64,000 nt of DNA, taken from assembly GCA_965263035.1 (NCBI GenBank), contig OZ253580.1, positions 2,976,001-3,040,000 of the forward strand. Direction: 5' to 3'. Every line of letters starts with the position of its first letter. The first letter of the stretch is position 1. The position numbers were made by a program, and so were the translations under genes. Under the pieces are notes generated by a model, which made no database searches, was not told where the DNA came from, and worked only from the letters and a program-made list of their open reading frames with translations. Positions 1-64,000 of the stretch are shown here, piece by piece. Origin of the DNA: Acidobacteriota bacterium. GTDB lineage: Bacteria > Acidobacteriota > UBA6911 > RPQK01 > JAJDTT01.

Positions 1-453
1 GCCCGAGAGCTGAGTGGGGTAGTGGTTCATCCGGTGGGACATGCTGACCCGCTCCAGGGATTCCTCCACGCGCCGGCGCCGCTCGCCCCGTTTCAGATTG
101 CGGTAGGTCAGGGGCAACTCCACGTTCTCGAAGACTCGGAGATCGCCGATGAGGTTGAAGTTCTGGAAGACGAATCCGATCTCCCGGTTTCTCAGGTGGG
201 TCCTCTGAGCAAAGGAGAGGCCCGCTACCGAGTGGCCTTGGAGGTAGTATTCTCCGGAGGTGGGAGCATCCAGCAGTCCCATGATGGAGAGCAGAGTGGA
301 TTTGCCGCAGCCCGAAGGGCCGGCAATGGAGACGTAATCACCCGGTCTCACGCCGAGGTGAACCCCCGACAAGGCATGGGTCTCCACCTCCTCCGTCAGG
401 AAGATCTTGGTGATCCCGTTCATCCGAATCAGCCATTCTCCGTTTCCTTCCAT
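1..453 (-). CDS. ABC transporter ATP-binding protein (MacB/LolD-like), runs off window edge
   Basis: Manual minus-strand translation from ATG 453: MEGNGEWLIRMNGITKIFLTEEVETHALSG...GPSGCGKST (Walker A)...IGFVFQNFNLI...TQLSG; AAGGAG RBS upstream; not in the ORF track. Confidence 0.93.
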   Translation of the reverse strand, partial: MEGNGEWLIRMNGITKIFLTEEVETHALSGVHLGVRPGDYVSIAGPSGCGKSTLLSIMGLLDAPTSGEYYLQGHSVAGLSFAQRTHLRNREIGFVFQNFNLIGDLRVFENVELPLTYRNLKRGERRRRVEESLERVSMSHRMNHYPTQLSG

Positions 454-483
454 ATATTCTTCTCCTTGGTCTGATCTTTACGT

Positions 484-1737
484 CTACTCCAGCCGAATCC
501 GGTCATGATCCTTCCATTGAGCCATGTCGGAGAGCACCACCTGGTCCCCTAGTTTCAGGCCCTCCAGAATCTGAATTTCGCTGACCGAACTGGCCCCCAG
601 GTCGACCCGGACCCGCTGGGCATGAATCCCGTCCGACTCCAATCGGAAGAGGCTTCCCGAGCCGTCCTCCTGGCTGAAACCGGGCCGCGGCATGTAGAGG
701 ACGTCTTCCAAATGCTCCAGCTCCACGGTTCCGTCCACGCTCAGGTCGGGGCGCGCCCCCCGGGGCAGCTTCCCCTCGAGCGCCACGTCAACGGTCACCA
801 GCCCCTCCTTCACGACCGGGTCGATCCGCGAAACCCGTCCCGGGACCGTGCCGTTTCGAGTGTCGACCTCCGCCCTCTGTCCCACCTCCAGATCGCGCGC
901 CTGGGTCGCCGCCACCTCGATCTCCGCCTTGAGCCGGCGGGGTTCGGCGATCCGGACCAGATTCGTGCCCGGAGTGACCTGCTGGCCCATTTCCACTTCC
1001 ACCTGTTGCAGGACTCCGGGAATCCCGGGCCGCACCCTCAAGGACTCCAACTGGCTCCGCCGCAGGGCATGAAGCAGGCGCCGTTGCTCGACTTCCGCCT
1101 CTTTGGCCTCCAGTTGGGCCTCCAGTGATTTGGAAAAGATGTCCATTCTTCTCTTTTCCAGGAGACGTTGAGTCTCGAGGGCCTCGGCTCGGCTCCGGCT
1201 GATCTTGGTATCCATCTCTGAGACCAGTCCCTCGCGAAGGAGCGCAGCGTCCGCCTCTGCCCTCAGAGTCGCCTCCAGATAATCGGACTCGACCCGGGCG
1301 GCGGCGGCCTGGCGTTGCATTTTCTCGCTTTCAAGCTGGACCCGGAGATGAGCCAGCTCCGCTTCAACCCGTTTCAACTGGCTCTCCGCGTCCAGAGCCT
1401 GCTGCTCCAGCTCCGGGTTGCTCAGTTCCAGAATAACCGTCTCGGGAGTGACCCGTTCGCCCGGTTGGATCAGCACTCGCTCGACGCGGCCCTGGGTGGC
1501 GGCGGGAATCCAGCGGATGACTTCGGGGATCAGCTTGCCCAGTCCGCGGACCCGTCGGGTGAGATCGCCCCTCTTGACCTCTCCCATCCACAGGGTGGTC
1601 CGGTCGACACGGGGCGCGGCCGGCTCCAGGCGGGAAAGACCCGCACTGATGGCTGCAATGGAGACGATTGCCGTGAGTACGTAAAGGGTGTGCCGGATTC
1701 TACGCTGGCGAGCGGCGAAAGGTCGCGGGATGTCCAT
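484..1737 (-). CDS. Efflux periplasmic adaptor (HlyD/RND-MFP family)
   Basis: N-terminal TM anchor, GRVERVLIQPGERV lipoyl-like half, coiled coil, C-terminal EGLKLGDQVVLSD; directly upstream of ABC ATPase; ATG 1737 (MDIPR) preferred. Confidence 0.92.
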   Translation of the reverse strand: MDIPRPFAARQRRIRHTLYVLTAIVSIAAISAGLSRLEPAAPRVDRTTLWMGEVKRGDLTRRVRGLGKLIPEVIRWIPAATQGRVERVLIQPGERVTPETVILELSNPELEQQALDAESQLKRVEAELAHLRVQLESEKMQRQAAAARVESDYLEATLRAEADAALLREGLVSEMDTKISRSRAEALETQRLLEKRRMDIFSKSLEAQLEAKEAEVEQRRLLHALRRSQLESLRVRPGIPGVLQQVEVEMGQQVTPGTNLVRIAEPRRLKAEIEVAATQARDLEVGQRAEVDTRNGTVPGRVSRIDPVVKEGLVTVDVALEGKLPRGARPDLSVDGTVELEHLEDVLYMPRPGFSQEDGSGSLFRLESDGIHAQRVRVDLGASSVSEIQILEGLKLGDQVVLSDMAQWKDHDRIRLE

Positions 1738-1750
1738 GCAGAACATCCGA

Positions 1751-1766
1751 GCAATCAGTGTGCCAA
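1751..1766 (-). promoter_or_regulatory. Sigma54 -24/-12 promoter of the efflux operon
   Basis: Minus strand TTGGCACACTGATTGC matches TGGCAC-N5-TTGC, about 14 nt before the ATG. Confidence 0.85.
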
Positions 1767-1838
1767 CGTGGCCCTAATACTCAAGTGTATGTAATTCTAC
1801 GACTTATACGAATATAGACATTCGCGTCCGGAACTCCG

Positions 1839-1880
1839 AGTGTCCGTTTTCGGGACCAAGTGTCCGGAAACGGACACTTG
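1839..1880. promoter_or_regulatory. Putative upstream activator sites for a bacterial enhancer-binding protein
   Basis: Tandem TGTCCG-N4-CGG(G/A)AC motifs including palindrome AGTGTCCG-GAAA-CGGACACT, about 75-115 bp upstream of the sigma54 site with an AT-rich spacer. Confidence 0.65.
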
Positions 1881-1975
1881 GATCGCCATGGACCTCAGCC
1901 GACGCGCGTCGGTCCGTCGGCCTACCTTGGCATCGGTTTCTGTTTCCTTGGGATCGCGGATCGAAACTCATCGGA

Positions 1976-2114
1976 TCACTCGCTCCTGAGCACGGTCATC
2001 GGCTCCACTCTGGCCACCCTGAAAGCAGGAATCCAGGCCGCGGCAATCCCCGTACCGGCCAAGAGCAGAACGACGGCAAGTAAACTGCCGGCATCCGTCC
2101 CGGCCACACCGTAC
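1976..2114 (-). pseudogene. C-terminal remnant of ADOP/MacB-like ABC permease
   Basis: YGVAGTDAGSLLAVVLLLAGTGIAAAWIPAFRVARVEPMTVLRSE* is the typical permease C-terminus; upstream frame is non-homologous. Confidence 0.85.
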
Positions 2115-2455
2115 TCATCGCACTCACCCTGTCGGCTTGCTCGTCGCGCCGGACGGCACCCACGAATGAATTTGGTGTCGGAATCGCCAATGTCATCCAC
2201 ACAGTTCGTTCTGAACTGATTAAATCCAAAAAGCGCGTACTGAAGGAAGCCAAATGTCAAGGACTCCCGCCACAGTTTCTATTTGAGGGGGACACGTTTG
2301 AATTGGAACTCCATGTTGGAGTCTCGGAGGAGAGTTCCGTGGAAGGCGGGTTGAAGGTCGGAGTCATCAGTGCCGGTGCCAGAGGCTCCTACAGGGAAGA
2401 GGAGATACAGAAGATCCGGCTCAAATTCAAGATGCCCGACGTGAAGACCCGGTAG
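2114..2455 (+). pseudogene. 5'-truncated lipoprotein with Trypco2-like (trypsin co-occurring) domain
   Basis: Manual translation LIALTLSACSSRRTAPTNEFGVGIANVIHTVRSELIKS...FEGDTFELELHVGVSEESSVEGGLKVGVISAGARGSYREEEIQKIRLKFKMPDVKTR*; lipobox LSAC; no start codon between the in-frame TAA at 2081 and the lipobox. Confidence 0.6.
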
Positions 2456-3043
2456 AGGTCCATCCCCCAGCTCCCAATCACGGGAGTGGCACACACAAGC
2501 CAAATCGGTTTAGTGCATGGGGCGCTCTCTTGTATGCGGGCCATGGAGGCGGGATTGGCTCGGTCGGTGAAGATCAGTGGACCAACTCTTGCCGATGTGA
2601 TGCGTCCGGTGAACTGCTGACCTGTCGGTCGGTTCCTCGGAGAAGATGAATGGCGGAAATGTGAGACGGCTGTCAAGTTCTCTGGATAATCTCCAACGCA
2701 TTACCGCCCGCATTCCAATCTGCAGAACACCAAAGGGACGCGGTCCACCTCAAAGACTCGGACACAAGCATGTGAGAGTCCCTAAAAAAATCAAAGTTCG
2801 GAAGAACCCGAGGACGCGCAATGACAAATGCAGACACGAGTGGATTACGAATATCCTGACTCAAGACGAGAAAAAGGAACTGCGACGAAAGGGCAGGTCA
2901 TGGGGCACTATCGTCAGTCCCAGGTGCAAAACTGGTACGGCTAAACTATTGAAGGGCAGGGAATAAACTCTTGCCTCAGACACAACTCGGCATCTCTGCT
3001 GACCCGTTCATCAGTCCAGCCCCAGACGGATGAAAGAACGCTC

Positions 3044-3085
3044 TGTCAATGGCCAGAACCCTGACATTTTCGACGGCCATTGACA
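3044..3085. mobile_element. Relic of joined IS terminal inverted repeats (IS21-like TGTCA...TGACA)
   Basis: TGTCAATGGCC...GGCCATTGACA perfect IR; CCTGACATT(T/G)TCGACGG repeated at 3060 and 3106. Confidence 0.5.
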
Positions 3086-3179
3086 GGGGAGATCACCCCC
3101 AAACGCCTGACATTGTCGACGGGCAACATCCCGCAGTTTTACATGCCCGCCACCAGCGCGTCGAAAGAAGTTCATAGTG

Positions 3180-3410
3180 ATCCAAGTGTCCGATTGCGGA
3201 CACCTGAACCCGGAAACGGACACTCGGAGTTCTGGACTCAAATATCCATACTCGTATAAGTCATTGAATTAAATGCATTTGAATTTCATGCTCACCTTGG
3301 CACGCTAATTGCATGTTTGGTCGCATGGATATCCCGCGACCCTGCCGCTCGCCGCCGTAGACTCCGACACACCCTCTACCTGCTAGCGGCAATCGGCGCC
3401 ATCACCGCCT
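3180..3410 (+). repeat. Inverted, diverged copy of 1660-1885 (enhancer + sigma54 promoter + frameshifted first ~28 codons of the HlyD-like gene)
   Basis: Collinear similarity with the reverse complement of 1660-1885; ATGGATATCCCGCGACC at 3325 vs ATGGACATCCCGCGACC; RRRRLRHTLYLL vs RQRRIRHTLYVL. Confidence 0.9.
3297..3312 (+). promoter_or_regulatory. Sigma54 -24/-12 promoter (second copy)
   Basis: TTGGCACGCTAATTGC, near-perfect consensus. Confidence 0.85.
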
Positions 3411-3497
3411 CCGGTCCGCTACGCAGATGGAAGACGCTCGCGCTCCGATTCTTAGGGGAGGAGCATATCCCCAAATCAATCACACGAAGGAGGAACT

Positions 3498-4273
3498 ATG
3501 AAACTCGCTCGCTGGCATCTTTGGGTTGTGGGCGTGGCCCTTGTCTTGCTTGTGGATTTGTGGTTCAGGCCGGACCACAGACCCGGACCAACCCATCACC
3601 CTGACCTTGAAGAGTCACGCGCTTCGCATGACCCCACTTCTCCGCTTCCACCTGCGGGGTTCGACCTCGACTGCGTGTCCTGTCCTCCGAGAACACCCGA
3701 GAGTGCAAAGCGAGTCCCCGCGGGTCACGAGGCCAGAGAAGCCTGCAAGGAATTTCTACGCGCCGCTGCGGAGCAAGGAAGACCGGATGCCGACACGTCC
3801 CACCTAGAAGATTGCAGAGACACTCCCTTGTTCCATGCCTCCACAGCCGAGCAGGTCCACGCACTCCTAGCTGCCGGGGCTGCAATATTCATGGCGATTA
3901 CGGCCACACACCTCTGTACGGGCATCTGCACAGGGTGATGATACTGCCAACTGAGGACGGTGCCAGCATGGTCCAGGCACTGCTTGACGGCGGGGCCGAC
4001 CCATGGATGAAGACTCTTGATGGGAAACTTCCCTACGAGGTGGCTCGTACCATGAATATGAGCGGCATGATCAAGGTCCAGGGGGAGAAGTTCATCAAGG
4101 CAAAGATGGCGGAAGAGGGGATCACCGAGGCGCAGATGTTTGCCGACCGCCCCGGATTTGCCGAGGCTATGGAGCAGATGCGCCGAGCTCCGGAAATCGC
4201 CAACATAACCATCGTGTCTCTCATGGAAGCCATGGAGGATGCAAAACCTGACCTGATGAGGAATCTGCAATGA
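3498..4273 (+). pseudogene. Membrane-anchored ankyrin-repeat protein, frameshifted near 3880
   Basis: AGGAGG RBS and N-terminal TM; DTPLFHA...HALLAAGA in one frame continues as NIHGDYGHTPLY...VQALLDGGADPWMKTLDGKLPYEVA in another. Confidence 0.75.
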
Positions 4274-4433
4274 AGAAAACAATCGTTACCACAGTACTTT
4301 TCGTCTTGGTGTTGTCACTCGCCGGGACTTTCGTTGTCGAGAAGGTACAGGCCCAATAGTGGTGTGAACAAACCCTCCAGCGATGCTTGGACCGGGCTTG
4401 GTCGTGGTATCAAGACTGCCTACGGCGCAACGA
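4270..4433 (+). pseudogene. Small secreted Cys-containing protein remnant (internal TAG, cut by IS)
   Basis: ATGA-coupled to upstream ORF: MKKTIVTTVLFVLVLSLAGTFVVEKVQAQ*WCEQTLQRCLDRAWSWYQDCLRRN, then the IS. Confidence 0.5.
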
Positions 4434-4499
4434 TGAAGTGGTCCCAGATTTTTGGACCAGGGGTTAAGGTAGACTCCAGAGCCTTCGAGGAGGTCTGGA

Positions 4500-4783
4500 A
4501 TGGCAACGAAACGGAGACGATTCACGGCGGAGTTCAAGAAGCGAGTGGCGCTGGACGCGCTCCGCGGAGACCACACGATTCAAGCGGTTGCGGCCAAGCA
4601 CCAAGTGCATCCGAGCCAGGTGAGCACCTGGAAGCGTCAGGCCGTGGAGGGACTGCGGGAGGTGTTCTCAAACGGGCGCTCCAAGCGCGAGAAGAACCAC
4701 GAAGCGAGGATTCGGGAGCTCCACGCGAAGATTGGAGAGTTGACGGTGGAGCGGGATTTTTTCTGCGCGGGTTGGGACGCTGA
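4500..4783 (+). CDS. IS3 transposase OrfA (HTH); frame disturbed at the T-run 4757-4762
   Basis: KRRRFTAEFKKRVALDAL...VHPSQVSTWK...LHAKIGELTVERDF; the expected end LRGLGR* lies in the -1 frame. Confidence 0.9.
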
Positions 4784-4803
4784 GTCGGTCCGAGCGGATC
4801 GGG

Positions 4804-5616
4804 ATGATGGAACGGGACGGGGAGTTGAGCGAGCGTCGGCAGTGCCGGTTGCTGGGGATCAGTCGATCCTCGCTGTATTACACGCCAAAGGGGGAGAGCC
4901 CGGAGAACCTGGTGCTGATGCGCCGCCTGGACGAGTTGTCTCTCCAGTATCCGTTCTACGGTAGCCGACAGATGAGGCGGCACCTGCGCCGCGAAGGGGT
5001 CCGAGTGGGTCGGCACCGGATTCGGCGTTTGATGCGGCTCCTGGGGCTGAAGACCATCTACCCGAAGCCGAGAACCAGCACGGCCCGGTCCGAACACCGT
5101 GTCTACCCCTATCTGCTTCGGGGCCTAAAGATCGAAGAGCCCCATCAGGTTTGGTGCGCGGACATCATGTATATCCCGGTCTACAAAGGGTATTTGTACC
5201 TGGTGTCGGTGATGGACTGGGCCAGTCGGTACGTACTGTCGTGGCGGTTGTCCAACACCCTGGACAGCGAGTTCTGTGTCGAGGCTCTGGAAAGGGCGCT
5301 CTCTCAAGGGGTCCCGACGATCTTCAACACGGATCAGGGGGCGCAGTTCACGAGCCGGGTGTTCACCGAGCGGGTGCAGGCGTCCGGGGCGCGGTGCTCG
5401 ATGGATGGTCGCGGTCGTTGCCTGGACAACGTGTTCATCGAACGGCTGTGGCGGTCGCTGAAGTACGAAGCCGTGTACTTGCGGGAACTGGCGGACGGAT
5501 TCGAGGCGTCACGGGTGATCGGGGAGTGGATGGAGTTCTACAACGGGGAGCGGCCGCACTCGGCGCTGGGTGGGCGGATCCCAGGGGAAGCTCACCACGG
5601 GAGGGAGGCAGCGTGA
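4804..5616 (+). CDS. IS3 transposase OrfB (DDE integrase core)
   Basis: WCADIMYI, FNTDQGAQFTS, DNVFIERLWRSLKYE, YNGERPHSAL. Confidence 0.95.
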   Translation: MMERDGELSERRQCRLLGISRSSLYYTPKGESPENLVLMRRLDELSLQYPFYGSRQMRRHLRREGVRVGRHRIRRLMRLLGLKTIYPKPRTSTARSEHRVYPYLLRGLKIEEPHQVWCADIMYIPVYKGYLYLVSVMDWASRYVLSWRLSNTLDSEFCVEALERALSQGVPTIFNTDQGAQFTSRVFTERVQASGARCSMDGRGRCLDNVFIERLWRSLKYEAVYLRELADGFEASRVIGEWMEFYNGERPHSALGGRIPGEAHHGREAA

Positions 5617-5640
5617 AGTCGGGACACCGGAGCTCCGGAT

Positions 5641-5723
5641 ACGCCCTGGGGAGCGTCGAGTCACCCGAAGGGCCGCAGCGAAGCGGAGGAGCCGGAGGCT
5701 TGACTCGACGCTCCCCAGGGCGT
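5641..5723. repeat. Perfect 23-bp inverted repeat in the IS3 3' non-coding region
   Basis: ACGCCCTGGGGAGCGTCGAGTCA (5641-5663) / TGACTCGACGCTCCCCAGGGCGT (5701-5723). Confidence 0.9.
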
Positions 5724-5966
5724 GAAGAGCTGTCATGGCCGGAAGGGGACTTCCGGCCCTCTCGGACCGGAAACGACCACTTACATCACCCCAACCAAGC
5801 GGCAAGCTGGCGTCGCTCGGCGGCGCCATGTCCCCTGGATGTGAGGGCGGAATTTCACTATCGGAGTCTACTTTTCCCTACCTTAATTTGGCCTTCAAAT
5901 GGTCCAACGAACCAGGACCGCCTCACGAAAAAAATTCGACTGTCCGTTTTCTGGGCAAAGTGTCCG

Positions 5967-7553
5967 CTAGCGGACACTGTTCTCGGTGTCTGCCACCTGG
6001 AATGCCCAGATAGTCGAGTCCCGGAACAAAAACCGCAGACGGACTGCTTTGCCTCTGAGCGATGCGAGGGAACGGCCCTTCCAGGTCACCCGGTGAGCCA
6101 GCCCGTCCCCCCGGATCACGTCGCAGTCCTCGCGCCCAAAGCCGTCCAGCTTCTGCTCGGCGGCGCCGATGTAGTGGCTCATGTGGACCTTTTTCCCGGT
6201 GTCGAACTGCCTCGCCGTGGGATCCACGACCTCGACCCGCAGTTCACCGCCGACCTGGGCGTTGACGACCAGCTCGTCCCCCTCCACCACGATCGGCCGG
6301 GTGAGAAAGGCCCCTTTCCCTTCCAGCCGCTGTCGGGTCCGGAGACCCATGAGCCGGTCCCGCGGCACCCATCCCAGGCCGATCCGGATCTGACGCCGAT
6401 CCAGGGGCACGTTCCTGGAGCCGTGGTTGTATCGGGCGCCGGCGTAGTAGAAGAGCATCTTCTCCCCATGCACGATCATGGAGGGCCACCAGATGATCCG
6501 GTCGTCCCAACTGCCCTCTTCTCCCTGGGGAATGAACGCTTCTTCGGGAAAGGGGTGGTCCCAGCGGAACCCGTCCCGGCTGACGATCAGGTGCTGCTCC
6601 ACGTCTCCTCTCACGTAGTTGTCCAACATGGACGGCAGCCCCAGGTAGACGCCCTCGTAGCGGATCACCTTCATGCTCTCCACTTCGGGCCAGCGCTCGC
6701 TCATGGGATGGAACACCGTCTGACGGGGCGACCATTTCACCAGGTCCGGACTCTCCTGGCGGACGATGTAACGGGGACCCGTGCCGGTCTCAGGATCCGC
6801 CTTCTCCGTCAGTTGCCGGTGAAACAGGACGTACTTCCCCAGGTCCTCGTCCCAGACGATGCTGGGATTCCCGCCGCCGCCCCCGCCCCGCAGGCCGCCG
6901 GGAATCTGACGCCAGCTGAGGCCGTCGGCGCTGTAGGCCATCCCGTTCCAGCCTCCGAAACGGCCCCCGTCCCGGTGGTAGGGGGGAACCCCGCAGGTGA
7001 GGAACCGGCGTTCCGGCGGCCGCTCTCTCGGGTCCTGGATCAGCCGGATGGCGCCGGCGAGAGGGCGCTTCCCCAGATGGTCCGCATGGAGCAGGACGTT
7101 GTTCTTCATCGTTCCCTGGTAGCGGACCAGACCCAGGTCCGGTTTCACCCACGTCACGCCGTCGCGGCTCTCGGCGTAGGCGGCCACGTTGCCGCCGGTG
7201 TGCTGTTCGATCTGGTACCAGAGCTTGAACTTCCGGTCCTGGGGGTCGTAGATGGCGGTGCCCAACTGGATCCCCCAGCTCTTCCGGGCCGTCTCCTCCC
7301 AGGGCGCATCCGCTTCCAGCAGCGGGTTGGCAGGATGTTTTTTCAGAATGCCCTGAACCCGCTCGACGTTGTACCAGGCGGCAAGGACGTGGTTGTCCAC
7401 CAGGAGCTGCTTCCGGTTGCCGATCCGAAGCGGCGGTTCCGATTCCAGCGGCCCCAGATGGACATGGGGAGACCCCGTCTCCTGCTGGGCGGCCCCGTTG
7501 GAGGCGGCCAGTAGGCAGAACATCGTCACCTTGGCGAGAGTTTTCAGATTCAT
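5967..7553 (-). CDS. Secreted beta-propeller glycoside hydrolase-like protein (GH32/43/130 clan-like, Asp-box repeats)
   Basis: Signal peptide MNLKTLAKVTMFCLLAASNGAAQQ; repeated S-x-D-G-x-x-W motifs (ESRDGVTW, YSADGLSW, VSRDGFRW); C-terminal GKAVRLRFLF beta domain. Confidence 0.75.
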   Translation of the reverse strand: MNLKTLAKVTMFCLLAASNGAAQQETGSPHVHLGPLESEPPLRIGNRKQLLVDNHVLAAWYNVERVQGILKKHPANPLLEADAPWEETARKSWGIQLGTAIYDPQDRKFKLWYQIEQHTGGNVAAYAESRDGVTWVKPDLGLVRYQGTMKNNVLLHADHLGKRPLAGAIRLIQDPRERPPERRFLTCGVPPYHRDGGRFGGWNGMAYSADGLSWRQIPGGLRGGGGGGNPSIVWDEDLGKYVLFHRQLTEKADPETGTGPRYIVRQESPDLVKWSPRQTVFHPMSERWPEVESMKVIRYEGVYLGLPSMLDNYVRGDVEQHLIVSRDGFRWDHPFPEEAFIPQGEEGSWDDRIIWWPSMIVHGEKMLFYYAGARYNHGSRNVPLDRRQIRIGLGWVPRDRLMGLRTRQRLEGKGAFLTRPIVVEGDELVVNAQVGGELRVEVVDPTARQFDTGKKVHMSHYIGAAEQKLDGFGREDCDVIRGDGLAHRVTWKGRSLASLRGKAVRLRFLFRDSTIWAFQVADTENSVR

Positions 7554-7615
7554 GTTGAAAGCAGGCCTTTCGGGGCAAAATCGGGATTGGCGGCACCGCC
7601 GGATCGGGAAGACGG

Positions 7616-7966
7616 CTATAGTTTTGAGACGGTCACGTTCCCGTCTATGTCCACCTTGACGAACTCTTTGGTCTCCTTGTGGAACGAGATGTCGATCATC
7701 CAGATCACCGCCCACAGGCCGACGGTGAAGAAACTGAGCATCAGATGAAGGACGTGGTTCACTGGAGTGCCGTCGGCGACAATGGCCTGGTAGTCGCCCC
7801 GGAAAGCCACCCTCTTGCCCTCGTTCTCCATGCCGGCCAAGTGTTGGGTTAGAAGCCGTCTTTGTTCGGCGGGCGTCGGTTTGTCCTTCTCGCTCAATCT
7901 GATTCTCCTTGCGGTAAGGATAGAATTCAGCTGCCGGTTCGGCCACTCACCGAGATCTGACGTCAT
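7616..7966 (-). CDS. Hypothetical membrane protein (NHVLHLMLSFFTVGLW motif)
   Basis: ATG 7966 with purine-rich RBS; single hydrophobic hairpin. Confidence 0.65.
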   Translation of the reverse strand: MTSDLGEWPNRQLNSILTARRIRLSEKDKPTPAEQRRLLTQHLAGMENEGKRVAFRGDYQAIVADGTPVNHVLHLMLSFFTVGLWAVIWMIDISFHKETKEFVKVDIDGNVTVSKL

Positions 7967-8042
7967 TCTCTCGAAAATGTGTACGGCCCGCCAGCCGAAC
8001 GGCATGGCGGCTCCGTCGGCGGGCTGATATAAAACACAAGGT

Positions 8043-8828
8043 ATGGCACAAGCAGTTGCGACTCTATGGCGCCGGGAGGTCATTCGCTTCTACCGCCAGC
8101 GAGGCCGTCTGGTCGGCGCCCTGGGCACTCCTCTGGTCTTCTGGATCCTCATCGGTTCGGGAGTCGGCGAATCCTTCCGTCCGGCGGCGGCGCCCGATGA
8201 CCTCCACTACCTGGTCTATTTCTATCCCGGGACCATTCTCCTGATGCTTCTTTTCACCGCCATCTTCTCCACCATCTCCCTGATCGAAGATCGCCGGGAA
8301 GGGTTTCTGCTCTCGGTGCTGGTGTCGCCCGTCTCCCGGGCCGGAGTGGTGTTGGGGAAGATCCTGGGGGGAGCGACCCTGGCTTTCCTGCAGGGTCTCG
8401 TCTTTCTGCTCCTGGCTCCTCTGGCGGGTATTTCCCTCGGCCTCGTTCAGATCTTGTGGATGATGGGCATCATGGCCTTGATTGCCCTCTCCCTGACCGG
8501 CCTGGGATTCATCATCGCCTGGCAGAGCGAGTCGACTCAAGGCTTTCACGCCGTCATGAACCTGATGCTGGTTCCCATGTGGATCCTCTCAGGCGCCCTC
8601 TTCCCCTTTTCGGGGGCCTCCTCCTGGGTTCAGCTTCTGATGCGGATCAATCCCCTGAGTTACGAGGTGTCGTTGCTCTGGCATGCTCTCCACTCGGAGG
8701 TGCCCGCCATGGGGATCCGCCTGCCCTCATTCGCCGTATCCCTGGTGGTGACCCTGCTCTTCGTTCTGGTGGTATTCGGCGTCTCCCTGTGGCTGGTCCG
8801 CCGACCCGGGCTGCGGGGCCTGTCCTGA
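8043..8828 (+). CDS. ABC-2 type transporter permease
   Basis: Six TM segments, IEDRREGFL...VSPVSR...GKILGG, LSGALFP, INPLSY. Confidence 0.93.
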   Translation: MAQAVATLWRREVIRFYRQRGRLVGALGTPLVFWILIGSGVGESFRPAAAPDDLHYLVYFYPGTILLMLLFTAIFSTISLIEDRREGFLLSVLVSPVSRAGVVLGKILGGATLAFLQGLVFLLLAPLAGISLGLVQILWMMGIMALIALSLTGLGFIIAWQSESTQGFHAVMNLMLVPMWILSGALFPFSGASSWVQLLMRINPLSYEVSLLWHALHSEVPAMGIRLPSFAVSLVVTLLFVLVVFGVSLWLVRRPGLRGLS

Positions 8829-9250
8829 TGGACTTTTCGGACCTGCCGGCTCTCAACGCCGGCCTCAATGCCCTCAGCGGCTCTTTGCTGGGGATCGGGT
8901 ACTTGCTGATTCGCCGGGGCCGGGTGGGGGCACACAAGGTCTTCATGGTGGCTGCGGTGGCCGTTTCGACCCTGTTTCTGGTTTCCTACGTCGTCTACCA
9001 CTATCACGCCGGGTCCACGCCGTTTCCCGGGACGGGCTGGATTCGCACCCTGTACCTGTTGATTCTGGTGACCCACGCCACCCTGGCGGCGGCAGTGGTT
9101 CCCCTGGCGGCCGTCACGCTGGCCCGGGCGTGGCGGGAGGATTTTGGATCTCACCGGCGCATCGCACGCTGGACGCTGCCCATCTGGTTCTACGTCTCCG
9201 TCACCGGCGTGATCATCTACGTCATGCTCTATCAGCTCTATGCCCAATAA
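8828..9250 (+). CDS. DUF420 family membrane protein
   Basis: LPALNAGLN...HKVFM...FLVSYVVYH...HRRIARWTLPIWFYVSVTGVIIY; TGATG coupling with upstream gene. Confidence 0.92.
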   Translation: MDFSDLPALNAGLNALSGSLLGIGYLLIRRGRVGAHKVFMVAAVAVSTLFLVSYVVYHYHAGSTPFPGTGWIRTLYLLILVTHATLAAAVVPLAAVTLARAWREDFGSHRRIARWTLPIWFYVSVTGVIIYVMLYQLYAQ

Positions 9251-10112
9251 GGGATCCGGTGCTCGCAAAGTTTCCCTGAAGACCCAGCTTCTCGTGTTCG
9301 GCTCCCTGTTGGCGTTCGTCCTGGTTCCGGGAATGTTCTGGCACGATGTCTGGTTCGGGCGCGCCTTGGACGACGCCGAGCTGGAGGAATACCTCAACGA
9401 CGAAACCAGTCCCAGGCGAATGCAACAAGGGTTGGCCCAATTGGGAGAAAGGATTCGCGGAGGGGACCCGGAAGCCCGGCGCTGGTTCCCGAGAGTGATG
9501 GAGCTGGCGGGGCATGACCATCCGGAGATCAGGAACCTCTCCGCCTGGCTCATGGGACAGGACGCCTCAGCGGAGGCCTTCCAGCCGCGGCTGGCGGGGC
9601 TTCTGATGGACTCCAATCCCCTGGTCCGCCGGAACGCCGCCCTTTCCCTGGTCCGTTTCGGCGACGCACGGGGACGGCCCGAGTTGCGATCCATGCTCCT
9701 GCCCTGGGTGGTGAAGAGTCCTCAGGCGGGACGGCTCCGGCTGCTGGTCGAGCCGGACGACGAGGTCCGAAGCGGTTCCCCGGTGGCGGAGATCGAACAG
9801 GGGGAGGTGTCCGTGGCGGTCCAGGTCCCCGTTTCCGGGAAGGCGGCGAATCTGGCCGAGGACGGACAGAGGGTCGATGCGGGCGCCGAATTGATGGTGG
9901 TGTTGCCGGATCCGGTGCATCTCTGGGAGGCGCTCCGGGCCCTCTATCTGGTTGGAACGGAGGAGGACCTGGAGTTGATCGAACCCTATCTGGGCTCGGA
10001 CGAGGCCAACGAAAGCATTCGCCGCCAGGCGCACCTGACTCGTGAAGCCATCCTCAAAATAGAAAACCAGCGCGAAGAGAAGATTTCAGGAAACGGGGCG
10101 GCATCTCAGTAA
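9240..10112 (+). CDS. Membrane-anchored HEAT-repeat protein with biotinyl/lipoyl-like insert
   Basis: TM then WHDVWFGRAL; HEAT units (PEIRNLSAWLMG, PLVRRNAALSL); VKSPQAG...VQVPVSG lipoyl-fold segment. Confidence 0.8.
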   Translation: MPNKGSGARKVSLKTQLLVFGSLLAFVLVPGMFWHDVWFGRALDDAELEEYLNDETSPRRMQQGLAQLGERIRGGDPEARRWFPRVMELAGHDHPEIRNLSAWLMGQDASAEAFQPRLAGLLMDSNPLVRRNAALSLVRFGDARGRPELRSMLLPWVVKSPQAGRLRLLVEPDDEVRSGSPVAEIEQGEVSVAVQVPVSGKAANLAEDGQRVDAGAELMVVLPDPVHLWEALRALYLVGTEEDLELIEPYLGSDEANESIRRQAHLTREAILKIENQREEKISGNGAASQ

Positions 10113-10447
10113 GGCAGCGACCCGTGGCTGCCTTCGTAGCCCTTGATCGCCACCATGTCGATGGCGTCCCAGGGACATCCGTCCAGGAAGGTCCCCTCGG
10201 GGCCCTTGCTGGTGCAGAGCTTGCAGCCGATGCAGAGGAGAGGATCGACCTCGATCCGGCCGAAGGGCGGATGCTCGTCGTCCGGGATCCAGATCATGCA
10301 GTTCTCAATGGGGCAGTAATCCACGCAGGCAGGAGAGCCGGAGCAGCCGGTGCAGCAGTCGTTGATAATGGCAACCAGAGCCGGCTTCCGCTTCCGTTTG
10401 CCGTTCCGCTTGATGGTGCTGCGGTCTTTCAGAACGTCGACTTGCAT
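10106..10447 (-). CDS. 4Fe-4S dicluster ferredoxin
   Basis: CTGCSGSPACVDYCP and CIGCKLC...GCPWDAI. Confidence 0.9.
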   Translation of the reverse strand: MQVDVLKDRSTIKRNGKRKRKPALVAIINDCCTGCSGSPACVDYCPIENCMIWIPDDEHPPFGRIEVDPLLCIGCKLCTSKGPEGTFLDGCPWDAIDMVAIKGYEGSHGSLPY

Positions 10448-10462
10448 CCCAGAATCATTATC

Positions 10463-10927
10463 TCATTTGGCCCGGCGGCGTTTCAATGGCCGACGGCGTT
10501 TCAACGGCCGGCGGCGTTTCACCTTGGGCCTGGGCTTGGGAGGAGGCGCAACGTCCGGACCGAACCAGGAGACCTCGTAGTCGGGGAATTCTGCCTTGAA
10601 AGCCTGGGCCAGGGATTCCCGGTCCGGATCCGCGCCATACGCCCCATTGGCGCCAAACAGAGTGAGAGTGCCGTAGTAGGGATTGCGGGCCACGGACCCT
10701 CCGCCCTGGACCGTGAACTCTCCTCCCGCCTCCAGGAAACCCGCGTCCTCCAGATCCTGCCTGGTCCAGCGGATCAGGGCCTCTTCGCTGTCCACGCCGG
10801 AACTGATGTAGTTGGAGCCGCGAGCGATCCTCTTGGCCGCCCCCTCCAACTGCAGCGAGAAGACGAGATACTGGAAGACGACACCGTCGCCCAGCAATTC
10901 GATGTCCCGGATCTCCTCCAGCGCCAT
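10463..10927 (-). CDS. Janus/Ocnus (PHPT1-like) fold protein with basic repetitive C-terminal tail
   Basis: Collinear motifs vs recalled human PHPT1: DGVVFQY~DGVFKY, KRIARG~KEIVRG, GGGSV~GGGRI, FGANGAYG~YGYSMAYG, KAEFPDYEVSW~KAKYPDYEVTW. Confidence 0.75.
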   Translation of the reverse strand: MALEEIRDIELLGDGVVFQYLVFSLQLEGAAKRIARGSNYISSGVDSEEALIRWTRQDLEDAGFLEAGGEFTVQGGGSVARNPYYGTLTLFGANGAYGADPDRESLAQAFKAEFPDYEVSWFGPDVAPPPKPRPKVKRRRPLKRRRPLKRRRAK

Positions 10928-10938
10928 CCCCAATAGTC

Positions 10939-11094
10939 CTAAATGGCGAGCATCGCGATCGCCATGCCGGCCAGGAGCAACAGGACGCCACCCCGGTGTG
11001 CGAGGGTGGCGAGGCGACCGGTTCCGCTCGACCAGCCCACCACGGTCAGGATCAACGTGCCCGCCGACAAGAGTCCCAAACTCAACCAGATCAC
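10939..11094 (-). CDS. Small two-TM membrane protein
   Basis: Two hydrophobic helices; GTG 11094 with GGAG upstream preferred over TTG 11124, which lies too close to the -10 box. Confidence 0.6.
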   Translation of the reverse strand: MIWLSLGLLSAGTLILTVVGWSSGTGRLATLAHRGGVLLLLAGMAIAMLAI

Positions 11095-11126
11095 TTCGGT
11101 CTTTCTCCCGCTCTGTCCGTCCAATT

Positions 11127-11155
11127 GATATAGAGCTTTCCGCCTAAATTGTCAA
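11127..11155 (-). promoter_or_regulatory. Sigma70-type promoter
   Basis: Minus strand TTGACA-17 nt-TATATC. Confidence 0.75.
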
Positions 11156-11224
11156 AAAAAGCTCCCGTTTAGGACGCCCCCCCGTGGCGGCGCGGGGCCG
11201 GTACCGGAGAAACACCGGAGCGGC

Positions 11225-11473
11225 CTAGACGGCCTGCTTGGCCCGGGGCCTCCGGCGAACGGCGCGGGCATGAACCTTGCTCCGTCCCGAGAGTTTCGGT
11301 TGAACGACATTGGTGTCCTGCTGATATTGGGTCTTCATCGCCGCGTAGATCTGATTCCAGCAGGTGGAGCAGGTGTCCAGGTGCATGAGAAATTCCAGCT
11401 TGTCATCCAGGTCAAGGGTGTCACCCAGGAAGCCTGAGATCCGCTTCCGGTCGCACCCGTCGAAGGTGATCAT
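11225..11473 (-). CDS. Stand-alone zf-HC2/ZAS-type zinc-finger small protein
   Basis: C...GFLGDTL...FLMHLDTCSTCW (HxxxCxxC); AGGAG RBS. Confidence 0.75.
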   Translation of the reverse strand: MITFDGCDRKRISGFLGDTLDLDDKLEFLMHLDTCSTCWNQIYAAMKTQYQQDTNVVQPKLSGRSKVHARAVRRRPRAKQAV

Positions 11474-11642
11474 GATCGTCTCCTAGTTTTGTTGGTGAAA
11501 TTCAGCCGAGAATCGACGTGTGTTCTGAGGTTCAACAACAGAGACGGCACTCGGACCGAAACGGTTTCAAACATTTCGACTCCGGACCCCGGCGCCGGGG
11601 CAAATTGCAACCCGAAAACGCGGTCTGATATCGTGAGCGGCC

Positions 11643-12203
11643 ATGATCAATGCCACACAGATCCGAAAGGGAATGATCATCATCCATCAGAACGAGCCCC
11701 ACCGGGTCCGAGAGTCCCAGCACCGGGCACCTGGCAAGGGCGCTGCCTTCGTTCGGGTCCTGCTGAAGAATCTGCGGACCGGAGCGTCCTACGAGCACCG
11801 TTACGCCTCGGGAGACGCTGTGAACCGGGCGACTCTGGATCATCGAGAGATGGAGTTCCTGTACCGGGACGGGAATGTCTGCCATTTCATGGACACTGAG
11901 AACTACGAGCAGATCGGATTGGACCGCGAAGCGTTGGCCGAAAGCTGGGACTATCTCAAGGAAGGACAGACCATCACGGTGGAATTCTTCGACGGCAACC
12001 CCATCGGGGCGAAGCTTCCCGCCACCGTCGAGTTGAAGGTGGTGGAAACGGAAGCCGAGTTGAAGGGAGCCACCGCCAGCAACTCGCCGAAGCCGGCCAG
12101 GCTGGAGACCGGCGTCACGGTCCAGGTGCCGCCATTCATCCGGGAGGGAGAGTTGATCCGCGTCGACCCCTCCCAAGGCCGCTACATCGAACGCGCCCGC
12201 TGA
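11643..12203 (+). CDS. efp: Elongation factor P
   Basis: HRAPGKGAAFVR, FMDTENYEQ, KPARLETG...VPPFIREGE..VD. Confidence 0.97.
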   Translation: MINATQIRKGMIIIHQNEPHRVRESQHRAPGKGAAFVRVLLKNLRTGASYEHRYASGDAVNRATLDHREMEFLYRDGNVCHFMDTENYEQIGLDREALAESWDYLKEGQTITVEFFDGNPIGAKLPATVELKVVETEAELKGATASNSPKPARLETGVTVQVPPFIREGELIRVDPSQGRYIERAR

Positions 12204-12337
12204 TTGGAGGGGCGACTGGGACGGGTGGCTTTCTTGCCGCCCATTCCTCGACTTGCCTTGTGTCCACCCCGGAGGTCGGCGACAAGAAAGTCGGTGCTCC
12301 CGCATCCCGGGTCAGTCCCCCAGAGTAAATTGAACCC

Positions 12338-15256
12338 GTGGGAGAGGTTGTCATCCGTCATGGTCCCGCCGCGGCCGACCGGTCGCGGCGGCTGCTTGAG
12401 GAGCGGCTTCGGGAGTCCCATGGCCGGGCGCCCGAGTTCCTCTATGTCACCGCCTCCCGCTGGCGCAAGCACCAGTTGGCGCGGACGTTTCTGAAGGCGA
12501 ACCCCCGCACCTTCGAAATCCCGATCCTCACGTTTCAGGACCTGATCGGCGCCCTCTTCCGGGAGCTCGGATCCGGCCGGAGAGTGGTCTCGGAGACCGG
12601 CAGGAGATGTCTGCTGGAGGCGGTCCTGGAGGCGCAGCTCCAGGCGCCCGGCGGGAACGGCGAAGAGCAACCGGTGTCCCTTTTCGAGGCCGAGGCGTGG
12701 GTGTCGATGCTCAAGGGCCGGGGCCTGACCAGCGAACCTCTGATTCGTCTTTATCTCCAGCGGGAGGACCGTGACCAGGAGGAAGCGAGCCGGCTGATCC
12801 GGATCTTCCTTGCCTACCAGGAAAAGCTGGAGGTGCAAGGTTGGGAAGACGCGGCGGGAGTTCGCATTCGTCTCTATGAGGCTCTATTGACCGGTTCCGT
12901 GGACTGCCGCAAACGTTTTCCCGGGCTCGGAGAGATCCTCTTCGAGGGGCTCATCGCCCGAACGCCGGTGGAGAGGGGACTCGTGCGCCTGCTGGCGGAT
13001 CAGGTCGAGGAGGCCGTTTTCTCGTTGGATCTGGAGTCGCCCGACGAAGAAACGCGCCCGTTCACGCTTCCGGTGTCCTCAGTAAGAGAATGCTGGGAGG
13101 GAACGAACCCCACCTGGTGTTTCCAAGCGGCGGCGGCGGCGCCCGCTCAAGTCCGCTTTTCCCGGCCGCCGCACCGTGAAGCCGAGATCCGGATGGTGGC
13201 CCAGGAAATTCAGGAGCTCAAGACTCGGGAGCCTCTACTCCGGTGGTCCCAGGTGGGTGTCGTCTGCCCCCGCGACGAGAGCTACCTGCTGCTCTTGAGG
13301 GAGGTCTTCTCCCGGCTGCACATCTCCTGGTTGAACCTGCATGGAGACTCCGTCCGGTCGACGAACGCCTTCAGAGTTCTGATCGGGTACGTCGAGCTGT
13401 TGTGGCGCGACTTCCGGCGGGACGACCTGTTCGACTTCCTCTCCTCGCCCTGGATCGATCCGGATGGTATCTCATCGGATCGGGTTCGGCTCCTGGAGCA
13501 GCTGGCCTGTCATGGAGGCTTCAGGGGCGGCGGAGAATCGTGGACCCAATCGTTCCCGGGATGGATCGAGCAAAAGCGGGCCGAGTCTCCCGAAGAACCG
13601 GGTTCGGTCCCGGAGGGCTGCGCAGAGGTTTTTCGGGATTTGATCCGGAAGCTCCAAGCCGATTCGGCGCGGCTCCGGAAGGCCGGGGAGTGGGTCTCCC
13701 TGTTGGCCGGCCGGTTGGGCCCGCTCCTTCGGGCGCCGGCCGGGCCGGGAAACTGGGGGCGGTCCGAGGGCCAGGCGCTGGCCCGGATCCAAGGGAGTCT
13801 CCAGGAGGCCGCCCTGCTCTGGGGAGATTGCCCTATCAGTCTCGCGCGCTTCCGCTCCTTGCTCCACCGGCAGATTTCCCGGATCCGAATTTCTCCCTCG
13901 CTGGACCGGGAAGCCGTCGTGGTTGGTGGCGCCCATCACTTGCAGGAGTGCGAGTTCCGGCATCTCTTCTGGCTCGATTTCTCAGAGGGGCGGATTCCTT
14001 CCCGGAGGAAGATGCCGGTTTCCGGAACCGGATCCCGGATGGCGGAGGAACTCTCGATTTTTCACGGAATCCGCTGCCGGAGTCGAGAAGCGGTGTTGCT
14101 GTCCTCGCCCCGGCACGCCGGCAACGGTCCGGTGTTGCCCAGCCATGTTCTGGAATACATGGACCACCGGGAAGAGGTCTGGCCCCACGTGGACGCACGG
14201 CTGGGGCCGGCGCAGGATTCGGCGAGAGACGAGCACGTCCGCCGGGGAGTCCGGGCGCTGTCCCTGAGGCGGTCGGGTCACCCCAGCGCCTTTGCCGGAA
14301 TCGTCACCCGACCCGAAGTCCTGGAGCGGATGCGCCGGCGCCACCATCCGGCCGGCGTGGATCTCTCTCCGACTCGATTGGAGGAGTATGGACGGTGTGG
14401 ATTCCGGTACTTCGTCCGTAGGATGCTCGGGGCCAAACCGCCGTCTCCGGCGGATACGGAACTGCTGCGGGAACAGCACCGGCTGGTTCGCAGGATGCTG
14501 TCCCGCTATTGTCAGGACGCCGCCGCGAGCCGCCCCCCGGATCTCGAAGACGGACGCCGTCGGATGGCGGGCATCGGCCGGGAAGAGCTGGAGCAACTGA
14601 GACAGACTTTGCCTGCAGTCGGCGGGCTGGTCTGGGAGCAGTTGCAAACTTGGCTCATGGATGGACTGGAAGACTCGAACCCGCCGGGGTTGCTGATGCG
14701 TTTCCTGGAGGAGGACCGGAAGCGGGAAGCCGACTCGGAGGTCCATGCCGTGGAGACCTCCCTGGGGCCCCTGGTTCTGGGCCGTCTTCCGCACGGCACC
14801 AGATCGGGTGACGGGCAGGCGCCGCCGGTTCGCCTGAAGGGTCTTCTGGACCGGATCGACCGGACTCCCGACGGTTTTCAGCTGGTGTCCTACGTGGCGG
14901 GACACCGGAATCGTCTGCGCCGGATCAAGGACGGCTGGGGTTTTCGCCTCCCGTTGTCCCTGCTTTTGGTGCAGTCCTTCGTGGGCAAGGCGGCGTCGGG
15001 AGGCTTCTACCATGTCGGTCTGCCCGGGTACCTGCAGTGGCGGCCATTGCGGAAACCGGGGAGCAGAGGGTCGGAGGCGAACCTGGAACAACTGATGGAT
15101 CGCTATCGGGAGGAGGCATTGCTGGCCGCCCGAAGGATTTATTCCGGAACCTTTCCCGTGACCACGCACAAGCCCGCGGCGGCCGGTTGCGCCCGCTGCG
15201 GCTACAGTCGAGTCTGCCGGCGGGAGGAGGCACAGGCCGGAGGGACGTACGTATGA
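12338..15256 (+). CDS. AddB/RexB-like recombination subunit with PD-(D/E)XK-type C-terminal domain
   Basis: Degenerate helicase-like body, LSPTRLEEYGRCGFRYF, GLLDRID, C-terminal CARCGYSRVC; directly upstream of AddA-like gene. Confidence 0.8.
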   Translation: MGEVVIRHGPAAADRSRRLLEERLRESHGRAPEFLYVTASRWRKHQLARTFLKANPRTFEIPILTFQDLIGALFRELGSGRRVVSETGRRCLLEAVLEAQLQAPGGNGEEQPVSLFEAEAWVSMLKGRGLTSEPLIRLYLQREDRDQEEASRLIRIFLAYQEKLEVQGWEDAAGVRIRLYEALLTGSVDCRKRFPGLGEILFEGLIARTPVERGLVRLLADQVEEAVFSLDLESPDEETRPFTLPVSSVRECWEGTNPTWCFQAAAAAPAQVRFSRPPHREAEIRMVAQEIQELKTREPLLRWSQVGVVCPRDESYLLLLREVFSRLHISWLNLHGDSVRSTNAFRVLIGYVELLWRDFRRDDLFDFLSSPWIDPDGISSDRVRLLEQLACHGGFRGGGESWTQSFPGWIEQKRAESPEEPGSVPEGCAEVFRDLIRKLQADSARLRKAGEWVSLLAGRLGPLLRAPAGPGNWGRSEGQALARIQGSLQEAALLWGDCPISLARFRSLLHRQISRIRISPSLDREAVVVGGAHHLQECEFRHLFWLDFSEGRIPSRRKMPVSGTGSRMAEELSIFHGIRCRSREAVLLSSPRHAGNGPVLPSHVLEYMDHREEVWPHVDARLGPAQDSARDEHVRRGVRALSLRRSGHPSAFAGIVTRPEVLERMRRRHHPAGVDLSPTRLEEYGRCGFRYFVRRMLGAKPPSPADTELLREQHRLVRRMLSRYCQDAAASRPPDLEDGRRRMAGIGREELEQLRQTLPAVGGLVWEQLQTWLMDGLEDSNPPGLLMRFLEEDRKREADSEVHAVETSLGPLVLGRLPHGTRSGDGQAPPVRLKGLLDRIDRTPDGFQLVSYVAGHRNRLRRIKDGWGFRLPLSLLLVQSFVGKAASGGFYHVGLPGYLQWRPLRKPGSRGSEANLEQLMDRYREEALLAARRIYSGTFPVTTHKPAAAGCARCGYSRVCRREEAQAGGTYV

Positions 15257-18200
15257 CTCCGGCCGTCTCCGCATCCGTACCCCACAGTGCCGCCTCGAGC
15301 CCTTCCCGAAACCGGGAAGCCGACCCGGGGACGAGATACGACGAGTCCCAGCGCCAGGCTCTGGGCCTCTCCTCCCACATGGTGGTTTCCGCGGCGGCCG
15401 GATCCGGCAAGACGCGGGTTCTGGTGGGCCGCTACCTGCGGATCCTGGAGCGTTACGGGCACCAGCCTCACCAGATCGTCGCCATCACCTTCACGGAAGA
15501 AGCGGCTTCCCAAATGGCCGCGCGCATCCGGGAAGCGGTTCTGGCCAGACTTTCTTCAGCTTCGTCCTCAGAGACGAAACCTGCCTGGGAGCAGGCGCTG
15601 GAGGCCTTGGGAGACGCTCCCATCACCACCCTGCACGGCTTCTGCCTGAGGATTCTCAGGGAACACGGCAGCCGGATCGGCCTCGATCCCGGCTTCAGCG
15701 TCCTGAACGGAGGGGATCAGCGGCTGCTGCTGGATCGGTGTCTCCAGGAGCTGCTCGACTCCTGGTCTCGCACCCGGCTTCCCGCGTTCGCGACGCTGCT
15801 CGGATATCTGCGGTATCGGAGAATCGAAGGAGTCCTGACCGGGCTGGTCCAGAGACGGAATCACCTGACGGCGCGCTCGTCTCTTGACCAGACTGAGATC
15901 CTGCGCCGCCTCTATCGGCGGGAAACGGCTCACTTCCTGACGCGGTCGGATCTGTGGGGCCGGTTGCTGCGCCTCCTGGAGCGGGTGCCGAAACGGCTCT
16001 TGATCCGGAACGATTCCTTTGCCCGAAAGTGCGTCCGGCAGCGAGAGCTCTTCGGAATGCGCCCCACGCTGGACGAGATGGAGTTCCTGGCTCGATTCCA
16101 GGAATCTCTGGGCCTGGTGGCTCGGCCTTCCAAAGCCTGGACGGGCTGGGAACATCGGGCCGACCTGGTGCAGTGCTGGAAGGCTCTCAAAGTGGAATAT
16201 GGCCGTTATCCGCTGCAGGTCCCCCCATCCGATGAATCCGGTTTCGACGGCGACGCCCACTTCGAGAAGGCGACGCTGGCTCTGGAGGAACTGGCCGGAC
16301 TGGCGCTGGCTCGCTATCGGTCGGAGAAGGGACAGGACTCGCTGCTGGACTTCGAAGACCTCCTGGCACTGGCTCGTTCCTTGGTCCGTTTGCCGGAAGT
16401 TCGAAGGATATTGCGGAGCCGGCATCGATTTTTCCTGGTGGACGAATTTCAGGACACCAACCGCCTGCAGTGGGAGATCCTCAAGCCGCTGCTGGGTCCC
16501 GACTCGAATTTCTTCGCCGTCGGCGACGACAAGCAGTCCATCTACCGCTTCCGGGATGCGGACGTCTCGGTATTTCGAGCGGTTCGGAAGTGGGTCCGGA
16601 AGCGGGGACGCGTCGTCGAGCTGCGCCGGAACTACCGCTCGCATTCCAGCTTGGTCCGTTTCAGCAACCGGGTCTTTCGGAACCTGATGCAATCGGGGTT
16701 GGCCTATGAGGCGGTTCATCAGGAGATGACTCCCGTCCGGCAAGAGTCCGCCATGGCGGACCCGGGCGTCCGGGGACTGTTCTACGAGAAGCTGCCGCAA
16801 GGGTACGACTCCGAGGCCGAAGTGGCGGCGGAGGCGGCCAAGGGCTTGCTGTCGGAAGGGTTCGAGGCCCGAGAGATCGCGGTCCTGCTCCGGAATCGCA
16901 CCCGGCTTCAGGAATTCGAGAACGCGTTCTGCCGCTGGGGTCTGCCCTTTGCCGCCCGGGGGGGCAATCGGCTTCACGATCAACCCGAGATCGTGGACCT
17001 GGCGAATCTACTTGGCTTTCTGGATGATCCCGGAAGGGACCTGGAATTGCTGGGGGTCCTCCGGAGTCCCCTGTTCAGTTTCTCGGACGAGGATCTGCTG
17101 CTCCTTTCGTTGCAGGAGGGGTGCGGGATCTGGGAAAAGCTTCAGTCCGCGGAGTCTCCCGCGGAGGCCTTGCCCCGGCATTGGATCTTCGCGCGGGAGT
17201 CGTTGGGCGATTGGCTCCAGGTACCGTATTCGAGTTCGGCGGCAATCCTGGCCCAGGCGATAGCGGAGACCGGCTATGATGAGGTGATGGCGGCCGGCGG
17301 CCGGGGAGATCTGGCCCGGACCAGTATCCACCGGCTGCTGGAACTGGCCCGGAGATTCGAGATCGGCCATGGACCCTCCCGGCGTCCCTTTCTCCGCTAC
17401 CTGGAGGGGCTCCGCCGGCTCGGAGCCCACGAAGGGGGATTCGCGGAAGGCGGATCGGACCGGATTCGGGTCCACACCATCCACGGGGCCAAGGGCCTGC
17501 AATATCCGGCGGTCATTCTTCCCGATCTGGGCGCGCCGCTCCTGGCCGGGATGAACGATCCTTTCTTCGGCCTGAGGTTGGGGAGGGAAAAGGGCGGGTA
17601 TTGTTTCGGCCTCTCGATCCGAGATCCGCAGCGGGGGTACCAGGAATACCGGCATCCGCAGTACGAGATGTTGCGGCGGCTGGATCGGTATCGCCAGACG
17701 GCCGAGGAGAAACGGCTCCTCTACGTGGCCCTGACCCGGGCCCGCGAGAGGTTGGTCCTGATCGGGAGGAAGTCGGGGCGTCCATCCTACGCCCGCTGGT
17801 TGCAGGAAGCGGACGCAGAGACCTCCATGGCCCCGTTGACCCTCCGGCCTCTCGACCGCTCCCGCAAATCGGCCGGGCGGGACTCCGGGATAGACGAGCC
17901 TGTTGCCGCCGTCCCGTCTCCGATTCCCACCAAAGACGCGGGAGCGGCGGAACGGAGACGCCGTCCCGATTCGACCTCCGACGGTTGGAGCAAGACCACC
18001 TGGACACCGACCGAGATCGTCTCCTACTATCGATGCCCCCGGAGCTTCTTCCATTCCCGGGTGGAGGGACGGACGGAGACGCCGGCCTTGGGTTGGCGCG
18101 CGAGCCCGTCGGCGCTGGTGGGCTCGGCCGTGCACGAGCTGCTGGAGAATCCGGGCGCGCCGGGAAGTGAAGCGGAGATGGGACGTTTCCTGGACCGGTG

Positions 18201-18762
18201 GCGGGCGAGGCTTGACCCGGTCTACTCGGAGGTGGAGATTCGCCGGATGCGCCGCCGCATCGGGGAGAGCATCGAGGGTGTTCGGAAGAGCCGCCTCGCG
18301 GAGCGTCTCGCCTCCGCCCGGAGGGTCGTCAGTGAAAAGCGATTCCATCTGCTGGAGCAGGGGCGCCTGGTGACAGGGATCATCGACAAGCTCTTTCAGG
18401 AGAGAAACGGCCGCTGGGTGGTCGTGGACTTCAAGACGTCACCGTTGACCGCGCGTGACGGCGGCGAGGGGATCGTCAAGAGAAGTTATCGGCTTCAGGT
18501 GCAGCTTTATCTGTGGGCCGTGTCCCAGGTGCTGGACACCATGAATCTGGAGGGACACCTTTTGTTCACGGAGTCGGGCACTCTGGTTCCGGTGTCCTTC
18601 GACGCCGGCGTTTCGGCTCGATGCCGGGATCTGATCGGCGGTCTGCCCCGAACGCCGGGTCTGAACCAATTTCCCCGGACCCGGGTCTCCGAAACGTGTT
18701 CCGGATGCGGCTTCAAGACCGGGGGGGTGTGCCCGGGAGCGGCCGGCCCCGATCCGGATTGA
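15253..18762 (+). CDS. addA: AddA-like UvrD helicase/nuclease
   Basis: AAAGSGKT, VDEFQDTN, VGDDKQSIYRFR, TIHGAKGLQYP, YVALTRARE, GIIDKL...VVDFKT; ATGA overlap with upstream gene. Confidence 0.9.
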   Translation: MTPAVSASVPHSAASSPSRNREADPGTRYDESQRQALGLSSHMVVSAAAGSGKTRVLVGRYLRILERYGHQPHQIVAITFTEEAASQMAARIREAVLARLSSASSSETKPAWEQALEALGDAPITTLHGFCLRILREHGSRIGLDPGFSVLNGGDQRLLLDRCLQELLDSWSRTRLPAFATLLGYLRYRRIEGVLTGLVQRRNHLTARSSLDQTEILRRLYRRETAHFLTRSDLWGRLLRLLERVPKRLLIRNDSFARKCVRQRELFGMRPTLDEMEFLARFQESLGLVARPSKAWTGWEHRADLVQCWKALKVEYGRYPLQVPPSDESGFDGDAHFEKATLALEELAGLALARYRSEKGQDSLLDFEDLLALARSLVRLPEVRRILRSRHRFFLVDEFQDTNRLQWEILKPLLGPDSNFFAVGDDKQSIYRFRDADVSVFRAVRKWVRKRGRVVELRRNYRSHSSLVRFSNRVFRNLMQSGLAYEAVHQEMTPVRQESAMADPGVRGLFYEKLPQGYDSEAEVAAEAAKGLLSEGFEAREIAVLLRNRTRLQEFENAFCRWGLPFAARGGNRLHDQPEIVDLANLLGFLDDPGRDLELLGVLRSPLFSFSDEDLLLLSLQEGCGIWEKLQSAESPAEALPRHWIFARESLGDWLQVPYSSSAAILAQAIAETGYDEVMAAGGRGDLARTSIHRLLELARRFEIGHGPSRRPFLRYLEGLRRLGAHEGGFAEGGSDRIRVHTIHGAKGLQYPAVILPDLGAPLLAGMNDPFFGLRLGREKGGYCFGLSIRDPQRGYQEYRHPQYEMLRRLDRYRQTAEEKRLLYVALTRARERLVLIGRKSGRPSYARWLQEADAETSMAPLTLRPLDRSRKSAGRDSGIDEPVAAVPSPIPTKDAGAAERRRRPDSTSDGWSKTTWTPTEIVSYYRCPRSFFHSRVEGRTETPALGWRASPSALVGSAVHELLENPGAPGSEAEMGRFLDRWRARLDPVYSEVEIRRMRRRIGESIEGVRKSRLAERLASARRVVSEKRFHLLEQGRLVTGIIDKLFQERNGRWVVVDFKTSPLTARDGGEGIVKRSYRLQVQLYLWAVSQVLDTMNLEGHLLFTESGTLVPVSFDAGVSARCRDLIGGLPRTPGLNQFPRTRVSETCSGCGFKTGGVCPGAAGPDPD

Positions 18763-18775
18763 AGAGCGAGCGGTG

Positions 18776-20443
18776 ATGCAACGCGAACAGTTGGAGGTGG
18801 ACGTTCTCTTTGTCGGTGCGGGACCGGCTTGCTTGAGTGCGGCGTTCCACCTGTCGCGCCTGGTGAGCCGGCATGACCGTGAGGTGGAGGCAGGGGTCCG
18901 GCCGGGTCCTCCGCTGGGAGAGCAGCTTCTGCTGCTGGTGGAGAAGGGCAAGGAGATCGGATCCCATGCCCTGAGCGGCGCCATCGTGGACCCCAGGGCC
19001 TTTCGGGATCTGCTTCAGGATCTCCCCGGTACGGAACCGCCGCTGGACGCTCCGGTGATAAAAGAGGACGTCCTGTTCCTCACCAAAAGGAGGCATTTCC
19101 GGCTTCCCGTGATCCCGCCGCCGTTGCACAACGAAGGCAACCACGTGGCCTCGCTGGGAAAGCTGGTGAAGTGGCTGGCCGCCCTCTGCCAGGACCATGG
19201 GGTTGAGGTCTACCCCGAATTCCCGGCGGTCAAGCTGCTCCGGGACGGGAAACGTGTGGTGGGAGCCCGGATGGGGGACCGGGGAAGGGACGCCAAGGGG
19301 CAGCCCAGATCGCACTTCGAGCATGGGACCGACGTACTGGCCAAGATCACGGTCCTGGGCGAAGGTCCCAGAGGCACGTTGACCCGCCAGGCGGAAGAGC
19401 ATCTTGGACTGGACAGTGACAGTGGCCCGCAACTCTATTCGCTGGGCGTGAAGGAGGTGTGGCGGGTCCCGGGAATCGAGCCGGGACGGGTCTACCACAC
19501 CTTCGGCTACCCGACCGGAACCCGGGAGTTCGGGGGAGGTTTCATCTACACCCTGACGCGGGAGCAGCTCCATGTGGGTTTCGTCGTGGGGCTGGACTCG
19601 CGGGATCCGCGGGAAGATGCCCACCGGCTGTTGCAGGAATACAAACAACACCCCTTCGTGAGGCGCCTCCTTGCAGGAGGCCGGGTGGTCTCCTACGGCG
19701 CCAAGGCCATTCCGGAGGGGGGCTACCACTCCATGCCGCGGCTCTACGCCGACGGACTGCTCCTGGTGGGAGATTCGGCCGGTTTCCTCAACCCCGCGCG
19801 TCTGAAGGGGATCCACTTGGCCATCGAATCGGGAATGATGGCGGCCGAGGCGGCATTTGAGGCTCTGGTGGCGCGCGATTGTTCCGCCGCCCGGCTAAAG
19901 CGCTATGCCGATTTGTTCGAAGCCAGCGAGGCCAGGAAGGAGCTCCACTCAGCCCGCAACTTCCGGCAGTCCTTCCAGCGAGGTTTCTGGACCGGTCTTC
20001 TCTACAACGGCGTGCAGACTCTGACCGGCTTGGGCTGGGGAGGCGTCTGGAAGACCGTGCCGGGCCACGAGCGCATGGCCAAGATGGACGGTTCCGCGGC
20101 CACCGAAGAGGCGCCGTTTCCCGGGGACGGCGAGCTCACCTTCGACAAGCTCTCAGACGTCTACCTCTCGGACACGGCTCACGAAGAGGATCAGCCGAGC
20201 CACCTTGAGATCTTGGACCTGGAGATCTGTCGAGACCGGTGCCGGCAGGAATATGGCAACCCCTGCCAGCATTTCTGCCCGGCGGGTGTCTACGAGATGG
20301 TCCAGGAAGAGGATCGGCCCAGGCTCCAGGTCAACTTCACCAATTGCGTCCACTGCAAGACCTGCGACATCCTGGATCCCTACCAGGTGATCCTGTGGAC
20401 TCCCCCCGAAGGGGGCGGCGGACCCGACTACAAGAACATGTGA
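18776..20443 (+). CDS. Electron transfer flavoprotein-quinone oxidoreductase
   Basis: VGAGPA FAD motif, IPEGGY, VGDSAGF...KGIHLAI.SG, C-terminal CPAGVYE...NCVHCKTCDI.DP. Confidence 0.95.
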   Translation: MQREQLEVDVLFVGAGPACLSAAFHLSRLVSRHDREVEAGVRPGPPLGEQLLLLVEKGKEIGSHALSGAIVDPRAFRDLLQDLPGTEPPLDAPVIKEDVLFLTKRRHFRLPVIPPPLHNEGNHVASLGKLVKWLAALCQDHGVEVYPEFPAVKLLRDGKRVVGARMGDRGRDAKGQPRSHFEHGTDVLAKITVLGEGPRGTLTRQAEEHLGLDSDSGPQLYSLGVKEVWRVPGIEPGRVYHTFGYPTGTREFGGGFIYTLTREQLHVGFVVGLDSRDPREDAHRLLQEYKQHPFVRRLLAGGRVVSYGAKAIPEGGYHSMPRLYADGLLLVGDSAGFLNPARLKGIHLAIESGMMAAEAAFEALVARDCSAARLKRYADLFEASEARKELHSARNFRQSFQRGFWTGLLYNGVQTLTGLGWGGVWKTVPGHERMAKMDGSAATEEAPFPGDGELTFDKLSDVYLSDTAHEEDQPSHLEILDLEICRDRCRQEYGNPCQHFCPAGVYEMVQEEDRPRLQVNFTNCVHCKTCDILDPYQVILWTPPEGGGGPDYKNM

Positions 20444-20454
20444 ATTCAGGATAA

Positions 20455-20485
20455 GGAGGAAAGAGGAAAGAGGAAAGAGGAAGAA
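20455..20485 (+). repeat. Heptameric purine tandem repeat (GAGGAAA)n
   Basis: Three perfect GAGGAAA units plus a partial unit just after the ETF-QO stop. Confidence 0.85.
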
Positions 20486-20527
20486 GGGAGCGCCTTGAAA
20501 AGCTCTTCAGTGGTCTCTGTCCTCTGG

Positions 20528-20565
20528 GAGTCTGCGCAGTAGATCAATTTCTGCGGCGCAGGCTC
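20528..20565 (-). mobile_element. Internally deleted copy of MITE family A
   Basis: GAGTCTGCGC joined to AGTAGATCAATTTCTGCGGCGCAGGCTC, i.e. both ends of the 159-bp element. Confidence 0.8.
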
Positions 20566-20569
20566 CTAG

Positions 20570-20678
20570 GAGGCTGTCCGAGAATAGACTATTTTCAAAA
20601 AGTATTGTTTGTAAACTATTGATTTATAAAGGGTTAAGTTTTCAAAAACTATGATTTTTCGAGTTCTCGGACAGCCTC
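20570..20678. mobile_element. MITE family B (109 bp, AT-rich core, CTAG target duplication)
   Basis: 15-bp perfect TIR GAGGCTGTCCGAGAA / TTCTCGGACAGCCTC flanked by CTAG on both sides. Confidence 0.9.
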
Positions 20679-20722
20679 CTAGCTATTGCTGTAGGTCGAC
20701 CATGTACAAGCCACTGCCGGAT

Positions 20723-22402
20723 TCACGCAACGGGGTCCCCACTCGCTATTTTCTTTCCTCTTTTCTCTTGCCTCAATTTCAGGGCGGCTTCGACGCCCAG
20801 CCAGAGCGAAAGCGCCAGGATGATTCCTCCCACGATCAGCAGCAGGTGCGCCCCGGAGGTCCAGAAATCGCGCAGCTTGAAGCACATGGCCACCAGTGTC
20901 GTGACGAGCATGAAAAGCATGGGGAGGGCCGTGTACCAGAACGGCCGCCTGCGGTGCATCAGGTACAGCGTCACTGTCAGCAGGGTGAGTCCCGCCATGA
21001 CCTGATTGGTGGTCCCGAACAGTTGCCAGAGCGCCAGGCCGGCAGCCTTCCCATCCACTCTGTAGAAGGCGAAGAATCCGATGGTGGCGACTGCCCCGAG
21101 AGACGCGACGTAACGGTTCGAGAGCATCCGGACTCCCAGGGTCTCGCCGATCTCGCTGATATTGAAGCGGAGCAACCGCGTGGCCGAGTCCAGGGTGGTG
21201 AGGGCGAAGGAGACGGCGATGAGGGCGACGAAGGCCTTGGACAGTTCCAGCGGGATGCCCAACTGGCTCATGAAGAGGGCGGCTCCGTCGATGAATGCCT
21301 TCATGTTGGGACCCAGCCCCTGGGCCATGTCCCAGGTCTGGTAATGGGCCATCCAGAGATCGCGCGTGAGGAAGCCGGCGGTGCAGGCCAGCACGGAGAC
21401 GAGTCCCAGCAGGGATTCTCCGATCATGCCTCCGTAGCCGATGAAGGTGGCGTCGGTTTCCCGGTCGATCTGCTTGGCGGTGGTTCCCGAAGAGACGAGC
21501 CCATGGAAGCCCGAGACGGCTCCGCAGGCGATGACGATGAAGACGAAGGGGAAGATGGGGGGAGCCCCGGGCGGATGAGTCTGAACGGCCGGAGCCGCGA
21601 ACTCGGGACCGAGCCAGAAGAACCCGGCGTAGATCAGGAACAATCCCAGGTACAGGAGCAGTGAGTTGATGTAGTCCCTGGGTTGCAGCAGGGACCAGAC
21701 CGGCAATACGGACGCGGCCAGACTGTAAGCCAGCAGGATCACGCTCCACTGCCCCAGGCTCAGATCGGGGCTGGGAAGCTCGACACCCATCCAGACGCTC
21801 AGGAGGGTGACGGCGAAGGCAACGGCGGTGGCCTTCTTGATGGACGCGTTCCGCTTGTACACCATCCAGCCCACGACCAGAGCGACCGCCATGAGGGTTC
21901 CGCTGGGGTAGACGGCCTGAGGGTTGTATTGAGTGGTCAGAAGTGTGGCCGAGACGTGGACGAAAACCCCCATGGCCAAGCCGATGAGGAAGAAGATGAT
22001 GATGTGGAAAAGGCTCTTGGCCCGGCGACCCACGATGTCCTCGGCCACCTTTCCCACCGACATGCCCTTGGCGCGCATGGAGATCACCAGCGCACTGAAG
22101 TCGTGGACGGCTCCGATGAACAGCGTTCCCAGGACCACCCAGAGCATGGCCGGGACCCATCCCCAAATCACGGCGATGGCGGGGCCCAACATGGGGGACA
22201 GGCCGGCGATGGAGGCGTAATGATGCCCGAACAGCACCCATCGGTTCGCCGGTACGTAATCCACTCCGTCGTTCAGCTCATGGGCGGGTGTGGTGGCGTT
22301 CGGGTCCAGCCGAAAAATCCGGCGGCCCAGATACTTGCCGTAGAACTTGAAGCCGATCAGATAGAGGCCGAAGCAAAGCAGGGCGGCGAGGATCGGGCTC
22401 AT
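20723..22402 (-). CDS. cstA: Carbon starvation protein A family transporter
   Basis: TPAHELNDGVDYVP, LFGHHYASIAG, LLQPRDYIN, IACGAVSGFH, LWQLFGTTNQ; AGGAG RBS before ATG 22402. Confidence 0.95.
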   Translation of the reverse strand: MSPILAALLCFGLYLIGFKFYGKYLGRRIFRLDPNATTPAHELNDGVDYVPANRWVLFGHHYASIAGLSPMLGPAIAVIWGWVPAMLWVVLGTLFIGAVHDFSALVISMRAKGMSVGKVAEDIVGRRAKSLFHIIIFFLIGLAMGVFVHVSATLLTTQYNPQAVYPSGTLMAVALVVGWMVYKRNASIKKATAVAFAVTLLSVWMGVELPSPDLSLGQWSVILLAYSLAASVLPVWSLLQPRDYINSLLLYLGLFLIYAGFFWLGPEFAAPAVQTHPPGAPPIFPFVFIVIACGAVSGFHGLVSSGTTAKQIDRETDATFIGYGGMIGESLLGLVSVLACTAGFLTRDLWMAHYQTWDMAQGLGPNMKAFIDGAALFMSQLGIPLELSKAFVALIAVSFALTTLDSATRLLRFNISEIGETLGVRMLSNRYVASLGAVATIGFFAFYRVDGKAAGLALWQLFGTTNQVMAGLTLLTVTLYLMHRRRPFWYTALPMLFMLVTTLVAMCFKLRDFWTSGAHLLLIVGGIILALSLWLGVEAALKLRQEKRGKKIASGDPVA

Positions 22403-22422
22403 GGGAACGGTCTCCTGTGGGA

Positions 22423-25400
22423 TCAGTACCAGCGATCGACGCGGCGGGTATTCCACTCCTGCAGGTAGCGTTGGTGGGCCGGGGTGTCCGGAAAACGCTC
22501 GTTCGGCCCGTACGGGAAGCGGCTCATGCCGTGAAACGGCAGCGGGCCGACCGTGTCGGGGGAGGCCGAATGGAGATCCATATCCTTGCCGAATCCATCC
22601 ACATAGACCAGATAATCCCTCACCCATCCTTCGGGGGGAGCGGGAATTCGGTGCAGATCGAAGAAGGCCTCGATCTCATCACCGGCCCGGGTGGCCACGA
22701 ACATGTCGTCCCGTTTCAGCAGCAGAGGACTTACCTCACCGAACCGGGTGTAGTTGCCGATGTGCGCCTTCCAGGGAGCCGTGGGAAGGATCCGGCTACG
22801 GTCATAGGCCAGGAGCGGTTTCCCGATCCCGGCCGGAAAACCCAGGTTGTGAAGATCGGCTCGTTGGGGACTGAGCCGAAAGGTCTTGTAGTCGCGGCGG
22901 GAAGGACTCGCATCCACCCGAATCCGGTCCCAGTGAATCCGCATGTTGGTTCGAATCCGGACCTTTCGGCTGTCGCTCAGGAACTTGCCCGAGAGATCGA
23001 CGGTCATGGGCTTGGGAAGGCCCGCCGGAAAGCCCATGCGCTCGATGACGGTCACCCAAACGCCGCTCGCATCCTGAACCTGGAGGACCGGGGGACTCAG
23101 GCTCAGACCGGCCTGAGAGGCCGCCAGGTTGCTGGTGCTGTCCGCATAGTCGATCCAGGCGTCGAGCAGGAGGCGCGTGTTCTTTCCCGGGACCGGGCCG
23201 AGATCCAGGATCAGCTCATGAGGTTCGGCATAGCCCTTGAAGGGCAAGTTTCGGAACAAGTCCGGGTATTTGCCGTCGAGTCTGCTGAGGGCAGGCAGAA
23301 GCTCTTGGCCCTTGCCGTCCGTGGCCGAAAGCGGCGGCCGTGGATCGGAGAAGGTCAAGAGTCGAAAGTCGGCATAGGGAGGTCCCGGAAGCAGCTTCTC
23401 GTCCGGGTAGATCTCATAGTCTTCCGGATGGTCCACGACCACCAGCTCGAGTTTGTCGAACAGGATCAACTCCTCCAGCTGGTTGTTCAACGTGATCGCC
23501 AACCGTCCATCTTTCAGAGCCACTTGGCCCCGGTTCAGCTTCACGTATTCGTCGGTGTCGGGATAGTTGAAGGTCCCCGGCGAAAGCAGGTAACCGTAGG
23601 CGCTCCCTCCCAGAAAATCGGTCTGAAAGACGTAGCGCTCTCCGTTCCAGACGTAGAGGATGGGGCAGCTGGTCCCCTTTCGGTCCAACTCCTGGATCTC
23701 CAGCGTCTGATTCACCTCCTGATTGAGTTCCGACTGCAGGACCCCGCCGGGCCACAACAGCCGGACGATATCGATCTCTGTTCGGCGGCCCAATCCGAAA
23801 TGCAGGGTGGCCGCATTCTGGCTCAGGAAGCCGTAGCCTCCGCGCACCTCCTCTTTCTGCAGGAGGCGGCCGCTACGAATCTCGACCTTGGTTCCGATGG
23901 CGCTACGGTTGCTGTTGGTCCCGCGGGCGGTCACGGAGACCCAATTGTTCCGGTTGCCTCCCTGGTTCCTCAGCAACAGGGGGCGGCCTCCATTGACGTT
24001 GGCGACCAGGTCCAGGTCTCCGTCCCGGTCGTAGTCCGCGGCACTCACGCCGCGCACCGGGAGGCCGCGGAATTCATCGAGGCGCGCCTGCCGGCTCACG
24101 TCCCGGAAACGGCCCCGGTGATTGGCCAGGAGGTGAAAATTGCGCCGCGGCTCCTCCCACTTCGAGGTGAACAGGGGAGCCGAGACGAGCAGGAGGTCCC
24201 GGTCTCCGTCGTTGTCGAAGTCCAGAAGGTGGGCCGTATGCACCTGACCCGGCGTTTCCCAGTCCTCGGGCATCCAGTCTTGGCGGAGAGCGTACCGGCG
24301 GTTCCCGGCCTTCTGGGTCCGGAGACTGAAGTCGGATCCGGTCAGTGTGGGAAGTGCCAGGTCCAGGAAGCCCCGATGCGCCAAATCTCCGATTCCGACG
24401 CCGACGCCTTCACCGTCGCCGGCGACACCGGCTGCTTCGGCCATGTCCACGAAGGTTCCGTCCCGCTGATTGCTGAAGAGCTGGTTCGGGGCACCCCGAT
24501 TGACGAAATAGAAGTCGATGTCCCTTCGGTTGTCGAAGTCCGTGCAGACGGAAGACCAGGTCTGCCGGTGCTCCCCGGCCAGCCCGGAGGAGTCGCTGAC
24601 GTCGCTGAAGGTCCCGTCGGAGTTGTTGCGGAAAAGGGAGTTGTTCGCTCCCGGTAAATCCTGGGGGAACCGGGTGCCGGCTGCGAGACTGTCGGGCCGC
24701 CCCGTGAGGTTGGTCACCAGGAGGTCCAGGTCCCCGTCGTGGTCGTAGTCGACGAACGCTCCTCCGGTCCCCCAGGCCGGGTCCCCGACCCCCGCCTGCT
24801 CCGTCACTTCCACAAAGCGCCCGTTCCCTTCATTCCTGTAGAGGACGTTGGGTCCGTAGTTGATGAGGTAGAGGTCCGGATCCCGGTCGTTGTCGTAGTC
24901 TCCCCAGATGCCGTGCATGGTCCGGTCCTTCCGGTGGAGCCCCGACTCCTGGGTCGTCTCCTGAAAAGTTCCGTCTCCCCGGTTTCGGAAGAGGGAACTC
25001 CGGCTTCCCCCAGGCCCGGCGTTGGCCAGGAACAGGTCCGCGTGACCATCTCCATCGAAATCGCCAAAGGAACTTCCCGATCCGACCCAAGGGACCAGCT
25101 GGTCCTCCAACTCCCGGACCGAGGACACCTCCGGATCGACCGTCCCCGGGCCCGCATGCCGAAAGCCCAGGCCTGCGGCAGCACCGTGCTCTTGGAATCG
25201 AACCGCGAACTCTTCCCGGTCCTCGACGCGGGGCTGGGGCAGGTAGTCGTCAAGATCCTCCAGCACCAGGGCGTAGCGTCCCTGCTCCAGATATTGGAGT
25301 CCCAGAGTCGTGGCGCCGAACATCCCCTGGAGGGTTCGAAACCGCTCCATCTCCTTTCGGCCTTCTTCCCCCTGGCTGCTTCGGGTCAGAGCGATGGCCA

Positions 25401-25923
25401 GATTGTAGTGGGCCGAAGCGTTGTACGGCTCCAAGGAGAGCACCTTGCGAAAGTGGCCGATGGCCTGTTCGTAACGTCGTCCGCGCGAGCTCAGCAGTCC
25501 CAGGTAATACTGCGTCGAAGGGTCCTGAGGGTCCTGGCGGGTGACCTGACCGAAAGCCTTCGCCGCCTTGGCGGCCTGATCCTGGTTCCGATAGATGAGA
25601 CCCATCATGTAGTGGGACTGGATCTGCTCCGGATCCAATTCCAAGGCCTGCTGGAAGGATCGGGCGGCCTCCTCGTGGAGTTGTTGATTGAACAACGCGA
25701 CCCCCAGGTTCACATGGCCCGGCACGAAGTTCGCGTCCAGTTCCAGAAGACGAGAAAATTCCTGGGCGGCGGCCTTGTAGTCGAGCTGTTCCATGTAGGC
25801 GACGCCCCGGCTGTTGAGCCGCAGGAGTTCAGTCACCTCAGCCGAATCGCTCCGGGGGGGAAATCCGAACATGGTCCAGAGGGCGGCAGCGACGAGGAAG
25901 GGAATCAGAAGCAGGCGAACCAT
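22423..25923 (-). CDS. TPR + FG-GAP/VCBS + ASPIC/UnbV (CRTAC1-family) protein
   Basis: N-terminal TPRs; many DxDxDGDxDL repeats; NRSAIGTKV...LHFGLG...WPGG ASPIC domain; SCPILYVWNGE C-terminal module. Confidence 0.9.
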   Translation of the reverse strand: MVRLLLIPFLVAAALWTMFGFPPRSDSAEVTELLRLNSRGVAYMEQLDYKAAAQEFSRLLELDANFVPGHVNLGVALFNQQLHEEAARSFQQALELDPEQIQSHYMMGLIYRNQDQAAKAAKAFGQVTRQDPQDPSTQYYLGLLSSRGRRYEQAIGHFRKVLSLEPYNASAHYNLAIALTRSSQGEEGRKEMERFRTLQGMFGATTLGLQYLEQGRYALVLEDLDDYLPQPRVEDREEFAVRFQEHGAAAGLGFRHAGPGTVDPEVSSVRELEDQLVPWVGSGSSFGDFDGDGHADLFLANAGPGGSRSSLFRNRGDGTFQETTQESGLHRKDRTMHGIWGDYDNDRDPDLYLINYGPNVLYRNEGNGRFVEVTEQAGVGDPAWGTGGAFVDYDHDGDLDLLVTNLTGRPDSLAAGTRFPQDLPGANNSLFRNNSDGTFSDVSDSSGLAGEHRQTWSSVCTDFDNRRDIDFYFVNRGAPNQLFSNQRDGTFVDMAEAAGVAGDGEGVGVGIGDLAHRGFLDLALPTLTGSDFSLRTQKAGNRRYALRQDWMPEDWETPGQVHTAHLLDFDNDGDRDLLLVSAPLFTSKWEEPRRNFHLLANHRGRFRDVSRQARLDEFRGLPVRGVSAADYDRDGDLDLVANVNGGRPLLLRNQGGNRNNWVSVTARGTNSNRSAIGTKVEIRSGRLLQKEEVRGGYGFLSQNAATLHFGLGRRTEIDIVRLLWPGGVLQSELNQEVNQTLEIQELDRKGTSCPILYVWNGERYVFQTDFLGGSAYGYLLSPGTFNYPDTDEYVKLNRGQVALKDGRLAITLNNQLEELILFDKLELVVVDHPEDYEIYPDEKLLPGPPYADFRLLTFSDPRPPLSATDGKGQELLPALSRLDGKYPDLFRNLPFKGYAEPHELILDLGPVPGKNTRLLLDAWIDYADSTSNLAASQAGLSLSPPVLQVQDASGVWVTVIERMGFPAGLPKPMTVDLSGKFLSDSRKVRIRTNMRIHWDRIRVDASPSRRDYKTFRLSPQRADLHNLGFPAGIGKPLLAYDRSRILPTAPWKAHIGNYTRFGEVSPLLLKRDDMFVATRAGDEIEAFFDLHRIPAPPEGWVRDYLVYVDGFGKDMDLHSASPDTVGPLPFHGMSRFPYGPNERFPDTPAHQRYLQEWNTRRVDRWY

Positions 25924-25926
25924 GGC

Positions 25927-26580
25927 TCAAGACCCACCGTGGAAAGCAAAGAGATACTCCTTGAAACCGTTTCGAAGCCTGAAGGAGCTGAAGAGCCGGT
26001 AGCGGGGCATCATCCGGTTCAGGTCCGCCCGGTGGTATCGAGGCGAAGGGCGCAGCAGCGAGGAGAGGTACTCGTAGCGGAGCCGCTCCGAATTGATGAC
26101 CTGGAATCGGATCGGTTTCTCCGGAATGTACCGGTTCGTGGAAATCATGGAGAACAACAGCGTCCCCGGATGGCAAAACCGGTCCAGGTGTCTGATCAGA
26201 CTGGTGAGCTCAAGTTCTTCCAGATAGTTGAACAGGTCCCAACCCAGGATGAGATCGAACCGCGTTTCCTCAGCGTAGGGGAGAAGGTAGCGGTAGACGG
26301 CGTCATAGGAACGGGGCTCGCGGGGATCGAAGAAGTCGAAGGAGGACAAGGTCTCGTAGAGGTTTTCGATTTCGATGTGCAGGGAGCGAACGCTTTGGGA
26401 CAGGAAGTGGAGATTGGAGGGGTAAGCCGACCCCAGGTCCAGAACGCTCAGTTTCCGGCGGCCCCGCATCTGATTGTAGGCGATGTTGAAGCCGACGGAG
26501 GAGTGGACTTCGGCTTCCGGCAGAGTCGGTTCCGGAGCGGGTCCGGGCTCAGGATTGCGGAGAAGTGACCACCGCATCAC
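25927..26580 (-). CDS. Class I SAM-dependent methyltransferase-like protein
   Basis: VLDLGS motif I, FDLILGWDLFNYL; coupled to bactofilin gene. Confidence 0.75.
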   Translation of the reverse strand: MMRWSLLRNPEPGPAPEPTLPEAEVHSSVGFNIAYNQMRGRRKLSVLDLGSAYPSNLHFLSQSVRSLHIEIENLYETLSSFDFFDPREPRSYDAVYRYLLPYAEETRFDLILGWDLFNYLEELELTSLIRHLDRFCHPGTLLFSMISTNRYIPEKPIRFQVINSERLRYEYLSSLLRPSPRYHRADLNRMMPRYRLFSSFRLRNGFKEYLFAFHGGS

Positions 26581-27140
26581 GCCTTTGGAAAGGGCGACGT
26601 GGTCCGGGCGGGGATGACGGGCTCGGAAACGACTCTCCGTGAAGCCGGCGCATCATCCACGATCAAGCCTGCGCTGAGGGATTCTCCACCATCTCCTGAC
26701 GACTCCTGGTGGTCGTCATTGTCGCCCATGTCAATGCTGCCCTTGAACCTGCAACCCTCTTCGAGAACGACCTGGGGAGCGTTGAGATTTCCCCGGACGC
26801 TTCCGGTTCCACGCAGGACGATCTTCTCTTCACCCTGTATGGTCCCTTCAACGTAGCCCTCGATGCTGATCAACCTGGCGAACATGTCGGCCTTGATCCG
26901 TCCTTCCCGGCCCACGGTGAGACATTGGTTGGCAAGCGACAACTTTCCTTCAACCCGGCCGTTGACCAGCAGATCCTGGGCTCCACTTACCTCCCCGTGG
27001 ATGATGATGGCCGTCCCGATGACGGCCCTTTCCTTCAGCCGTTCGACGGGATCCCGTTGGATTGGGTTTCGTGGGACAGACCCTGGTTGGATCGGGTCCA
27101 TGGCAGAAATAGAAGGTTCAGGCGAATCTTTTTTCCACAT
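26577..27140 (-). CDS. Bactofilin (polymer-forming cytoskeletal protein)
   Basis: AVIGTAIIIHGEVSGAQDLLVNGRVEG...LEEGCRFKGSIDM beta-helix; MWKK start. Confidence 0.92.
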   Translation of the reverse strand: MWKKDSPEPSISAMDPIQPGSVPRNPIQRDPVERLKERAVIGTAIIIHGEVSGAQDLLVNGRVEGKLSLANQCLTVGREGRIKADMFARLISIEGYVEGTIQGEEKIVLRGTGSVRGNLNAPQVVLEEGCRFKGSIDMGDNDDHQESSGDGGESLSAGLIVDDAPASRRVVSEPVIPARTTSPFPKA

Positions 27141-27256
27141 GTTGTGCTCCAAAGCTGAATAGCTATCTCTTTTATAGGCTAATTCCTCGCAAGTCAACCG
27201 GGCCGAGCTCATGGTTCCATCGATCAGAGGGCGCTACAATGCCGAAGCATAAGTCC

Positions 27257-27715
27257 ATGAATTCGGGTGAAGGGAGAGTTCGGGATCTGACGAGGGAATT
27301 CTTCGCTTACTATCCGGATTATCGGCTCTGCCACACCTTGGCCGTCAACGTCGAGAATGGAGTGACCAGCTACCTGGACGCGCTGTCCGCCATGTCTAGA
27401 AAGGCGCGTGCCGCCGAGTTGAATCGAGAGGCCATCGAAGAGAAGCTGAACCTCCGCAGTGTCAGCGTCCAGGGTCGGACCGTGCGAATCAGCGAACTCT
27501 CCCTGGGGGAGATCCTGCGACTGGATCTCGACACTTGTCGGACCGTGCTGGACTTCTACTTCAAGCACCCCTATGCCCACGGTCGGACCGGAAAGTCGCG
27601 TTGGTGGCCGAGGTGGTCTCGCACTCTCTTTCTTTCGGCCATCCTGGGACACGCCAAGAGAAAAGGAATCGACCTGGACTACGGAAGCTGCTTCGAGATT
27701 TTGAAGCTGTTGTGA
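27257..27715 (+). CDS. Hypothetical protein
   Basis: ORF fills intergenic space with protein-like composition; TACAAT upstream; no family recognised; start uncertain (27239 or 27257). Confidence 0.6.
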   Translation: MNSGEGRVRDLTREFFAYYPDYRLCHTLAVNVENGVTSYLDALSAMSRKARAAELNREAIEEKLNLRSVSVQGRTVRISELSLGEILRLDLDTCRTVLDFYFKHPYAHGRTGKSRWWPRWSRTLFLSAILGHAKRKGIDLDYGSCFEILKLL

Positions 27716-27729
27716 TGGATGGGAGTAAA

Positions 27730-27888
27730 CAGCCCGTGGCAAAAGTCGTCAGGGCATTCGACCGGGTCTGCATCCCGGCGGACTGCGTTGCTCCTCGGTC
27801 ACATACTCCCGGTATGCTCCCTCAGAGCGCCTGGTCCGGTCGGGCGCAGCTCGGTCTCGGTGCTGCGTGGGACTTTCACCACGGACTG
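27730..27888. mobile_element. MITE family C (159 bp, TAAA target duplication)
   Basis: Imperfect TIR CAGCCCGTGGCAAAAGTC / GACTTTCACCACGGACTG; TAAA on both flanks; partial second copy at 39387-39436. Confidence 0.82.
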
Positions 27889-27897
27889 TAAAGACAG

Positions 27898-28206
27898 GTG
27901 AAGAAGAGTCGGGCCGCCATTCTGCTGCTGCCGTTCATCTTTCTGGGGGCACTCTTCGTCCTCAGATCCTACCGGGTGGATCTGGTCCACACGGTTGTTT
28001 TGGAGGGCCTGCTGGAACGAGCGCCAGAAGAATACCCACGCCAACCGATCATCGATGCCTTTGAGAATGCACGCCGCCAAGCCCGGGAAACGGATCGGAC
28101 CGAAGTCTACCTGGAACAGCTCTTTAGAATTTCGCGGCGCCTGGAGAAGGTCCAACACGTAGACGGCGAGCAGGTTGCCGAAATGCTGCAAATTCTGGGG
28201 CAATGA
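27898..28206 (+). CDS. Hypothetical membrane-anchored protein
   Basis: N-terminal signal/TM followed by an amphipathic helical domain. Confidence 0.6.
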   Translation: MKKSRAAILLLPFIFLGALFVLRSYRVDLVHTVVLEGLLERAPEEYPRQPIIDAFENARRQARETDRTEVYLEQLFRISRRLEKVQHVDGEQVAEMLQILGQ

Positions 28207-28425
28207 GCGGATTATCCACTGGCTTGGGTGCGGCGAAGTCCGGGAGATCCCCCTCGGCTCAGACTGGCCCCGGCGTACTCGACAAGATCGTTGTCCTTTC
28301 CCTTCGCCGCTACACGAACACCTCATCTTCAATCTTTTCTCTCTCCTGATTTCTCTTTCCTCGGCAGGGGTGACACCAGCGGCCCGCACCCCTGCTCACT
28401 CCCCCGCTTCTGCTAGTCTATAGGC

Positions 28426-29229
28426 GTGTTATGTCCACGTTGCCGAACCCGGAGCCGTGGGAACATATGCCCCAACTGCGGTTGGGCGGCTGAAGCGCGA
28501 CAGCGGACCATTACGTTTCAATCCGGATCCGCCCATTCATCCCGAGGCAGGATCGCCCATGACGTGCCCGCCGGCCACAGGGCCGGGGGTGGATCCGTCC
28601 CGGATAACCCCCTGGGTTTTCAGCGTGCGGGAGCCGGCCAGGCCGACGACAGGCGGGTCATTCGCGTCGCGGGGAGGTCGCGAACCGGAATCCCGTCCGG
28701 GACCCACCGTCAGCAGAAGCTGAAGCTGGAGACTCTGCCTCCCGCACCCGCGGTCGTAGAGGCGCCCGAGCCCACGGCCACAGTGACCAGCCTGCCGAGG
28801 GAGATCCTCCTGTCACGGATCCTGGCCGCAATTCTGGACCTCTCGTTGGCGGGCTTGATCGGGTTTTCCTTCTGTTTCCTGGCTTCTTGGGCACTGGGCC
28901 TGGATTTCTTCTCGCTCGAATCGTTTCGGCTCGGAGTCGTCTGCACCGCCGGCATCTACCTCTTCACTTCCTTCTTCTTTCTCCTTGGAGCCGGACAAAC
29001 ACCTGGAATGTATTTCACGCGTCTGAGACTGGTGAGCGAGAAAAGGCAGAAATCCATATCCATGTGGGCCGTTGCGCTGTGGATTTTTCTCTACCCGCCG
29101 GTCACCTTGACTCTGGTGGGACTTCTGTGGAGCCTTATCGATCCCTGGAGGCGGTGCATACACGATCGTCTGAGCGGTACCCGGGTGGTTTTATTGGTCG
29201 AGCCGGTCAGCGCTCCGCTTCCCGAATGA
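28426..29229 (+). CDS. RDD family protein with N-terminal zinc ribbon
   Basis: CPRC...CPNC; RILAAILD, GQTPGM, IHDRLSGTRVV. Confidence 0.88.
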   Translation: MLCPRCRTRSRGNICPNCGWAAEARQRTITFQSGSAHSSRGRIAHDVPAGHRAGGGSVPDNPLGFQRAGAGQADDRRVIRVAGRSRTGIPSGTHRQQKLKLETLPPAPAVVEAPEPTATVTSLPREILLSRILAAILDLSLAGLIGFSFCFLASWALGLDFFSLESFRLGVVCTAGIYLFTSFFFLLGAGQTPGMYFTRLRLVSEKRQKSISMWAVALWIFLYPPVTLTLVGLLWSLIDPWRRCIHDRLSGTRVVLLVEPVSAPLPE

Positions 29230-29665
29230 ATTGATTCACCAGCGTCCGCAGGCGGGGACGGCAGCGATACTCCACATCCGGGTCGGAAAGAAAGACCTCG
29301 ATGATGACGACCATGGCCGGAATCGGATCCTCCGATTCCGTTTCCGAAAACGGTTTCGCGGTCAGAAAATCCAAGGCCTGACAGAAGTCGCTCTGTTGCA
29401 GAAACCTCTGCAGAGGGAACTGTTTCAGAACCAGAACCAGGATTCTGCAGAATGCCGGGAACCGTTTCTCGTAAAGCAGGAGGGGGACCAGGTGATGGCT
29501 GTCCTCCAGCGGTTCGCCGGTACGGGCGGAATCGAGCAGGCGTTGGAGTTCACCGGATGAAGCGGCCGAACGGCGCCGGCCAATGAACAGGAAGATTCCC
29601 AGGGCGAGCAGGGTCAGGGCGAAGATGAGAAGCAGGACGGGGTAGCTGAGAAGCGCCTGTTGCAC
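29207..29665 (-). CDS. Hypothetical membrane-anchored protein
   Basis: N-terminal TM helix; follows the BNR-repeat gene on the same strand. Confidence 0.55.
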   Translation of the reverse strand: MQQALLSYPVLLLIFALTLLALGIFLFIGRRRSAASSGELQRLLDSARTGEPLEDSHHLVPLLLYEKRFPAFCRILVLVLKQFPLQRFLQQSDFCQALDFLTAKPFSETESEDPIPAMVVIIEVFLSDPDVEYRCRPRLRTLVNQFIREAER

Positions 29666-29713
29666 GTGTCATCCGCGAAGCCGGCATCACCCGTTGGTTT
29701 GGGTCTGACACTT

Positions 29714-31654
29714 TTATTCTACCGGATTGCGGATGAGATGGATCCCCTCGGAGAGGGTGCCGGCAAGAAGCTCTCCCGAATTGGACAGATGCAAGGTCGT
29801 GATACGTGGTCCGGCGCTGCCTCGATCGAAAGTGTGCCAGCTGTCGCCCCCGTCAGGACTGGCATACAGGTGTCCCAGCAGGGAGTCGCTGGCGAAGACT
29901 CCGATATTCGACCCGCGGACGCCGGCGGAAAGGGCGGAGATGTCCAAAGGCTGAATTCCACCAGCCCGTATCCATTCGTCCCCGTTTTCGTTGCTGACGA
30001 AGACGCCTTTGCCGGTTCCACAATAAAGGCGCGGTCCGGACCTGCGGACGATGTTTACCCGGGTTGCCGGGAGCCCGAAGGGTGGAACCAGCCAGATCTC
30101 ACCGCCGTCGCGCGATCGAAAGAGGCCGGAGTCGGTCCCGGCAAACAGGATCGCAGTCGGGAAGTCATACAGTAGGGTCTGCACTCCGCCGACATCGCCT
30201 GAGATCTCCTTCTTTTCCAAGGTTCCGGTTTCCAGGTCCAAATGGAAGACCCCCTGTGGCGTGGCCAGGAAGAGACCCGTCTCCTCCCGGTTCGAAAAGG
30301 ACAAATCGAGAACGGGCAACCTGGAGAACTCCTCGACCGGCTGCCACGGAGTTTCGTCGGGAACCCCCACGAACAGGCCTGTTCCCGTCCCCAGAAATAC
30401 TTGGGAGGAGAGGCGTGAGGGGCGGATCGCCCGGATCGAGTCCGCACTCCCGTCCAGACCGTCGTTGAACGAACTCCACTTCCAACTTCTCCCCTTCAGG
30501 GTGAAGAATCCGCCGTAACCTCGGTCCAGGACGACGCTGGCGTAATACACGTCGGACCGGCGCGGATCGGACTCCAGAGCGCCGATCTGGCGATGGGCGA
30601 ATCCTCGGTTGGATGGGGAGAAGGTGGCGCCCCCATCGTCTGAACGGAGGATGCCCGCGTCATCGGAACCCACTAGAATCACCGAAGGCCGGTTGGGATG
30701 CACGACCACGGCGTTCACGACGACCCCGGAGATCAACTGCTTCCAGGAGCTGCCGGCGTCTCTGGTGACGAACAGGCCCTTGGTCGTTCCGGCGAAAAGG
30801 GTTGCCGGGTCGGAGGGATCCATTTGGAGCGCCCGGGTTCTCCTCGCCACCTTGGGCAGTCCGTTCTTCAACTTGGACCACTTCTCACCGCCATTGTCCG
30901 ACTTGTAGATTCCGGAGCAGGCACCGGCGTAAATCGTGTCGGGCTTGCCGGGTTCCACGACCATGGCAAACAGGTCGCTGTCATCGGCCATCCCCTTGTG
31001 GATCGGGATCCACTTACGGCCCAGGTTGGCAGTCTTCCACGCCAAGTGGAAAGTCCCCACGTAGAGAGTCGGCGGGTCCCGGTCGTCGAAGGCGAGGGAG
31101 TCGACGTTGTAGAGACTCCTGTATCCGCGCGTGATCCGGTCCCACGTCTTGCCCCGGTCGCGGCTCAGCAGGACACCCTCCGAGATCCCGATGGCGATGA
31201 TGGAAGGGTCCGACGGCGCGATGGCCATGGCCCGGATGGTGCTGTCGTAACGACCTACGGCTATGAGCTCCCACGCCGAGCCCCCGCTCCGGGAACGGAA
31301 CAATTGTCCCCGGTCGGCTTTCAGTTCCCAAGTGGCGGCATAGAGGGTGGCCGGATCCGAGGGGTCGAAGGCCAGGTTGTCCACCACGAGGTCCCTGCGT
31401 CCCAATCCGGGATTGATTCGGGACCAGTTCAGCCCTGTGTCCCGAGAGACGTAGATCTGACCGTCGCTGGTGCCCAGATAGAGGGTGTCCGGTTTTTCGG
31501 GATGGACGGCCAGAGAACGCACGTCTCCCCCAAAGGGGCCCAGAACCCTGGAATCCACGTTGCCTGCGAGGGGAAAATCGACCAACAACAGGGTGACGCA
31601 GCAGAGTAGAGCCTTCCGGCAGTACTCCCGCCAAATCGTCTTGGGCTCTTTCAT
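29714..31654 (-). CDS. Secreted BNR/Asp-box beta-propeller (YCF48/sortilin-like) protein
   Basis: Signal peptide, GPFGGDVRSLA, repeated SRDxGxxW boxes. Confidence 0.88.
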   Translation of the reverse strand: MKEPKTIWREYCRKALLCCVTLLLVDFPLAGNVDSRVLGPFGGDVRSLAVHPEKPDTLYLGTSDGQIYVSRDTGLNWSRINPGLGRRDLVVDNLAFDPSDPATLYAATWELKADRGQLFRSRSGGSAWELIAVGRYDSTIRAMAIAPSDPSIIAIGISEGVLLSRDRGKTWDRITRGYRSLYNVDSLAFDDRDPPTLYVGTFHLAWKTANLGRKWIPIHKGMADDSDLFAMVVEPGKPDTIYAGACSGIYKSDNGGEKWSKLKNGLPKVARRTRALQMDPSDPATLFAGTTKGLFVTRDAGSSWKQLISGVVVNAVVVHPNRPSVILVGSDDAGILRSDDGGATFSPSNRGFAHRQIGALESDPRRSDVYYASVVLDRGYGGFFTLKGRSWKWSSFNDGLDGSADSIRAIRPSRLSSQVFLGTGTGLFVGVPDETPWQPVEEFSRLPVLDLSFSNREETGLFLATPQGVFHLDLETGTLEKKEISGDVGGVQTLLYDFPTAILFAGTDSGLFRSRDGGEIWLVPPFGLPATRVNIVRRSGPRLYCGTGKGVFVSNENGDEWIRAGGIQPLDISALSAGVRGSNIGVFASDSLLGHLYASPDGGDSWHTFDRGSAGPRITTLHLSNSGELLAGTLSEGIHLIRNPVE

Positions 31655-31682
31655 GGTGTGTTTTTTACTCCGTTCGGGCTAG

Positions 31683-31841
31683 GAGCCTGCGCCGCAGAAA
31701 TTGAGCTACTGCGAAAGCGGTAGAATCGGTCCATATTTCCCCGATTTCTCGGTGAATAGAACAACTATGCACCTCCAAATCGAGAAAATCCGGCCTCGAT
31801 TCCCCACTTTCTCGCTACGATCATTTCTACCGCGCAGACTC
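31683..31841 (+). mobile_element. MITE family A copy (159 bp), CTAG/CTAG flanks
   Basis: GAGCCTGCGCCGCAGAAATTGA...TCATTTCTACCGCGCAGACTC imperfect TIRs; near-identical copies elsewhere in the window. Confidence 0.92.
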
Positions 31842-31932
31842 CTAGCGAATGACGTCTCAGTTCTCGCTTCCACCGCGCACTCATCGAGCGAGTCGTGATG
31901 GACAAAAAGCATTGCCCGGATATCCTCACCGC

Positions 31933-33141
31933 TCAATTTCCACGCCTCAGCTCTCTCTCCACCCGGATTTCCACCGTACATCTGGAGGTGCTCTCCGAAT
32001 CGCTCAGCTCCGCGGAGACGGTGTAGACGCCTTCTTCCAGTCCGGTGGAGTCGAATCGGGCCGAATCGGGCTGCAGCGATACGGCGCCCCCGCTGGCAAT
32101 CCAGGCAATACTCAGGACGTCGTCGTCAGGATCTATGGCGTGGACCTGTATTTTGGCCGATTCCCCTGACTTCACCGTCTGGCGAAACGGACGGCAGCGG
32201 ATGACGGGAGGGCGGTTGATCTTTCTCTGGATGACCAACTGGGCCGTCCATCCGTGTCTTCCGGCGTCCGAAATCCCGAGCTGGTCAGGACTTGCGTGGT
32301 TGAGATTCAGACTGTACCCGGCCGAGAGTTGGAACCAGCGTCGAGCAAGGAGTCTCATCCCGAGGTGCAGTTCAAGAGGTGTCTCGAACCCGGAACCGCC
32401 GAAGCGGGTGCCGAACAACTCGGCGACGAGGGTGGTCTCACGACCCAGTGGGAAGTCCAGACCCACGCCGTAGTCGAACTGGTGTCCGGGGATCGATTCC
32501 GGTCCGTCGCCGGAGTAGAGGAAGCCTCCGTTGACGGTGAGTCTCACGGATGTGGAGACCTGACGCGAGATGAGAACATCCAGTCCCAAGCCCGGTCCCG
32601 CCGGGGTCAATTCGGGGAAGGCGGATGGGAATCCGGCCGAAGTGGAGATTCGCATCTTGGGCTGGAGAGCGAGTCCTACGGGATGCCCATGGCTGGGCGA
32701 CCACAGATTCAGCTTCAGTCCGGCCCACAGGTCCCCGGAATCCGCCGCGGACGAAAGGTCCGGATGGGCGGAACGGTTGAACAGGGTCGAGTTGCCGCCG
32801 GGGAGCCGGCTTTCGGCGAGGATCCCCATCGAATTCGAGCGCAGCCACTTCCGAGCCTTCCAGGAGAGGAAGCTCTCCAGGTAGTCGCGGAGTCCCAACG
32901 TGAAGGAGACGGGAAACCGGGTGATTCGGGCTTGCCCGGCCACCCCGTGGAACCGGGCGTGATGGAGTCCGAAGCTGAACTCACCGGTTCGCAGGGTCTC
33001 GGGGGTAGCCAGGTTGAAGAGTCCGGTCGACCCCTTCCAACTGGGACGCAACTGCTTGATTCTGTTGCGTTCGGTGGCATCTACGGTATCGGGAAGCAGG
33101 ATCACGAAGCCCAAGGCTGCCAGCATGACGCGTCTATCCAT
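31933..33141 (-). CDS. Outer-membrane beta-barrel-like protein with C-terminal PKD/Ig-like domain
   Basis: Signal peptide; GSTGLFNLATPETLRTGEFSFG; amphipathic beta strands; NRPPVI...AIDPDDD...GVYTVS; longer track ORF starts inside a MITE. Confidence 0.7.
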   Translation of the reverse strand: MDRRVMLAALGFVILLPDTVDATERNRIKQLRPSWKGSTGLFNLATPETLRTGEFSFGLHHARFHGVAGQARITRFPVSFTLGLRDYLESFLSWKARKWLRSNSMGILAESRLPGGNSTLFNRSAHPDLSSAADSGDLWAGLKLNLWSPSHGHPVGLALQPKMRISTSAGFPSAFPELTPAGPGLGLDVLISRQVSTSVRLTVNGGFLYSGDGPESIPGHQFDYGVGLDFPLGRETTLVAELFGTRFGGSGFETPLELHLGMRLLARRWFQLSAGYSLNLNHASPDQLGISDAGRHGWTAQLVIQRKINRPPVIRCRPFRQTVKSGESAKIQVHAIDPDDDVLSIAWIASGGAVSLQPDSARFDSTGLEEGVYTVSAELSDSESTSRCTVEIRVERELRRGN

Positions 33142-33234
33142 GCCTGCAACAGTCGATCGGCACGCCTCCCAGGCGCTCCGGAATCGGTGGGGCCGACGAG
33201 TAGGCCGCGAATTCCGGTGAGAATTTGGGGTTAG

Positions 33235-33393
33235 GAGCCTGCGCCGCAGAAATTGAGCTACTGCGAAAGCGGTAGAATCGGTCCATATTTCCCCGATTTC
33301 TCGGCGAATAGAACAACTATGCACCTCCAAATCGAGAAAATCCGGCCTCGATTCCCCACTTTCTCGCTACGATCATTTCTACCGCGCAGACTC
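33235..33393 (+). mobile_element. MITE family A copy (159 bp)
   Basis: Nearly identical to 31683-31841; flanks TTAG/CTGG. Confidence 0.92.
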
Positions 33394-33567
33394 CTGGATC
33401 CCGGCATCCTCCTGCCCGCCGTCTCCGTTGACTTTGTAATCGTTCATGTCGGCGTAATCGTCGAAGTAATCCGCTTCCTCTTCGTAGTCTTCAAAGTCGT
33501 CGTATTCGTCCTCGTCCTCGAACTCGTCGTACAGATCGTCTTCCTGTGCCAAGATGCTTGCAGTCAT
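33379..33567 (-). CDS. Highly acidic small protein; stop codon lies within the MITE
   Basis: MTASILAQEDDLYDEFEDEDEYDDFEDYEEEADYFDDYAD...; last codons and TAG fall inside MITE A. Confidence 0.55.
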   Translation of the reverse strand: MTASILAQEDDLYDEFEDEDEYDDFEDYEEEADYFDDYADMNDYKVNGDGGQEDAGIQESAR

Positions 33568-33812
33568 CGATTTTGTCTCCAGCGCGATTATCCGCCGCCC
33601 GACCAACCCAGTTCAACCACTCGAATGGGCAGAGTGGAGAGTGGAAAGAGGAAAGCTCTTCCACCGGCAAGGGTCCGGCGCAGTCCGGACAGAAACGCGA
33701 TTCGCGTGGGAGCGACGGTTTCCAACCGCCGAACTCCGGTGGAGCCCGGGGACGAGGAGGTACGGGGGAAAGGAATCTCCCCTTTCCTATTCCGTAGTAG
33801 AGTGGTTTTGAA

Positions 33813-34496
33813 GTGAGGTCTCTGGGCGCGCTTTTGGAAGTGGTTGCAGTGGCTGTGGGCGGCTTGGTCCTGGCGCCGGCCGGGGTCAGGCTGCTGGGCC
33901 TGTCAGCTCAGGACGTCTATGGAGACGTGTCTCATCTCGTCCTCTATCTGACGTTGGAGTCGTCGCTGACGCTGGGCATCATTCTGATCCTGTTGTGGGC
34001 GGGAGGCCGGCGTCTCCGAGACCTGGGGTGGGCCAAACAGGGCTGGTGGAGGGAGTCGTTTGCCGGGGTGTCCGTCGTGCCGCTCCTCTTCGGCGCCACG
34101 ATTCTGGTGGGGTTTCTCTTCCGGATCTTGCTGCCGGAATATGTCTCGGAAACGAATCCGCTGCTGGAGATGATCCGGGACGGGACCGACCTGGGGTTGC
34201 TGCTGTTCAGCAGCGTCTTTGTCGGCGGGATCAAGGAAGAGGTTCAGAGAGCCTTCATTCTGGTCCACTTCCGAAACCACCTCGGAGGCGCGGTTCCGGG
34301 ATTGATCCTCTGGAGCGCGTTCTTCGGCGCGGGGCATTCCTTCCAAGGCGTCGATTTTGCCGTGGCCGCGGGTGTCCTGGGGCTGCTCTTCGGTCTCCTC
34401 TATCTGTGGAGAGGACATCTGGCGGCGCCCGTCGCGGCCCATGCCCTCTATGACGTGGTCACCCTCTTGATCTTCTGGGGATTGCTCCGCGCCTGA
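33813..34496 (+). CDS. CPBP (CAAX protease/Abi) family intramembrane metalloprotease
   Basis: EEVQR, FGAGH, HALYD motifs; multi-TM. Confidence 0.9.
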   Translation: MRSLGALLEVVAVAVGGLVLAPAGVRLLGLSAQDVYGDVSHLVLYLTLESSLTLGIILILLWAGGRRLRDLGWAKQGWWRESFAGVSVVPLLFGATILVGFLFRILLPEYVSETNPLLEMIRDGTDLGLLLFSSVFVGGIKEEVQRAFILVHFRNHLGGAVPGLILWSAFFGAGHSFQGVDFAVAAGVLGLLFGLLYLWRGHLAAPVAAHALYDVVTLLIFWGLLRA

Positions 34497-35286
34497 TCGA
34501 GTTCTGGAGCAGGTCCAGTTCGGCGAGAGCCAACTGTGCGGCCTTCTGTTCGGCCCGTTTCTTCGACGTGCCCTGGGCTCGGGCCAAGACCCGGTTCAGA
34601 CCTCGCACCTCGATCAGGAAGGTCTTGGAATGCTGCGGACCCGACTCCCGGATCACCTTGTAGCTCGGTTCTCGTCCTCCCAGCACATGCAAGCGCTCCT
34701 GGAGCCGGGATTTGTAGTTTCCCAACTCAAGTTCGTCACGGTCATCCTGTTTCAGATGATCTCGAAACTGGTTCAGAATGAAGGATCGGGCCGCCCCCAT
34801 ACCGCCATCCAGATAAATGGCGGCGATGACACTTTCGAAGGCGTCAGCCAGGATGGTCTTTCGACTTCGCCCTCCTGTCTTCTCTTCGTTGTCGCTCAGC
34901 CTGAGATACCGCCCCAGACCCAAGCGTCCGGACAGGTCGGCCAACTCGGACCTGGAGACGAGAAAGGAACGGGTCTTGGAGAGCTCTCCTTCGGATCGAT
35001 CCGGGTTGGCGAGGTACAGGGACTCACTGATGATCAGTTCCAGAACCGAGTCCCCGAGAAACTCGAGAGACTCGTAGTGTTGTCCCGGCGTTTCAGCTTC
35101 GTGAGCGAAAGATCGGTGGGTGAGAGCCCGCTCCAGAACACGTATCCGGCGAAACCGGTGACCCAGGCGGCCCTCCAGACTCTTGAGATCTCTTCGGCGG
35201 GGGTCCGACGGAAGGCGGCAATGAGATCGAACTTGGGCCCGGAAGCGGGCCAACAGCCCGGACCATGAAAGTAAGTGTCTTTTCAA
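34459..35286 (-). CDS. rnc: Ribonuclease III
   Basis: ALTHRS, ESLEFLGDSVL, ADAFESVIAAIYLDGG, dsRBD NYKSRLQE...SKKRAEQKAA; exact start uncertain. Confidence 0.95.
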   Translation of the reverse strand: MKRHLLSWSGLLARFRAQVRSHCRLPSDPRRRDLKSLEGRLGHRFRRIRVLERALTHRSFAHEAETPGQHYESLEFLGDSVLELIISESLYLANPDRSEGELSKTRSFLVSRSELADLSGRLGLGRYLRLSDNEEKTGGRSRKTILADAFESVIAAIYLDGGMGAARSFILNQFRDHLKQDDRDELELGNYKSRLQERLHVLGGREPSYKVIRESGPQHSKTFLIEVRGLNRVLARAQGTSKKRAEQKAAQLALAELDLLQNSIRRGAIPRRSRG

Positions 35287-35340
35287 GTACCGACCCGGGA
35301 CGCAGTTTCCGTCTTCTGTCTGGAATGAACCGAAATGGTG

Positions 35341-36318
35341 TCAGGGAGTTTGTGTCTGAGGGGTCTCTCCCGCTTCCGGAAGAATGAACTGCTGCATCTC
35401 CTGATTCTGGAGTTCTTGCAGCGCCGCTTCCCTGGCGGCCTTTTGCTGCGTCAGGTACTCACGCTGCTGTTCGACGAGTTCCTCGATGCCGTCCGTCTTC
35501 TTGTGAACGAAGGTGTAGAGCTGATCGAGCTGCTCCCGTGCGATCTCAGCCGTCATTCCCCCGATGGCAGCCGCGCGGGCATAGGCTTCGAGGGCCTTCT
35601 CCGCATTCCGCTTTCCGAGGTAAGCACGCCCCATGCGCAGATAGGCTCGATCGTGGTCCGGTTCCAGTTCGATCACTTTGGAGAAATGTTCGACGCAACT
35701 GTCCAGGTGCTGGGCTTTCGTCGGGCCGCTTTTCATGGACAGGTGCAGATTCGCCAGTCCCAGGGCGTAGTGGGCATCCGCCACCAGGCGCTCTTTCTGG
35801 CGAGTCCATTCCACCAGGCTCAGTTGTCCGGGCCGTTCTGCCGCCGTGGCGCCATCCAGTCCCTGTTGAGCCTTGGCCAAGGCCTTCTGCACCTCGGACC
35901 TTTCGGCGTATCCCACGGCCAGTTCGATCAGGAGGACGTAACTGGAGGGTAGCTCCGCGATCGCCTTCTCCCCGTGATCCACGAACCTCTCGTACTCATT
36001 CTGCTGTTGGAAGAAGAGAGCCAAAAGCTGGTGGGCCAGCGGCGTCAGACCACTCTTCGGATGATTCTCCAGGAAGTCCATGGCCAGTTCGGCCTTCTGC
36101 TGCAGTTCTTCGGTCTGATCGATGGCCGTCCAGGCGTCGTACTCTTCCTTGGTCTGGGCTTGTCCCACGACCCGGACTACCTCGGGTGGAGCCACCAGGG
36201 GTTCTTCTTTTTCGTCCAGGAGGAACCCTTCGTCTTGCTGTCCCGTGTTCTGAGCGGCGGCCCAGTCCCAGGTGGAGGACAGGCTTAGGAGAGCAACAGT
36301 GGCGAGAACCTGTTTCAT
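35341..36318 (-). CDS. Secreted TPR-repeat protein
   Basis: Signal peptide; TPR motifs (ADAHYALG, AYLRMGRAY). Confidence 0.82.
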   Translation of the reverse strand: MKQVLATVALLSLSSTWDWAAAQNTGQQDEGFLLDEKEEPLVAPPEVVRVVGQAQTKEEYDAWTAIDQTEELQQKAELAMDFLENHPKSGLTPLAHQLLALFFQQQNEYERFVDHGEKAIAELPSSYVLLIELAVGYAERSEVQKALAKAQQGLDGATAAERPGQLSLVEWTRQKERLVADAHYALGLANLHLSMKSGPTKAQHLDSCVEHFSKVIELEPDHDRAYLRMGRAYLGKRNAEKALEAYARAAAIGGMTAEIAREQLDQLYTFVHKKTDGIEELVEQQREYLTQQKAAREAALQELQNQEMQQFILPEAGETPQTQTP

Positions 36319-36629
36319 TCTTTTTCTCCGATTTCCATGAAAAAAAGACCGCCTCGATCAGGAGACTGGACAACGGCCATTGTGGCACAAAAGGTTGGCG
36401 AAATCACGGAAGAGTGAGGAGTGAGGAACGAGGAAATAGAAAAGAGGAAATGGAAAAGAATGAAGACAGGCAGGTAGTTTACGCGTAGCGGTGCGTAGAA
36501 CGGAGAATGGTCTCGTCAAGGAGATCTGAGCCAAATAGACTCGCTGTCCTGTTCCTCCCCTGACTACGCCGGGCTCTGGCCGGTGGGTGAGCCACCAACA
36601 GATTTACCCCTGCATCTCCTCGTCTTTCT

Positions 36630-38216
36630 CTACTCTTTCCTCGTTCCTCTTTTCTCTTTCCTTTCCGGACCCAGGGCTTCGATCAGCTCGGCCGCCTCTT
36701 TCCCGGCCCCCTTCAGATCTCCTTCCAGACCCAGGATCTGCTGAAAGTGTTTTCTGGCTTCGGCCATGGACCCCTGGGAGGCCAGGATGCGGCCCATGCG
36801 GACAAGGGACAAGCCCCGGACCCACACGGGGGCGTTCGAATTGGAGACTCTCTCGTAGTAGACGAACGCCCGCTTCAAGTCTCCCGTCTGAGACGAAACC
36901 TGAGCCATGTAGAAGAGGCCGTTGGTGTTGCCGGGATCTTCCCGGAGGAGCTCTTCCAGGCGTTGCCCGGCCTCTTGAAACTGCTTCTGAGCCATCAGTT
37001 TTCCGGCCTCGTTGAGGAGCAAAATGATGCGGTTCTTCCGCTCCACCCGCTGCCGGTCGCGTGCTTGGGCTTCCTGAAGCTTGCTCTCTTCTTCCGCCAG
37101 CGATTCCTCCATGGCCGCGATGGCGGATTCCGCCTCCTTCAGGCTGTCCTCGCCCAGGTCCTGGAGGAGCAGTTCGGCGTAAGCCGGAAAAGAAAGCAGC
37201 CCGCTGCTCTCATATTCGACCAGATGCCGGTAAAAGGATGGGAGGGCCACCAGGCCCCGTCGAAAAAACCCGACGATCTTCCGCTTGGGGTCGTCGGGCG
37301 GGTGCATCCTCAGGATCAGGCTTTCGATCATCGACTCGGCCAGGATGAGCAAAATCCGGTCCTGGTACTCGGGCTTCAATTGGGGCTGTTTGTTGGCCAG
37401 CCGCAAGAGGTTCGCGTCCTCGTCCATCCGGGCCACGTACTTCTCGATCAGAGGATCGATGAGGACGTGGAGGTACTCGTGCTGGAGAGCGACGTAATTC
37501 TCCGCAGGGTCGTCCGCGGGCCCCACGATGACGTAGTAGACCCGTTCCAGATTCCGTGCATTCACGGTGTCCTTGGCATTGAGGAGGTCCGGAATGAAGA
37601 TGATGGTTCGATCCAGGACTCTGCGGGGACCGATTCGGAAGTAGCGGAGCGTCTGATGGATCAAATTCTCGAGCACGGGACGGTAACGTTCGACTTCGAG
37701 TTCATAGCGCTTTATGTAGCCGGACCAAAGCTCGGCGACGCGGGCGGGAGCATAGAGTTCCCGCACCAAGTCGGCGAAGCCTCGCAAGGGGAGGATGCCT
37801 GCCGGAAGGTGGTCGGTCTCTTCCGGGAAGGTCAGGTCCGCGACGTCCGACAGGAGAAGCGCCAGGGAGATGTAGTCGGCGCTCTCTCGACCCTCGTCCC
37901 GGTATCGGCGGTGGGATTCGTAGTACGTCTTCAGACGAAGAATCAGATCCGGATCGACTCCCTCCAGCTGCTGCCGGACGGCCTGGCGCTCCGGCGAGAG
38001 CGTTTTCCCGGCTCTCTCGTAGTCGAATCCGGCGGCGTTGAGCGCGGTCATGACGGCGAACACGCGCGCGTCGTTCTTGAACGTGATGTTGACCAGATCT
38101 TCCAGCGCGGGCTGCGAATCTTCCAGTGCCGGTTGCGGATCCTCCGCAGGGGTCTCCTCACACCTGCCCGGTGTCGAAAACAACAAAAAGAAGGCGAGAC
38201 AGCGGATTGGCATCAT
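36630..38216 (-). CDS. Secreted protein with C-terminal TPRs
   Basis: Signal peptide, VFAVMTALNAAGFD N-terminal domain, HEYLH motif, C-terminal TPRs. Confidence 0.8.
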   Translation of the reverse strand: MMPIRCLAFFLLFSTPGRCEETPAEDPQPALEDSQPALEDLVNITFKNDARVFAVMTALNAAGFDYERAGKTLSPERQAVRQQLEGVDPDLILRLKTYYESHRRYRDEGRESADYISLALLLSDVADLTFPEETDHLPAGILPLRGFADLVRELYAPARVAELWSGYIKRYELEVERYRPVLENLIHQTLRYFRIGPRRVLDRTIIFIPDLLNAKDTVNARNLERVYYVIVGPADDPAENYVALQHEYLHVLIDPLIEKYVARMDEDANLLRLANKQPQLKPEYQDRILLILAESMIESLILRMHPPDDPKRKIVGFFRRGLVALPSFYRHLVEYESSGLLSFPAYAELLLQDLGEDSLKEAESAIAAMEESLAEEESKLQEAQARDRQRVERKNRIILLLNEAGKLMAQKQFQEAGQRLEELLREDPGNTNGLFYMAQVSSQTGDLKRAFVYYERVSNSNAPVWVRGLSLVRMGRILASQGSMAEARKHFQQILGLEGDLKGAGKEAAELIEALGPERKEKRGTRKE

Positions 38217-38286
38217 CGTCCGAGACCATCGTAATGCAGAATTCGAGGAACGAGAAGTGAGGAACGAGGAGTGAGAGCGGAGTGGG

Positions 38287-39276
38287 TTAGCCGAAGTGGT
38301 CGAAACCGATGAACGGACCCGCCTCGGCGCCGCCGTCCGCGCCTGGCTCGCGGAGTGATCCGAGCTGCCGCCATTCGGGCAGGTGCCCCGGATACTCGGT
38401 TCGAAGGCGCTCCAGCCGGTTGCCGGGAATCGCGGCCAGGAGAGCGTAGTCCTCTCCGCCGGCCAGGGCGGTTTCTCTGGTGATGTGGGCGGTCAACCTG
38501 GGTTCAAGTGAGATCCGGGGACCGGGCTCGTAGCTTAGGCGGCTGTCGCCGGCCAAGCGCTGGAGGTCGATGCTCAATCCGTCGCTCACGTCGATCATGG
38601 CGCTGGCAAAGCCGTTGCGGCGAAGCCAATCTCCCGCCTGAATCTGCGGAGTCGGAAGGAAATGGGCTTTCAGGCAGCGCCAGCGGAAGGGATCGCCGGC
38701 CCAGGCGGCCAACTCCTCCTCTTTCCGGAGGGACGACAGTTCCGTCGGGTCTTCGCGCTCCAGGAGATTCAAACCGGCCGCGGAGAGGCCGACGTCTCCC
38801 ACCAGAACGACGGCGTCGCCCTCGGCGGCCGTGGACCGGTACACGGGTTCTCCAGCTTCCAGGTGGCCCCAGATGGTGACGCCGACGTGGACCGAGGAAC
38901 CCCGGGAAAGGTCTCCTCCCACCAGAGGGGTTTTCCACCGCCGCGCCTCCTCCAGAAAGCCGTCCATGAACGAACGGAAAAAGCCGCCGGTGAGATCGGG
39001 GGGAAGAGTCAGGGTGAGTAGACAGGCGGACGGCAGGGCCCCCATGGCCGCCAGGTCGCTCAGATTGACCAGCAGCGCCTTGCGCCCCAGGAAGTAGGGA
39101 TGCATCCACCGCCGCCGGAAGTGAACTCCTTCCACCAGGACGTCGGTGCTCACCACCAGCCGGGATTGCAGTGTGGGATCCAAAACGGCGCAATCGTCTC
39201 CCACGCCCTTGAGAACGAAGGGAGACTTATCCTGTTTCTGATTCCGTAACCAACGGATCAACTCAGATTCGGTCAT
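38287..39276 (-). CDS. thiL: Thiamine-monophosphate kinase
   Basis: GVGDDCA, STDVLVEGVHF, NLSDLAAMGA, IDVSDGL, GGEDYALL. Confidence 0.95.
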   Translation of the reverse strand: MTESELIRWLRNQKQDKSPFVLKGVGDDCAVLDPTLQSRLVVSTDVLVEGVHFRRRWMHPYFLGRKALLVNLSDLAAMGALPSACLLTLTLPPDLTGGFFRSFMDGFLEEARRWKTPLVGGDLSRGSSVHVGVTIWGHLEAGEPVYRSTAAEGDAVVLVGDVGLSAAGLNLLEREDPTELSSLRKEEELAAWAGDPFRWRCLKAHFLPTPQIQAGDWLRRNGFASAMIDVSDGLSIDLQRLAGDSRLSYEPGPRISLEPRLTAHITRETALAGGEDYALLAAIPGNRLERLRTEYPGHLPEWRQLGSLREPGADGGAEAGPFIGFDHFG

Positions 39277-39386
39277 GTTTCCAAACCACAGTCTCTTGCC
39301 GTCCCAAATGGCGGAGTTGGAAATATATTAGTTCCTTGCTCCCAACATTTTGTGCAAGTGGGCGAAAAAATATTGGTTCCGTCTAT

Positions 39387-39436
39387 GCCGGGATGCAGAC
39401 TCGGTCGAATGCCGCGACGACTTTTGCCACGGGCTG
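39387..39436 (-). repeat. Single-end remnant of MITE family C
   Basis: Reverse complement matches 27730-27779 at 47 of 50 positions by eye. Confidence 0.8.
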
Positions 39437-39618
39437 TTATGGTCCCCACTACATCCTCCCATCCACCCGCCAGCGACTGTCCGCCCGGATGCCGTGAACT
39501 TTCAAGGCCTATGACGCCGGTGTTCAGACGGCGTAGAAGTTCTGGTTCCGGTTATGCTGGGTTGGGAGGGCCCCCGGTAGTCTCGAGATCATCTGGCAGG
39601 TGGAGGAAATGAAAGGCC

Positions 39619-40305
39619 ATGGGTGAATGTGTCGTTGCCTGTGCCATGAAGAAGGAGTCCAAGATCCTCCAGGAGCGGCTGGGGACCAGGTGCACTCACT
39701 TGGTGACCGGCCTGGGAATGAACCGGACGCGAGCCACTCTTGAATCCTACTTCCGGACGCAGCGGCCCTCGATACTGGTCTTTACCGGCACCGCCGGGCA
39801 GCTGGATCCCGGGTTGAAGATGGGCGACGTCGTCTTCCCGAGACGTTGGTGCCTGCAAACTGGAGGATGCTTCGAATCAGATCCGGCATTGGTGGACTTC
39901 CTCAGGAATCATCGAGTGCGAATCTCCGGCGCCGGAGTCACGGTCCGGGTTCCGGTCATCAAGAAGCAGGATCGGGAACGCTTGTACCGGAGTCAGGGTG
40001 CTTCCATCTGCGACATGGAGAGTGCCGCCGTCCTGGAGACGGCCCTGAGCCACGGAGTGCCCGCAGTGGCTCCCAAAGTCATTTCCGACACGGCGGAGAC
40101 GGGAATCCTGGGATTCCGGAGGGAATTCGAAGCCAACCTGATCCGGCTGAGCCACTATCTGGAAGGCCTGCTCCGGATCGGAGCCGAGTTCAAGCCCGAG
40201 GCCGGCGGAGATGGAAGAAGGTTTCCCGATTCCCCTTCCGGCCTCGGACCGGGGAGGGATACTCCGCCTTCAGTTGATATTCGGAGGAGGAAACGAAGTC
40301 CTTGA
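39619..40305 (+). CDS. Purine/MTA-SAH nucleosidase-phosphorylase family protein
   Basis: VTGLG, GTAGQLDPGLKMGDVV, CDMESA, KVISD. Confidence 0.85.
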   Translation: MGECVVACAMKKESKILQERLGTRCTHLVTGLGMNRTRATLESYFRTQRPSILVFTGTAGQLDPGLKMGDVVFPRRWCLQTGGCFESDPALVDFLRNHRVRISGAGVTVRVPVIKKQDRERLYRSQGASICDMESAAVLETALSHGVPAVAPKVISDTAETGILGFRREFEANLIRLSHYLEGLLRIGAEFKPEAGGDGRRFPDSPSGLGPGRDTPPSVDIRRRKRSP

Positions 40306-40927
40306 AGCGGCTCAGGATCTCGCGCCGTTTCTCCGGACTCCGGATCACGCCCCCCGCCTCGACTTCGCCTTGGAAAGCTTCGAACTGGGGCTTGACCAGA
40401 AGCAGGAGCTCCAGTTCCCGAAAAAGCTCCAGGCGGGGGAGAATGAGGCGGAGTGAGATGAAGGACAGGTCTGCCGTTGCCAGTTCCGGCGATCGAGGCA
40501 GATGGCCGGGGGACAGGAAGCGAGCGTTGATTCCTTCCAGGACCACCACCCGGGGATCCTGCCTCAGCTTCCAGTCCAGCTGGCCTTTGCCCACGTCCAG
40601 GGCGAACACCTCCCGGGCTCCGTGCTGGAGCAGGCAGTCGGTAAACCCGCCCGTTGAGGCGCCCACGTCCAGGCAGACCCGGTTCCGGACCCGGATCTGA
40701 AGCGCGGCCAGCGCGGCCTCCAACTTGAAGCCGCCCCGGGACGCGTAACGGGGTGGAGCATTCCGCAGCTGGATCCGTTCTCCGGCCGCCACGAGCGTCC
40801 CGGGTTTGTCCAGGCGCCGCTGGTCCAGGAAGACCCGCCCGCTCAGGATCAACGCTCCGGCCGTTCTGACGTCGGGCGCCATGCCTCTGGACACCAGTAA
40901 CCTGTCGAGCCGGATCTTTTTCGTCAT
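40190..40927 (-). CDS. tlyA: TlyA family rRNA methyltransferase
   Basis: S4 domain RLDRLLV, YASRGGFKL, LDVGASTGGFTDCLLQ, DLSFISL, LVKPQFE. Confidence 0.95.
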   Translation of the reverse strand: MTKKIRLDRLLVSRGMAPDVRTAGALILSGRVFLDQRRLDKPGTLVAAGERIQLRNAPPRYASRGGFKLEAALAALQIRVRNRVCLDVGASTGGFTDCLLQHGAREVFALDVGKGQLDWKLRQDPRVVVLEGINARFLSPGHLPRSPELATADLSFISLRLILPRLELFRELELLLLVKPQFEAFQGEVEAGGVIRSPEKRREILSRFKDFVSSSEYQLKAEYPSPVRGRKGNRETFFHLRRPRA

Positions 40928-40973
40928 GCGCTGGGCGACCCGGTGGCAAATGTGAGTTTGACCCAAGTCGGTG

Positions 40974-41900
40974 TCAATAGCGCCGGCTTGAGATGAAGGC
41001 GGCGATTCCCACCAGCATCCTGGCCCTGGAGCCCAGGAAGGAGATTTCCTGCGTTGCCTGACGCATCAGCTGATCCGCAATCTCATGGCTCCGGGAGACC
41101 CCCAGCAGGGCGGGGTAGGTGGCCTTCTCCAACAGGACATCCTTTTGGGAGCCCTTCCCCAATTCCTTTCGGGAGCCTTCCACGTCCAGCAGGTCGTCCA
41201 CGATCTGGAAGCAGAGGCCGATGTGCCGGGCGTAGGCGCTCAAACTCTGACGGGCGCTTCTGGGGGCCATGCACAGGAGGGCGGCAGTGGACACGGAGGC
41301 CTCGATCAGGGCTCCGGTCTTGCAGGAGTGGATGTACCGGACCTCCCTTTCCGTGTAGCTCTTGCCCTGTGAGGCCAGATCCATGATCTGGCCGCCGATC
41401 AGACCGGTGGAGGTGCCGATGGCGCGGCACAGATGGGTGATGATCCGAAGCTTTACGGAATCCGGAACTGCTGCTCCCGGCATCTCCGCCAAGAGCTGGA
41501 AGGCCAGGTTCATCAAGCCGTTTCCGGCCAGAATCGCGATGCCTTCCCCGAACTTCCTGTGGGCCGTCGGTACCCCCCGTCGGTAATCGTCGTCGTCCAT
41601 GGCCGGAAGGTCGTCGTGGATCAGGGAGTAGGTGTGGATCAACTCCAGCGCGCAGGCCAGTTGCAACGAAGTTTCTTCGTCCCCGTCCAAGGCTTCCGTT
41701 GTGGCCAGGGCGAGAGCCGGGCGAACCCGCTTGCCCCCGGCGAAGAGGCTGTAGCGCATGGCTTCGTGAACGACCTCGGGATAGGTGTCCGCAGGCGGCA
41801 CCAGGATCTCCAACTGGTCGTCGACCCTTCGCTGCTGCTGCCGGAGATAGGTCTTGACCTCCGCCGAGTCCGCCTCCGCTGGCACCGGGCGCCGCATCAC
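40974..41900 (-). CDS. ispA: Farnesyl/geranylgeranyl diphosphate synthase
   Basis: GGKRVRP, HDDLPAMDDDDYRRG, KTGAL, FQIVDDLLD. Confidence 0.93.
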   Translation of the reverse strand: MMRRPVPAEADSAEVKTYLRQQQRRVDDQLEILVPPADTYPEVVHEAMRYSLFAGGKRVRPALALATTEALDGDEETSLQLACALELIHTYSLIHDDLPAMDDDDYRRGVPTAHRKFGEGIAILAGNGLMNLAFQLLAEMPGAAVPDSVKLRIITHLCRAIGTSTGLIGGQIMDLASQGKSYTEREVRYIHSCKTGALIEASVSTAALLCMAPRSARQSLSAYARHIGLCFQIVDDLLDVEGSRKELGKGSQKDVLLEKATYPALLGVSRSHEIADQLMRQATQEISFLGSRARMLVGIAAFISSRRY

Positions 41901-42136
41901 TCCTCCTTCTGCCCGGAGAGTTGGTAGGGACCCGCTTCCAGATCACCCTCCTCGTTCCTGGTCAAAATCTCCACCTTCCGCTCCGCCTCCGCCAAGACGC
42001 GTGCGCAGTAACGTGAGACCTGAACCCCTTCCTCAAAAAGCTTCAGAGCCTCTTCCAGCGAGAGATCTCCGTCCTCCAGGTCCCCGACGATCTTCTCCAA
42101 ACGGGACAGCGCCTCTTCGAATTCCCTATATTTCAC
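41897..42136 (-). CDS. xseB: Exodeoxyribonuclease VII small subunit
   Basis: FEEALSRLEKIVGDLEDGDLSLEEALKLFEEG. Confidence 0.96.
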   Translation of the reverse strand: MKYREFEEALSRLEKIVGDLEDGDLSLEEALKLFEEGVQVSRYCARVLAEAERKVEILTRNEEGDLEAGPYQLSGQKEE

Positions 42137-43430
42137 GTTCGTCCTCGCGTCTGGCCATGAAGCTGCCGCGTCCGGTTCGGACCTGAACCAGCTCGCGGTC
42201 AGAAACCTGAGCGGCTTCTCGAACCACCTGCCCGGTGCTGGTCGTGATTATAGCGTAGCCTCGCTCCAGGACCGCCAGCGGTGAGTAGGCCTGAAGCCGT
42301 CCCGCGGTTTCTCCCAGTCGGTGTTTCAACTCCTTCAGGTAAAGGTTCATCGCAGGTTCGAGGGCGGAGGTCGATCGCTCCAGTCGAGTCCCGATGGGCG
42401 CCAGGAAAGCAGGGAGCGCCTTCCGGAATCTCCCGTGGAGCTCGTCCAGGCGTTGCAGGAAAAATTTGAGACGAGTCTCGGCGTCCACGAAGCCGCGGCT
42501 GCCGGTGAGTGTGCGCAGCCGCTCCTGTTTCTTGTGGAGGATCAGCGACATGGCCTGCAGGGCGCGTTTTTCCAGATGCGCCGTCTGTTGAGCGAGTTCC
42601 TCCCGGGCCGCGGAGACGGTTTCGGCCGCGGCCGACGGGGTCGGCGCCCTCACGTCGGCGACGAAGTCCGCGATGGTGAAGTCGGTCTCGTGACCAACAG
42701 CCGAGATCACCGGGACCCGAGATTCGAAAATGGTTCTGGCCAGGGCCTCGTCGTTGAACGCCCACAGGTCTTCCGACGATCCTCCTCCGCGAGCGATGAT
42801 GATCGCGTCCACGTCTCCCCGCCGGACCAGCTCCCGGACGCCTTCGGCGATTTGCGGGGGGGCCGTGGGTCCCTGGACCGTGGCCGGGTAGATCAGGACA
42901 CCGACCCGATCGTTCCGTTCATAAAGGACGCGAAGAATGTCCCGCAAGGCTGCGCCGCTGGGGGAGGTCACCACCCCGACCTTGGTGGGAAACAACGGCA
43001 GCTTCAACTTGTGGGCGGGGTCGAACAGACCCTCCTTGGAGAGCCGTTCCTTGAGTTGTTCGAAGGCCATCTGGAGCGCGCCGCGGCCCAAAGGCTCCAG
43101 ATGACTCACCATCAGTTGGACCTGTCCTCTCGGGGCGTAGACCGAGATCGAGCCCCGAGCCAGAAGCTCCATTCCGTCCTCGGGTAGAAATTTCAGATAG
43201 CGGCGCCGCATCCGGAAACAGACGCCCGGGATCTGCGACTCCGAGTCCTTGAGGGTGAAGTAGAGGTGGCCGGACGGAGGAATTCGCAGGTTGGAGACCT
43301 CGCCTTGGACCCAGACGTCTCGAAACCCGGTCTCCAATCGGGACTTGATCTGGTGAACGATCTGCGAAACGGACAGGATCCGGCGTTCTCCCAACTCTCC
43401 GAAAATTCCCATCATGTCGAGTTGCTTCAT
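42126..43430 (-). CDS. xseA: Exodeoxyribonuclease VII large subunit
   Basis: GEVSN..SGHLYFTLKD, ARGGGS.EDLWAFNDE, VGHETD, APTPSAAAE. Confidence 0.97.
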   Translation of the reverse strand: MKQLDMMGIFGELGERRILSVSQIVHQIKSRLETGFRDVWVQGEVSNLRIPPSGHLYFTLKDSESQIPGVCFRMRRRYLKFLPEDGMELLARGSISVYAPRGQVQLMVSHLEPLGRGALQMAFEQLKERLSKEGLFDPAHKLKLPLFPTKVGVVTSPSGAALRDILRVLYERNDRVGVLIYPATVQGPTAPPQIAEGVRELVRRGDVDAIIIARGGGSSEDLWAFNDEALARTIFESRVPVISAVGHETDFTIADFVADVRAPTPSAAAETVSAAREELAQQTAHLEKRALQAMSLILHKKQERLRTLTGSRGFVDAETRLKFFLQRLDELHGRFRKALPAFLAPIGTRLERSTSALEPAMNLYLKELKHRLGETAGRLQAYSPLAVLERGYAIITTSTGQVVREAAQVSDRELVQVRTGRGSFMARREDEREI

Positions 43431-43600
43431 CCGGATTCCGGCCTGTTCCCGCGGAACGCGTGATTAGATTAGCACTCCGCGGGTTTCTGAAAAACACGTC
43501 GGAGCGCCCTCTATCGTCCTCTGAAGAGGGGGGACTTCCAGTCCCCCCCTATCCTCCTGGAGCGGCGACAAGAAAATCGCCGCTCCGCTATGATGGCGTC

Positions 43601-44461
43601 ATGGCTTGGTTCAAGCGGGAAAAGAGACCGTTTCTGGCTCTGCCGGAAGGAGATCGCCGAGTTCGAGCCGAGGGGGTCTTCACCAAGTGTCCCGATTGCG
43701 GCAGCATCATCTGGAACAAGGAGTTGGCAGAGAACCTCCTGGTCTGCCCCCGCTGCAGCCACCATTTCAAGATCGGCGCCCGGAAGCGGCTGGAACTGCT
43801 TCTGGACGATTCGGAATATGAAGAATTTGCTGCCGAGATTCGTTCTTCCGATCCGCTCGACTTCGAGGACAAGAAAATCTACCGCGATCGGATCGAGGCG
43901 GCCCGCCGTTCGACCGGACTCAACGAGGCGGTCATCAGTGCCGAAGGCTTGTTGCGCGGTCATCGGGTCGTGTGCGCCGCCATGGAATACAGCTTCATCG
44001 GCGGATCCATGGGGTCGGTCGTCGGTGAGAAGATCACCTTGGCGGTGGAGCGCTCCCTGGAGCGAAAGATCCCCCTGATCATCGTTTCCGCCAGCGGTGG
44101 CGCGCGCATGATGGAAGGGGTGCTCTCGCTGATGCAGATGGCCAAGATCAGCTCCACCCTCTCCCGCCTGGACCGGGAAGGGCTTCCCTATATCTCGCTT
44201 CTGACGGATCCCACCACCGGGGGCGTCACCGCCAGTTTCGCCATGCTGGGAGACCTGAATCTGGCCGAGCCCAAGGCTCTGATCGGATTCGCCGGACCCC
44301 GGGTCATCGAGCAGACCATCCGTCAGCGGCTGCCCGAGGGGTTCCAGAGAAGCGAATTCCTCCTGGAGCATGGAATGTTGGATGCCGTGGTCCAAAGGAA
44401 GGATCTGAGAGCGCTCATCGGAGATTGGCTCGTCTTCATGAACCATGCTCAGAACCAGTGA
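43601..44461 (+). CDS. accD: Acetyl-CoA carboxylase carboxyltransferase beta subunit
   Basis: KCPDC...CPRC zinc finger, FIGGSMGSVVGEKI, SGGARM.EG, PTTGGVTASFA, GFAGPRVIEQT. Confidence 0.97.
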   Translation: MAWFKREKRPFLALPEGDRRVRAEGVFTKCPDCGSIIWNKELAENLLVCPRCSHHFKIGARKRLELLLDDSEYEEFAAEIRSSDPLDFEDKKIYRDRIEAARRSTGLNEAVISAEGLLRGHRVVCAAMEYSFIGGSMGSVVGEKITLAVERSLERKIPLIIVSASGGARMMEGVLSLMQMAKISSTLSRLDREGLPYISLLTDPTTGGVTASFAMLGDLNLAEPKALIGFAGPRVIEQTIRQRLPEGFQRSEFLLEHGMLDAVVQRKDLRALIGDWLVFMNHAQNQ

Positions 44462-44493
44462 CGACTGACCGCGGGACGCGCCTCCCCTACAAC

Positions 44494-45795
44494 ATGGATT
44501 ACACCGAGTGCCTCGCCTATCTTCGGAGGCTGGGGGACGAAGTGCTCACCATGCGCGTCGGTCTGGAGCCCTTTCGGGTTCTTCTGGAGCAGTTGGATCA
44601 CCCTCATCTCAGATTTCCCTCGGTCGTGGTCGCCGGGACCAACGGCAAGGGGTCCGTCACCCGGTGTCTGGGATCCATCATGTCTTCCTGTGGTTTCCGG
44701 ACCGCCGTCTACACGTCGCCTCATGTCATCCGGCTGGAGGAGCGGTTCGTGGTGGACGGGAGACCGATATCCCAGCGAGAATTTGCCGTCTGCTTCAGCC
44801 AGGTGGCCAAGGCCATCCGGCCGGCGGAGTTGCGATTCCATCCCACCTATTTCGAGACCGTGACCGCGACGGCGTTCCAATACTTCGCCCGCCGCCAGGT
44901 CGATCTGGCCATCCTCGAAGTGGGGATGGGCGGCCGGCTGGACAGCACTAACGTGGTGGACCCCAGACTCTCCATCATCACCCGGATCGGACTGGATCAT
45001 CAGGCGCAGTTGGGGGACACGGTGGAGCAGATTGCAGTCGAGAAGGCGGGGGTGCTCAGGCCCGGAACGCCGGTGCTCCTTTCTCCCCAGAGGGAGGAAG
45101 TGAGACGGGTGTTGGGAGAGCGGGCGGCCCACGTGGGCGCCCCGGTTCACGATCTGGATCTGCCCGCATTACGTCCGTTGGAGGAACTGCAGGGCAGGTA
45201 CTCCTTCTCGTACCGAGGGACGAATTACCGTCTGGGCGTGCACGGGAGGCATCAGATCGAGAATGCGGGAGTGGCCATCCAGGCATCGGAAATCCTGGAG
45301 CGGCAGGGATTCGGCCGCCACCGGACGGGGGTCCGGAAGGGAGTCGAGAAAACGAACTCTCTGGGAGTGCTGCAGAAGATCGAGGGTCGTCCGGAGGTCT
45401 ACCTGGACGGGGGGCACAATCGAGACGCCGTGGCCAACCTGGCCGCCTTCCTTCAGGCCCACACGACGGCGCCCCGATCACTTGTCTTCGGGATCATGCG
45501 GGACAAGGAGATCGAGGTCGTGCTTCGGCTTCTGGAGCCGCTGTTCGAGCGGATTTATCTGGCTTCCTTCACCTCGGCCCGGGTGGAGGCTCCGGCGCGG
45601 TTGAAGACGGTCTGTCCCCGGGGTGTGGTGGTGCCGGATCCCGTAGGCGCGCTGAATCGGGCTCTGGAGGCGGGAGCGACAACGGTCGTGGCCGGATCCT
45701 TCTACCTGGTGGGCGAGATCCTGGCGGGAATCGAGGCGGGGATGGTCAATTTGGATCGTCCAGCTCCAACTCGAAGAGGAGATCTCCCGTGCTGA
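44494..45795 (+). CDS. folC: Folylpolyglutamate/dihydrofolate synthase
   Basis: VAGTNGKGS, YTSPH, EVGMGGRLDSTN, LDGGHN, AGSFYLVGE. Confidence 0.96.
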   Translation: MDYTECLAYLRRLGDEVLTMRVGLEPFRVLLEQLDHPHLRFPSVVVAGTNGKGSVTRCLGSIMSSCGFRTAVYTSPHVIRLEERFVVDGRPISQREFAVCFSQVAKAIRPAELRFHPTYFETVTATAFQYFARRQVDLAILEVGMGGRLDSTNVVDPRLSIITRIGLDHQAQLGDTVEQIAVEKAGVLRPGTPVLLSPQREEVRRVLGERAAHVGAPVHDLDLPALRPLEELQGRYSFSYRGTNYRLGVHGRHQIENAGVAIQASEILERQGFGRHRTGVRKGVEKTNSLGVLQKIEGRPEVYLDGGHNRDAVANLAAFLQAHTTAPRSLVFGIMRDKEIEVVLRLLEPLFERIYLASFTSARVEAPARLKTVCPRGVVVPDPVGALNRALEAGATTVVAGSFYLVGEILAGIEAGMVNLDRPAPTRRGDLPC

Positions 45796-46285
45796 CGCTC
45801 GTGTCCTCGCGAACGTGGCAAGCCTGAATCGTCCCGGGCCCCGGGGCGCCGATCTGGTTCTGCATCTTCATGGCTTCGATCACCACCAGCCCCTCGCCGG
45901 CCGCGACCCGTTCACCCGGCCGACGCAGAATTCGGACCACTTTACCGGGCATCTTGGCTCTCAGGGTCGAATCCCCGGATCGGCCGCTGGTGGAGCCTCG
46001 GCGCCGGAGCCGGTCCCTCGGGTCCCGAGCCTGCACCGTGACGGTCCGGCCCAGCCAGGACACGAGAATCTCTCCGCCACGCCGCCACGAGGAAATTTCC
46101 TGGATCCGTCCGTCCAACTCCAGGAGCCAGCCTGCGGCGGTTCGGCCCAGTAGCCGCGCCGTCAGTGCTCGGGAGAATTTACCGGGTCCTTCCAGCCGGA
46201 TCCGGAATTCGGGAACCGAACCGCTCCGGACGCGATCGATCTCGGCCTGGAATGTTTCTTCCTGGTATTGGAGATCCAGCTTCAC
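45746..46285 (-). CDS. Biotin carboxyl carrier protein of acyl-CoA carboxylase
   Basis: MPGKVV...EAMKMQN biotinylation motif; GTGA overlap with upstream gene. Confidence 0.92.
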   Translation of the reverse strand: MKLDLQYQEETFQAEIDRVRSGSVPEFRIRLEGPGKFSRALTARLLGRTAAGWLLELDGRIQEISSWRRGGEILVSWLGRTVTVQARDPRDRLRRRGSTSGRSGDSTLRAKMPGKVVRILRRPGERVAAGEGLVVIEAMKMQNQIGAPGPGTIQACHVREDTSVSTGDLLFELELDDPN

Positions 46286-47802
46286 GTTCGAGACCAACCC
46301 CCTCGCAGGCCGGAAAAGGGTCCCCGAGACTTCCAGGCGCTGCACGAGGCGGTAGCAGGCGCCTTCTTTTCCCCCGCTTCCAGTATTCGGTGAATTGCGG
46401 CGGCCACCAGAGGCACGACCGGCTCCGCGACTTCCTTTTGGTGGCCGGGAAGGGCCATCAACTCGTCCACCAGACCCGTATCCAGGTCTCCCCCAACGAA
46501 GCGGGAGTTCTCCAGCAGGGATCTGAAAAAAGGAATGGTGGTGGTCACGCCGGCGATCCGGTATTCGTCCAGGGCCCGCCTCATTCGGCGCAGAGCTTCC
46601 CGACGGTCCGGTCCGTAGGTTATCAGCTTGCTGATCAGGGGGTCATAGTGGACGGGAACCTCGAACCCCGCACAGACACCGGAATCCACCCGGACTCCGG
46701 GACCGCCCGGTTCCAGCAGATCTCGGATGCGGCCGGGCGCCGGCAGGAAATCGTTGCTGGGATCCTCAGCGTAGATGCGGCATTCGAGTGCGTGTCCTCT
46801 TATCCGGATGTCCTCCTGTTGCAGTCTCAAGGGCTCCCCGGCGGCGATTCGTATCTGCTCCCGGACCAGATCGATTCCGGTGACCAACTCGGTCACCGGA
46901 TGCTCGACCTGCAGGCGGGTGTTCATCTCCAGGAAGTAGAAGCGCCATCCGGTCGCGCGGTCCCGTTCGAGCAGGAACTCCACGGTCCCGGCGTTGTAGT
47001 ATCCCGAGGCTCGGGCGACCGCCACGGCGGCCCGGCCCAGTCTGGCCCTCAATTCGGGTGTGACCACTGGAGAGGGGGACTCCTCGATCAGCTTCTGGTG
47101 CCGGCGCTGGGTCGAACACTCTCTTTCGCCCAGATGGATCAGGTCGCCGTTCCGGTCTCCCAGAACCTGCACCTCCACGTGGCGCGGCTGTTCGAGGTAC
47201 TTCTCGAGGAACACCCGCGAGTCCTGGAAGGATGCATGGGCCTCACTACCGGCGATGCGGAGGGCGGGCTCCAGGTCCTCCTCGCGAGGGACCACACGGA
47301 GTCCCTTGCCGCCACCTCCGCCGCTGGCCTTGACCATGATGGGAAAACCGATCCGGCGGGCCGCCCGGACCGCTTCGGCCGGGGATCGAACCGGGTCCGG
47401 CGTTCCGGGAATCACCGGAACCTCGACCTCCTCCGCAATTCGGCGGCTTGCGATCTTGTCTCCCATGAGCCGCAGGGACGAAACCGAGGGTCCAATGAAG
47501 ACCAGGCCGGCGTCCTCGCAGGCGCGTGCGAATCCGGCGTTTTCCGAGAGGAACCCGTAACCGGGATGGATGGCGTCGGCCTCGGCCGCTTTGGCTGCGG
47601 CCAGCACCCTTTCCACCGACAGGTAGCTTTGGTCGGCCCGGGCCTCTCCGATGAAGTGCGCCTCGTCGGCCAATCGGACGTGGAGAGAGTCCAGATCCGC
47701 CTCCGAGTAGACGACGGCCGCCGGAAGTCCCAGATCGCGGCAGGCCCGCAGGATTCGTACGGCGATCTCGCCCCGGTTGGCGATCAGGACCTTTTTGAAC
47801 AT
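46282..47802 (-). CDS. Biotin carboxylase subunit (acetyl/propionyl-CoA carboxylase alpha)
   Basis: MFKKVLIANRGEIA, HPGYGFLSEN, GGGGKG, LEMNTRLQVEH. Confidence 0.96.
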   Translation of the reverse strand: MFKKVLIANRGEIAVRILRACRDLGLPAAVVYSEADLDSLHVRLADEAHFIGEARADQSYLSVERVLAAAKAAEADAIHPGYGFLSENAGFARACEDAGLVFIGPSVSSLRLMGDKIASRRIAEEVEVPVIPGTPDPVRSPAEAVRAARRIGFPIMVKASGGGGGKGLRVVPREEDLEPALRIAGSEAHASFQDSRVFLEKYLEQPRHVEVQVLGDRNGDLIHLGERECSTQRRHQKLIEESPSPVVTPELRARLGRAAVAVARASGYYNAGTVEFLLERDRATGWRFYFLEMNTRLQVEHPVTELVTGIDLVREQIRIAAGEPLRLQQEDIRIRGHALECRIYAEDPSNDFLPAPGRIRDLLEPGGPGVRVDSGVCAGFEVPVHYDPLISKLITYGPDRREALRRMRRALDEYRIAGVTTTIPFFRSLLENSRFVGGDLDTGLVDELMALPGHQKEVAEPVVPLVAAAIHRILEAGEKKAPATASCSAWKSRGPFSGLRGGWSRT

Positions 47803-47809
47803 GACCAGG

Positions 47810-49360
47810 TCAGAGAGGGATGTTGCCGTGTTTCCTGGGCGGATTGGTGTCGCGCTTGTTGGCGCTCATCTCCAGAGCCCGGATCAGCTTGGGCCGGGTC
47901 TGGCTGGGCTCGATGATCTCGTCCACGTAGCCTCGCTCGGCGGCCACGTAGGGGTTTGCGAACTTGCTGCGAAATTCCCGTGTTTTCCGCGACTTGAAGT
48001 CTGGAGGCTGCGAATCGTCCCGGAGCTCCCTCCGGTAGAGGATCTCGACGGCCGCTTCCGGGCCCATGACGGCAATCTCGGCGGTCGGGTAGGCGAAGTT
48101 CAGATCGGCCCGGATCTGTTTGGACGCCATGACGCAGTAGGCGCCGCCGTAAGCTTTCCGCGTGATGACGGTGATCTTGGGTACGGTGGCCTCCGCAAAC
48201 GCGTACAACAGCTTGGCGCCGTGGCGGATGATCCCCCCATGTTCCTGATCCACGCCCGGGAGAAACCCCGGCACGTCCTCGAATACCACCAGCGGTAGAT
48301 TGAAGGCGTCGCAGAAACGGACGAATCGGGCTCCCTTGACCGACGAATCGATGTCCAGGGTCCCGGCCAGGACGGCGGGCTGATTGGCCACGATGCCGAC
48401 GGGGCGACCCTGGAAGCGAGCGAAGCCCACGACCAGATTGGGGGCGAAGCCGGCCTGGACTTCGAAGAAGTAGCGGTCGTCCGCCACGGTCTGAATCAGA
48501 TCCTTGATGTCGTAGGCCTGGTTCGGTTCGGCCGGGATCAGGTGATTCAATTCCTCCGAGGTCCGGTCGTCCGGGTCCGAGGTCTCGAGCCGGGGAGGGT
48601 CGTCGACGTTGTTGGAGGGCAGGAAGGAGATCAGCTCTCGAATCTGAGCCAGGCATTCCTCCTCCGTGGAACTGGCGAAGTGGGCGACGCCGCTCACGTT
48701 GTTGTGGGCCGTCGCTCCCCCCAACTCGGATTTGGTCACCTCTTCGTGAGTCACCGCCCGGATCACGTCGGGACCGGTGATGAACATGTAGCTGGTCTTT
48801 TTCACCATGAAGATGAAGTCGGTGATGGCGGGAGAATAGACGGCCCCGCCTGCACAGGGACCCAGAATGGCGGAAATCTGCGGGATGACGCCGCTGGCCA
48901 AGGTGTTGCGGAGGAAGATGTCGGCGTAACCGGCCAAACTGACGACGCCCTCCTGGATCCGGGCGCCGCCGCTGTCGTTGAGGCCGATGACCGGAGCCCC
49001 CATCTTCATAGCCAGATCCATGATCTTGCAGATCTTGGCTGCGTAGGTCTCGGAGAGGCTGCCGCCGAATACGGTGAAATCCTGAGAAAAGACGTAGACC
49101 AGCCGGCCGTCGATCCGTCCATGGCCGGTGATCACGCCGTCTCCGGGGACCCGGCGCTGGTCCATGGAGAAATCGGTGCAACGATGGACGACGAACTTGT
49201 CCAGCTCCTGGAACGAGCCCTCGTCCAGAAGCAAGGCGAGCCGTTCCCGGGCAGTCAGCTTTCCCGAGTCGTGCTGGCGTTGGATTCGAGCCGCGTCGTG
49301 ACCCTTCTCGGCCTCCCGGTTTCGCCGTCTCAGCTCCTCAAACTGTTCCCGGGTGTCCAT
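47810..49360 (-). CDS. pccB: Acyl-CoA (propionyl-CoA) carboxylase carboxyltransferase subunit
   Basis: [46 protein letters not shown]. Confidence 0.9.
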
Positions 49361-49402
49361 GGCGGCAGACGCTTCCGCGGGCATCTCCCCTGCTTCGGCG
49401 CT

Positions 49403-50053
49403 TCAGGCCGGAGTCTTTCGCTGGTTCCAGTCGGCCAGGAACTTTTCCAGGCCGATGTCGGTCAAGGGGTGCTTCATGAGTTGCTCCAGCACCTTGGACG
49501 GCAGGGTGGCGATGTCGGCGCCCATCTTGGCCGCCTCCACCACGTGGACCGGGTTTCGAACGGAGGCCACCAGGACTTCGGTGCCGAAGTCGTAGTTCTC
49601 GTACATGAGCAGGATTTCGGAAATGAGTCCCATTCCTTCCTGGGAGATATCGTCGAGCCTTCCGATGAACGGGCTCACGATGGCCGCTCCGTTCTTGGCC
49701 GCCAACAGCGCCTGACCCGGACTGAAGATCAAGGTGACGTTGACGGAAATGCCTTCCTGGGAGACCACGTGGAGCGCCTTGAGACCTTCGCGGATCATGG
49801 GAAGCTTGACATAGACGTTCTTGTGGAGGCCGGCCAGGTAGCGCGCCTCGTGGATCATGTCTGCCGCGTCGGTGGAGACGACTTCCAGGTTGACGGGTCC
49901 GTCCACCAGTCCACAGATCTCCAGGGCCAACTCCTCGATATCCCGTCCTTCCTTGGCGATCAGGCTGGGATTGGTGGTGATCCCGTCGACCAGACCCAGT
50001 TCGACTCCTCTTCGGATCTCTTCTACGTTGGCGGTATCGAGGAAAAACTTCAT
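49403..50053 (-). CDS. fsa: Transaldolase / fructose-6-phosphate aldolase family
   Basis: [44 protein letters not shown]. Confidence 0.93.
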
Positions 50054-50068
50054 GAGACCTCCTTCCCC

Positions 50069-51067
50069 TCAATTCAGGATGGTGACGCCGGCCTCCCGCG
50101 AGGGCGGGCTTTCATTGTCTGACTTGTCCACGGCGGAGACGCGGTACCGATAGGCCTCGCCGTCCTTGACCGTGGTGTCCTTGAACATTCGACCCTGCAA
50201 CAGAGGCGAAATCCTGCGGACCGTTCCGCCTGTCCTATCCCGGTACACGAAATAGCCTGCCAGGTCCGCCTCGCGGTTCGGGTCCCAGTAGACTCGGACC
50301 TCACCCTCCCAGTAGATCGCCGTGACATTCCGGGGAGCCCCCGGAGCGAACGAGTCTTCGGGGAAGGTGGTCAAAGTATCACTGGCCCGGCTCAGAATCA
50401 AAGGATCGGCAGCGCGGCTGATGGCCTGAACGCTGTACCGCTTGGGGTGACCGAAGCGGAACTCCGGGTCCCGAAACACTTCGGTGGCAACACGATGCCG
50501 GGAATTGACCAGGTATCCGGCGACGTTGGCCGGACGGCTCCCGTCGAAGTTCGACCGGGGGCGGTCCCACTCCAGCCGCAGGTGGTCCGGGTTGACTTCA
50601 CAGCGCAGATTCCGGGGCGCTGCCGCCGCTTTGACGGAGGACGCCCGGACCAGGTTGGAAGGCGGAGAAAGGCGGTCGTCCGAGTCCAGGAATCGTAGGT
50701 AGTAGCCGCATGGGTCTTCATCATCCGGCAGCTTCCGCTCCACCAGAAACTCGGCACCGTCATTCCGTCCCCGGAGCTGCCCTCTGTCCAGTAGCATCAC
50801 CGGCTCCTGGGGGCCCTCCCCTCCGGGACACTGGCGATAGATTTGAACCTGGACAACGTCGCGGGAAGCCAGGGGAAAGTGCAGTTGAATCCGGTCGTCC
50901 ACCTGGACCAGCTTCAGGTTTCGAATGGTGGGAGACGGTTGGGAGAGCGGGGGAAGCGGATCTCCCACCTTGGCGCATCCCGGGCCGGCGATCTGCCCGA
51001 TGAGCGAGATCAGGACGAGGGATCGCGCCCAGTTATGACCGGACTGACGCTCCAGTTCCAACGGCAT
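50069..51067 (-). CDS. Lipoprotein with fibronectin type III domains
   Basis: Hydrophobic stretch + GCAKVGDPLPP; WDPNREADLAGY.VYR...YRVSAVDKSDNES; start uncertain. Confidence 0.82.
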   Translation of the reverse strand: MPLELERQSGHNWARSLVLISLIGQIAGPGCAKVGDPLPPLSQPSPTIRNLKLVQVDDRIQLHFPLASRDVVQVQIYRQCPGGEGPQEPVMLLDRGQLRGRNDGAEFLVERKLPDDEDPCGYYLRFLDSDDRLSPPSNLVRASSVKAAAAPRNLRCEVNPDHLRLEWDRPRSNFDGSRPANVAGYLVNSRHRVATEVFRDPEFRFGHPKRYSVQAISRAADPLILSRASDTLTTFPEDSFAPGAPRNVTAIYWEGEVRVYWDPNREADLAGYFVYRDRTGGTVRRISPLLQGRMFKDTTVKDGEAYRYRVSAVDKSDNESPPSREAGVTILN

Positions 51068-51305
51068 GGAGGGCCTCATCCTACACGATCTTCCGCGCCG
51101 TGAGAGCGGGTCGCCGGGCGTGCCATAAAAAGTTCTTAAAACCTTTTCCGGTGCAACGGCATCAAACTTTGCAGGGAGTGGGATCAGGGGTATTCTTCCC
51201 TCCTTACAAGTCCCGACAGGACACGCCAACCCTGGTTCCACTCCCGATGGAGGAGCGATTTCCAATCGCCCATTCCTCTTTTCACCTGTACGCTCGTTCC
51301 CCAAG

Positions 51306-53916
<2,611 letters not shown>

Positions 53917-53986
53917 CGGCAGGAAACCTCGCCGGTCCAACACGCCGCCGGCTGCCGCCGGGAGCGTCCGGTCCGCGTCGAATCGA

Positions 53987-54226
53987 ATGGGATTTGTTGT
54001 GAAACCTGATCGCAAGTCTGCACCTGAAGCCCTGGAGGCCTGTCCGGAGTGCCGGTATACCTTGAGTCGGCGCAGCACCTGGTGTCCCTACTGCGGGGTT
54101 CAGCTCACCCATCCTCCCTGGAAGAAGGTCGGCGCCTGGATTCTGCTGGTGCTGATCGTCTACGGTCTGGTCCAGTGCCACCTGCGTCTGCTGGATGGCC
54201 CTGACGCCTTGAATTCGTTGCCTTGA
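53987..54226 (+). CDS. Small zinc-ribbon membrane protein
   Basis: CPEC...CPYC followed by a TM helix. Confidence 0.65.
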   Translation: MGFVVKPDRKSAPEALEACPECRYTLSRRSTWCPYCGVQLTHPPWKKVGAWILLVLIVYGLVQCHLRLLDGPDALNSLP

Positions 54227-54238
54227 GAATTCCTGAGG

Positions 54239-54967
54239 ATGAAGACTCCCGGCTACCGGCACCATTGCTTGACTCACGTGGGCCGGGTGCGTCCCGTGAA
54301 TGAAGACACCTTGATCGAGTCTCCCGAACATCATCTGTTCGGAGTGTGTGACGGAATGGGAGGACATGCCGCCGGAGAAGTGGCCAGCGCACTGGCGGCT
54401 GTAGTCTTCCGGCGGTCGATTGCACGAGGAATCCTGTCCCCGGCAGCGGCCTTGCGCGAGGCCATCCGCCAGGCGGACGAGGAGGTTTACAGGGACCAGA
54501 TGGTCCACCCGGCGCATGAGGGAATGGGAACGACTCTCAGCGCGCTCCTTCTCTCCGGGCCGGGGCCGGAAAAGGCTTGGATCGGACATGTGGGCGACAG
54601 TCGCGTGTATCGGCGCCGGGACCGGAAGCTGGATCAGCTGACCGCGGATCACTCGCCGGTATTCCGGCTCTATCGGAAGGGTCTTCTCTCCAAGGAGCAG
54701 GCTCGCCGGCACCCGCACAAGCATATCGTGGAACAGGCGCTGGGGCTGAGCCCTCCGGTCGAGACGGATATATTGGCCGTGGACGTTCGAGCTGGAGACC
54801 TATTTCTGCTCTGTACGGACGGGTTGACCGATCAGCTCGGAGATGGTGAGATTGAAGACGGTTGCCGATCCGGGTCCTTGCGCGGCATGGCTCGTCGTTT
54901 GGTGGACGCAGCCAACTCCAAGGGTGGATCGGACAATGTCTCCGTGGTCCTCATTCAGATCCTGTAA
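54239..54967 (+). CDS. PP2C-type Ser/Thr protein phosphatase
   Basis: GRVRPVNED, CDGMGGH, HVGDSRVY, LCTDGL, GGSDNVS. Confidence 0.95.
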   Translation: MKTPGYRHHCLTHVGRVRPVNEDTLIESPEHHLFGVCDGMGGHAAGEVASALAAVVFRRSIARGILSPAAALREAIRQADEEVYRDQMVHPAHEGMGTTLSALLLSGPGPEKAWIGHVGDSRVYRRRDRKLDQLTADHSPVFRLYRKGLLSKEQARRHPHKHIVEQALGLSPPVETDILAVDVRAGDLFLLCTDGLTDQLGDGEIEDGCRSGSLRGMARRLVDAANSKGGSDNVSVVLIQIL

Positions 54968-55153
54968 TGGATAGGAAAGCTCCCCCACCGGCCCGGTCCG
55001 GCGGACGCGTAGGAGAAACAGGTATCGAGTTCATCCGGCTTCGGCGTCCTCGAGGAGACCATCTCCCCTGCCGAGCCCGCTGGGCGGAAACAACCAGCCT
55101 GTCTTCACTCTTTTCTCTTTCCTATTTTCTCTGTTTCTCAGAAGGGGAGTGTC

Positions 55154-56068
55154 ATGAAACCGAATGACGCGCACTGCCATTTCTTTTCCCGGAACTTTAT
55201 CCGGACGCTGGCTGGTGAGAGAGGAATCCGGGGGGACGACCCCGTGGGCGATGCATGCCGAATTCTGGCATGGGATCCGCCCGGCTCCAACGGAGAGTTG
55301 GCTGACCGTTGGGTCGCGGAGTTGGATCGCCACCAGGTCGGCCGGGCGGCGATCATCGCCAGTGTCCCGGAAGACGAAGAATCTGTGGCGGCGGCCCTGG
55401 ACCGGCATCCGGGGCGCTTTGTCGGCTTCTTCATGGTGGACCCGACGCGGCGGGCGGCCGCGGAACGGGTGACCCGGTCGGTCACGGAGCTGGGGCTCCG
55501 CTGTGCCTGCCTGTTCCCCGGGATGCACGGGTATGAGCTCTCGGACCCGCGGGTGCTTCGCCTGGTGGAGCGGTTGGCGTCCGTGCCCGGCACGGCGCTA
55601 TTCGTTCATTGCGGTGTACTGACGGTCGGGGCCAGGAAGAAGCTGGGACTACCGGCCCGATTCGACCTCAGATATTCCAATCCTCTCAACGTTCATCCGT
55701 TGGCGCTGGCCTATCCCGATCTGCCGTTCATTCTCCCTCATTTTGGGGCCGGGATGTTCCGCGAAGCCCTGATGCTGGGAGATCTATGTCCCAATGTCCA
55801 TCTGGACACGTCCAGCTCCAATTCCTGGATTCGATACTCCGGGCTGACCCTGGAGCAGGTCTTCGCCCGCTCTCTCGAGATCCTGGGTCCGGACCGGATT
55901 CTGTTTGGAACCGACTCTTCATTCTTTCCGCGGGGCTGGCAAAGCTCGCTCTGGGAAGAGCAGTCTCGGATCTTGAAGCACGTCGGCTTGGACCGGGCCA
56001 GCCGCCGCAAGATTCAGTCCGCCAACTTCGAGCGGCTCTTCCCCGTCAAAGATTCCCCAGCAGTCTGA
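55154..56068 (+). CDS. Amidohydrolase family (amidohydrolase_2) protein
   Basis: DAHCH, FVHCG, PHFG, LDTS, LFGTDS. Confidence 0.9.
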   Translation: MKPNDAHCHFFSRNFIRTLAGERGIRGDDPVGDACRILAWDPPGSNGELADRWVAELDRHQVGRAAIIASVPEDEESVAAALDRHPGRFVGFFMVDPTRRAAAERVTRSVTELGLRCACLFPGMHGYELSDPRVLRLVERLASVPGTALFVHCGVLTVGARKKLGLPARFDLRYSNPLNVHPLALAYPDLPFILPHFGAGMFREALMLGDLCPNVHLDTSSSNSWIRYSGLTLEQVFARSLEILGPDRILFGTDSSFFPRGWQSSLWEEQSRILKHVGLDRASRRKIQSANFERLFPVKDSPAV

Positions 56069-56510
56069 GCAGAAACGCTCTGGCCCGGTCGTAAACGCCG
56101 GGACTGGAGCTCTCCCTGGGACCGGCCACGTTCAGAACCTGGATCCGGTGCCGCCGGATCCATTCCATGGCCGGTTCGGTTCCGAATTCCTGGTCCAGAT
56201 CAACCCGCCGGCATGGCCTTCCTCGCCGCCGGGCTCGGTCCCAGGTGAGCCGGGTGCCGCCGTCCACTCGGGTCCGGAACAGGATGAGAGTCCCGTTCGA
56301 ATCTCGAACGTTCCAGTCGGTTCTCTGGTCGTATCGACAAAGAGGCGTCTCCCGGAGCGGATAGCAGTCATCGAGAGGACCGTCCTCGGCGCGGCGGTCC
56401 CTCGGGCACCAGCCGCCGCAATCGAGCGATAGCTCCAGAGCCACGTCCAGAGCCGCGCGGTCGACTCCCGTTTGTCCTCCCGAGACGATGCGATTCGGTC
56501 GGCCTTCCAC
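56046..56510 (-). CDS. Putative molybdenum carrier / SLOG-like (cpYpsA) protein
   Basis: IVSGGQTGVDRAALD, GGWCP...AEDG, RT.WNVRDS.GTL, LNVAGPRES. Confidence 0.9.
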   Translation of the reverse strand: MEGRPNRIVSGGQTGVDRAALDVALELSLDCGGWCPRDRRAEDGPLDDCYPLRETPLCRYDQRTDWNVRDSNGTLILFRTRVDGGTRLTWDRARRRGRPCRRVDLDQEFGTEPAMEWIRRHRIQVLNVAGPRESSSPGVYDRARAFLLRLLGNL

Positions 56511-56729
56511 GTTGCGCCTGCGCTCTCGTACACCGGGTCACGCACCGGTTCGAATGGATCGACGATACTATCCGCGACACCTCAACCTGCCATCCGCCCC
56601 GGGCTTCCCCGAATACCACCGGAGGATGTCGAGTATACGCGCGAGCGTCCGCCAGCCCGGCGATATCGAATCCGCAGTGTTTCTCGGACTCCATTTCGGA
56701 TGTGAAGTGTGTCCGGAAATGGCCTCGTC

Positions 56730-56945
56730 AATTTTTTGTCAGGGGTCCAAGAAGAAAAAATCGGAATTTAAAACAACCATATCGGTATAATTCAGTCTTA
56801 CGAAGATGCTCCTGAAAAAACTGCGAGGATGGGTTTGTGGGGCGATTTCAAGGGCATGTGGACAAGGTGTGGATAAATTGTGACTGTGTGAGCCATAAGT
56901 GAAGTTACAATTGCGGATAGGGGTTTGCAGCCGAAATCCACAAGA
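56730..56945. promoter_or_regulatory. DnaA-box cluster with adjacent AT-rich tract (candidate oriC)
   Basis: TGTGGATAA 56868-56876 (perfect), TGTGGACAA 56857-56865, TGCGGATAG 56912-56920, AAATCCACA 56934-56942; AT-rich 56730-56820. Confidence 0.55.
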
Positions 56946-57657
56946 AAAAAGCTCAAATTCTTGGTGAAATTTCTGGTTGAGCGGTTCCGAGAAAGGCATA
57001 AAATCGTCCTCGTCCCAAGGGGTAGACGCAAGTTGGCCCCGAGGCGGCGCCGGTCGCAAGCGGTTGATCCAGCTCCAGGGTTTCGGCCTTGAAGGTGGGG
57101 AGGCGGCCAGTGGCGGGCGGGCGAGTTCCTCAGCCGGTCTCGGTCGGTTGAGGGGCAAGCGCCGAAGAGGCGCGCCGGATCTGTCGGAGCCTTCGGGCGA
57201 GGGCAGCGAAGGCGGGCGTTCAGAGGCTGCTATCAGGGTTGCGGCTCCAGGGCGGCGGGTTGCTTCGGATTGGCGTGAACCGGTGTTACCGGTGATCCTC
57301 AATGAAGGACGGTCCCCCTGGAGAGGAGTGGAAGTCGTCAGGGGCAAGGGCAGGTTCCTTCGGGAGCTTGGCTGAACATGGCGGCAGATGCTCCACTTGG
57401 GGGCGCGGAAACTGGCCCCACTCGGGTCGGGAGAAAGTGCCTTCCGAGGCAGCGCAGCTTGCGAATATCACTTGGGACACTTTTTTTCTTCCGGGCGCTC
57501 ATTCCCAGCCACCACGGGTTCCTTCCCGCGCAGTGAGTGTTTACTTGCTGCGGGCCATTCCAATCTTTTTCCGGCGTCGCCGATAGCGTGATCGTTGGAT
57601 CTCCCGCGACGGATTCGGGGTATATTACGGTTTCTTGAAATTGGGCGAGATGACGGT

Positions 57658-59040
57658 GTGATCGTACTCAAGTTCGGTGGGACGTCAGTTCAAGACACGG
57701 ACGCGGTGACGCGGGCAGTCCAGGTCATTCGGCGCCAATTGTCCCGGGGGGAGGTCGTGGTCTTGTCCGCCATGGGCAAGAGCACCAATGGACTGCTGGA
57801 GATGGCTCGAACCGCCTTGTCCGGGGATATCGATTCCGCCTGGTCGATACGGGATCAGTTGTCGGGGTTGCACCGGACGGTGGCACGTGAGCTCCTCCCG
57901 GGCCGCCGATGGAAGAGTGTGGAATCGTCGCTGGCTGCCCTCTTCCAGGAGATGACCGATATCGTTCAGGGACTCCATCTGCTGGGGGAGACCAGTCCCC
58001 GGAGCATGGACCGTGTCGCCTCCTTCGGCGAACGTTTGAGCACGCTGATTTTCTTTGAAGTCCTCCGGGAGAACGGAATCCCCGCCGAGCTGGTGGACTC
58101 GCGAGATCTGATCCGAACCGATGACCACTTCACGAAGGCCGCCGTCTTGCAGGAGCTCACCCGGAGTTGCATCCGGGAACAGCTCCTGCCCCGGCTGCGG
58201 GCGGGAAAAGTGATCGTCGCGCCGGGATTCATCGGCTCCACAGTCGACGGGGTCACGACCACCATCGGGCGGGGAGGGTCCGATTACACGGCCTCCCTGA
58301 TCGGAGCCGCGCTGGATGCCGAGGATATCCAGATCTGGACCGATGTTCCGGGCGTTCTCACCGCAGACCCCCGCATCGCTCCGGACGCCTACAAGATTCG
58401 CGCCATCTCCTTTGCGGAAGCAGCCGAGTTGGCCTACTTCGGGGCCAAGGTGCTCCATCCCAGCACGCTGACGCCGGCCATCAACCGCGACATCCCCGTG
58501 CATGTCTGCAACTCCAGGCAGATCGACGAGCCGGGAACCTTCATTTCCGCGGCCCCCGTCTCCTCCTCCAGTCCCATCAAGTCCATTGCCTGCAAGCGGG
58601 GCATCACCATCGTCAACATCCTGTCCACCCAGATGCTGCTCTCCTATGGCTTCCTGCGCGGGATCTTCGAGGTGTTCGAGACTCACGAAACGGTGGTGGA
58701 CGTGGTGGCCACTTCCGAGGTCAACGTCTCCCTGACGGTCGATTCCTCGCAGGAGCTGGAGGCGATCTGCAGCGATCTGGCGGAGTTCGGCGAGGTCCGG
58801 GTGGCGCCCGACATGGCCATCATCTGCACCGTGGGCGAGGATGTGAAGGAAACCCCGGGGATCGCGGCGCGGATCTTCGGGGCTCTGGAGGGAATCAACG
58901 TTCAAATGATCTCCCAGGGCGCGTCCCGTATCAACATGACATTTCTGGTTGCGGAAGAGACAATGGAAGAGGCCGTCCGGCTGCTCCACAATGAGTTTTT
59001 CCGGCAGCCGGACCCGGAGTTGTTCGAGCCCGTCAAGTAA
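57658..59040 (+). CDS. lysC: Aspartate kinase
   Basis: VLKFGGTSV, SFGERLS, GRGGSDY, WTDVPG, AYFGAKVLHP, ACT domains. Confidence 0.96.
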   Translation: MIVLKFGGTSVQDTDAVTRAVQVIRRQLSRGEVVVLSAMGKSTNGLLEMARTALSGDIDSAWSIRDQLSGLHRTVARELLPGRRWKSVESSLAALFQEMTDIVQGLHLLGETSPRSMDRVASFGERLSTLIFFEVLRENGIPAELVDSRDLIRTDDHFTKAAVLQELTRSCIREQLLPRLRAGKVIVAPGFIGSTVDGVTTTIGRGGSDYTASLIGAALDAEDIQIWTDVPGVLTADPRIAPDAYKIRAISFAEAAELAYFGAKVLHPSTLTPAINRDIPVHVCNSRQIDEPGTFISAAPVSSSSPIKSIACKRGITIVNILSTQMLLSYGFLRGIFEVFETHETVVDVVATSEVNVSLTVDSSQELEAICSDLAEFGEVRVAPDMAIICTVGEDVKETPGIAARIFGALEGINVQMISQGASRINMTFLVAEETMEEAVRLLHNEFFRQPDPELFEPVK

Positions 59041-59093
59041 GGGCTGGCCGCGGCTCCGGCGTCCTTTGACTTTTGAGAAAGTCCGGGGTGGAC

Positions 59094-59792
59094 ATGAACA
59101 TCACGTTGATCGGCTACGGAAAGATGGGAAGGGCCATCGAGGCGGCCGCACAAGAGGCGGGAGACGAGATCGTCTACTGGATGGATATCGACGAGAATCC
59201 GCTGGAGGCGGGCTTCTCGGGCGATTGGATCGCCCGGACGGACGTCATCATGGATTTCTCGACGGCGCACATCGTTCCGTTGAACGTGGCCAACGCCGTA
59301 CGCTGCGGGATTCCCATCGTCGTGGGCACGACCGGATGGTACGACCAGATCGACACGGTTCGGGATTCGGTGATCCGGGGCGGCGGCGCGTGTGTCTACG
59401 CGGGCAACTTCAGCCTTGGCGTGCAGATCTTCTTTCAACTGACTCGCCGCGCGGGGGAGATTTTCTCGAGGTTCGAGGAATACCATCCGTACCTGGCGGA
59501 GACCCACCATGTCCAGAAGCTGGACGCGCCCTCGGGCACCGCAGTCACCATGGAGAACATACTGGCCGAGTGCTACGGTCGTCCCGTGAACGCCGTCAGC
59601 GTCCGGGCAGGATATTTCCCAGGGATCCACGTCGCCGGTTTCGACTCGGCGGTGGATACCATCACGCTGGAGCACCAGGCGCGCAGCCGGGACGGATTCG
59701 CCCGGGGCGCGCTCTTCGCCGGTCGATGGATCCAGGCCAAGCAGGGCTTCCATGCCTTCGAGGATGCCGTTTTCGGAGAGGAAAATGACTGA
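59094..59792 (+). CDS. dapB: 4-hydroxy-tetrahydrodipicolinate reductase
   Basis: GYGKMG, VGTTGW, NFSLGV, ETHHVQKLDAPSGTA. Confidence 0.96.
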   Translation: MNITLIGYGKMGRAIEAAAQEAGDEIVYWMDIDENPLEAGFSGDWIARTDVIMDFSTAHIVPLNVANAVRCGIPIVVGTTGWYDQIDTVRDSVIRGGGACVYAGNFSLGVQIFFQLTRRAGEIFSRFEEYHPYLAETHHVQKLDAPSGTAVTMENILAECYGRPVNAVSVRAGYFPGIHVAGFDSAVDTITLEHQARSRDGFARGALFAGRWIQAKQGFHAFEDAVFGEEND

Positions 59793-60681
59793 CATCAAAG
59801 GCTGTGGAACCGCCCTGGTCACCCCCTTCACATCTCAGCGTGATGTGGACCTGGCCGCGTACCGCAAGTTGGTGGAGTGGCAGATCGAATCGGGAATCGA
59901 CTTCCTGGTGCCCTGCGGGACCACCGGCGAGAGCGTCACCCTGACTGAGGAGGAGTATTCCCAGGTCATTCGGGCCTGTGTGGAGACGGCGTCGGGAGCG
60001 GTTCCGGTGGTGGCCGGAGCGGGGACCAACGACACGCTTTACGCTGTCCAACTGGCGCATGTCGCTCAGGAAGAAGGCGCGGACGCCATCCTTTCGGTGA
60101 CTCCCTATTACAACAAGCCGACCCCCGAGGGAACTTTCCTGCATTTTTTCGAAGTCGTCCGTTACCTGGACATCCCCCTGGTGTTCTACAACGTCCCGGG
60201 GAGGACCGGCACCAACATCTCGGTGGATACCCAGCTTCGCCTGGCCGGAGTGGACAACATCGTAGGAGTCAAGGAGGCCAGCGGGAATCTGGATCAGATC
60301 ATGGATCTGCTGAGGCGGCGGCCCGACGGGTTCCTGGTCCTTTCGGGCGATGACAGCCTGGCCTTTCCCATGGCCTGCCTGGGCGCCGAAGGTGTCATCT
60401 CCGTGGCCAGCAACGTGATCCCGGCCGAGATGTCCCGCATGATGGCCCTGGTCCGGGAGCAGGAGCTGGCCGAGGCGCGGGCCTTGCACCACCGCTATCT
60501 CAATCTCATGAACCTCAATTTTGTGGAGTCCAACCCCATCCCGGTCAAGTACGCCCTGTCCCGAATGGGCCGCCTGACCGAGTCCTATCGATTGCCCCTC
60601 TGCCCCATGGTTGCGGGAAACAAGGAGAAGATAGACCGGGAGCTGGACCGCCTCGAGTTGTGCCATGTCGGAAGCCATTGA
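59785..60681 (+). CDS. dapA: 4-hydroxy-tetrahydrodipicolinate synthase
   Basis: [38 protein letters not shown]. Confidence 0.97.
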
Positions 60682-61483
60682 GCGCCTTTTCGAAGCCGAG
60701 GAATTCACTCCGCAGGATCGAGTCACCCTGGACGCCTTCCTGGACGACCTGGATTCGGGACGGGTTCGGGCGGCCGAGAAGGTGGACGGGGAGTGGAGAG
60801 TCAACGGCTGGGTCAAGAAGGGCATACTCGCCGGCTTCCGGATGGGAGTTCTCACCGACGTCTCCATCAATGACGGGTTCCGATACTTCGACAAGGACAC
60901 GTTTCCCCTGAAGCGGTTCTCGCTTTCCTCCGGTGTGCGCATCGTGCCGGGGGGCTCGTCGATCCGCCGCGGTTGCCATGTGGCCGCAGGGGTGACCTGC
61001 ATGCCCCCCATGTACATCAACGCCGGCGCCTACGTGGACGAGGGGACCATGGTCGATTCCCATGCCCTGGTCGGATCCTGTGCCCAGATCGGGAAGCGGG
61101 TGCACCTCAGCGCCGGATGCCAGATCGGCGGCGTGCTGGAGCCGGTGGGGGCCCTTCCTGTGATCGTGGAGGACGATGCCCTGGTGGGTGGCAACACAGG
61201 AGTCTACGAGGGCACCATCGTCGGGCGGGAAGCGGTCTTGGCCGCAGGTGTCATTCTGACGGGCTCGACCCCGGTCTACGATCTGGTCCATGAGACCGTC
61301 TACCGGTCCGCGCCCGGTTCTCCTTTGAAGATTCCTCCCGGCGCAGTCGTCGTGCCCGGATCCCGGCCCGTGCGCAAAGGCTTCGGGAGGCAACATGGCC
61401 TGTCCCTTTACGCTCCGGTAATCGTCAAGTACCGGGATCCCAAAACCGAGGGGTCGGTCCAACTCGAAGACCTGCTCCGCTAG
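60665..61483 (+). CDS. dapD: Tetrahydrodipicolinate N-succinyltransferase
   Basis: [41 protein letters not shown]. Confidence 0.95.
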
Positions 61484-61642
61484 GAGTCTGCGCCGTAGAA
61501 ATGATCGTAGCGAGAAAGTGGGGAATCGAGGCCAGATTTTCTCGATTTGGAGGTGCATAGTTGTTCTATTCGCCGAGAAATCGAGGAAATATGGACCGAT
61601 TCTACCGCTTTCGCAGTAGATCAATTTCTGCGGCGCAGGCTC
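61484..61642 (-). mobile_element. MITE family A copy (159 bp, inverted), inserted at the dapD stop codon
   Basis: Reverse complement of family A; flanks CTAG (contains dapD TAG) / CTAA. Confidence 0.92.
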
Positions 61643-61705
61643 CTAACGGCCCGTGGTGATGGTCGCCGCGGATCGGCACGTTCGTCCCTTTCCCGCCGGT
61701 TCCCC

Positions 61706-62854
61706 ATGAGTCCCAGATTCGCCCGACGCCTGGACGGTATCGAGATCTCGATGATCCGCCAGATCATGTCCCGGGCCGCGGGCTGCGTGAATCTGGGACT
61801 GGGTGAGCCGGAGTTCGCCGATCCCCCATTGGTCCGGGAACAGGCTCGCCGGATCTTGGAGGGCGGACGGATCGGATACTCCCCCAACGCCGGGGTCCCC
61901 GAGCTCTGCCGCCGAATCCACGAATACCACGGCGGCCGCGACGATCATTCGGTCTGTGTGACCAACGGAAGCCAGGAGGCACTGTTCGACGTCGTGTTCG
62001 CCCTGGTGGGACCGGGGGACGAAGTTCTGGTTCCCAATCCCGGGTACGTCACCTACCCGACGGCGGTCCGCTTGGCCGGGGCAACGCCGGTCCCTTATCC
62101 CTTGAGGGCAGGCAACGGCTTCCAGTTGGATCTGGATGAGCTCGCGGCCCTGGTCTCACCTCGAACTCGGGCGTTGATCCTCAATTCGCCTTCCAATCCG
62201 ACGGGCCGGAGCCTCAGTCTGAAACAACTGCAGGGTGCGGCGCGTCTGGCCGACGAGAGAGACCTGGTGCTCGTCAGCGACGAGATCTACCGGGAGACCT
62301 ATTTCGGGTCGCCACCGCCGTCGGCCATGGACGCGGCAAACGACGCCGTCGTCATCTGCGGGCTCTCCAAGGCGGCCGCCATGACCGGGTGGCGACTGGG
62401 GTGGGCCTGCGGGTCCCAGGCCATCATCGACAAGGTGACGGTGCTTCACCAGAACACCTCCATCTGTGCATCCACGTTGACTCAAAGGGCGGCTCTGACG
62501 CTGTTTACGTCGGAAGGCAGGAACGAGATCGACCGGATGCGGCGGCGAATGGTGCGGAATTTCCGATTTACCTGCCGTTGGCTCGACCAGCGGATGGGAC
62601 AGCCATTCGTTCGGCCCGACGGAGCCTTCTACGTCATGGTCTCCATCGAGGAAACGGGTCTCGACAGCCTCTCGGCGAGTCTGGCGCTGCTCCAGGACAA
62701 GGTGGCCACGATTCCCGGTGCCGCCTTCGGCTCCGAGGGAGAAGGCTACCTGAGGCTTTCGTTTGCCTGTCGGCCCGAATCGCTGGAACGTGGGCTCCGG
62801 CGGTTCGAGGCGGGCATCAACAGGCTCATTCAGAATCGGAAACAGTGCAGGTGA
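61706..62854 (+). CDS. PLP-dependent class I/II aminotransferase (possible DapC role)
   Basis: NLGLGEP, NSPSNPTG, SDEIY, LSKAAAMTGWRLG; position in dap operon. Confidence 0.9.
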   Translation: MSPRFARRLDGIEISMIRQIMSRAAGCVNLGLGEPEFADPPLVREQARRILEGGRIGYSPNAGVPELCRRIHEYHGGRDDHSVCVTNGSQEALFDVVFALVGPGDEVLVPNPGYVTYPTAVRLAGATPVPYPLRAGNGFQLDLDELAALVSPRTRALILNSPSNPTGRSLSLKQLQGAARLADERDLVLVSDEIYRETYFGSPPPSAMDAANDAVVICGLSKAAAMTGWRLGWACGSQAIIDKVTVLHQNTSICASTLTQRAALTLFTSEGRNEIDRMRRRMVRNFRFTCRWLDQRMGQPFVRPDGAFYVMVSIEETGLDSLSASLALLQDKVATIPGAAFGSEGEGYLRLSFACRPESLERGLRRFEAGINRLIQNRKQCR

Positions 62855-62858
62855 TCCC

Positions 62859-63662
62859 ATGGCCTCCCCACCCATCATCACCTTCAGCAGCGATTTCGGG
62901 AGCAGCGGCCCCTACGTCGGCGCGGTCAAGGGAGCCATCCTGCAGATCTGTCCTCAGGCCCGGATCGTAGATATCAGCCACGAGATCTCCTCCCACAACA
63001 TTCTCGAGGCCGCATTCAATCTGGCCTGCAGCTATTCCTACTTCCCGGCCGGGACCATTCACTTGGCCGTGGTCGATCCGGGGGTGGGCTCGGAGCGGCG
63101 AGGCATCGTCGTCTCCACGGAACGGTATCGCTTCGTGGGCCCGGACAACGGTCTATTCACGCTGATCTATCGGCGGGAGAAGGTGAAACAGGTCATCTCC
63201 ATCGAGTCGGCGAGGCATTGCCGAGAAACGGTGTCGGCCACCTTTCACGGGCGGGACGTCTTCGGCCCCGCCGCGGCCTGGCTGGCCTGCGGTTTGGAAC
63301 CGGATCAACTGGGGCCGGAGGTGACGGATTGGCACCGACTGCCGCTGACCCTTCTGCAACGGGAGGAGTCGGGCCGAATCCGCGGAGTGGTGCTGCAGGT
63401 CGACCGGTTCGGCAACGTCATCACCAGCGTCCACGACCGCGAACTCCGAGATCTCCTGGGTTATCAGCCACAATTGGTGGAGTTTTCGGCCGGGGGCCGA
63501 AGAATCGGCCGGCGTTGCCGCACCTACGCCGAGGCGCCGCCGGGAGAACTCGTCTATCTGAAGGGGAGCAGCGGGTACTACGAGATCGCCGTCTCCGAGC
63601 GGTCGGCAGCCGAGATTCTAGGCCTGACGGTGGGAGACCCGGTCCAGGTCACGGTTCGTTAG
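62859..63662 (+). CDS. SAM hydroxide adenosyltransferase / chlorinase-fluorinase family (DUF62)
   Basis: SDFG...YVGAVKG, VVDPGVG, GPDNG, TFHGRDVF, DRFGN. Confidence 0.93.
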   Translation: MASPPIITFSSDFGSSGPYVGAVKGAILQICPQARIVDISHEISSHNILEAAFNLACSYSYFPAGTIHLAVVDPGVGSERRGIVVSTERYRFVGPDNGLFTLIYRREKVKQVISIESARHCRETVSATFHGRDVFGPAAAWLACGLEPDQLGPEVTDWHRLPLTLLQREESGRIRGVVLQVDRFGNVITSVHDRELRDLLGYQPQLVEFSAGGRRIGRRCRTYAEAPPGELVYLKGSSGYYEIAVSERSAAEILGLTVGDPVQVTVR

Positions 63663-64000
63663 CCCGCAGAGCTTTGCGAAGGACGTCCACGGCCAGGTCC
63701 GCAGCATGCAGCTTGTGGGAAGGCAGCCCTCCCAGGTAGTCCAGGATCGATTCGGCCGTGATTTTCCGGCACTCCCGGCTCCGGCGATTCCGGCACATTT
63801 GGGTTACAGCGGCGGAGGCGGCGATGGCGGCCGGGCAGCCATAGGTCTCGAAGCGGCTGTCCACCACGATGTCCTGCTGCAGCTTCAGATAGAGATGGGT
63901 GATGTCGCCGCAGATCGGGTTCTCGGCTCGGGCCGTATGGGTGGCGCCGGCAAGGCTTCCCCGGTTGGGAAGCTCACGAATGAGTTCTTTGGCCTTCTCG
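63649..64000 (-). CDS. IscU/NifU-N-like scaffold protein (5' end outside window)
   Basis: Manual translation ...AENPICGD...FETYGCPAAIAA...GGLPSHKLHAA. Confidence 0.88.
   Translation of the reverse strand, partial: EKAKELIRELPNRGSLAGATHTARAENPICGDITHLYLKLQQDIVVDSRFETYGCPAAIAASAAVTQMCRNRRSRECRKITAESILDYLGGLPSHKLHAADLAVDVLRKALRANEP

What the first reader, a model, noticed from the sequence alone, without database searches (positions are those of the whole stretch)
10463..10927. Bacterial Janus/Ocnus (PHPT1-like) protein with an erased active site
Seen: five motifs collinear with human phosphohistidine phosphatase PHPT1 as I recall its sequence (IRDIELLGDGVVFQY, KRIARG, GGGSV, FGANGAYG, KAEFPDYEVSW). 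The protein contains no histidine at all, and positions matching PHPT1 K21, R78 and S94 read Q, S and N. Known: the family is mainly eukaryotic and PHPT1 needs His53. Inference: a rare prokaryotic member repurposed as a pseudophosphatase or ligand-binding adaptor, informative about the fold's origin.
Basis: partly seen in the sequence, partly recalled or inferred. Interest (0 to 1): 0.85.

Follow-up and report, generated by a model that had tools for sequence, protein, structure and literature searches.

The report
Histidine-less PHPT1-fold partner of a ferredoxin
This bacterial gene encodes a protein with the fold of the human phosphohistidine phosphatase PHPT1 but without its catalytic histidine, and it is always encoded next to an iron-sulfur ferredoxin that it is predicted to bind.

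Summary
Window 10466-10927 (-) encodes a 154-aa protein with no histidine. It is collinear with PHPT1 over the whole domain: Pfam Ocnus E 4.5e-4; a family profile against the PDB finds only PHPT1, E 1.7e-10; the AF2 model matches PHPT1 at Z 15.9, next hit 5.0. It is a real gene under purifying selection (dN/dS 0.10-0.25).

The family is rare. It has about 25 representative clusters among 1.84 billion proteins. It was found in 18 of 401 sampled Acidobacteriota genomes, all in one order.

Across 37 relatives the PHPT1 His53 region never holds a conserved His, and Arg78 is always S/T/A. The Lys21 position is basic in 26 of 37 relatives but Q here, and Arg45 is invariant.

The gene sits in a conserved minus-strand cluster: ZAS-type zinc-finger protein, small 2-TM protein, Ocnus-like protein, 2x[4Fe-4S] ferredoxin. 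The ferredoxin gene follows in 23 of 23 loci with enough sequence.

A complex prediction supports binding to the ferredoxin (ipSAE 0.77, best control 0.10). The predicted interface uses the former active-site face and 6 of the 12 invariant residues.

Best reading: a pseudophosphatase reused as a ferredoxin-binding subunit. This is inferred, not shown. It is a new variant of a known fold family, of moderate interest.

The parts
10463..10927 (-). CDS of the His-less Janus/Ocnus (PHPT1-fold) protein, 154 aa plus stop
   Evidence: ORF. The ATG start agrees with the homologues. An AGGA lies about 9 nt upstream, read. dN/dS is 0.10-0.25 against 7 congeners.
10556..10927 (-). Folded PHPT1-like domain, residues 1 to about 124
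   Evidence: AF2 model 2 has pLDDT about 90 over the domain, and all 5 models agree. VIA-align gives PHPT1 2nmm_A at Z 15.9, rmsd 1.9 A over 111 residues, next hit Z 5.0. The Foldseek top 5 are all PHPT1, E 5e-11 to 8.5e-10, next hit 0.057.
10466..10555 (-). Low-confidence (probably disordered) C-terminal tail, residues 125-154. It is strongly basic in this genus (net +15).
   Evidence: pLDDT is 42-65 over the last blocks. Across the family the tail has net charge +18 to -11 and length 11-74 aa.
10472..10521 (.). 18-nt tandem repeat (2.8 copies) encoding the PLKRRR units of the tail
   Evidence: Tandem Repeats Finder. Copy number differs among congeners.
10106..10447 (-). Downstream gene: 113-aa 2x[4Fe-4S] ferredoxin, the predicted binding partner
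   Evidence: Pfam Fer4_7 and related families. It lies 15 nt after the Ocnus-like stop. It is adjacent in 23 of 23 loci with enough sequence. Complex prediction: 0.77 against 0.10 for the best control.
10939..11124 (-). Upstream gene: small (about 53-61 aa) hydrophobic protein, probably with two transmembrane segments
   Evidence: ORF, no family found. A comparably hydrophobic small ORF lies in the same gap in 24 of 26 loci.
11225..11473 (-). First gene of the cluster: 82-aa zf-HC2 protein with an HxxxCxxC (ZAS-type) motif. It has no transmembrane segment and no adjacent sigma factor.
   Evidence: Pfam zf-HC2, E 3.4e-5, above the cut-off. It lies upstream in 21 of 25 genome-contig loci. The motif and the N-terminal Cys are conserved.
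11474..11642 (.). Divergent intergenic region between the cluster and efp, probably holding the promoters
   Evidence: RNA-library contigs from two studies stop at 11517-11529 and resume at 11652-11677. This is a weak hint only. The sigma-70 scan found nothing there.
9240..10112 (+). Convergent neighbour: membrane-anchored HEAT-repeat protein with a lipoyl/barrel-sandwich-like domain. It co-occurs with the ferredoxin.
   Evidence: Pfam HEAT_2 and Biotin_lipoyl. It is adjacent to the ferredoxin in most loci, also outside the order in L044 and L046. It was not found in 5 same-order genomes that lack the ferredoxin.

Best explanation
The gene encodes a catalytically dead member of the Janus/Ocnus (PHPT1) fold family, confined to one order of Acidobacteriota. 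It keeps the PHPT1 scaffold and parts of the old pocket: Arg36 (PHPT1 Arg45), the GGG loop and the YG loop. It has lost the general-base His53 and Arg78 in every member.

Most likely it no longer hydrolyses phosphohistidine. Instead it serves as a dedicated partner subunit of the 2x[4Fe-4S] ferredoxin encoded 15 nt downstream. The ferredoxin is predicted to dock on the former substrate-binding face, using G15-V16, Q19, G77-S78, N82-P83-Y84 and F91-N94. The acidic domain would cover the ferredoxin surface next to both cluster-binding motifs.

A lineage-variable disordered tail is left free. In this genus it is polybasic and built from 18-nt repeats.

The pair is part of a conserved four-gene cluster with a ZAS-type zinc-finger protein and a small membrane protein. 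That would fit a redox-linked module.

Shown: fold, loss of catalytic residues, purifying selection, phyletic range, gene order. Inferred: loss of activity, binding to the ferredoxin, any redox role.
For: Fold and family:
- Pfam Ocnus over the full length.
- A family profile finds only PHPT1 in the PDB, E 1.7e-10.
- Foldseek top 5 are all PHPT1.
- VIA-align Z 15.9 against 5.0 for the next hit.
- 24 of 24 aligned relatives match PF05005.
- In the phylum sample 17 of 401 genomes match PF05005, 12 of them above Pfam's cut-off.

Dead site (37 sequences):
- No His in the window protein.
- At most 1 His at any column of residues 44-48, the His53 region.
- Position 78 is S 27, T 9, A 1.
- His53 is the general base, and the H53A mutant is described as catalytically inactive (passages of PMC11277029). 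The site residues are listed in passages of PMC4817053.

Real and constrained: dN/dS 0.10-0.25. Twelve columns are invariant in 37 sequences.

Link to the ferredoxin:
- The ferredoxin gene is immediately downstream in 23 of 23 loci with enough sequence, down to 36% identity of the Ocnus-like protein.
- Within the order, both are present in families f1, f2, f5, f6 and f8, in 18 of 18 genomes.
- Both are missing in f3, f4 and f7, in 9 of 9 genomes.

Predicted complex:
- ipSAE 0.77, best of 3 controls 0.10.
- That mark was reached by 58 of 80 solved complexes and 2 of 110 mismatched pairs.
- The runs agree in at least 84% of contacts, and the partner's pLDDT is at least 86.
- The interface contains residues 19, 78 and 94, the three securely aligned PHPT1 site positions.
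- It also contains 6 of the 12 invariant residues, against 21 of the other 116 (Fisher p 0.019).
- I recall no solved PHPT1-ferredoxin complex that the model could have memorised.

RNA: RNA-library contigs from two studies bridge the junction between the Ocnus-like gene and the ferredoxin gene.
Against: - The binding is a prediction only. The job carried ligands and my own alignments, unlike the tool's calibration.
- The ferredoxin does not need this protein. 22 of the 40 ferredoxin-bearing genomes in the phylum sample lack it.
- My co-variation test failed. The 4 ferredoxin positions that separate genomes with the partner from genomes without it (11, 20, 43, 77) all lie outside the predicted interface: 0 of 4. 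Only a weaker pattern is seen. Interface residues N29, E66 and L70 are invariant with the partner, but identical in only 5, 7 and 5 of 15 sequences without it.
- The whole neighbourhood (efp, addB-like nuclease, ABC-2, DUF420) is syntenic across the order, so adjacency is partly inherited.
- The joint absence in f3, f4 and f7 also includes the HEAT protein. It may be one or a few deletion events.
- Loss of catalysis is inferred from residues, not assayed. An acidic residue sits at position 48 in 32 of 37 sequences and could in principle act as a base.
- Contigs from RNA libraries cannot prove a single transcript.
Confidence: 0.55

Rival explanations
1. It is a non-catalytic PHPT1-fold protein that binds something other than the ferredoxin. 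Candidates are a phosphorylated or anionic small ligand held by the retained Arg36/GGG/Arg103 elements, or nucleic acid or polyphosphate held by the polybasic tail. On this reading the ferredoxin is only an operon neighbour.
For: R36 and R103 are invariant, yet neither is listed in the predicted interface, so they may serve another ligand. In this genus the tail is net +15 and made of PLKRRR repeats. The whole region is syntenic, so adjacency alone is weak evidence. The ferredoxin exists without this protein in 22 of 40 genomes.
Against: The domain itself is acidic, net -3 to -15. PHPT1, by contrast, has a large positively charged surface around His53 (passage of PMC11277029). The tail is not conserved in charge (+18 to -11), so a polyanion-binding role cannot be the family's common function. 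The complex prediction passes its controls and places invariant residues in the interface.
Confidence: 0.25
2. It is still an enzyme: a P-N or P-O hydrolase that uses a different general base, for example the acidic residue at position 48 or 49 at the start of helix 1. It would act on a substrate other than those of PHPT1.
For: Position 48 is E or D in 32 of 37 sequences, and position 49 is E, D or Q in 32 of 37. One alignment places E48 opposite His53, by way of the His-bearing relatives P0031 and P0032. R36 (PHPT1 Arg45), the GGG loop and the YG loop are kept. The Lys21 position is basic in 26 of 37 and the Ser94 position is Ser in 18 of 37.
Against: Position 48 is not invariant (S, A, V or P in 5 sequences). 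The HMMER alignment instead places His53 opposite residue 44, which is highly variable. That loop is the least confident part of the domain model: pLDDT 69 for residues 41-50. Arg78 is never basic. The window's genus has also lost the Lys21 and Ser94 equivalents yet remains under purifying selection. The pocket face is predicted to be covered by the ferredoxin.
Confidence: 0.12
3. The resemblance is a chance match, or the ORF is not a real gene.
For: The single-sequence scores are weak: Pfam gives 20.7 bits, below the 23-bit cut-off. In the first AF2 run only 1 of 5 models was confident.
Against: The family profile reaches E 1.7e-10 against PHPT1 alone. The structural match is Z 15.9. In the second AF2 run all 5 models agree. 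Orthologues occur in 25 species genomes and dN/dS is 0.10-0.25.
Confidence: 0.01

Closest known systems
Human PHPT1, the 14-kDa phosphohistidine phosphatase (PDB 2hw4, 2nmm, 2ai6)
   Same: The same alpha/beta fold over the whole domain: Z 15.9, rmsd 1.9 A over 111 of 113 residues. The order of elements is the same. Also shared are the VRG arginine (Arg45 = R36), the GGG loop, the YG loop and the C-terminal FPDYEVSW strand.
   Different: About 23-26% identity. There is no His at all. The general base His53 is missing, Arg78 is Ser, Lys21 is Gln, Ser94 is Asn and His102 is an invariant Arg. The domain is acidic rather than basic. It has a 30-aa low-complexity tail and a bacterial operon context with a ferredoxin.
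Drosophila Janus-A, Janus-B and Ocnus, and other eukaryotic PF05005 members
   Same: The same Pfam family. The ESM Atlas feature search places janus-B and green-algal Ocnus clusters right after the acidobacterial cluster, at scores 0.90.
   Different: Those are eukaryotic proteins. Recent work treats Ocnus as a PHPT1 enzyme (abstract of PMC13602238 in the listing). Nothing seen here links them to iron-sulfur proteins.
P0031, a 113-aa His-bearing Ocnus-family protein named from a Candidatus Parcubacteria MAG
   Same: It is bacterial. It shares with the acidobacterial clade a Ser at the PHPT1 Arg78 position and the YGAEPDRE motif with Arg at the His102 position.
   Different: It keeps the YHADI motif that holds the catalytic His. 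It has no C-terminal tail. It is a singleton cluster and its gene context was not examined.
SixA, the bacterial phosphohistidine phosphatase (recalled, not searched)
   Same: It is the known bacterial activity on phosphohistidine.
   Different: It has an unrelated fold (the histidine phosphatase superfamily, recalled). It appeared in none of the searches here.

Membership tests
Janus/Ocnus family (Pfam PF05005) | Match to the PF05005 profile at or above its gathering score (23 bits) | tested here: inconclusive
   The window's copy scores 20.7 bits, E 4.5e-4, over profile positions 2-108 of 108, just below the cut-off. Orthologues in the same order score up to 52.6 bits. In the phylum sample 17 of 401 genomes match, 12 of them over the cut-off. 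All 24 aligned relatives match at E 0.01 or better.
Janus/Ocnus family (Pfam PF05005) | PHPT1-type alpha/beta fold over the whole domain | tested here: met
   The Foldseek top 5 are all PHPT1, E 5e-11 to 8.5e-10, TM (target) 0.72-0.84, next hit E 0.057. VIA-align against 48,161 chains gives PHPT1 at Z 15.9, next hit 5.0. The model rests on a 24-row alignment and its 5 models agree.
Janus/Ocnus family (Pfam PF05005) | Profile-level sequence homology to a solved member | tested here: met
   A profile of 37 family members hits only the three PHPT1 sequences in the PDB, E 1.7e-10 to 5.3e-10.
PHPT1-type phosphohistidine phosphatase (the enzyme) | Catalytic general-base His53 | tested here: not met
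   The protein has no His. Across 37 relatives, no column of residues 44-48 has more than 1 His. The role of His53 comes from passages of PMC11277029.
PHPT1-type phosphohistidine phosphatase (the enzyme) | Substrate-anchoring Lys21 and Arg78 | tested here: not met
   Q19 and S78 in the window. Family-wide, position 78 is S, T or A in 37 of 37, and position 19 is K or R in 26 of 37. The residue roles come from passages of PMC4817053.
PHPT1-type phosphohistidine phosphatase (the enzyme) | Ser94 hydroxyl at the phosphate site | tested here: not met
   N94 in the window. It is Ser in 18 of 37 relatives.
PHPT1-type phosphohistidine phosphatase (the enzyme) | Hydrolysis of phosphohistidine or phosphoramidate | not testable with these tools
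   This needs an enzyme assay.
ZAS-type zf-HC2 protein (neighbour 11225-11473) | HxxxCxxC motif and a match to Pfam zf-HC2 | tested here: met
   PF13490, E 3.4e-5, 24.3 bits against a 22.2-bit cut-off. The motif and an N-terminal Cys are conserved in the orthologues printed. An anti-sigma function was not tested, and no sigma factor gene is adjacent.
2x[4Fe-4S] ferredoxin (neighbour 10106-10447) | Two Cys motifs ending in CP, and a match to Pfam Fer4 | tested here: met
   Fer4_7, E 4.6e-6, 27.4 bits against a 27-bit cut-off. C32, C35, C41, C45, C50, C72, C75, C78 and C91 are invariant in 24 orthologues. No NCBIfam equivalog was reached.

The most novel reading that the evidence does not exclude
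An ancestral phosphohistidine-phosphatase fold lost its catalytic histidine in one acidobacterial order and was recruited, through its old substrate-binding cleft, as an obligate accessory subunit of a [4Fe-4S] ferredoxin. It would sit inside a four-gene redox module of ZAS zinc-finger protein, small membrane protein, Ocnus-like protein and ferredoxin. That would make it the first PHPT1-fold pseudoenzyme with an identified protein partner, and the first link between this fold and iron-sulfur electron transfer.
Probability: 0.4. Interest if true: 0.7.

Novelty: new variant of a known kind. Interest (0 to 1): 0.55.

Why it matters
[quoted passage not shown] The non-catalytic roles of its fold family are poorly understood: the role of the Drosophila Janus proteins as phosphatases is called 'still unclear' in PMC4817053.

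This is a bacterial clade in which the catalytic His is gone from every member while the scaffold stays under selection. Its old active-site face is predicted to hold a specific, co-encoded ferredoxin. That makes a clean natural test case of how an enzyme pocket turns into a protein-protein interface.

It also flags an uncharacterised ferredoxin that is widespread in Acidobacteriota: at least 1056 clusters and 40 of 401 sampled genomes. That ferredoxin has lineage-specific upstream partners.

The pair is small (154 and 113 aa), and testing it needs only co-expression and standard assays.

Tried and rejected
- Long proteins hit by the family profile. P0027, P0028, P0029, P0030 and P0033 are FG-GAP repeat proteins, and P0024 carries NAPRTase_N repeats. 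They match only the Gly-rich stretch and were set aside as false positives. No fusion partner was found by that route. The 'longer' and 'shorter' length options of the search for homologous proteins were not run, so fused or split forms are not excluded.

- Co-variation test on the ferredoxin. I asked for positions at least 90% conserved with the partner and at most 20% identical without it. There were 4 such positions (11, 20, 43, 77) and 0 lie in the predicted interface. This gives no support for interface-specific co-evolution. The two groups are also clades, so the test is weak either way.

- Basic tail as a nucleic-acid binder. Rejected as a function of the whole family, because tail charge ranges from +18 to -11. 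It remains possible for this genus.

- Weak PDB sequence hits (mS58, tectonin, a sugar-binding protein; E 0.4-4). None reappeared with the profile or in the structure searches.

- NCBIfam gave nothing for the Ocnus-like protein, the zf-HC2 protein or the small membrane protein. For the ferredoxin it gave only sub-threshold hits.

- The sigma-70 and terminator scan of 9900-11800 found one promoter-like site, inside the 3' end of the Ocnus-like gene (10486-10457), and no terminator. It is a consensus match only and I did not rely on it.

- RNA-library contigs. In study P1 the contig that covers the cluster also runs on into the convergent plus-strand genes. It therefore cannot show one transcript or exclude DNA carry-over. 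No cover at 11564-11627 in any of the 4 runs is only a hint.

- Origin by transfer from a eukaryote. Considered but not tested, because only three His-bearing sequences were on hand.

- Papers. No supplements were consulted. For each paper cited I saw only the search listing or passages returned by 'find', never the whole text.
Full report
1. WHAT IS THERE

The ORF at window 10463-10933 (-) is in the six-frame list. An AGGA lies about 9 nt upstream and overlaps the stop of the preceding small ORF (read). The product has 154 aa, and I number from this Met. Searches used the 156-aa TTG form, which is +2.

2. IS THE PHPT1 RESEMBLANCE REAL?

As a single sequence it is borderline but covers the full length. 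Pfam Ocnus PF05005 gives E 4.5e-4 and 20.7 bits against a cut-off of 23, over profile positions 2-108 of 108. phmmer against the PDB gives only the three PHPT1 sequences below E 0.4.

With relatives it becomes unambiguous:
- A profile of 37 family members finds PHPT1 and nothing else in the PDB, E 1.7e-10.
- All 24 sequences of alignment A3 match PF05005.
- In the phylum sample 17 of 401 genomes match the Pfam model, 12 of them above Pfam's cut-off, up to 52.6 bits.

The structure agrees:
- A first AF2 model from 5 close sequences had mean pLDDT 78.6, but only 1 of 5 models was good. Its Foldseek hits were PHPT1 as the five best, E 5e-11 to 8.5e-10, with the next hit at 0.057.
- A second model from 24 sequences had all five models at 77-81, with the domain near 90.
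- An all-against-all VIA-align search of 48,161 chains gave PHPT1 2nmm_A at Z 15.9, rmsd 1.9 A over 111 of 113 residues. The next hit was at Z 5.0.

The last 30 residues are of low confidence.

3. THE ACTIVE SITE

The PHPT1 residues known to matter are Lys21, His53, Ala54, Arg78, Ser94 and Ala96 (passages of PMC4817053). His53 is the general base, and His102 is also important (passages of PMC11277029).

The HMMER alignments pair K21 with Q19, R45 with R36, R78 with S78 and S94 with N94. H102 pairs with R103 in MAFFT alignment A3, by way of P0032.

The position opposite His53 depends on the aligner. MAFFT, by way of the His-bearing relatives P0031 and P0032, gives E48. HMMER gives residue 44. 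Either way there is no His.

Across 37 relatives:
- No column of residues 44-48 has more than one His.
- Position 78 is S 27, T 9, A 1.
- R36, G75-G77, N82, Y84, G92 and R103 are invariant.
- Position 19 is K or R in 26 sequences.
- Position 94 is Ser in 18 sequences.
- Position 48 is E or D in 32 sequences.
- The only frequent His column is 117 (21 of 37), in the C-terminal strand. PHPT1 and the window have Tyr there.

So the loss of His53 and Arg78 defines the whole clade. The loss of the Lys21 and Ser94 equivalents is particular to the window's genus and a few others.

4. HOW RARE IS IT, AND WHERE?

- The word-indexed search found 5 close relatives.
- The exhaustive profile search of 1.84 billion representatives found 31 hits at E 1e-3 or better.
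- Six of those are FG-GAP or NAPRTase_N repeat proteins, matched only on a Gly-rich stretch.
- Three (P0031, P0032, P0035) are His-bearing canonical forms at the margin.
- A scan of one genome per species found 25 loci. All are MAGs labelled Acidobacteriota, Aminicenantes or UBA6911, except one 2.6-kb contig binned as Dehalococcoidia.
- In an even sample of the phylum, 18 of 401 genomes have the gene. All 18 are among the 27 sampled genomes of the window's own order. There were 0 hits in 374 genomes outside that order.
- The gene is single-copy in the window's 6.2-Mb genome.
- The Pfam model itself found no other, canonical copy in the phylum sample.
- dN/dS against seven congeners is 0.10-0.25.
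- The ESM Atlas already holds a 62-member cluster, mostly Acidobacteriota, auto-named as a Janus/Ocnus domain protein. One close relative carries a precomputed PF05005 tag. The family label is therefore not new.
- I found no paper on bacterial members. Searches for PHPT1/Janus/prokaryot and for PF05005, 'Janus Ocnus', IPR007702 and 'PHPT1-like' returned one unrelated hit.

5. CONTEXT

The gene is the third of four closely spaced minus-strand genes:
- an 82-aa zf-HC2 protein with an HxxxCxxC motif (11225-11473);
- a 61-aa hydrophobic protein (10939-11124);
- the Ocnus-like gene;
- 15 nt later, a 113-aa 2x[4Fe-4S] ferredoxin (10106-10447).

efp is divergent upstream. A membrane-anchored HEAT/lipoyl-like protein is convergent downstream.

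Conservation across the 25 species loci:
- The ferredoxin follows directly in 23. The other two contigs end just after the gene.
- The zf-HC2 gene is upstream in 21 of 25.
- A small hydrophobic ORF fills the gap in 24 of 26 loci examined.
- The ferredoxin is far better conserved (67-96% identity) than the Ocnus-like protein (36-94%).

Phyletically, within the order the two genes are present together in families f1, f2, f5, f6 and f8 (18 of 18 genomes). They are missing together in f3, f4 and f7 (9 of 9). The HEAT protein was also not found in 5 of those 9 genomes.

Outside the order the ferredoxin occurs without the Ocnus-like protein: 22 of the 40 ferredoxin-bearing genomes in the phylum sample, and at least 1056 clusters in the protein collection. 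There its upstream slot is empty or holds other genes.

So the ferredoxin, with the HEAT protein, is the older core. The Ocnus-like protein is an order-specific addition.

6. DOES IT BIND THE FERREDOXIN?

Each protein was given as a 24-row alignment.

Results:
- Score 0.77 (median of three runs), best of three controls 0.10.
- That mark was reached by 58 of 80 solved complexes and 2 of 110 mismatched pairs.
- The runs agree in at least 84% of contacts, and the partner's pLDDT is at least 86.
- The tool warns that my own alignments and the riding ligands differ from its calibration.
- I recall no solved complex of a PHPT1-fold protein with a ferredoxin, so a pass from memory seems unlikely.

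The interface on the Ocnus-like protein is residues 14-17, 19, 40-42, 44, 77-78, 80, 82-85, 89, 91-95 and 122-126. It contains:
- all three securely aligned PHPT1 site positions (19, 78, 94);
- 6 of the 12 invariant residues, against 21 of the other 116 (Fisher p 0.019).

On the ferredoxin the interface is residues 27-30, 49, 52, 54-55, 57, 64, 66-71 and 106-112. These flank both Cys motifs.

Results against this reading:
- The four ferredoxin positions that cleanly separate genomes with the partner from genomes without it lie outside this interface: 0 of 4.
- Only a softer pattern is seen. N29, E66 and L70 are invariant with the partner, and identical in only 5, 7 and 5 of 15 sequences without it.

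The domain is acidic (net -3 to -15). The tail varies from +18 to -11 in net charge and from 11 to 74 aa in length. In this genus the tail is built from an 18-nt repeat.

7. EXPRESSION

Nine runs on record as RNA hold the stretch or a part of it. I laid contigs of four of them.
- In study P1, contigs with 0 differences cover 9900-11517/11522. They resume at 11652-11662.
- In study P3, contigs bridge the ferredoxin/Ocnus-like junction (10211-10779 and 10400-10778). They stop at 11529 and resume at 11677.

This fits transcription of the cluster from a start near 11520. But contigs cannot show one transcript, and DNA carry-over is not excluded.

8. VERDICT

This is a His-less, order-restricted bacterial branch of the Janus/Ocnus fold. 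It most likely works as a binding subunit of the co-encoded ferredoxin through its former active-site face (confidence about 0.55).

Rivals:
- a binder of some other ligand (0.25);
- a rewired hydrolase (0.12).

It belongs to the fold family. It fails the defining catalytic features of the PHPT1 enzyme.

Novelty: a new variant of a known kind. Interest: 0.55. It is a clean and easily testable case of a pocket turned into an interface. But it comes from uncultured organisms, its physiological role is unknown, and the key step is only predicted.

Noticed in passing
window 10472-10521: An 18-nt tandem repeat (2.8 copies, 90% matches) encodes the PLKRRR units of the tail. Congeners differ by whole units, so the tail grows and shrinks by repeat slippage.
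   Followed up: partly
P0005 (protein collection), corresponding to window 10463-10927: This 135-aa protein is identical for the first 66 residues. It then follows the +1 frame of the same DNA. It is a frameshifted gene call from another copy of this sequence, not a different protein.
   Followed up: yes
L062:1922-2206, L063:1970-2254, L064:2079-2363, L067:1933-2277 (all minus strand): In one acidobacterial family that has the ferredoxin but no Ocnus-like protein, a different conserved 94-114 aa ORF sits in the same slot just upstream of the ferredoxin. It matches no Pfam family. It may be an analogous partner.
   Followed up: partly
L068:9-1079, L069:93-1223; window 18773-20443: In another family an ORF lies directly upstream of the ferredoxin. 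By eye it looks like an ETF:quinone oxidoreductase, but I did not scan it. The window has an ETF-QO gene about 8 kb away (Pfam Fer4_ETF_QO and ETFQO_UQ-bd). This is a possible functional lead for the ferredoxin.
   Followed up: no
window 11517-11677: RNA-library contigs from two studies end at 11517-11529 and start again at 11652-11677. This leaves the efp/zf-HC2 intergenic region uncovered. It is probably a divergent promoter region.
   Followed up: partly
window 11225-11473: A soluble 82-aa zf-HC2 protein with a conserved HxxxCxxC motif and N-terminal Cys, plus a conserved HPHYY motif in most orthologues, but with no sigma factor gene beside it. It looks like an orphan ZAS-type protein.
   Followed up: partly
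window 4804-5616: An IS-type transposase with HTH_21 and rve integrase core domains.
   Followed up: no
window 12338-18762: An AddB-like PD-(D/E)XK nuclease (972 aa) is followed by an AddA-like UvrD helicase-nuclease (1241 aa). The pair is syntenic with the cluster in most loci.
   Followed up: no
P0031: A His-bearing 113-aa Ocnus-family protein named from a Candidatus Parcubacteria MAG. It is a singleton cluster. It shares Ser at the PHPT1 Arg78 position and the DRE motif with the acidobacterial clade. It may represent the bacterial ancestral state.
   Followed up: partly
runs X7-X9, X12: Sponge-metagenome metatranscriptomes hold 53-62% of the sampled words of this stretch. Their contigs are at least 99% alike in X7 and 95-99% or better in X8. 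Close relatives of this organism therefore occur in sponge-associated communities.
   Followed up: partly
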